A DNA stretch of 14,075 bases, taken from a virus. Its lineage: Duplodnaviria > Heunggongvirae > Uroviricota > Caudoviricetes. Shown here piece after piece: positions 1-14,075 of the stretch. The notes under the pieces were generated by a model. The model was not told the origin of the DNA and did not search any database. It saw only the letters and a program-made list of their open reading frames with translations. A program made the translations under genes and the position numbers. Positions within the stretch are counted from its first letter, which is position 1. Every line of letters begins with the position of its first letter. The stretch is taken from the IMG/VR virus record IMGVR_UViG_2648501920_000010. One strand, given 5' to 3'.

Positions 1-7597: not shown

Positions 7598-9451
7598 TTA
7601 TGATGATGCCGGTGCATTTATCTCCAGCACCAGACTTTCTATCTCAACGCCATACGCTGCATTTTTGGTAATATCCGTCAGCGTCAGCGCATTCAGCCCC
7701 AGTGTCAGACTGTCTTTTATGACCTGGAATGCCGGGCCAGCCACTCCATTCAGTTTCGGAGTAACCGTGGCACTGCCGGCGGTGAACACCAGCTCCAGCG
7801 TCTGCCAGTCGTTACTGTAATTCCCGAACTCGCCCAACTTTGTGTTTCCTGCTTTCTTGTGATGCATCAGATTCAGTTTGCCGTCTGTGGTCTGGGTGAA
7901 GAACGACATCAGGAACGGGTTACCAGTCCCGGTCATCGCCACGACGTCAGGTAACGCTACATCGGTATACAGATAAATTCCCAGACCGAACTGGTTGTTG
8001 GTCAGTGCGCCTGACAGTCGAAACTTACAGCTCAGTCTGCCACCCCGTGTCAGCAGGGAGACTGCGTCATCCACCGGGCGCGTCAGGGACCAGGCTTTAT
8101 TGCTCTGCTTGGTGATCTTAAATACACCATCTGACAACTGAATTCCGCCATTCTTAATGCTCCAGCCCTGCGCAGCAGCGTCTCCGGCTGTCGGCAACAG
8201 GGAGATTGTGCGTATGGATGCATCTTCAGACGGCCCCGATGGCGTGTCGCCGCCGGGCGAGGCTTTGATTTCCGGTGCCTTACCACTAATGAAGGCTAAG
8301 GTGCGACCGGCTACGTTCAGAATAGCCGTTGCCATACGATCGGGAATAATGCCACGACGCGCCCATGAGCTGAAATGCGTCGGGCGATTTGATGATACCC
8401 AGTTTTTGTTCGTTCGGGATGCCGAACCGTAATAACCAGACCCGGCAATATCAGGATCTTCTGACGGGTTGTTTGTCGGTGTATTAACTCCGCTACCATC
8501 GGTCATAAAGGGAACAAAATAAATCTGCTGGGATTCTTTACCTTTATATGCACCATATACCACTTCATATTGCGTACCGTGTTCTTGTTTCCACGCGTAT
8601 GTCGTGTCGCCACAAATCCAGGGGACTGATGCCGGACTTCCACCGTGACACTGCGCCGCCAGCCCGGCAAGGTCAGCACGGAACTGCTGTACCATTGCAA
8701 GAAATGCTGCTGGCTGCTGGGCGTAACTGGCATTCGTCATATCGAATTCCCCCTGCATCCAGCATATCGCCAGCAAAACGTTTTTCGGGTTTTTCTGCAA
8801 TGCTGCCTTCGTGCGGAAAAGCAGATCCTGATATAACGGCTTACCCACTCCCCAGCGAGCCGAATCCTGACTGGCTCCCGTGGACTCGCTGAATGTCCCC
8901 TCCGTGCCCTGGGTGAATGCCGAACCACCACGACAGCATGGTACCAGCAGGATCCCCGCATTATTAGGGATATACGGAAGCAGTTTTTTGGCAATATGTA
9001 AGCCCTGTCCGACACAGCCGTACTGCCCTTTGCTCAGGTCAGCCCGGGGATGGTTAATCGTACTCATATCCTGAACATCATGCAGACAATGGTCAGCAGG
9101 AATGATGTCGTTAAATACGCATACTTCACCACCGGGAGTCACTGTGTTACGACGGGCCAGTTGCTTAATGCGCGGATGGGGCGCATCGTATGAATCCGGA
9201 AGCGGAAGCCCTTCACCGTAAGCCATGGCATTGGATTGCCCGGCCAGTACGATGACGTAGTACCACTCCGGCTCAGTTGCACCACTGACGACCACATCAC
9301 CTTCTGCTGCAATCGCCTGCATCAGGGTATAAGGGGTTATGGCCACCGGACTACCAAACGGCTGCCAGCCCTCCTTCAGTTTTTGTGTCAGTCGTTTCGC
9401 AAGGTCTGACGGCGATGCCGCCCTGACCACGTCATAGTGTTTAAATGCCAT
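7598..9451 (-). CDS. nanS-p: Prophage-encoded sialate O-acetylesterase (NanS-p-like): N-terminal DUF1737-like region, SGNH/SASA esterase core, C-terminal domain of unknown function
   Basis: 617 aa; GGGAGGA SD. GQSN motif (VIVLAGQSNAMAYGEG) near residue 70, characteristic of the 9-O-acetylesterase (SASA) family. Position directly upstream of the holin matches the NanS-p locus of EHEC lambdoid prophages. Confidence 0.8.
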   Translation of the reverse strand: MAFKHYDVVRAASPSDLAKRLTQKLKEGWQPFGSPVAITPYTLMQAIAAEGDVVVSGATEPEWYYVIVLAGQSNAMAYGEGLPLPDSYDAPHPRIKQLARRNTVTPGGEVCVFNDIIPADHCLHDVQDMSTINHPRADLSKGQYGCVGQGLHIAKKLLPYIPNNAGILLVPCCRGGSAFTQGTEGTFSESTGASQDSARWGVGKPLYQDLLFRTKAALQKNPKNVLLAICWMQGEFDMTNASYAQQPAAFLAMVQQFRADLAGLAAQCHGGSPASVPWICGDTTYAWKQEHGTQYEVVYGAYKGKESQQIYFVPFMTDGSGVNTPTNNPSEDPDIAGSGYYGSASRTNKNWVSSNRPTHFSSWARRGIIPDRMATAILNVAGRTLAFISGKAPEIKASPGGDTPSGPSEDASIRTISLLPTAGDAAAQGWSIKNGGIQLSDGVFKITKQSNKAWSLTRPVDDAVSLLTRGGRLSCKFRLSGALTNNQFGLGIYLYTDVALPDVVAMTGTGNPFLMSFFTQTTDGKLNLMHHKKAGNTKLGEFGNYSNDWQTLELVFTAGSATVTPKLNGVAGPAFQVIKDSLTLGLNALTLTDITKNAAYGVEIESLVLEINAPASS

Positions 9452-9568
9452 GAATCCTCCCGGGCGGGATAATGTTGTGAGTCAGATAAGGAGCAGGCTG
9501 AAGTCCGGAAGTTACAGGACAATGGCAGAAGGGAGACTACAGCCCGCAATTCGAAAAAGACCGCGCAG

Positions 9569-9598
9569 TTGCGCAGAGTGATTACTATGGGGTATTAT
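9569..9598 (+). promoter_or_regulatory. Candidate sigma70 promoter (TTGCGC - 18 bp - TATTAT) pointing away from nanS-p
   Basis: Hexamers read directly from sequence; the spacer length and the terminator ~50 nt downstream make a short plus-strand transcript plausible. Confidence 0.3.
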
Positions 9599-9644
9599 TC
9601 GCCAGCTGAAATATTACTTCACGTTTTATTGTTTATTCCTTGCC

Positions 9645-9673
9645 GCCCGCGTCTCCCAGCGCGGGCTTTTTTT
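9645..9673 (+). terminator. Intrinsic terminator on plus strand (GCCCGCG-tctcccag-CGCGGGC + T7)
   Basis: Perfect 7-bp GC stem, 8-nt loop, followed by TTTTTTT on the plus strand. Confidence 0.6.
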
Positions 9674-9681
9674 GTCCATAA

Positions 9682-9913
9682 GAAAGCCCCTCCGGAGAGG
9701 GGCTAAAGCCGCGTATCTGTATCATCATGCACATGGTGCCGGGTGCCTCCCGGTGAGTTCAGCCCGGTGCCACTAAACCCGCGTCATTCTCGTTTTGATA
9801 ATCAGAGATTATACCGTCACCAGTCGCCCCTCCGCTCAGGGGGATTCACCATGCGAAATTTTTTTAACAAATGCCCAGTCTGACAGGCAACTGTCAACTT
9901 ACTGAATTGTGAG
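9682..9913. repeat. Copy A of a degenerate ~220-bp direct repeat
   Basis: Shares ordered blocks with copy B: gaaagcccctccggagaggggct; catggtgccgggtgcctcccggtga; gcccctccgc(t/a)cagggggattcaccatg; ttttaacaaa; ctgaattgtgag. Confidence 0.6.
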
Positions 9914-9948
9914 CAACATAGCATTTAACGGGGAACCTGTTTTCTGCA

Positions 9949-9977
9949 GTAAAAAGGCCCACCGGAGCGGATGGGCC
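9949..9977 (-). terminator. Intrinsic terminator-like hairpin on minus strand
   Basis: Plus strand aaaaaGGCCCA-ccggagcgga-TGGGCC; on the minus strand the 6-7 bp stem is followed by TTTTT. Confidence 0.45.
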
Positions 9978-10168
9978 TGGAAGGATAGCGGTCATGTGAT
10001 GCCGGTTTCCCGGTAACTCAGCACCGGTATCTGAGTCAACGTTTTCTCTACTGGGTCATTTCCGATACGCCCTGCCTGCTGACAGGCTTTCATCACATCT
10101 GAAAATATAGCACCCTGACTGATACTGTAGTACCTAAGGTTCCAGAAACTGTGATGTATCCGGCACAG

Positions 10169-10381
10169 AAAAGCCCCTCCGGAGAGGGGCTGGAGAGTGG
10201 CGCTATGTGCCATTGCATGGTGCCGGGTGCCTCCCGGTGAATTCAGTACCAGCACCTGAATCCGCGATTATCCCATATACCTACTCGCTGATTGCCCCTC
10301 CGCACAGGGGGATTCACCATGCCAGTTTCTTTTAACAAACTCCCCGCAAACCAGACAACAGTCAACCGCCTGAATTGTGAG
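10169..10381. repeat. Copy B of the degenerate ~220-bp direct repeat
   Basis: See copy A. Identical 20-bp hairpin agcccctccggagaggggct at 10172..10191 versus 9685..9704; the other blocks are in the same order with indels. Confidence 0.6.
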
Positions 10382-10387
10382 ACATTT

Positions 10388-10410
10388 AAAAAAAGCCCGC
10401 AAAAGCGAGC
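10388..10410 (-). terminator. Intrinsic terminator immediately after the tRNA cluster (minus strand)
   Basis: Minus strand gctcgc-tttt-gcgggc followed by TTTTTTT, starting ~16 nt past the 3' CCA of the last tRNA. Confidence 0.6.
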
Positions 10411-10425
10411 CAGGGAAAATAAGTG

Positions 10426-10502
10426 TGGCGCGTTGTACTGGATTCGAACCAGTGACCGATTGCTTAGAAGGCAATTGCTCTGTCCGGCTGAGCTAACAAC
10501 GC
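10426..10502 (-). tRNA. argO: tRNA-Arg (anticodon UCU)
   Basis: Hand-folded 77-nt cloverleaf GCGTTGTTAGCTCAGCCGGACAGAGCAATTGCCTTCTAAGCAATCGGTCACTGGTTCGAATCCAGTACAACGCGCCA: 7-bp acceptor stem, D arm GCTC/GAGC, anticodon loop CUUCUAA, canonical GGTTCGAATCC T arm, encoded CCA. Gene symbol by analogy with the Stx-phage tRNA cluster. Confidence 0.8.
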
Positions 10503-10515
10503 AGGATACAGATAA

Positions 10516-10593
10516 TGGACCGCCTTCGGGGACCCGAACTCCGCGCAACCAGCTTCGAAAGCTGGCGCTCTTTCCTGATGAGCTAATGGCGGT
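10516..10593 (-). tRNA. argN: tRNA-Arg-like (anticodon loop UUUCGAA, anticodon UCG), atypical
   Basis: Sequence CCGCCATTAGCTCATCAGGAAAGAGCGCCAGCTTTCGAAGCTGGTTGCGCGGAGTTCGGGTCCCCGAAGGCGGTCCA folds as a cloverleaf with a good anticodon arm (CCAGC/GCTGG) and D arm, but has one mismatch in the acceptor stem, one in the T stem, and a T loop TTCGGGT (G where A58 is expected). Boundaries +/- 2 nt. Gene symbol by position only. Confidence 0.5.
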
Positions 10594-10599
10594 ATGTGA

Positions 10600-10675
10600 T
10601 GGTGGCCCTTGCTGGATTTGAACCAGCGACCTGGCGATTATGAGTCGCTCGCTCTCACCACTGAGCTAAAGGGCC
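10600..10675 (-). tRNA. ileZ: tRNA-Ile2 type (anticodon CAU; could formally be Met)
   Basis: GGCCCTTTAGCTCAGTGGTGAGAGCGAGCGACTCATAATCGCCAGGTCGCTGGTTCAAATCCAGCAAGGGCCACCA: canonical cloverleaf, anticodon loop CUCAUAA, encoded CCA; closely resembles E. coli ileX/ileY-type tRNA from memory. Confidence 0.8.
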
Positions 10676-10724
10676 GGGAGCAGAATAATAATGGTGCGTA
10701 ATTAATTCTGCAATCTCATCCGTT

Positions 10725-11774
10725 TCAAACGATTAAATCCTGAACTTCCCTGACTGTCTGCTCAAAACGTCCGGTCTCCAGTTCAACGCCAATCGCACGA
10801 CGCCCAAGCGCCAGTGCCGCTTTTACCGTTGAACCTGAGCCCATAAAAAAATCTGCAACCAGGTCACCCGGACGACTGCTTGCGCTGATTATCTGCTGCA
10901 GCATTTCTGCCGGTTTTTCGCACGGATGTTTCCCGGGATAGAACTGCACCGGTTTATGTGTCCACACATCCGTGTACGGCACCTGCGCCGTCACACCAAA
11001 ATACCGCCGCAGATGCTTATATTCACTCTGCAGCTCCACATACTGCCGGTTCAGTGACGTATACGTATCCACCAGCTGGTGGTGGGGCTTTTCCAGTTCA
11101 CCGCGCTGATGTTTCTCTTCTGCCACCCGGGCAAACAGCGACTGTAATTTCAGATAATCGCTTTCGTTCGGTAGCTGCCACTGACTGGCACTGAACCAGT
11201 GCGACACCATGTTTTTCTTTCCTGTGGCATCTGCAATCTGTTTTGCCGTTATCCCCAGGGCAGCGCGCGCATCACGAAAGTAAGAAATCAGCGGGGCCAT
11301 CACATGCTGTTTCAGTGCACTGCCCTTCGCCGCATACCCGGCATCTTTCGGACGATACGGCCCCTGATAATGTTCCGCGAACAGAATGCGCTCTGTGGCG
11401 GGGAAATACGCCCGCAGGCTTTCCTTGTTGCATCCGTTCCAGCGTCCGGACGGCTTCGCCCAGATAATATGGTTCAGCACACTGAAGCGTTCACGCATCA
11501 TGATTTCGATATCAGATGCCAGGCGATGACCACAGAACAGGTAAAGACTTCCGACAGGTTTCAGCACCCGCCAGAACTGCGCCAGACACTGGTCCAGCCA
11601 CTTCAGGTAATCATCGTCGCCCTTCCACTGGTTATCCCAGCCCTCAGGCTTCACTTTAAAGTACGGCGGGTCCGTGACTATCAGGTCAACAGAATTTTCG
11701 GGTAACGACCGGATAAATTCCAGGCAGTCGGCGTTGATTAACTCACAACTGGATATTTTTACAGTATTAAGCAT
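10725..11774 (-). CDS. Orphan DNA methyltransferase, beta-class (N6-adenine or N4-cytosine)
   Basis: 349 aa. Motif IV DPPY (LIVTDPPYF) near the N-terminus and AdoMet-binding motif I FxGxG (DFFMGSGST) near the C-terminus, the circular permutation order of beta-class amino-MTases. No restriction endonuclease candidate nearby. Weak SD. Confidence 0.85.
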   Translation of the reverse strand: MLNTVKISSCELINADCLEFIRSLPENSVDLIVTDPPYFKVKPEGWDNQWKGDDDYLKWLDQCLAQFWRVLKPVGSLYLFCGHRLASDIEIMMRERFSVLNHIIWAKPSGRWNGCNKESLRAYFPATERILFAEHYQGPYRPKDAGYAAKGSALKQHVMAPLISYFRDARAALGITAKQIADATGKKNMVSHWFSASQWQLPNESDYLKLQSLFARVAEEKHQRGELEKPHHQLVDTYTSLNRQYVELQSEYKHLRRYFGVTAQVPYTDVWTHKPVQFYPGKHPCEKPAEMLQQIISASSRPGDLVADFFMGSGSTVKAALALGRRAIGVELETGRFEQTVREVQDLIV

Positions 11775-11910
11775 GGATCATTAAGCCTGTCTCTGATAGG
11801 CTCATTCTGCTTTTGCGCAAAGCAGTGGGCCTGAGGTTTGCTTGTGAACCCAACGCATGAGCAGATGGCTGGTGGGTGCCCCTAACACCCACCAGCCGCC
11901 CATTTACCAC

Positions 11911-11938
11911 AAATAAAAAAGCCTTCAGGACTGAAGGC
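11911..11938 (-). terminator. Intrinsic terminator between the small ORF and the methyltransferase
   Basis: Minus strand gccttcagt-cc-tgaaggc followed by TTTTTTATTT; the hairpin overlaps the last codons of the upstream small ORF. Confidence 0.55.
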
Positions 11939-12122
11939 GTCTGTAACAACCGAACTGATAGTCTGCCAGACCCGCCATAACCAGCTGGGTCAGTATTAAC
12001 TGGCAGCGTTCGCGTGAAAGGTAAGTATTCTGCGCTATCTCCCCGACTGTCGCCGGTTCGGTAACGCTTAATTCATTAAACACCACTCTGGCGGTTTCTG
12101 TCATATCCTGCTGTTTTAGCAT
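11925..12122 (-). CDS. Small winged-helix-like protein, possibly FaeA/PapI-like regulator (65 aa from ATG 12122; track ORF extends to 12209)
   Basis: MLKQQDMTETARVVFNELSVTEPATVGEIAQNTYLSRERCQLILTQLVMAGLADYQFGCYRRLQS. The pattern x-hydrophobic-x-E-L ... T-(A/V)-x-E-I-A ... Y-x-(A/S)-R ... L-hydrophobic ... AG resembles the single winged-helix domain of PapI/FaeA-type regulators (remembered PapI: [41 protein letters not shown]). AAGGAA SD before the ATG at 12122. Assignment is pattern-level only. Confidence 0.35.
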   Translation of the reverse strand: MLKQQDMTETARVVFNELSVTEPATVGEIAQNTYLSRERCQLILTQLVMAGLADYQFGCYRRLQS

Positions 12123-12244
12123 GTCTTTTTCCTTTTTCCGGTTAACGTGACATACCAATAACTCTTGTCGAAAAAGCCAGCAAGCTGAAAGACCCGTATT
12201 CGCAACCACCAGCGTGTTTACTGTACTGACGCGATTTTGGGCAT

Positions 12245-12275
12245 AAAAAAAAACCGCCTGACGGCAGTTTTTTTT
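12245..12275 (-). terminator. tR'-like intrinsic terminator downstream of the putative Q gene
   Basis: A9-CCGCC-tgac-GGCAG-T8: near-perfect 13-nt inverted repeat. On the minus strand the GC stem is followed by a T9 run, ~60 nt after the putative Q stop. Confidence 0.55.
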
Positions 12276-12336
12276 CTTACTTTGCCATCGCGTACAAAAT
12301 CGGCAAAATATCAGATTTATACGAAACGTACGCTAT
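12276..12336 (-). promoter_or_regulatory. Candidate late promoter (pR'-equivalent) and qut region
   Basis: Positional inference: the interval between the putative Q stop and the tR'-like terminator contains TATAAA (-10-like) with a weak TCAATT 17 bp upstream on the minus strand. Not verified. Confidence 0.3.
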
Positions 12337-13026
12337 TTAATTGACTTTTGCAATATCTCGTCGTGAAAAAGTCGCTTTTTGTTGCGCTCTTATTTTCACG
12401 GTGCAAATCACAGATTCTCTATCGAGACTCTTAAAAATATCGCACATCTCACGCCAGTAGTTCGCATAATTATGGCTCCAGTTATCAGGCTTAACTCCAC
12501 ACAGTCTGGCAAGCTCCTGTCTCTGGTAGACCTCACACCCGGTAATCCATCCTCTGACATCCTGTGCCGCCAGCCAGATCAACTTCTTCACGCGCTCCTG
12601 CGTTTTCCCTGCAATTTTTCTGGTGCCGTACCGGGTTTTAAATTCATTCCACACCCACTGCGTTATCGCGATCTGATATTCCCAACAAATACTCCCGCTG
12701 TAACACCACAACAACCAGGCTTTATGATGTTCTTCAAGAGACAGAACAGCCCGCCGCCACGATGATGTCGAAAACTCAACCGGACTGACGAGAGGAATTG
12801 ACACCCCCTTCGCCAGCGATTGCTTTCCCGGGATTGGTGGATTATCCCGCGTTATCATTTTTCCAGTCACTTCATCGCGGTACCGGATTTTTTTACGCCT
12901 GTAACGCCCTGTATCAAACATGGCATTCTCCTGCCAGGCCTCAAGCTGCCCTTTTGTTGATCCACTCAAATCGGCGGTGGCAATCATGAGTTGCTCACGA
13001 ACAAACTGTAAATACTGGTTATTCAT
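12337..13026 (-). CDS. Putative late-gene antiterminator Q (assignment by synteny)
   Basis: 229 aa ORF directly downstream of rusA and upstream of a promoter/terminator pair and the tRNA cluster, the position Q occupies in lambdoid and Stx phages. I do not recognise clear sequence similarity to lambda Q; it may belong to another Q family (e.g. QuuQ/Q82-like). Confidence 0.4.
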   Translation of the reverse strand: MNNQYLQFVREQLMIATADLSGSTKGQLEAWQENAMFDTGRYRRKKIRYRDEVTGKMITRDNPPIPGKQSLAKGVSIPLVSPVEFSTSSWRRAVLSLEEHHKAWLLWCYSGSICWEYQIAITQWVWNEFKTRYGTRKIAGKTQERVKKLIWLAAQDVRGWITGCEVYQRQELARLCGVKPDNWSHNYANYWREMCDIFKSLDRESVICTVKIRAQQKATFSRRDIAKVN

Positions 13027-13388
13027 GCGTACTCCAGTTCTGTGATTTTTATCCCCAACCGCCCACCAGGAACAAGCTGACCGCGCACAATATTAATTTC
13101 ATCAAACTGCTCGTCGTCTATGAGCAGCCCCGCATGCGTCAGTACATCCAGTGGTGCCTTCAGGATATTGTCCAGGTCACGACGGCGCTTATCCGGTGGC
13201 TCTGCAATAATTTCTATTGCCGGCCTTCCGGACAGGTTTAATTTCAGTTGCTGCTGGCGAACAATAAGCGCCACATCACGGCGATAACGCTCACCGACTT
13301 TTGATACAAAATATGTGCTGCCACGACGTCGCCAGTAAGTGTTCACCGTTGGCGGGTAAGGCAAAACAAATTCTATGCGTTCAGTCAT
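13023..13388 (-). CDS. rusA: Holliday junction resolvase RusA
   Basis: 121 aa; LPYPPTVNTYW near the N-terminus and DKRRRDLDNILKAPLDVLTHAGLLIDDEQ match RusA (E. coli RusA: LPWPPSNNRYY ... [29 protein letters not shown], from memory). Start overlaps the upstream gene stop. Confidence 0.85.
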   Translation of the reverse strand: MTERIEFVLPYPPTVNTYWRRRGSTYFVSKVGERYRRDVALIVRQQQLKLNLSGRPAIEIIAEPPDKRRRDLDNILKAPLDVLTHAGLLIDDEQFDEINIVRGQLVPGGRLGIKITELEYA

Positions 13389-14075
13389 TTATGCTTTCCA
13401 CTTCAGAACACCCGAATTTCTCGCGTGCATTAAAAAACGAATCAGCAACAACAGCTGGCTGCCGTGTTTTTCTTCAAAATCTTTTACCCCGGCGTGTAGT
13501 TCGCTATGGCATTTACGGCACAGCGGAATAACAAACAAATCATCAGCCTTTGTTCCCATCCCTCCCAGTCCATGACCAATGATGTGATGCGGATCATCTG
13601 CCTGATTGCCACACGTCATGCATTTCTGCGTTTTTACCCAACGCGTGTATACAGGCATCTCTTCCCGTTGTGATTTCTGGCGCTGGAGATACTGAGCCGG
13701 TGACTCCGGATCAACGGCAATGCTGACCACCGTCTTTTCCTGTGGCGGGTTTTGCTGGTGGGCGTGAGGCAGCGGCGCAAGATTTTTTGTGCGCTGCTTC
13801 AGTATGCTGGTGGCGGTCTGCTCTCCCGGTACGATGTCGCTTTCACGGTACATTGAGCGGATTTTTTCCGCACGCAACCCCAGCGAACGACGTAATACCG
13901 CTTCCGGTAGCGCGTCCGCCACCTGATTGCGGACCGCCCACCAGGATAATTCAGCCAGCGATAATTCCCGCTCCTGCGAGCCATTCATTGCATGGCGTAT
14001 GACGTCAATCATCCATGCAGACAGGTTTTGGTGAGCAAGTTGCCCGAGTGATTCGGAGGTCTGGTCGCGCAGCTG
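13389..14075 (-). CDS. HNH-like nuclease domain protein (DUF968/NinG-like), N-terminus beyond the window edge
   Basis: Track ORF 13389..14012, but the frame stays open upstream to the window end, so the gene is 5'-truncated here. Contains CMTCG...DDPHHIIGHGLGG...CRKCHSELH, an HNH-type Cys/His arrangement; position upstream of rusA matches the nin region of lambdoid phages. Confidence 0.6.
   Translation of the reverse strand, partial: QLRDQTSESLGQLAHQNLSAWMIDVIRHAMNGSQERELSLAELSWWAVRNQVADALPEAVLRRSLGLRAEKIRSMYRESDIVPGEQTATSILKQRTKNLAPLPHAHQQNPPQEKTVVSIAVDPESPAQYLQRQKSQREEMPVYTRWVKTQKCMTCGNQADDPHHIIGHGLGGMGTKADDLFVIPLCRKCHSELHAGVKDFEEKHGSQLLLLIRFLMHARNSGVLKWKA

Follow-up and report, generated by a model that had tools for sequence, protein, structure and literature searches.

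What occupies the stx site of a lambdoid prophage late region that has the gene order of Stx-converting phages, but no stxA and stxB between its tRNA genes and nanS-p? The question is raised by a 974-bp slot (9452-10425) in a 14,075-nt stretch of Caudoviricetes DNA (IMG/VR record IMGVR_UViG_2648501920_000010; the whole stretch is called the window here). The slot is exactly the gap between tRNA-Arg(tct) and the 617-aa esterase ORF nanS-p, which starts at 9451 (Table 1), and all late genes of the window are on the minus strand. Many non-STEC E. coli genomes, among them CE10 (O7:K1), APEC O18 and VR50, contain DNA 100% identical to it, and the RefSeq annotation of the identical CE10 DNA reads Q, DNA methyltransferase, tRNA-Ile/Arg/Arg, the gap, SASA esterase, holin, YdfR, lysozyme and lysis protein. 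Because RefSeq gives this order in identical DNA, the late-region gene order proposed in a first-pass annotation of the window is correct, and the backbone is that of a Stx-converting phage: Q, tRNA Ile/Arg/Arg, sRNA module, nanS-p, holin, endolysin and Rz. The same annotation had regarded the slot as structured non-coding DNA standing instead of stxAB, either a scar of toxin-operon loss or a cargo site holding regulatory RNA elements. Our analysis favours the latter, as the slot carries genes of known Hfq-dependent sRNA families, and very probably consists of four small-RNA genes arrayed in the cargo ('moron') region of the late operon. What carries this reading is family membership of, or close identity to, experimentally detected sRNAs, a scaffold with compensatory changes, and the position of the genes relative to stx.

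Table 1. Features of the slot and its boundaries in the window
Feature	Position	Strand	Basis or remark
nanS-p / SASA-family carbohydrate esterase	7598..9451	-	ORF list and RefSeq annotation of identical DNA; downstream slot boundary
Candidate promoter, long form	9445..9473	+	ATGCCA-17-GATAAT; promoter scan, 9/12 matches
Convergent sRNA gene, EcOnc08/21/42 family	9480..9673	+	Homology including seed and terminator; antisense to nanS-p 5' UTR
Terminator-like hairpin in nanS-p 5' UTR	9561..9576	-	CTGCGCAACTGCGCGG + TCTTTTT; terminator scan
Candidate internal promoter	9569..9598	+	TTGCGC-18 nt-TATTAT
Plus-strand sRNA terminator	9645-9666 + T7 run	+	Terminator scan
STnc100-family sRNA gene, copy 3 (stx-adjacent type)	9674..9913	-	RF02076 match 9883-9674
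Copy 3 terminator	9704-9685	-	Terminator scan
Weak sixth terminator-like match, within 5' part of copy 3	9889-9872	-	Terminator scan
Divergent middle paralogue of the STnc100 scaffold	9949..10122	-	RF02076 sub-threshold match
Middle paralogue terminator	9978-9955	-	Terminator scan
STnc100-family sRNA gene, copy 1 (EcOnc05 type)	10161..10386	-	RF02076 match 10351-10161
Copy 1 terminator	10191-10172	-	Terminator scan
Variable stretches of the three late-strand copies			AATGGCACATAGCGCCACTCTCC, ACCGCTATCCTTCC, GCATGATGATACAGATACGCGG
Terminator after tRNA-Arg(tct)	10387..10411 (hairpin 10411-10394)	-	GGCTCGCTTTTGCGGGCT + T7 run; terminator scan
tRNA cluster	10426..10675	-	ARAGORN and Rfam; upstream slot boundary
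tRNA-Arg(tct)	10502-10426	-	ARAGORN
tRNA-Arg(tcg)	10592-10516	-	ARAGORN
tRNA-Ile2 (CAT anticodon)	10675-10600	-	ARAGORN label Met; RefSeq label tRNA-Ile

Canonical STnc100 genes and a convergent sRNA gene

The Rfam covariance-model scan that the first-pass annotation had proposed, run at gathering thresholds, identified two full-length copies of RF02076 (STnc100) on the late strand with scores above the gathering score of 47 bits, and a permissive scan for sub-threshold matches added one below it. RF02076, an Hfq-binding sRNA first found in Salmonella prophages, corresponds to EcOnc27/EcOnc05 and is related to PasD. Copy 1 (136.3 bits, E = 1.6e-30) and copy 3 (165.4 bits, E = 5e-38) both match the full model, positions 1-206, and belong to the family. 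The copy 3 unit starts at CTCACAATTCAG (9913), and the repeat unit of copy 1, with a probable 5' leader, starts near the same element (10381). In local BLAST, the stretch 10520-10170, comprising tRNA-Arg and copy 1, was 99.4% identical to the tRNA-Arg and EcOnc05 region of Sakai Sp4. A consensus scan of the minus strand detected no canonical sigma-70 promoter upstream of either copy 1 or copy 3, whose 5' ends could therefore come from processing of longer transcripts. By eye, the A/T-rich hexamers TAAATG and TATGTT lie 3-4 nt upstream of CACAATTC, and the TGTTAAAAA element aligns with the TGCTATATT of the middle paralogue and with the sequence just before the mapped 5' end of PasD; both are leads rather than results.

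Genes of this kind and at this position are known from Sakai prophages: a study by Tree et al. (2014, Mol Cell; PMC4104026) reported "convergent sRNAs at the PR' moron site". In Sp3, Sp4, Sp5, Sp9, Sp10, Sp11, Sp15 and Sp17, these genes lie 3' of PR', with the moron CDS on one side and a conserved downstream ORF on the other. EcOnc05, EcOnc27 and EcOnc08/21 were detected as Hfq-CRAC peaks and on Northern blots (PMC4104026), with bands of ~222 nt for EcOnc05 (PMC4104026 Table S2) and ~235/247 nt for EcOnc27. The pairs EcOnc05 with EcOnc08/21 in Sp4 and EcOnc27 with AsxR in Sp5 share with the genes in the window their convergence and their position, past the Q-controlled cargo and the tRNAs and ahead of the esterase ORF. 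The window has three late-strand genes compared to one in each pair; its additional 470 bp hold the middle paralogue together with another canonical copy, which is of a different allele type. EcOnc15 of Sp15 was rejected as a homologue: since it is sited between Q and stx1A, it is a different element.

The plus-strand gene belongs to the EcOnc08/21/42 family by homology that includes seed and terminator; it lies upstream of the esterase, convergent with an STnc100-type gene, and its 3' end immediately adjoins that of copy 3. The stretch 9440-9690 is 92-96% identical over 251 nt in five loci (with Sp4, EPEC PP6, Sp15 and ASU11 compared), and the gene is 92-93% identical to EHEC EcOnc08/21 and the EPEC RIL-seq sRNA, the value for the Sp4 EcOnc08/21 locus being 93%. 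The Hfq-CRAC peaks of this Sp4 locus transfer to 9599-9671 (EcOnc08) and 9508-9593 (EcOnc21) of the window. The seed CCTTGCC (CCUUGCC) directly precedes the terminator, at 9638-9644; it is unchanged in six of the seven aligned loci and complementary to the RIL-seq target motif of the EPEC homologue, GGCAAGG/GGCAGGG (PMC8550237 supplements). That homologue, 'E2348C_1409.E2348C_1408.IGR', is a 182-nt RIL-seq sRNA that its authors equate with EcOnc08/21/42 (PMC8550237), and among the chimeras listed it has most with the cfa 5'UTR (PMC8550237 supplements).

The ATGCCA-17-GATAAT element, which overlaps the nanS-p start codon and whose hexamers are largely conserved in the seven-locus alignment, would be the promoter of a long form of this sRNA. 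A short form of ~69 nt (~9605-9673) may be made besides it from the candidate internal promoter, because the TTGCGC-18 nt--10 layout is common to the window and the Sp5 AsxR region: the TTGCGC hexamer is invariant in all seven loci and in Sp5 is followed, at a distance of 18 nt, by TAAAAT; shortly after this comes the AsxR sequence in the form that Rfam and Tree et al. give, with the AsxR 5' end mapped by RLM-RACE (PMC4104026). AsxR and AgvB (RF02703, RF02702) correspond in position and strand to the 3' part of this gene, and share with it upstream sequence and the -35 hexamer TTGCGC. They differ from it in body and terminator, and by a FnrS-/GcvB-mimicking 5' end in contrast to the CCUUGCC seed of the window. 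They have a conserved 3' region of ~42 nt (AGUAUCUCAUGC..GCCCGAACCCAYUCGGGC), and the 3' module of the window is unrelated to that of Sp5, whose homology to the plus-strand gene ends right after TTGCGCAG, followed by the AsxR module. With no RF02703 or RF02702 match at E <= 1 in a covariance-model scan of 6800-13200, and only position and promoter layout shared, we do not consider the gene an AsxR/AgvB member.

The hairpins and the degenerate tandem duplication seen by inspection of the slot are real. Where at least four hairpins, two of them terminator-like, had been counted, a terminator scan of 9300-10750 found 10 terminator-like sites, compared to 1.4 +/- 1.4 in shuffled sequences; these reduce to five distinct late-strand hairpins, a weak sixth match and one plus-strand hairpin. 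The duplication consists of an 88-nt repeat (80% identity, 468-nt spacing) and a 31-nt repeat (97% identity, 484-nt spacing), that is, with units ~470-480 nt apart. Folding stability was unremarkable (z-scores: whole slot, -1.8; plus-strand RNA, -1.2) and, being uninformative, was dropped as evidence for structure, which comes instead from the covariance models and from covariation.

The middle paralogue and a shared scaffold

The middle paralogue has a score of 30.1 bits against RF02076 (E = 0.0011), below the gathering score, and we treat it as a divergent relative with a common scaffold, not as a curated member of the family. Its whole length aligns with the canonical copies. The 5' part is shorter, and the helices differ in sequence: the long-range helix is formed by AUGUGAUG/CAUCACAU, replacing the canonical CAUGGUG/CACCAUG, and the first hairpin by GCCUG/CAGGC in place of CCCC/GGGG. 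It has an extended -10, TGCTATATT (10112-10104), and its predicted RNA is ~150 nt (~10098-9950).

To examine the scaffold, we aligned 12 family members, drawn from the three copies in the window, Sp5, Sp15, ASU11, PhiR5_2, E. coli 4/2-1 and PasD2. The scaffold is that of STnc100, EcOnc27 and PasD, with a long-range helix around three hairpins, then a variable stretch, and then the terminator. Over 35 pairs, 95.0% of the cells are paired (89.2 +/- 0.6 in shuffles), and compensatory changes occur in 13 of the 35 pairs, with much of the covariation contributed by the middle paralogue. None of 500 shuffles reached the observed paired fraction or the number of compensatory pairs, and in a control with partners slid by 1-3 columns pairing fell to 39-54%.

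The stretch between scaffold and terminator is different in all three window copies. It occurs as discrete types on different scaffolds, as in Sp15, which combines a 5' part like that of copy 3 with the variable stretch of copy 1, and because the same types sit on different scaffolds, modular reshuffling by recombination within the conserved core is suggested. Copies 1 and 3 share 71% identity, and each shares 55-57% with the middle paralogue. They are old paralogues: at pairwise identities of no more than 55-71%, an origin of the array by recent duplication was rejected. Recombination between prophages is more likely to have assembled it, given that the copies are diverged, copy 1 is near-identical to that of Sp4 and copy 3 is close to Stx2a-phage alleles.

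PasD1 and PasD2 of EPEC E2348/69 (Pearl Mizrahi 2021; PMC8550237) resemble the window genes in that PasD is directly upstream of a sialate esterase gene and aligns to the same scaffold. PasD is 172 nt long, with a mapped seed in the stretch between scaffold and terminator (PMC8550237), and a 2026 preprint by Zhu, Shabalina and Storz (10.64898/2026.05.13.724894) proposes a common ancestor for STnc100 and PasD. Unlike the tandem paralogues of the window, Pas copies are reported to be distal and not in tandem (10.64898/2026.05.13.724894). Aligned identity of the window copies to PasD2 is 47-56%, the locus with PasD2 (L005) gave no RF02076 match at the gathering score, and BLAST found nothing past the esterase start; identity of any window copy with PasD was thus rejected, and the likeness is at the level of the scaffold only.

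The middle paralogue is present in 673 of 5,426 complete E. coli genomes (~12%), including the type strain ATCC 11775, ST1193 and APEC strains, and also in five non-Stx phage records. There are two alleles, ~85% identical to each other, and both retain the extended -10 TGCTATATT, the scaffold and an intact terminator, in a different stem register. The middle paralogue was also seen in 117 IMG/VR contigs; wherever the flank upstream of it was complete, a canonical copy preceded it, and at least 55 show the full layout of the window. Of 120 viral contigs bearing STnc100, sampled arbitrarily, 106 carry a single copy, 12 an array with the middle element, and two a pair of canonical copies back to back. 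Among the strains listed, it is mostly non-STEC ones that have an array prophage with no toxin at this site.

Published work largely explains the slot; what seems undescribed is confined to the array of three genes and the middle paralogue. We tentatively propose, with rather less than even confidence, that the middle element is an unnamed third STnc100/PasD lineage with an extended -10 promoter and a seed of its own, that toxin-free prophages fill the stx site with an expandable sRNA array, and that recombination in the core reshuffles seed and scaffold.

The stx site and alternative readings of the slot

BLASTN against Stx and stx-negative prophages, also proposed earlier, matched both flanks of the slot to stx-flanking sequence, with Sp4 as a stx-free counterpart. 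The stretch 10520-10384 (tRNA-Arg and the trailer terminator) is 92-93% identical to the sequence just upstream of stx2A in Sp5 and ASU11, the terminator hairpin being conserved in both as well as in Sp4, and homology with the Stx2 phages stops right after its T-run, the boundary where the stx cassette sits. On the other side, 9912-9401 corresponds to the stretch that begins 42 nt downstream of stx2B and extends into nanS-p (ASU11 92%, Sp15 87%, Sp5 77%). The Stx2 phages (Sakai Sp5 and the Stx2a phage ASU11) and the Stx1 phage Sp15 have the STnc100 and convergent-sRNA module between stxB and nanS-p. In Sp5, RF02076 matches with 208 bits 75 nt downstream of stx2B, convergent with AsxR, and the matched stretch includes the Northern-probe sequence of EcOnc27; STnc100 downstream of stx2 has been noted in two later papers (PMC12370729; PMC12711010). 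In the stx-free Sakai Sp4, the tRNAs are followed by a single STnc100 copy with the convergent gene and then the esterase. Since the RNA module coexists with stx in toxin phages, it is backbone and not replacement, and the notion of RNA elements instead of stxAB is not supported. Only 10383-9913 (copy 1 and the middle paralogue, ~470 bp) is positionally equivalent to stxAB, and 9912-9452 is backbone common to Stx phages.

Three other readings of the slot were weighed against four sRNA genes. Were the 974 bp decayed remnants left by loss of stxAB, a Stx-phage gene order and flanks that match stx-flanking sequence would be expected, and both are found; but BLAST with the stx1 and stx2 cassettes at word size 7 finds nothing in the slot, which contains intact, high-scoring sRNA genes also present in Stx phages and in stx-free Sp4. 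The junction is precise as well, the stx2 cassette of Sp5 being a clean 1.33-kb insertion, relative to the window or Sp4, between the tRNA-trailer T-run and the TCACAATTCAG start of the STnc100 unit. With no stx remnant and so clean a junction, a scar of toxin loss is extremely unlikely. It is very unlikely that the middle element or another part of the slot encodes a small protein, the candidates being a 33-aa ORF (MKACQQAGRIGNDPVEKTLTQIPVLSYRETGIT) and the longest ORF of the slot, of 87 aa with a GTG start, which covers the end of copy 1 as well as the middle element and in the other allele has a different start and 55 aa. Frame and stop are kept in both alleles, the ORF matches phrog_23557, is annotated as hypothetical in PhiR5_2 and is sometimes called by automatic annotation. 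Yet phrog_23557, its only match, is of unknown function, no Pfam match was found, and 5.8 billion proteins yielded just four clusters for the ORF, even though 12% of E. coli genomes carry the DNA. Moreover, the start is not conserved in the 85%-identical allele, no Shine-Dalgarno motif precedes the internal ATG on reading the sequence, and the codons that differ comprise five amino-acid-changing and two silent ones, most of them within an RNA hairpin, where the changes are compensatory. The earlier view that the slot has no convincing ORF is therefore upheld, and we regard the 87/55-aa ORF, unsupported as coding sequence, as an artefact of annotation, leaving a dual-function RNA a small residual probability.

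The location downstream of Q/PR' and the five distinct late-strand terminator-like hairpins between the tRNAs and nanS-p would also suit a purely cis-acting role, in which the stack serves as a multi-terminator insulator or as processing or stability sites of the late transcript, with no function in trans. A stack of terminators, however, needs neither a conserved ~150-nt four-helix scaffold with compensatory changes nor a convergent gene with a conserved seed, and the homologues bind Hfq and form chimeras with mRNAs (PMC4104026, PMC8550237). A role in cis alone is thus improbable, and an insulator effect is likely to be real but a by-product.

Expression, proposed action and significance

With four sRNA genes as the preferred reading, each gene would, in the lysogen, be transcribed from its own promoter, independently of Q, and transcription would stop at its own terminator. 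The RNAs would associate with Hfq and regulate in trans. For base pairing, the late-strand paralogues would use the single-stranded variable stretch that separates scaffold from terminator, and the plus-strand RNA would use CCUUGCC. Published ideas on trans targets of STnc100-type RNAs are limited to an 11-nt complementarity to stxB and over-expression effects on fimZ and espA (PMC12370729, PMC12711010). On induction, Q-modified RNA polymerase would read through the late-strand hairpins into nanS-p and the lysis genes, which the same hairpins may insulate when Q is absent. Relative to the late transcript, the plus-strand gene runs antisense to the leader of nanS-p.

PasD, PasA, related sRNAs and the EPEC homologue of the plus-strand gene have been detected in uninduced cultures (PMC8550237), as have homologues in EHEC (PMC4104026), and their presence in uninduced EHEC and EPEC implies Q-independent expression. 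The statement in the first-pass annotation that anything in the slot is co-induced with lysis therefore captures a part of the picture only.

The window indicates that the cargo site of a lambdoid late operon can hold up to four Hfq-type sRNA genes, one of them a paralogue overlooked by Rfam though ~12% of complete E. coli genomes have it. With the array and the middle paralogue, published work is extended modestly, and no new class of biology is opened. Because variation in EcOnc27, the stx-adjacent member, has been statistically linked to HUS outcome (PMC12711010), a catalogue of allele types and arrays would be of some use for virulence genomics. The comparison with toxin phages corrects an attractive replacement reading: the structured RNA is the resident partner of stx in these phages, and for that reason the sRNA module says nothing about past toxin carriage. 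If the reading of a third lineage and an expandable array is true, the morons would be the sRNA genes themselves, and each prophage would have a combination of host-directed regulators of its own.

Paralogue matched by the STnc_100 qPCR primers

'STnc_100' has been quantified by qPCR in outer-membrane vesicles of STEC (PMC12370729). We found that the primers used match exactly to copy 1, the EcOnc05-type gene of the slot (window 10321-10302 and 10248-10229, minus strand). At the reverse-primer site, where the primer expects CTGAATTCACC, the stx2-adjacent alleles of Sakai Sp5 and of the Stx2a phage ASU11 have CCGAACTCACC/CTGAACTCACC instead, and the assay may thus report a paralogue other than the one discussed in that paper.

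Rearrangements and further matches in the window and in PP6

Table. Mobile-element, STnc100 and STnc370 features in the window and comparison loci
Feature	Location	Strand	Details
IS3-family element remnant	window 3944-4330	+	orfA and ALIL frameshift pseudoknot (RF01497, 76 bits)
STnc370 match, sub-threshold	window 12204-12280	+	39 bits vs gathering score 54
ISEc13 (IS4-like) within copy-1-type STnc100 gene	L006 1600-3151		EPEC E2348/69 prophage PP6
Two canonical STnc100 cores in tandem	L131 3101-3348		IMG/VR contig; 232 nt apart
Two canonical STnc100 cores in tandem	L184 1394-1676		IMG/VR contig; 267 nt apart
Three-gene STnc100 array as in the window, then iraM (anti-adapter protein)	L009 2421-3540		E. 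coli 4/2-1

The terminase large-subunit gene (terL, minus strand) carries an internal deletion of 159 bp (53 codons) at window ~2774-2784 when compared with prophages otherwise 100% identical, such as that of strain 2017C-4173W12. The prophage may be packaging-defective. The two BLAST pieces have 11 window bases (2774-2784) in common at the junction, an overlap that may reflect a short direct repeat. The IS3-family remnant lies between the terminase genes and the lysis cassette; because E. coli CE10 has a full-length IS3 at the corresponding site, ~0.9 kb of the element is absent from the window. The STnc370 match falls just downstream of Q, within the expected PR'/tR' region.

In PP6, the flanks of the ISEc13 insertion overlap by 8 bp (equivalent to window 10300-10307). 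The convergent sRNA beside the interrupted gene is intact, and is the one found by RIL-seq.

Convergent sRNAs and array contexts

In Sp5 (L003 4125-4346), compared with window 9569-9673, the EcOnc08-type sRNA has its 3' portion replaced by the AsxR module, with the breakpoint immediately 3' of a common hexamer, TTGCGC(AG). The AsxR and EcOnc08-type convergent sRNAs appear to be alternative cassettes behind a single promoter position.

The tandem cores of the two IMG/VR contigs, without the middle paralogue, are a second kind of tandem array. In E. coli 4/2-1, all three genes are followed by iraM, with iss nearby, where the window has the convergent sRNA and nanS-p; the three genes of the array are therefore carried together into other contexts.

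Follow-up and report, generated by a model that had tools for sequence, protein, structure and literature searches.

The stretch in front of a prophage sialate esterase gene raises the question whether a small RNA is transcribed there against the late operon and, if so, whether that RNA is new, where it starts, and what it does. The window, by which we mean the whole 14,075-nucleotide stretch of viral DNA that was analysed (IMG/VR record IMGVR_UViG_2648501920_000010), represents the late part of a lambdoid prophage, whose late operon is encoded on the minus strand. The operon carries Q (12337-13026, minus), a DNA methyltransferase gene that occupies the moron position (10725-11774, minus), three tRNAs (10426-10675), and a nanS-p/SASA-family sialate esterase gene (7598-9451, minus), after which the holin and lysis genes are found. 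Two full copies and one degenerate copy of an STnc100-family sRNA are present as well (10161-10351, 9949-10122, and 9674-9883); the copy at 9674-9883 on the minus strand scored 165 bits with Rfam RF02076, and a match to the EcOnc05 probe is found in the second copy (10161-10351). The STnc100 family takes in EcOnc05, EcOnc27, and sRNA103, with PasD as a relative. The candidate sRNA is located on the plus strand, opposite the late operon, and converges on the terminator of the STnc100 RNA at 9674-9883, its convergent partner. As this minus-strand terminator begins only 11 bases past the T7 tract of the plus-strand terminator, the two terminators face each other.

The stretch 9440-10000 recurs at 100% identity in prophages of ExPEC and commensal strains (among them CE10, APEC O18, VR50, and ML35). 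The window therefore does not originate from an EHEC Stx phage, and the EHEC setting implied by the preliminary description of this DNA has to be replaced by that of an ExPEC/commensal-type prophage. The same description had stated that no plus-strand protein gene lies upstream, which was confirmed: only mechanical ORFs of 43-45 aa were found, and RefSeq annotates no gene there. A small protein encoded by the 45-aa ORF at 9569-9706 was rejected, since the ORF traverses the terminator and its internal ATG is missing in Sakai.

The preliminary description had called, from the sequence alone, an RNA of ~65 nt that starts at a promoter-like pair and ends at an intrinsic terminator. Both elements were placed correctly on the plus strand, with TTGCGC at 9569-9574, an 18-bp spacer at 9575-9592, and TATTAT at 9593-9598. 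The terminator (9645-9673) consists of the stem-loop GCCCGCGT/CTCCCA/GCGCGGGC at 9645-9666, with an 8-bp stem (7 of the pairs G-C) and a 6-nt loop, and of a T7 run at 9667-9673; it begins 46 nt after TATTAT, is presumed to be the 3' binding site of Hfq, and is the sole plus-strand terminator-like site in 8500-11000. One compensatory change in the stem, from G-C to A-U, was observed in two related loci (L048 and L102). The 69-nt RNA from 9605 to 9673 folds into the terminator hairpin alone (-17.9 kcal/mol, z = -2.96). The hexamers fared less well than the terminator. TTGCGC agrees with TTGACA at only 3/6 positions, the pair scores 8/12, which is below the threshold of the promoter scan, and the number of promoter-like sites above that threshold (2) equals what is expected in shuffled sequence (2.0). 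Taken alone, TTGCGC-18-TATTAT is no better than chance.

Comparison with published prophages showed that the locus is not new. Over 9340-9720 it is 93-97% identical to Sp4 and Sp15 of E. coli O157 Sakai (alignment A1, 93-94% identity) and to PP6 of EPEC E2348/69 (alignment A2, 97% mean identity). For the Sakai prophages Sp3, 4, 5, 9, 10, 11, 15, and 17, 'convergent sRNA pairs' have been reported at the site where morons insert, with the moron gene to one side and a conserved phage ORF to the other (Tree 2014; PMC4104026). Table S2 of that study lists EcOnc08 (Sp4, 1179938-1180010, minus), EcOnc21 (Sp4, 1180016-1180101, minus), and EcOnc42 (Sp15, 2924036-2924118, plus) as mutual homologues identified by Hfq-CRAC, with a Northern size of ~271 nt and, among these three, a flag for a Rho-independent terminator on EcOnc42 only (PMC4104026). 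EcOnc42 was later named as the sRNA 3' of stx1 (Sy 2020). In EPEC, a new sRNA, E2348C_1409.E2348C_1408.IGR, was assigned to PP6 at NC_011601 1444797-1444978 (minus, 182 nt) and noted as homologous to EcOnc08/EcOnc21/EcOnc42; it is not one of the five sRNAs validated by Northern blot in that study (Pearl Mizrahi 2021, Table S6B; PMC8550237).

The published signals could be transferred to the window. In reverse complement, the single 'EcOnc08/21/42' probe is an exact match to Sp4 and Sp15 on the strand that opposes the late operon. Its counterpart in the window is 9565-9599, which differs from it by 5 mismatches and holds both TTGCGC and TATTAT. Coordinates were fixed by sequence-bearing CLASH reads and by the 3' end of StxS: the read ATATTATTCGCCAGCTGAAA at 2924120-2924139 gives L002 = v1 - 2920979, while for Sp4 the old and new Sakai coordinates coincide. 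Converted in this way, the Hfq-CRAC peaks of EcOnc21/42 fall at 9508-9593 and that of EcOnc08 (73 nt) at 9599-9671. The 3' end of the EPEC sRNA aligns to 9673, i.e., to the last T of the T7 run, and one CLASH fragment terminates within the U-tract of the terminator.

The published RNAs and the window locus share the strand, the terminator, and a CCUUGCC seed; all are flanked by an STnc100-type RNA and the nanS-p 5' end and run against the late operon. They differ in the 5 probe mismatches, a G to A change at 9628, one base of the loop, and, within the 5' hairpin, an A.C mismatch, and the window prophage differs from the hosts of EcOnc08/21/42 in being an ExPEC/commensal element without stx and with the DNA methyltransferase as its moron. 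We regard the window locus as the same gene as EcOnc08/21/42 and E2348C_1409.E2348C_1408.IGR. A plus-strand sRNA ending at the terminator, as had been proposed, has thus been demonstrated in near-identical loci, by Hfq-CRAC and Northern blot in EHEC and by RIL-seq in EPEC, and the analogy drawn to EHEC prophage sRNAs was apt, as the locus sits in the same slot as AsxR and AgvB. The sequence-only call was right, but it is the rediscovery of a published sRNA and not a new gene. We estimate a probability of about 0.8 that the window encodes a homologue of this Hfq-dependent prophage sRNA, with 9569-9673 as its 3' half and with the start, extent, and action in trans described below. Transcript, Hfq binding, extent, and RNA partners were established in the homologues; the present analysis contributes the homology and the conservation of every element. 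What we infer is the identity of the promoter, the direction of regulation, and expression in the strain carrying the window.

While the 3' end agreed with the proposal, the 5' end did not. The EPEC extent (1444978->1444797) maps to window 9492-9673. In the CLASH data, an EcOnc42 fragment begins at 2924010 and an EcOnc21 fragment at 1180127, both of which correspond to window 9482 (Waters 2017; PMC5286369), a position 9 nt past the hexamer GATAAT (9468-9473). This hexamer belongs to a sigma-70-like site, ATGCCA-17-GATAAT (9445-9473, plus, 9/12 match), whose -35 element ATGCCA (9445-9450) shares bases with the minus-strand start codon of nanS-p and which is one of only two promoter-like sites in the region that were accepted by the scan. 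GATAAT is kept in 52 of the 55 EcOnc08-type loci that could be assessed and is also present in Sp4, Sp15, Sp5, and EPEC. ATGCCA-17-GATAAT is therefore the likely promoter from which the long sRNA is made. The CLASH 5' ends, 9 nt past a conserved GATAAT, place the RNA, 182-194 nt long, at about 9480-9673 on the plus strand, where it opposes the part of the late transcript ahead of nanS-p; the boundaries of the gene should be corrected accordingly. Against this promoter, its match to the consensus is only 9/12, and Sp5 has the same ATGCCA-17-GATAAT although no Hfq peak is listed upstream of AsxR there (Tree 2014, Table S2).

The size of ~65 nt is thus not borne out, the documented homologous transcript being about three times longer. 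Its published sizes disagree with one another: RNA-seq coverage gives 182 nt, the 5' ends of the CLASH fragments imply about 192 nt, and the Northern blot indicates ~271 nt. STnc100-type RNAs were sized at ~222-247 nt in the Northern study, compared to 191-206 nt by the Rfam model (Tree 2014; PMC4104026), and part of the gap to ~271 nt may therefore be systematic.

Three CLASH fragments (2924120-2924139, 2924122-2924148, and 1180016-1179993) cross the proposed promoter and start, the first of them being the read used for the coordinate conversion, which spans the proposed -10 and the start. Together with a probe that lies on the hexamers, they indicate that TTGCGC-18-TATTAT (9569-9598) is itself transcribed as part of the long RNA. 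Size and promoter were thus probably mis-assigned in the preliminary description. As the start of the documented transcript the pair does not hold, being internal to it; as a secondary promoter it is plausible by comparison with other prophages.

In the Stx2 phage Sp5, the block shared with the window ends with ...CCGCGCAGTTGCGCAG and continues as CCTTATGAATCCTGGT-TAAAAT-GATTT-CGATTATTAAAACGAG..., which is AsxR, an sRNA whose 5' end was mapped as a primary start by TAP-RACE (PMC4104026). The AsxR start has the layout TTGCGC-18-TAAAAT-5 nt-CGATT, with CGATT... 6 nt after TAAAAT; since TTGCGC is part of the shared block, the -35 element of AsxR is the same TTGCGC, used with the same 18-bp spacing. 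By direct analogy to the 51-60-nt RNAs AsxR, AgvB, and EcOnc03 from this slot, TTGCGC-18-TATTAT may be a working internal promoter for an additional, independent RNA of ~70 nt (about 9604-9673, plus), which would equal the 3' domain of the long sRNA and share its seed and terminator; its start is set 6 nt after the -10 after the model of AsxR. We consider this isoform possible, at odds of roughly one in three. The mapped AsxR start argues for it, as does the presence of a -10-like hexamer at exactly 18 bp from TTGCGC in all three types of cassette found at this site (TATTAT in 75/75 EcOnc08-type loci, TAAAAT in 43/43 AsxR/AgvB-type loci, and AAAAAT in the 1/1 locus of a third type, L075). A divergent EcOnc08-type variant (L033) with an AsxR-like spacer and another discriminator has retained TATTAT, CTTCACGTTTT, and the terminator. 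The EcOnc08 Hfq peak, listed apart from EcOnc21, fits the predicted short RNA almost base for base, but the long RNA, too, should give a peak over its terminator-proximal 70 nt. The sole published probe lies wholly upstream of the short form's start, so that this form would have been undetectable in the published Northern blot.

Several observations weigh against the short isoform. The promoter score is at chance level when taken alone, and while three CLASH fragments span the putative start, not one in the CLASH tables of Waters 2017 begins there. The coverage annotation in EPEC is one unit of 182 nt. Conservation of TATTAT may simply stem from its membership in the long RNA, and that of the junction could be accounted for by a hairpin, CUGCGCAACUGCGCGG plus UCUUUUUCG at 9561-9576, which a motif scan recognized as terminator-like on the minus (late) strand. 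Within the same 70 nt, a conserved single-stranded core, UUACUUCACGU, is found at 9614-9624 (plus), and its part CTTCACGTTTT is the one retained even in L033. One CLASH hybrid pairs TTACTTCACGTTTTGTTGT of this core with the ECs2692 mRNA, and the core is identical to nt 40-50 of Spot 42, which may be chance.

The junction hairpin, read on the plus strand, carries an A-tract and the TTGCGC hexamer, and 9561-9576 marks a mosaic boundary between a shared block and an exchangeable sRNA cassette. A pattern scan of IMG/VR for this junction identified 121 contigs, of which 75 carry a cassette of the EcOnc08 type, 43 of the AsxR/AgvB/EcOnc03 type, and 1 of the third type, two contigs being too short to classify. 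These findings suggest, very tentatively and with somewhat less assurance than the short isoform itself, an 'sRNA socket' in which two EcOnc08-type RNAs with one seed are nested, a long one of about 190 nt and a so far undetected one of ~70 nt. In such a socket, the upstream promoter half would come from the invariant junction with its A-tract, hairpin, and TTGCGC, and each exchangeable cassette would contribute a -10 placed exactly 18 bp on, an RNA body, and a terminator. The known cassettes are those of the EcOnc08 and AsxR/AgvB/EcOnc03 types and at least one more. [quoted passage not shown] The feature as such is real and already published.

The best-supported function of the long sRNA is one in trans, with support from interactome data alone (Hfq-CRAC, RNase E-CLASH, and RIL-seq in the homologues). 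The seed CCUUGCC (9638-9644, plus) is located directly 5' of the terminator stem, is the published seed, and is invariant in alignment A2. In RIL-seq of EPEC, the sRNA formed chimeras above all with the 5'UTRs of cfa (767) and dppA (197), its top partners, and also with a LEE gene and others (PMC8550237). The MEME motif of its targets, GGCAAGG/GGCAGGG, is complementary to CCUUGCC and was found in cfa, tir, pcm, emrA, a LEE gene, and the yagU IGR (PMC8550237). We predicted a 9-bp duplex between the seed and the cfa 5'UTR at -135 from the cfa ATG; its energy (RNAduplex), however, was no better than that of shuffled sRNA sequences, and RNAduplex with the full RIL-seq windows of cfa and dppA yielded only meaningless long-range duplexes. 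As the computed energy is at the level of the shuffles, the pairing with cfa and dppA rests on the RIL-seq chimeras. In the CLASH data, hybrids of EcOnc8/21/42 occur as single reads or pairs, and among the CLASH and RIL-seq rows listed, no sRNA partner of EcOnc08/21/42 appears.

Taken as a mechanism, transcription would most likely start at about 9480-9492 from the promoter ATGCCA-17-GATAAT overlapping the nanS-p start codon, run for about 182-194 nt opposite the Q-dependent late operon, and stop at 9673, head-to-head with the STnc100 terminator. The U-tail and the terminator hairpin would bind Hfq, and the RNA would act in trans, its single-stranded CCUUGCC pairing with GGCAAGG-type sites in mRNAs, chiefly in the 5'UTRs of cfa and dppA and, in EPEC, in LEE/effector mRNAs.

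The position of the gene also allows a role in cis, in which the convergent transcript and its terminator would mainly oppose the late operon in lysogens, by pairing or colliding with late transcripts that read through ahead of nanS-p and the lysis genes, the contacts in trans being secondary. Over about 190 nt, beginning about 30 nt upstream of the nanS-p start codon, the RNA is indeed a perfect complement of the late transcript, and the slot is always filled by an antisense RNA of some type. The stretch is rich in terminators, with 10 terminator-like sites compared to 2.6 expected (those on the late strand include 9704-9685, 9576-9561, and 7515-7487). Nevertheless, we consider this role unlikely, with odds of around one in eight: cassettes with unrelated bodies in the same slot (AsxR, AgvB) act in trans, the RIL-seq chimeras that are abundant and specific join the RNA to the mRNAs of unlinked genes, cfa and dppA, and the ribosome-binding site of nanS-p is not covered by the RNA. 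The fold of the minus strand is unremarkable as well (z = +0.98, no better than shuffled sequence), and we rejected a structured element on that strand. Far less probable still, and hardly to be expected, is that the window prophage makes no functional RNA at all and that terminator and hexamers are an inert relic of phage-module recombination. The region is a mosaic joint, and some copies of the cassette are damaged, but the copy in the window is intact in every element (both promoters, the seed, the 8-bp stem, and T7) and represents the second most common variant, shared by 9 IMG/VR contigs, and the cassette has been kept in 987 complete E. coli genomes. Action in trans by the long Hfq-dependent sRNA thus remains the preferred reading.

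No Rfam family was found for the plus strand at the gathering threshold, nor a true one at E<=10. OmrA-B (RF00079) reached 25.2 bits at 9585-9673 (threshold 40, E = 0.027), and the matches to OmrA-B, anti-hemB, suhB, and Arrc14 were all discarded as sub-threshold look-alikes of the terminator. Membership in the AsxR/AgvB families (RF02703/RF02702) was rejected, as zero matches were obtained at E<=10 in 9400-10450, while the control, AsxR in Sp5, scored 88 bits. The conserved 3' region of ~42 nt that characterizes AsxR and AgvB (GUAUCUCAUGC..UUGCCCGAACCCAYUCGGGCUUUU) is absent from the window cassette, and the bodies differ. AsxR, AgvB, and EcOnc03 nevertheless resemble the window RNA in their genomic slot: they occupy the same place in lambdoid prophages, opposing the late operon and converging on an STnc100-family RNA, behind the shared upstream block and TTGCGC with its 18-bp spacer, and like the EcOnc08-type RNAs they are Hfq-bound and end in a GC hairpin and U-tract. 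In contrast, the RNA body of the EcOnc08 type is unrelated, the documented RNA is about 3 times longer, and its partners are mRNAs (cfa, dppA), compared to a core sRNA for AsxR/AgvB, and do not point to a sponge. STnc100 (RF02076) is likewise an Hfq sRNA of the prophage late region and of the same locus, but as the convergent neighbour it lies on the opposite strand and is unrelated in sequence. PasD, the STnc100 relative, was dismissed because it belongs to that other strand. PasA of EPEC (EcOnc51/52), which is encoded downstream of the esterase gene, was dismissed since its probe has no match within 3 mismatches in the window, and HnrS (EcOnc10-12) because it maps elsewhere, in Sp9, Sp10, and Sp12.

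The leader of cfa controls cyclopropanation of the membrane and, together with that of dppA, provides the strongest RIL-seq partners of the sRNA. Several core sRNAs (RydC, ArrS, GadF, and CpxQ) act on the cfa 5'UTR by Hfq-dependent pairing in its long leader. EcOnc08-type RNAs differ from these in being prophage-encoded and unrelated in sequence. The dppA mRNA is also de-repressed by AgvB, through GcvB. As dppA is common to EcOnc08-type RNAs and AgvB, different cassettes of one slot may converge on the same host pathways.

The 114-nt cassette was detected in 987 of 5,426 complete E. coli genomes (about 18%), in 1-4 copies and at 90-100% identity, and was never annotated. An sRNA that is left unannotated in so large a part of the species and lacks an Rfam family is easily missed. 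Among species-representative genomes, the strict pattern gave 0 matches and the loose pattern 41, in unrelated phyla and at about chance level. Some copies are damaged, for example by an IS1 insertion in one contig (L094), and the stem is mismatched in Sp15 and in variants that end with GCGCGGGA. Of the phage records, 69 contain the complete cassette, with VT1-Sakai and several Stx2a and Stx2d phages among them; the classical 933W-type Stx2a phages match only up to about 9576.

On the late (minus) strand, the conserved junction that precedes the exchangeable sRNA cassette forms a terminator-like hairpin (9561–9576, with a tail extending to 9552; CUGCGCAACUGCGCGG + UCUUUUUCG), which is common to all cassette types. 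In identical bases, the opposite strand carries an A-tract and the TTGCGC –35 element, and the junction may therefore be functional on both strands.

Variant cassettes were found behind this junction in two IMG/VR contigs. In L094 (1212–1344), an EcOnc08-type cassette is interrupted after ...CACGTTTTG, and the interrupting sequence, GGTAATGACTCCAACTTA..., presumably represents a terminal inverted repeat of IS1. As both the seed and the terminator were lost through the interruption, this cassette represents a natural knockout. The second contig, L075 (4592–4724), holds a third cassette type in the same slot between the STnc100-type RNA and the esterase gene nanS-p (…TTGCGCAG-16 nt-AAAAAT-…CACGATAATAAAAATCCCTGATGTATATTCATGCGCCCCGCCCGCCACTCACTGCGGGCTTTTTTTT). 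In the block upstream of this cassette, the sequence has diverged and GATAAT is missing. The cassette may encode an undescribed sRNA.

The conserved core of the window's own cassette, UUACUUCACGU (9614–9624, plus strand), is identical to nucleotides 40–50 of Spot 42, a segment overlapping the unstructured region III of that sRNA. The spf sequence used for this comparison was verified in 5,425 genomes. Compared to shuffled sequences, the match reached P ~0.002, a value that holds for this pair only and is uncorrected for the choice of Spot 42 as the RNA to compare.

Aligned to the terminator of the window (9645–9673), the Sp15 copy of Sakai (L002, 3195–3222) shows a C-to-A change that leaves one stem position as an A·G mismatch. 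Among the listed Hfq peaks, Sp15 has just the upstream one, EcOnc42, and lacks a 3′ counterpart of EcOnc08; weaker termination or lower stability of the mismatched copy may be the cause. The EcOnc coordinates published in Table S2 of Tree 2014 follow the NC_002695.1 system. While both versions of the Sakai record are equal at Sp4 (1.18 Mb), NC_002695.1 runs ~135 nt lower than NC_002695.2 from Sp5 (1.27 Mb) onward, and this offset is needed for placing the sRNAs of that study on the current RefSeq record.

The convergent STnc100 family is present in the window as a tandem array downstream of the tRNA cluster, in which two full copies, scoring 136 and 165 bits against the family model, are accompanied by a degenerate one at 30 bits (10161–10351, 9949–10122, and 9674–9883, all on the minus strand), each with a late-strand terminator of its own. 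Sp4, Sp5, and EPEC PP6 contain one copy each.

Further along the late strand, a strong intrinsic terminator with a 12-bp stem and a T-run (7487–7515, minus strand) occupies the interval that separates the nanS-p stop codon from the holin gene; PasA-like sequence was absent from this interval. Q-mediated read-through of this terminator would also be required for expression of the lysis genes. The lysis/Rz-distal part of the prophage additionally harbors an IS3-family insertion sequence (3944–4324, plus strand), whose ALIL frameshift pseudoknot was detected at 4225–4324 (RF01497, 76 bits).

Follow-up and report, generated by a model that had tools for sequence, protein, structure and literature searches.

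The window analyzed here (14,075 nt, from the Caudoviricetes record IMGVR_UViG_2648501920_000010) carries a pair of degenerate repeats, and the question raised by the locus is what these repeats are and on which strand they are read. A first-pass annotation had described two units of ~220 bp with common blocks in the same order and had interpreted them as a sign of selection on structure, not on coding. The units are real: a repeat finder run on the window recovers three collinear segments, 9826-9913/10294-10381 (88 nt, 80% identity), 9732-9762/10216-10246 (31 nt, 97% identity), and 9683-9704/10170-10191 (22 nt, 100% identity), and the distance between the two copies is, depending on the segment, 468-487 bp. 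A 20-bp hairpin, reported as identical in both copies, matches at 20 of 20 positions and has two exact sites in the window, compared with 0.00 expected (200 shuffles, up to two mismatches allowed).

Comparing the two copies on the minus strand, we found seven blocks with 86-100% identity and four intervening stretches with 25-45% identity and one 15-nt indel, consistent with the diverged spacers described earlier. The blocks are an upstream block (12/12), a -35 region (12/14), an extended -10 (11/12), the 5' strand of helix P1 with a junction (11/11), hairpin P2 (17/18), hairpin P4 with the 3' strand of P1 (23/23), and a terminator (20/20); the low-identity parts are the promoter spacer (4/12), a variable region (13/45), a linker (9/27), and a tail (5/11). 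The annotation had also assigned a short ATG-initiated frame to each copy. On the plus strand of both copies, the third hairpin is indeed followed by an ATG, but the frame that it opens is not conserved: it has 10 codons (MRNFFNKCPV*) in one copy and at least 35 in the other, and as the lengths differ and the sequences are unrelated beyond residue 7, the short plus-strand frame is not a conserved feature.

Assignment to the STnc100 family

Both repeats are paralogous prophage STnc100 sRNA genes on the minus strand, members of a family already catalogued. In an Rfam scan of the window, RF02076 matched copy 1 (9883..9674, minus strand, 165.4 bits, E 5.4e-38) and copy 2 (10351..10161, minus strand, 136.3 bits, E 1.6e-30), in both cases over model positions 1-206. 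The gathering score of RF02076 is 47 bits, and membership was taken as a score of at least 47 over the full model; copies 1 and 2 exceed this and a middle element, described below, falls short of it with 30.1 bits. The MFE folds, RNAalifold, and covariation all give the STnc100 consensus structure, a closing helix around hairpins and then a terminator, and the locus has the location of the family, the late region of an Enterobacteriaceae prophage or phage. The outer copies are no different from the family, and we are highly confident that the units are sRNA genes. No other Rfam family matches the repeat region. AgvB, AsxR, and Esr41 have no match in the window, either at the gathering score or at E ≤ 1, which rules out these other EHEC phage sRNA families as the identity of the repeats, and a plus-strand match to OmrA-B in the window (25 bits, E 0.14) is not significant. 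We also rejected IpeX, the sRNA of K-12 DLP12, as a member of the same family, the 10 kb of MG1655 DLP12 (571000-581000) giving no Rfam match, and PasE, a CsrA-guiding sRNA, as a relative: it is a 56-nt RNA from a different locus and unrelated.

With family and strand known, the blocks of the first-pass annotation can be named. The 20-bp perfect hairpin is a Rho-independent terminator with a U-rich tail, and ccggg-tgcct-cccgg and cccctccgc(t/a)caggggg correspond to hairpins P4 and P2, respectively; "ttttaacaaa", seen from the opposite strand, is TTTGTTAAAA, the extended -10, and "ctgaattgtgag" is the upstream conserved block CTCACAATTCAG. The "attcacc ATG" contains no start codon but is complementary to GCAUGGUGAAU, which forms the 5' side of closing helix P1; the ATG frames are an artefact, because they were read on the nontranscribed strand. 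The interpretation in terms of RNA structure rather than coding agrees with the full-length covariance-model match, the minus-strand fold, and the covariation, with the corrections that two of the "blocks" are promoter elements, not RNA structure, and that the transcribed (minus) strand had not been named. Coordinates of all features are listed in Table 1.

Table 1. Features of the three sRNA genes in the window
Feature	Coordinates	Strand	Basis and remarks
Upstream conserved block CTCACAATTCAG, copy 2	10370..10381	-	~-59 to -48 from predicted start
Predicted sigma-70 promoter, copy 2	10329..10357	-	-35 TTGTCT (10357-10352), 17-nt spacer, extended -10 TGtTAAAAG (10337-10329)
STnc100 sRNA gene, copy 2 (upstream)	10161..10322	-	RF02076; model R1, 149.4 bits; MFE fold is a four-way junction
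Putative seed linker, copy 2	10215-10192	-	
Intrinsic terminator, copy 2	10172..10191	-	AGCCCCUC-UCCG-GAGGGGCU then UUUUCUGU; terminator scan
Extended -10 TGcTATATT, middle paralogue	10104..10112	-	Sequence reading; conserved in PhiR5_2 and E. albertii middle copies
STnc100-like middle paralogue	9946..10098	-	Rfam, model R1, MFE fold
Linker, middle paralogue	9992-9979	-	ACCGCUAUCCUUCC
Intrinsic terminator, middle paralogue	9955..9978	-	AGGCCCAUCCGCUCCGGUGGGCCU then UUUUU; terminator scan
Upstream conserved block CTCACAATTCAG, copy 1	9902..9913	-	Segment comparison
Predicted sigma-70 promoter, copy 1	9861..9889	-	-35 TTGCCT (9889-9884), 17-nt spacer, extended -10 TGtTAAAAA (9869-9861)
STnc100 sRNA gene, copy 1 (downstream)	9674..9854	-	RF02076; model R1, 123.1 bits; fold z -2.22
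Putative seed linker, copy 1	9731-9705	-	
Intrinsic terminator, copy 1	9685..9704	-	AGCCCCUC-UCCG-GAGGGGCU then UUCUUAU; terminator scan

The repeat pair itself carries minor weight, as the Infernal and Bakta pipelines already label STnc100. The family is a very abundant one of prophage sRNAs in the Shiga-toxin slot of lambdoid phages. EDL933 has 11 copies, and RNA-seq shows transcription of STnc100 copies in this strain, with one confirmed by Northern blot (PMC5331693); a homologue has been measured by qPCR in STEC vesicles. Reviews assign no function to STnc100 proper (PMC9029176).

Promoters and transcript ends

Both outer copies show the same layout, TTG(C/T)CT, 17 nt, TGtTAAAA(A/G), and then GCAUGGUG after 7 nt. 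The 5' end of PasD2, an sRNA of EPEC E2348/69, has been estimated from RNA-seq at NC_011601 741157 (table S6 of PMC8550237) and aligns with the G of GCAUGGUG, 7 nt past the -10. Because the PasD2 end falls on that G, we placed the starts of the window copies at 10322 (copy 2) and 9854 (copy 1); these exact 5' ends and the use of the promoters at the array are predictions. The first ~30 positions of the Rfam model appear to be promoter and not RNA. Copies of other genera have a different, TTGACA-type promoter at the same relative position, and these equally placed promoters support the units being autonomous transcription units. At the 3' end of each copy, the terminator scan found minus-strand terminator-like sites, with 10 found compared with 1.0 expected.

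The upstream block lies at the same distance in the copies of PhiR5_2, E. albertii, and one further E. coli locus (L030), and it may be a candidate regulator site. The motif TCACA is present on the minus strand at 9907-9911 and 10375-10379, corresponding to -58..-54 from the outer starts, and at ~10151-10155 for the middle copy. With a weak TGnnA 6 nt upstream, it gives an 8/10 match to TGTGA-N6-TCACA centered at ~-61.5, the class I CRP position. The motif also occurs in the PhiR5_2, E. albertii, and E. ruysiae copies and may likewise mark a regulator site.

RNA structure and covariation

The first-pass annotation had proposed folding of both strands and a search for compensatory substitutions, and both agree with a structured minus-strand RNA. 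In comparison with shuffled sequences, the minus-strand folds of copies 1 and 2 had z-scores of -2.2 and -1.3, respectively, whereas the plus strand, with z -0.5, folded no better than shuffled; the fold z-scores are overall modest, ranging from -1.3 to -2.4. Between copies 1 and 2, P3 shows one G-C → A-U double change and one U-G → C-G change.

For a wider comparison, homologues from 8 enterobacterial genera were collected with a two-anchor pattern scan and then confirmed with Rfam. The scan of the genome collection also gave ~14 chance matches in unrelated phyla, as expected from the information content of the pattern, and these were discarded; the set is without Salmonella, the family's namesake, where the exact-match pattern did not recover any copy. 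From an unbiased MAFFT alignment of 19 homologues, RNAalifold recovered P1, P2, P3, P4, and the terminator. Among the 19 homologues of the 8 genera, 95.3% of the cells were paired, in comparison with 84.4% in column shuffles and 45-51% with slid partners, and 58 cells were changed on both sides versus 21.5 in shuffles, a number reached by 0 of the 500. Four of the five covariation measures were reached by none of the 500 shuffles and the remaining one, the number of pairs changed on both sides, by 4 of them. The signal comes mainly from P3 and the terminator. The sequences of P2 and P4 do not vary across the 8 genera, and these two hairpins therefore show no covariation signal; their conservation could alternatively come from protein binding or a DNA-level constraint. 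A covariance model built from 17 bona fide members, with the middle paralogue excluded (model R1), lacks P3, because MAFFT shifted that region in the alignment behind it (A5), and the P3 covariation comes from another alignment (A4). The covariation over eight genera supports the four-way junction and the terminator, and together with the compensatory change in P3 between the copies, it decides the structural test in favor of RNA structure.

A third, diverged paralogue and the cassette

When compared with phage PhiR5_2, the segment between the two copies shows higher conservation than do the variable regions of the sRNAs on either side. In a permissive Rfam scan, it matched STnc100 in full length (10122..9949, minus strand, E 9e-4), and its 30.1 bits set it under the family threshold of 47. 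Model R1 scored 39.2 bits at 10098..9946 (E ~5e-8, a rough value), and PasD1 and PasD2 score at the same level with this model, 39.0 and 39.5 bits. Folded alone, the element gives the family architecture from a different sequence (z -2.35): its closing helix is AUGUGAUG/CAUCACAU, one of its three hairpins is CCGG-GAAA-CCGG, and a linker and a strong terminator are also present. In a model-guided alignment, its P1 is maintained via a G-C to A-U double change. By reading the sequence, we found a good extended -10 for it (TGcTATATT) but no good -35. With this diverged paralogue between the outer copies, the array consists of three sRNA genes, and as the middle one scores below the curated threshold, STnc100 membership is under-called by it.

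The order of upstream, middle, and downstream members is also found in phage PhiR5_2, E. albertii, and E. coli CRE1493, and 673 of 5426 E. coli genomes carry the middle element. Copy 2 of the window has a near-identical counterpart in the downstream copy of both E. albertii and CRE1493, indicating that flanking members have been shuffled among cassettes, and single-copy phages align as chimeras of window copies 1 and 2. At one locus of Escherichia sp. MOD1-EC7003 (L029:6113-6303, minus strand), an STnc100-type body (98 bits) is followed by a PasD-like linker and the terminator GGCUGCGCAUGGCGCAGCC, which suggests a modular swap of the 3' seed and terminator part between the STnc100 and PasD families. 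Given the shuffled members and this fusion, the conserved blocks apparently double as recombination points. Two further arrays were seen: two PasD-like copies ~290 bp apart in E. albertii (L022:2108-2576, minus strand; 53 and 31.5 bits with model R1) and three family members in Kosakonia (L021:1582-3106, minus strand). The tandem arrangement is, on account of these two, not peculiar to the three-gene cassette.

Locus context and distribution

The window corresponds to a lambdoid prophage late region, and the array lies in the stx slot of Stx phages. On the minus strand, the order is DUF968, RusA, Q, an N6/N4 DNA methylase, tRNA-Ile(CAT)/Arg/Arg, the sRNA locus, and a 617-aa SASA/DUF1737 (NanS-p-type) esterase, followed by a holin, DUF1327, a lysozyme, an IS3 insertion, and the terminase Nu1/gpA; Pfam confirms Q, the methylase, the SASA esterase, the holin, the lysozyme, and the terminase, all on the minus strand. 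Homologues at the other examined loci occupy the same slot, and in Stx2 phages, published work locates one STnc100 copy, 75 nt past the end of stx2B on its downstream side. Variation in the sRNA of the equivalent slot has been linked statistically to HUS outcome (PMC12711010).

The 851-bp locus (9600-10450) is found with 100% identity in many ExPEC/APEC genomes, including CE10, S88, and APEC O18. Of 5426 complete E. coli genomes, 2914 carry at least part of it and 352 the whole arrangement; the number of places per genome has its median at 2 and reaches 13, and every copy inspected lies within a prophage late region. A known repetitive extragenic element found genome-wide was one of the outcomes that the first-pass annotation had held against its own reading, and a known multi-copy element it is; on the other hand, its blocks are more conserved than its spacers and it is no extragenic repeat of the REP/BIME type, which are ~35-40-nt palindromes with hundreds of sites, whereas this unit has 150-210 nt, a promoter and a terminator, few copies, and a distribution confined to prophages.

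A fourth sRNA gene, at 9492-9673 on the plus strand, converges on the array. It is 96% identical to the EPEC RIL-seq sRNA E2348C_1409.E2348C_1408.IGR (182 nt; EHEC homologues EcOnc08/21/42) and antisense to the esterase-gene leader of the late transcript. Its plus-strand terminator at 9645-9666 is followed by T7, and its seed CCUUGCC (9638-9644) is complementary to GGCA(A/G)GG, the reported target motif of the EPEC sRNA. What is added here to a catalogued family, i.e., the paralogue hidden between the copies, the conserved cassette of three genes, and the convergent fourth gene, is incremental.

Proposed mechanism, relatives, and alternative explanations

In the mechanism that we propose, each paralogue would be transcribed from its own sigma-70 promoter (TTGyCT, 17 nt, and TGtTAAAAr in the outer two) and end at its own Rho-independent terminator. 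The predicted RNA of ~150-180 nt consists of a closing helix (GCAUGGUG/CACCAUGC) around three hairpins, a single-stranded linker, and a terminator hairpin with a U-tail, its core being near-invariant across genera and its linker different in each of the three paralogues. By homology with PasD1/PasD2 and EcOnc27/sRNA103, the RNAs most likely act in trans by Hfq-assisted base pairing, with the linker directly 5' of the terminator as the probable seed. In the lysogen, they would be made from their own promoters, and after induction, the array would also be part of the Q-antiterminated late transcript. We infer the Hfq dependence, the location of the seed, and any targets from this comparison. The mechanism is favored because Hfq-bound relatives exist and the anatomy (structured body, unpaired linker, U-tailed terminator) matches theirs; the U-tailed terminator and the unpaired linker 5' of it are present in the folds and are consistent with the class of Hfq-dependent sRNAs, without being proof of it. 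As the linkers of the three paralogues differ, different target sets are predicted for them. Two of the linkers contain pyrimidine-rich runs (CUCUCC, CCUUCC), for which Shine-Dalgarno regions might be pairing partners. We consider trans-acting, Hfq-assisted pairing moderately probable, and the explanation in full, i.e., tandem STnc100 genes with a diverged third, own promoters and terminators, and such pairing as the most likely mode of action, very probable. A conserved array with three different putative seeds makes a convenient natural experiment for target finding.

The closest described systems resemble the array in part. PasD1/PasD2 of EPEC E2348/69, homologues of EcOnc13, show Hfq-dependent stability and form RIL-seq chimeras at their seed-bearing 3' linker (PMC8550237), and Zhu, Shabalina and Storz consider PasD and STnc100 to be homologues (bioRxiv 10.64898/2026.05.13.724894). 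PasD1/PasD2 resemble the window copies in promoter layout, 5' end (GCAUGGUGAAUCC), overall fold, and slot, with PasD2 immediately upstream of the same 617-aa SASA esterase. On the other hand, they score 41 and 38 bits against RF02076, under 47, and their linker, seed (UGUGAG), and terminator GGCUGCGC...GCGCAGCC are absent from the window copies, the 3' third being unrelated in the alignment. Taking the UGUGAG seed and the PasD terminator as marks of PasD membership, the window copies, with other linkers and the AGCCCCUC terminator, do not belong there, and as the seed is absent, PasD targets are not transferable to them; furthermore, a dispersed distribution is reported for the PasD copies of E. 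coli, whereas the STnc100 genes of the window are in tandem. EcOnc27 (Sakai)/sRNA103 (EDL933), likened to the array by overlap of annotation, is an Hfq-binding sRNA over an STnc100 annotation in the equivalent slot of a Stx2 phage, just downstream of stx2B, and its overexpression raises fimZ and espA transcripts (PMC12711010). It is a single gene, whereas this prophage has three sRNA genes and no stx. OmrA/OmrB and PrrF1/PrrF2, adjacent duplicated sRNA genes with conserved structure and terminator and a diverged rest, provide an analogy only, as they are core-genome genes unrelated in sequence to the array; OmrA/B moreover keep the seed conserved, whereas the array keeps the core conserved and the presumed seed variable.

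The three terminators could also have a role in cis, as insulators or attenuators that shut off the esterase and lysis genes in a lysogen and that RNA polymerase passes only once modified by Q; the sRNAs would then be by-products of termination, like StxS of tR'. The arrangement lends itself to this, with three minus-strand intrinsic terminators one after another, past the constitutively expressed tRNAs and ahead of the esterase start, downstream of Q, and single-copy versions directly after stx2B in Stx phages, and a cis terminator role can coexist with sRNA function. As the explanation of the array we nevertheless find it unlikely: each unit has a conserved promoter-like element at a fixed distance, termination needs no 100-nt covarying four-way junction conserved across genera, and the homologues accumulate as Hfq-bound RNAs with trans partners. 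Slightly less probable still is that the invariant core is a protein platform, e.g., for CsrA via GGA in the P2, P4, and terminator loops, and the RNA a sponge or a guide. P2 and P4 are invariant in sequence, not merely in structure, GGA is found at the P4 loop (CCGGGAGGCA) and the terminator loop (CCGGAG), and among the CsrA-bound chimeras of EPEC, PasD2 ranks first in abundance with 20% of the chimeric reads (bioRxiv 10.64898/2026.08.12.744399). The GGA motifs are, however, partly buried in stems, the middle paralogue has no P2 GGA, and the argument is extrapolated from a distant relative under the family threshold; even so, with PasD2 at the top of the CsrA-bound chimeras, Hfq-assisted pairing may not be the entire mechanism.

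Readings without a functional RNA fare worse. Selfish or recombinogenic DNA, either REP/MITE-like or module-boundary homology for moron swaps, would account for the up to 13 places per genome, the mosaic arrays, the fusion of STnc100 and PasD, and the chimeric single-copy phages, but the elements are limited to one slot of lambdoid late regions and not dispersed, lack terminal inverted repeats and target duplications, preserve RNA helices by compensatory substitutions, and have homologues that are expressed and Hfq-bound; we give this reading very little credence. Even less credible is that the units encode small proteins, in the plus-strand ATG frames or in a minus-strand 87-aa/33-aa ORF. RefSeq and GenBank annotate short hypothetical or pseudo CDSs at the locus, an ATG follows the third hairpin in both copies, and ribosome footprints are seen on some EDL933 STnc100 copies (PMC5331693). 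Against this, there is no Shine-Dalgarno sequence, the minus-strand ORF overlaps the copy 2 terminator as well as the middle paralogue, and the last 33 codons of the 87-aa ORF differ from PhiR5_2 by ~6 nonsynonymous changes and 1 synonymous change, lying in an RNA hairpin that stays paired. With the unrelated plus-strand frames and these changes, we rejected coding by the ATG frames and by the 87-aa ORF.

Returning to the array as trans-acting sRNA genes, we can extend the reading tentatively to STnc100, PasD, and the middle element as one modular superfamily, a proposal that is possible rather than probable. The invariant four-way-junction core would be a protein-binding chassis (for Hfq and/or CsrA), the 3' linker and terminator would be swapped by recombination to retarget the RNA, as the fusion at L029 suggests, and the three-gene arrays of the stx slot would provide several seeds at once; around one third of such a family, the sub-threshold paralogues in 673 of 5426 E. 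coli genomes, would be missed by standard annotation.

Other features of the window

An IS3-family element at 3944-5150 (plus strand), between the lysis and terminase genes, contains an ALIL frameshifting pseudoknot (4225-4324, 75.9 bits), and the matching CE10 record annotates a frameshift in the Rz-like lysis gene (~5240-5707); with this insertion and frameshift, the prophage may be defective. A sub-threshold Rfam match to STnc370 (12204-12280, plus strand, 39.4 versus 54 bits, E 0.005) lies just downstream of Q, where pR'/tR' is expected, on the opposite strand. The tRNA at 10600-10675 (minus strand) is called Met (anticodon CAT) by ARAGORN, whereas the identical gene is tRNA-Ile in RefSeq; it fits the ileZ-like lysidine-modified tRNA of the lambdoid ileZ-argN-argO cluster.

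Follow-up and report, generated by a model that had tools for sequence, protein, structure and literature searches.

A probable anti-restriction cassette built around an M.EcoGII-type methyltransferase in a phage late operon

The methyltransferase and its described relatives

The closest described relatives of the enzyme studied here are M.EcoGII and M.EcoGI, orphan DNA methyltransferases carried by prophage of E. coli O104:H4 C227-11. M.EcoGII is a widely used reagent, in chromatin footprinting, MadID and RNA m6A tools, and its natural biology is, to our knowledge, almost unstudied. Its adenine methylation is independent of sequence context, and it is fully active by itself both in vitro and, when expressed from a plasmid, in vivo (PMC5778455). 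M.EcoGI and M.EcoGII are both prophage-borne, unexpressed in lysogens and deleterious if constitutively expressed, and the authors of that work proposed a role in overcoming host restriction (PMC5778455). No transcription of M.EcoMV, the ST131 ortholog, was seen by RT-PCR (PMC4659465). Beta-class methylases are believed to function as dimers (PMC7544214), and a parallel between M.EcoGII and Mom has been drawn in a review (PMC12707154).

The window (the whole stretch of phage DNA analysed, 14,075 nucleotides) encodes an N6-adenine DNA methyltransferase that matches PF01555 at 152.2 bits (cutoff 26.7) over profile positions 1-219 of 221. Its DPPY motif (residues 35-38) precedes the FxGxG motif (F-M-G-S-G, residues 310-314), which is the beta-class order, and DPPY and FMGSG are invariant across the orthologs. 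Relatives in the PDB are M.RsrI, CcrM, M.MboIIA and DpnA. A full-length comparison with M.EcoGII, also 349 aa, gave 330 of 350 identical positions (∼94%), with the reference machine-read from the supplement of PMC11551740, so that two single-residue gaps may be reading errors. The roughly 20 differences in 350 are mostly central and concentrated at residues 148-276. The homologue from phage 1720a-02, named in PMC5778455, shares 94.8% nucleotide identity with this locus. Judged by sequence, the enzyme is an ortholog of M.EcoGII and hence, because of the ∼94% identity, an already known one. The non-specificity, toxicity and lysogen silence expected of it rest on the literature for the ortholog, and its non-specificity in particular would be an extrapolation from that 94%-identical enzyme.

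Other identities were considered and rejected. A standard Dam (GATC) homologue, an outcome that an earlier note on this DNA had listed as refuting its proposal, was rejected: the motif order is beta and not alpha, and PF02086 (D12-class) is not among the Pfam matches. The specific NCBIfam equivalogs (PRK11524, CcrM) match far below their cutoffs, and M.EcoGIX, also considered as an identity, is a plasmid-borne enzyme unrelated to this locus. In PADLOC, the methylase matches the MTase_II models and the small ORF gave a chance-level match alone. No restriction nuclease gene is present in the window or in the identical, annotated prophage region of E. coli CE10. The description of an orphan, beta-class enzyme in the earlier note is thus confirmed.

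The late-operon setting and the small winged-helix protein

The minus-strand order is Q, terminator, small ORF, second terminator, leader and methylase (Table 1), in a region identical to the annotated CE10 prophage region. The wider context is that of a phage late operon, with Q, tRNAs, esterase, lysis genes and terminase. Placement of the cassette directly downstream of Q, and of a terminator and palindrome-rich leader between the small ORF and the methylase, had been read correctly in the earlier note. The three tRNA genes accompany the cassette in Stx phages.

Table 1. Features of the locus, in window positions
Feature	Position	Strand	Basis
Late antiterminator Q gene	12337..13026	-	PF06323 Phage_antiter_Q, E = 1.4e-83; annotated Q in the identical CE10 region
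Candidate late promoter pR' (TTGCAA, 17 nt, TACGTT)	12325..12353	-	Read from sequence; overlaps Q end
tR'-type intrinsic terminator, stem GCCGTCAGGCGG + T9 run	12244..12265 (12265-12253)	-	Terminator scan
Conserved 38-nt motif CTTGCTG-N10-11-CAGAGTTAYMTGTRTGTCAC	12147..12184	-	5' region of small ORF
65-aa minimal winged-helix protein (predicted fold)	11925..12122	-	ORF; phrog_331 at 1e-37; NCBI name 'TrmB family transcriptional regulator'
Second intrinsic terminator, GCCTTCAGTCCTGAAGGC + T6	11911..11938 (11938-11921)	-	Terminator scan; spans small-ORF stop codon
Conserved structured methylase leader, 138 nt	11772..11909	-	Alignments, covariation, covariance model
Leader hairpins A, B, C	A ~11867-11897, B ~11837-11865, C ~11799-11831	-	Covariation alignments
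Beta-class N6-adenine DNA methyltransferase, 349 aa	10725..11774	-	PF01555; ortholog of M.EcoGII/M.EcoGI
Three phage tRNA genes (ileZ-type CAT, Arg-TCG, Arg-TCT)	10426..10675	-	ARAGORN, Rfam, CE10 and Stx phage annotation

The element proposed as pR' aligns with a TTGCAA-17-CATATT element found ahead of this terminator in other loci; a simple sigma-70 scan did not call it, and it is best regarded as a candidate. The strong tR'-type terminator separates Q from the small ORF and works out as a terminator on either strand in the scan. Every aligned locus has an equivalent 100-160 nt ahead of its small ORF, and similarity to Stx-phage records starts at this terminator. The 38-nt motif is kept from E. 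coli to Proteus and Plesiomonas and is missing where the small ORF is missing. A sigma-70 promoter of the small ORF's own at this motif was rejected, none being called by the scan in three lineages. A hairpin comparable to the second terminator is present in Enterobacteriaceae-type loci and absent from the Proteus/Providencia types.

The small ORF can also be read in a GTG-extended form of 94 aa, to position 12209. Homologues of other genera share the start M-L-K/N-Q-Q-D-M, and the extensions upstream of it are unrelated, so the alignments identify the 65-aa start as the correct one. Differences by codon position within the family (9849/7249/15049) fit a coding sequence, and with homologues across genera they mark the ORF as a genuine, conserved gene. 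The AlphaFold2 model (pLDDT 86) predicts a minimal winged-helix fold with confidence, three helices followed by a beta-hairpin in the topology H1-(S1)-H2-H3-beta-hairpin wing; the winged-helix type given in the earlier note therefore stands. The sequence CQLILTQL in helix 3 is invariant in the family, and the protein has two cysteines, C40 and C59. The isoelectric point is acidic to neutral (4.4-6.8) in 23 of 30 homologues and Proteus-type proteins are without basic wing residues, features that are untypical of a nucleic-acid-binding regulator.

By sequence, the protein comes nearest to the DprA_WH, TrmB and MarR families, and its fold matches are of a generic kind. The window protein falls below every Pfam cutoff: it scores 18.1 bits against TrmB (PF01978; cutoff 25.6, E = 0.0024) and 14.4 bits against DprA_WH (PF17782; cutoff 22.9). 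When 25 family members were scanned at E <= 10, 13 matched TrmB (best 2.4e-4) and 18 matched DprA_WH (best 1.3e-8), and two homologues have a precomputed PF17782 assignment. Pfam Dimerisation and HTH_65 are also among the family matches. Foldseek ranks highest the winged-helix dimerisation domains at the N-terminus of SAM-dependent methyltransferases (RedM, DsyB, PigF, SibL), and RNA-hairpin-binding winged-helix domains of SelB are among the fold matches. No NCBIfam model matches the ORF, and a PDB sequence search with the ORF or the family profile gave nothing significant. With about 87 clusters at 50% identity, the family appears narrow and specific to Enterobacterales phages.

A likeness to PapI/FaeA regulators, suggested in the earlier note, was not borne out. 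The profile search for FaeA (PF04703) proposed there left the small ORF without a match at E <= 1, against 110 bits and 6.5e-32 for the PapI control. Likewise, 25 diverse family members scanned at E <= 10 brought up a list of 25 families without FaeA. Alignment of the family profile with PapI by hhalign gave 61% probability at 18% identity over helices 1-3, which reflects generic winged helix-turn-helix similarity. PapI and PefI are not among the nearest solved structures of the small protein. The locus has no fimbrial operon or Lrp-type context.

The leader RNA and the linkage of the two genes

The 150-nt stretch that separates the small ORF from the methylase start is hairpin-rich and folds much better than shuffled sequence (z = -4.4; 0/200 shuffles as good). 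The leader within this spacer contains the inner palindrome CTGCTTTGCGCAAAAGCAG and ends in an invariant CUGAUC(U/C)AUG; a canonical Shine-Dalgarno sequence is lacking ahead of the methylase start codon. Its mean column identity of 78% is above that of the small protein. Between 88.9 and 90.2% of leader cells are paired, versus 27-41% in slid controls. Compensatory double changes occur at 9-10 pairs, and the observed covariation score was reached by none of 500 shuffles; the sequences represent few clades, and these changes a limited number of independent events. Hairpin B is broken by mismatches in most enteric sequences (69.8-75.8% paired). The covariance model gives this leader 122.9 bits; each methylase gene has exactly one copy, and no further copy occurs in 887 kb. 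No Rfam family was matched at E <= 1 by the minus strand of 11772-11924, the sole Rfam match over the leader being a chance-level P26 on the opposite strand (E = 0.21). Literature searches found no published work on the small ORF or the leader.

Two other interpretations of the leader were rejected. A leader peptide (short ORF MGGWWVL) is not conserved, and the changes preserve pairing, not codons; an ATCAG/CTGAT hairpin over the methylase start has no covariation support. Alternative helices P1 and P2 are mutually exclusive with hairpin B and are 99.3% paired across all sequences; the changes in them fall on one side of a pair, stay compatible with wobble pairing and include no compensatory double change.

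Linkage of the two genes, also claimed in the earlier note, is borne out by their co-inheritance across Enterobacterales. Among 35 species-level genome loci, 31 have the methylase start 150-200 nt downstream of the small ORF, on the same strand. The remaining four, which are truncated or run into a contig end, retain the leader or methylase remnants, so that the pair or its decayed remnant is found in 35/35. The genes retain their adjacency, orientation and spacing in loci ranging from Escherichia to Proteus, Providencia and Plesiomonas, with the small protein down to 43-55% identity. The small ORF was never found apart from a methylase leader, and the cases lacking the methylase are deletion remnants only.

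Viral contigs gave a similar picture. The small ORF lies at a fixed offset in all 76 viral loci found via the methylase, a profile search that returned only relatives of at least 94% identity and says little on distant lineages. The leader DNA pattern is more informative for such contigs: the small ORF accompanies 108 of 117 evaluable leader matches (∼92%), and nine contigs carry leader and methylase without it. The link is strongly syntenic but not obligatory and, because of these nine contigs, the small ORF is dispensable for the cassette in some phages. The 2.1-kb region has a match in 3373 of 5426 complete E. coli genomes, 1736 of which have most of it. Its carriers include many Stx phages; in related phages, stx follows a few hundred bases downstream.

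Control of the methylase and comparison with known systems

We consider the locus, at a probability of roughly 0.6, to be an anti-restriction cassette of a lambdoid E. coli prophage, dependent on Q and locked in several ways, in which the winged-helix protein would be an accessory regulator. It is probably such a tightly locked cassette rather than a methylation-reading switch. In the lysogen, the methylase would be off behind the constitutive tR' terminator and, in E. coli-type phages, would also be blocked by the second terminator, located at the small-ORF stop codon. The three-hairpin leader of its mRNA, with no canonical ribosome-binding site, would form a further layer of silencing. Upon induction, Q-modified RNA polymerase would read through the terminators, and the enzyme would hypermethylate replicating phage DNA before packaging, giving broad restriction protection in the next host. 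The winged-helix protein may recognise the 38-nt motif or the methylase leader, and so time or limit methylase expression. Dependence on Q, translational control by the leader and any part for the winged-helix protein are what we infer from this arrangement, and its role as an accessory regulator is probable on that basis. Absence of the second terminator from the Proteus/Providencia versions counts against the multi-lock model.

Tentatively, the leader may be an undescribed cis-regulatory RNA dedicated to M.EcoGII-type methylases, acting as a two-state translational switch between a long P1/P2/A stem and hairpin B. Its state could be set by the winged-helix protein, by a small molecule (for example SAM or SAH) or by RNA methylation by the enzyme itself. 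If so, the cassette would guard a toxic, promiscuous nucleic-acid methylase with a new post-transcriptional safety lock.

The small protein might instead be the product of a passenger gene, a moron or other late gene serving, for example, host regulation or anti-defence, and adjacent only through the absence of a recombination breakpoint. The nine contigs without it would fit this explanation, as would its own conserved 5' motif, gone when the ORF is gone, and its own terminator in E. coli types. Furthermore, the Q-to-lysis region of lambdoid late operons is a known cargo site, with stx nearby in related phages. We regard this as doubtful: the order, orientation and spacing persist from Escherichia to Plesiomonas despite 43-55% identity, the ORF was never found apart from a methylase leader, the only loci without the methylase are deletion remnants, and no sigma-70-like promoter is called at the 5' motif.

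An unlikely alternative is a dedicated translational activator, with the winged-helix protein binding and remodelling the leader RNA so as to open the methylase start. The layout of Mu com-mom, a small ORF and a structured leader ahead of a toxic, lysogen-silent DNA-modifying enzyme (PMC12707154), is matched here, and the covarying hairpins without a Shine-Dalgarno sequence, the P1/P2 helices compatible with a two-state RNA, the SelB domains among the fold matches and an invariant helix 3 paralleled by invariant leader positions all point the same way. Set against them are the nine contigs, the acidic to neutral protein and the P1/P2 helices without compensatory changes. The protein also has no homology to Com and only two cysteines, which make up no zinc-finger pattern, and there is no overlap between the ORFs.

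It is more improbable still that the small protein is a partner of the methylase, either restraining it as an inhibitor or antitoxin-like brake, or serving as its targeting or dimerisation subunit. An acidic small protein upstream of a toxic enzyme (PMC5778455) would suit such a role, as would the Foldseek matches to dimerisation domains, the Dimerisation and HTH_65 matches and the presumed dimerisation of beta-class methylases (PMC7544214). The closest family is DprA_WH, and DprA is reported to stimulate methyltransferase activity in H. pylori (PMC4489622). M.EcoGII is nevertheless fully active alone in vitro and from a plasmid in vivo (PMC5778455), and some phages lack the small ORF.

Very little likelihood remains for the switch put forward in the earlier note, a PapI/FaeA-type factor reading the marks of the neighbouring methylase in phase-variation-like control of the late operon: the small protein and PapI are both single-domain winged-helix proteins of ∼65-77 aa, helices 1-3 align to PapI, the two genes are co-inherited and some prokaryotic winged-helix domains sense m6A (PMC11037411), but the family tests largely refute the model, the setting is a phage late operon and not a fimbrial one, and an M.EcoGII-type enzyme, because it methylates adenine in any context and is silent in lysogens, would leave no heritable site-specific pattern for a reader.

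The locked anti-restriction cassette that we favour can be set beside several known systems. It resembles M.EcoGII/M.EcoGI most closely, as a prophage-borne orphan alike in length (349 aa), beta-class order and ∼94% identity, and further family members occur in phage 1720a-02 and in Stx phages. The M.EcoGII paper (Murray et al. 2018, PMC5778455) describes the enzyme alone, with no upstream small ORF or leader. PapI, FaeA and PefI (PF04703) are small single-domain winged-helix proteins of similar size with a weak helix 1-3 alignment, but they differ in genomic context, and the enzyme here is not Dam and by analogy would have no site specificity. PapI/FaeA genes accompany a fimbrial operon whose control involves Lrp and Dam GATC sites. 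The C-terminal winged-helix domain of DprA (PF17782) and the TrmB/MarR-type domains differ from the small protein, which stands alone at 65 aa and carries neither an effector nor a Rossmann domain. Controller (C) proteins of restriction-modification systems are likewise small, of DNA-binding type and encoded just upstream of a modification gene whose expression they plausibly time; they are Xre-type HTH dimers controlling a restriction gene, whereas here there is a winged helix and no restriction gene.

Com-type activators are zinc-finger proteins, encoded by a gene that overlaps the target, and bind a leader stem-loop. Mu com-mom is comparable to this locus in its toxic late modification enzyme, silent in lysogens and preceded by a small ORF and a structured leader, but its proteins have no sequence or fold relationship to those of the cassette. 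The com gene overlaps mom, whereas the winged-helix protein here is encoded 150 nt upstream; Mom is unlike the enzyme here, a SAM methyltransferase, and control by the small protein is our proposal. Recognition of the locus as one with an M.EcoGII-type enzyme removes the epigenetic-switch reading and leaves the enzyme accompanied by three testable control elements, namely the terminator pair, the covarying leader RNA that lacks a canonical ribosome-binding site, and the dedicated winged-helix protein. Should they control the methylase, they would explain how a toxic, sequence-independent methylase is safely carried in a prophage, and would show how Stx and other lambdoid phages gain broad restriction protection on entering new hosts.

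Genomic setting of the cassette

The window carries the late region of a lambdoid prophage of E. coli, and every relevant gene in it, the methyltransferase gene among them, is on the minus strand (see table). A 2.1-kb stretch around the methyltransferase recurs at 100% identity in many E. coli chromosomes, such as that of strain CE10, where the annotation reads Q, hypothetical protein, DNA methyltransferase and three tRNAs. Of 5426 complete E. coli genomes, 3373 contain a match to this stretch (median, two places per genome), and in 1736 a single place covers 80% or more of it. It is also matched by 299 phage records, mostly Stx2 phages, in which stxAB follows the tRNAs; the window contains no stx. 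The locus is a further instance of a prophage cassette that is very common.

Features of the late region, in gene order
Feature	Position	Strand	Remark
DUF968/HNH protein, then RusA		-	first genes of the late region, before Q
Antiterminator Q	12337-13026	-	PF06323
Strong terminator (tR')	12265-12253	-	after Q
38-nt motif	12147-12184	-	25-60 nt before the 65-aa ORF start
65-aa ORF	11925-12122	-	after Q
Second terminator	11938-11921	-	across the 65-aa ORF stop codon
Leader	11772-11909	-	138 nt
GATC (Dam site)	11775-11780	-	right before the methyltransferase ATG
Methyltransferase, 349 aa	10725-11774	-	after the 65-aa ORF
Three tRNA genes	10426-10675	-	after the methyltransferase; first at 10600-10675
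STnc100-type sRNA copies	9674-9883, 10161-10351; 9949-10122	-	after the tRNA genes; two strong, one degenerate
SASA esterase, holin, lysozyme, Rz		-	after the sRNA copies
IS3 fragment, then terminase genes	3944-4324 (IS3 orfA)	+ (IS3 orfA)	end of the order

The first tRNA is called Met (CAT) by ARAGORN and ileZ (tRNA-Ile, CAT anticodon) in genome annotations; with two Arg tRNAs (TCG, TCT) it forms the trio named ileZ, argN and argO in Stx phage records. The copies of the prophage sRNA STnc100 (165, 136 and 30 bits) lie after the tRNA genes and before the SASA esterase, where stxAB sits in related Stx phages. According to a 2026 preprint, STnc100 is related to PasD sRNAs, and Pas sRNAs are associated with esterase genes. 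The insertion that separates the lysis genes from the small terminase subunit, in CE10 as well as here, is an IS3-family transposase orfA with its ALIL frameshift pseudoknot (75.9 bits). The tR' terminator (A9-stem-T8, 12204-12280) has the signature of a terminator in both orientations, and the plus strand of this segment gives a sub-threshold Rfam match to STnc370 (39.4 bits, below the gathering score of 54; E = 0.012).

A known enzyme and its winged-helix companion

The earlier note described an orphan beta-class methyltransferase, and this description is confirmed: DPPY (residues 35-38) precedes FxGxG (residues 310-314), PF01555 matches with 152 bits, and no nuclease gene was found among the window ORFs or in the annotated identical region of CE10. 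Because it is nearly identical to M.EcoGII, described in PMC5778455, the enzyme is by sequence of a known, characterised type. The two 349-aa proteins share 330 of 350 aligned residues, although the reference, taken from the SUPREM paper supplement, was machine-read, and two one-residue gaps may be artefacts. Differences cluster mostly in residues 148-276. A Dam homologue was rejected because of the beta-class motif order and the absence of a PF02086 match. A weak HTH_3-like match over ALGITAKQIADATGKKNMVSHWF (residues 167-195, E = 0.031) falls in the central, presumed target-recognition region.

M.EcoGII methylates adenine whatever its sequence context, on RNA as well as on dsDNA and ssDNA; like its twin M.EcoGI, it is carried by a prophage and is not expressed in the lysogen, and constitutive expression of either is harmful (PMC5778455). 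Murray et al. consider overcoming host restriction the probable role of the family, and the homologue from phage 1720a-02 cited there is one of the phage matches recorded here (H11) (PMC5778455). An ST131 ortholog likewise lacks transcription (PMC4659465).

The small ORF upstream is a real gene. Pairwise differences at codon positions 1/2/3 (9849/7249/15049) fit coding sequence, and homologues share the start M-L-K/N-Q-Q-D-M, with unrelated extensions upstream of it. The exact 65-aa sequence, assigned to phrog_331 (function not assigned), occurs on at least 1000 contigs. The family is narrow (87 clusters at 50% identity among 1.84 billion representatives) and mostly acidic to neutral, with an invariant CQLILTQL in helix 3. 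A confident AlphaFold model (pLDDT 86) shows a minimal winged helix, as anticipated. The resemblance to PapI/FaeA that had been proposed is not supported: the ORF gives only sub-threshold generic wHTH matches in Pfam (TrmB 0.0024, MarR_2, DprA_WH), FaeA being absent from them. Among 25 diverse relatives, DprA_WH is matched in 18 (best 1.3e-8) and TrmB in 13, and the families listed do not include FaeA. As a positive control, PapI matched the FaeA profile at 6.5e-32, and hhalign of the family profile against PapI gave 61% probability at 18% identity. On these profile comparisons the protein does not belong to the PapI/FaeA family, and the distinctive claim of the earlier note, a PapI-like switch reading methylation, is wrong.

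The linkage of the two genes holds, strongly and not absolutely. A survey with a single genome for each species turned up 35 loci, ranging from Escherichia to Proteus, Providencia, Erwinia and Plesiomonas. In 31 of them the start of an M.EcoGII-like gene follows 150-200 nt downstream, in the same orientation; the other four comprise one contig end, two deletion remnants keeping the leader and one fragmented copy. The ORF sits at a fixed offset in 76/76 viral loci located via the methylase with enough flank. A search with the leader gave 121 matches, nine of which have leader and methylase without the ORF, their upstream position being taken by another ORF or just by the tR' terminator. Since ∼92% of evaluable loci have it and nine contigs do not, the small ORF is a frequent companion, dispensable in some phages.

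These nine viral contigs (L137, L164, L178, L190, L195, L206, L221, L230, L238) have M.EcoGII-like methylases (72-82% identity). Four carry directly upstream a different ORF ending ...LVDTIGN or ...LVETITD; L164 and L195 have a tR'-type terminator upstream, and no small ORF after it. The 38-nt motif, CTTGCTG-N10-11-CAGAGTTAYMTGTRTGTCAC, is conserved from E. coli to Plesiomonas, is missing where the small ORF is missing, and does not score as a sigma-70 promoter.

The structured leader

The terminator and palindrome-rich leader noted between the two ORFs were both recovered. The predicted folding of the inter-ORF spacer is far more stable than that of shuffled copies (z = -4.4), and the leader, at 78% mean column identity, is more conserved than the small protein. 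It forms three hairpins with compensatory changes. With 30 species-level sequences, the share of paired cells is 90.2% (slid controls, 27-38%); double changes occur at ten pairs (43 cells), and 0/500 shuffles reach the covariation score. In 53 distinct sequences aligned to the covariance model, pairing is 88.9% against 29-41%, with double changes at nine pairs (51 cells); the sequences come from few clades, which limits how many independent compensatory events they represent. The model detects a single copy for each methylase gene, always on the strand of that gene, and gives no other match in 887 kb; Rfam gave no leader match.

RNAalifold adds helices P1/P2, 99.3% paired and mutually exclusive with hairpin B. 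They vary by wobble-compatible single changes only, so that two alternative RNA states are at most suggested. The leader ends in an invariant CUGAUC(U/C)AUG, which contains the GATC, and lacks a canonical Shine-Dalgarno sequence. By our own reading of the sequence, UGAUC could pair with GAUCA near the 16S rRNA 3' end as an atypical ribosome-binding element.

Proposed regulation of the cassette

What remains of interest is an uncharacterised leader RNA and a winged-helix protein accompanying a much-used enzyme. The cassette would begin with a candidate pR' where Q ends and continue through tR', the small ORF, the second terminator (present in Enterobacteriaceae types) and the leader to the methylase. 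Only Q-modified polymerase would reach the methylase gene, the leader would act as a post-transcriptional brake or timer, and the enzyme would then hypermethylate progeny DNA, giving broad anti-restriction. This Q-gated anti-restriction is the most likely reading, and it is coherent because it combines the behaviour of the orthologs (silent in lysogens, toxic, non-specific) with the gene layout. Within it, we favour the winged-helix protein as a cassette-specific regulator because helix 3 is invariant and two cis elements of the cassette, the leader and the 38-nt motif, are conserved; that the protein is acidic and missing from nine phages argues against an essential role. In form, though not by homology, the succession of small ORF, leader and enzyme resembles com-mom.
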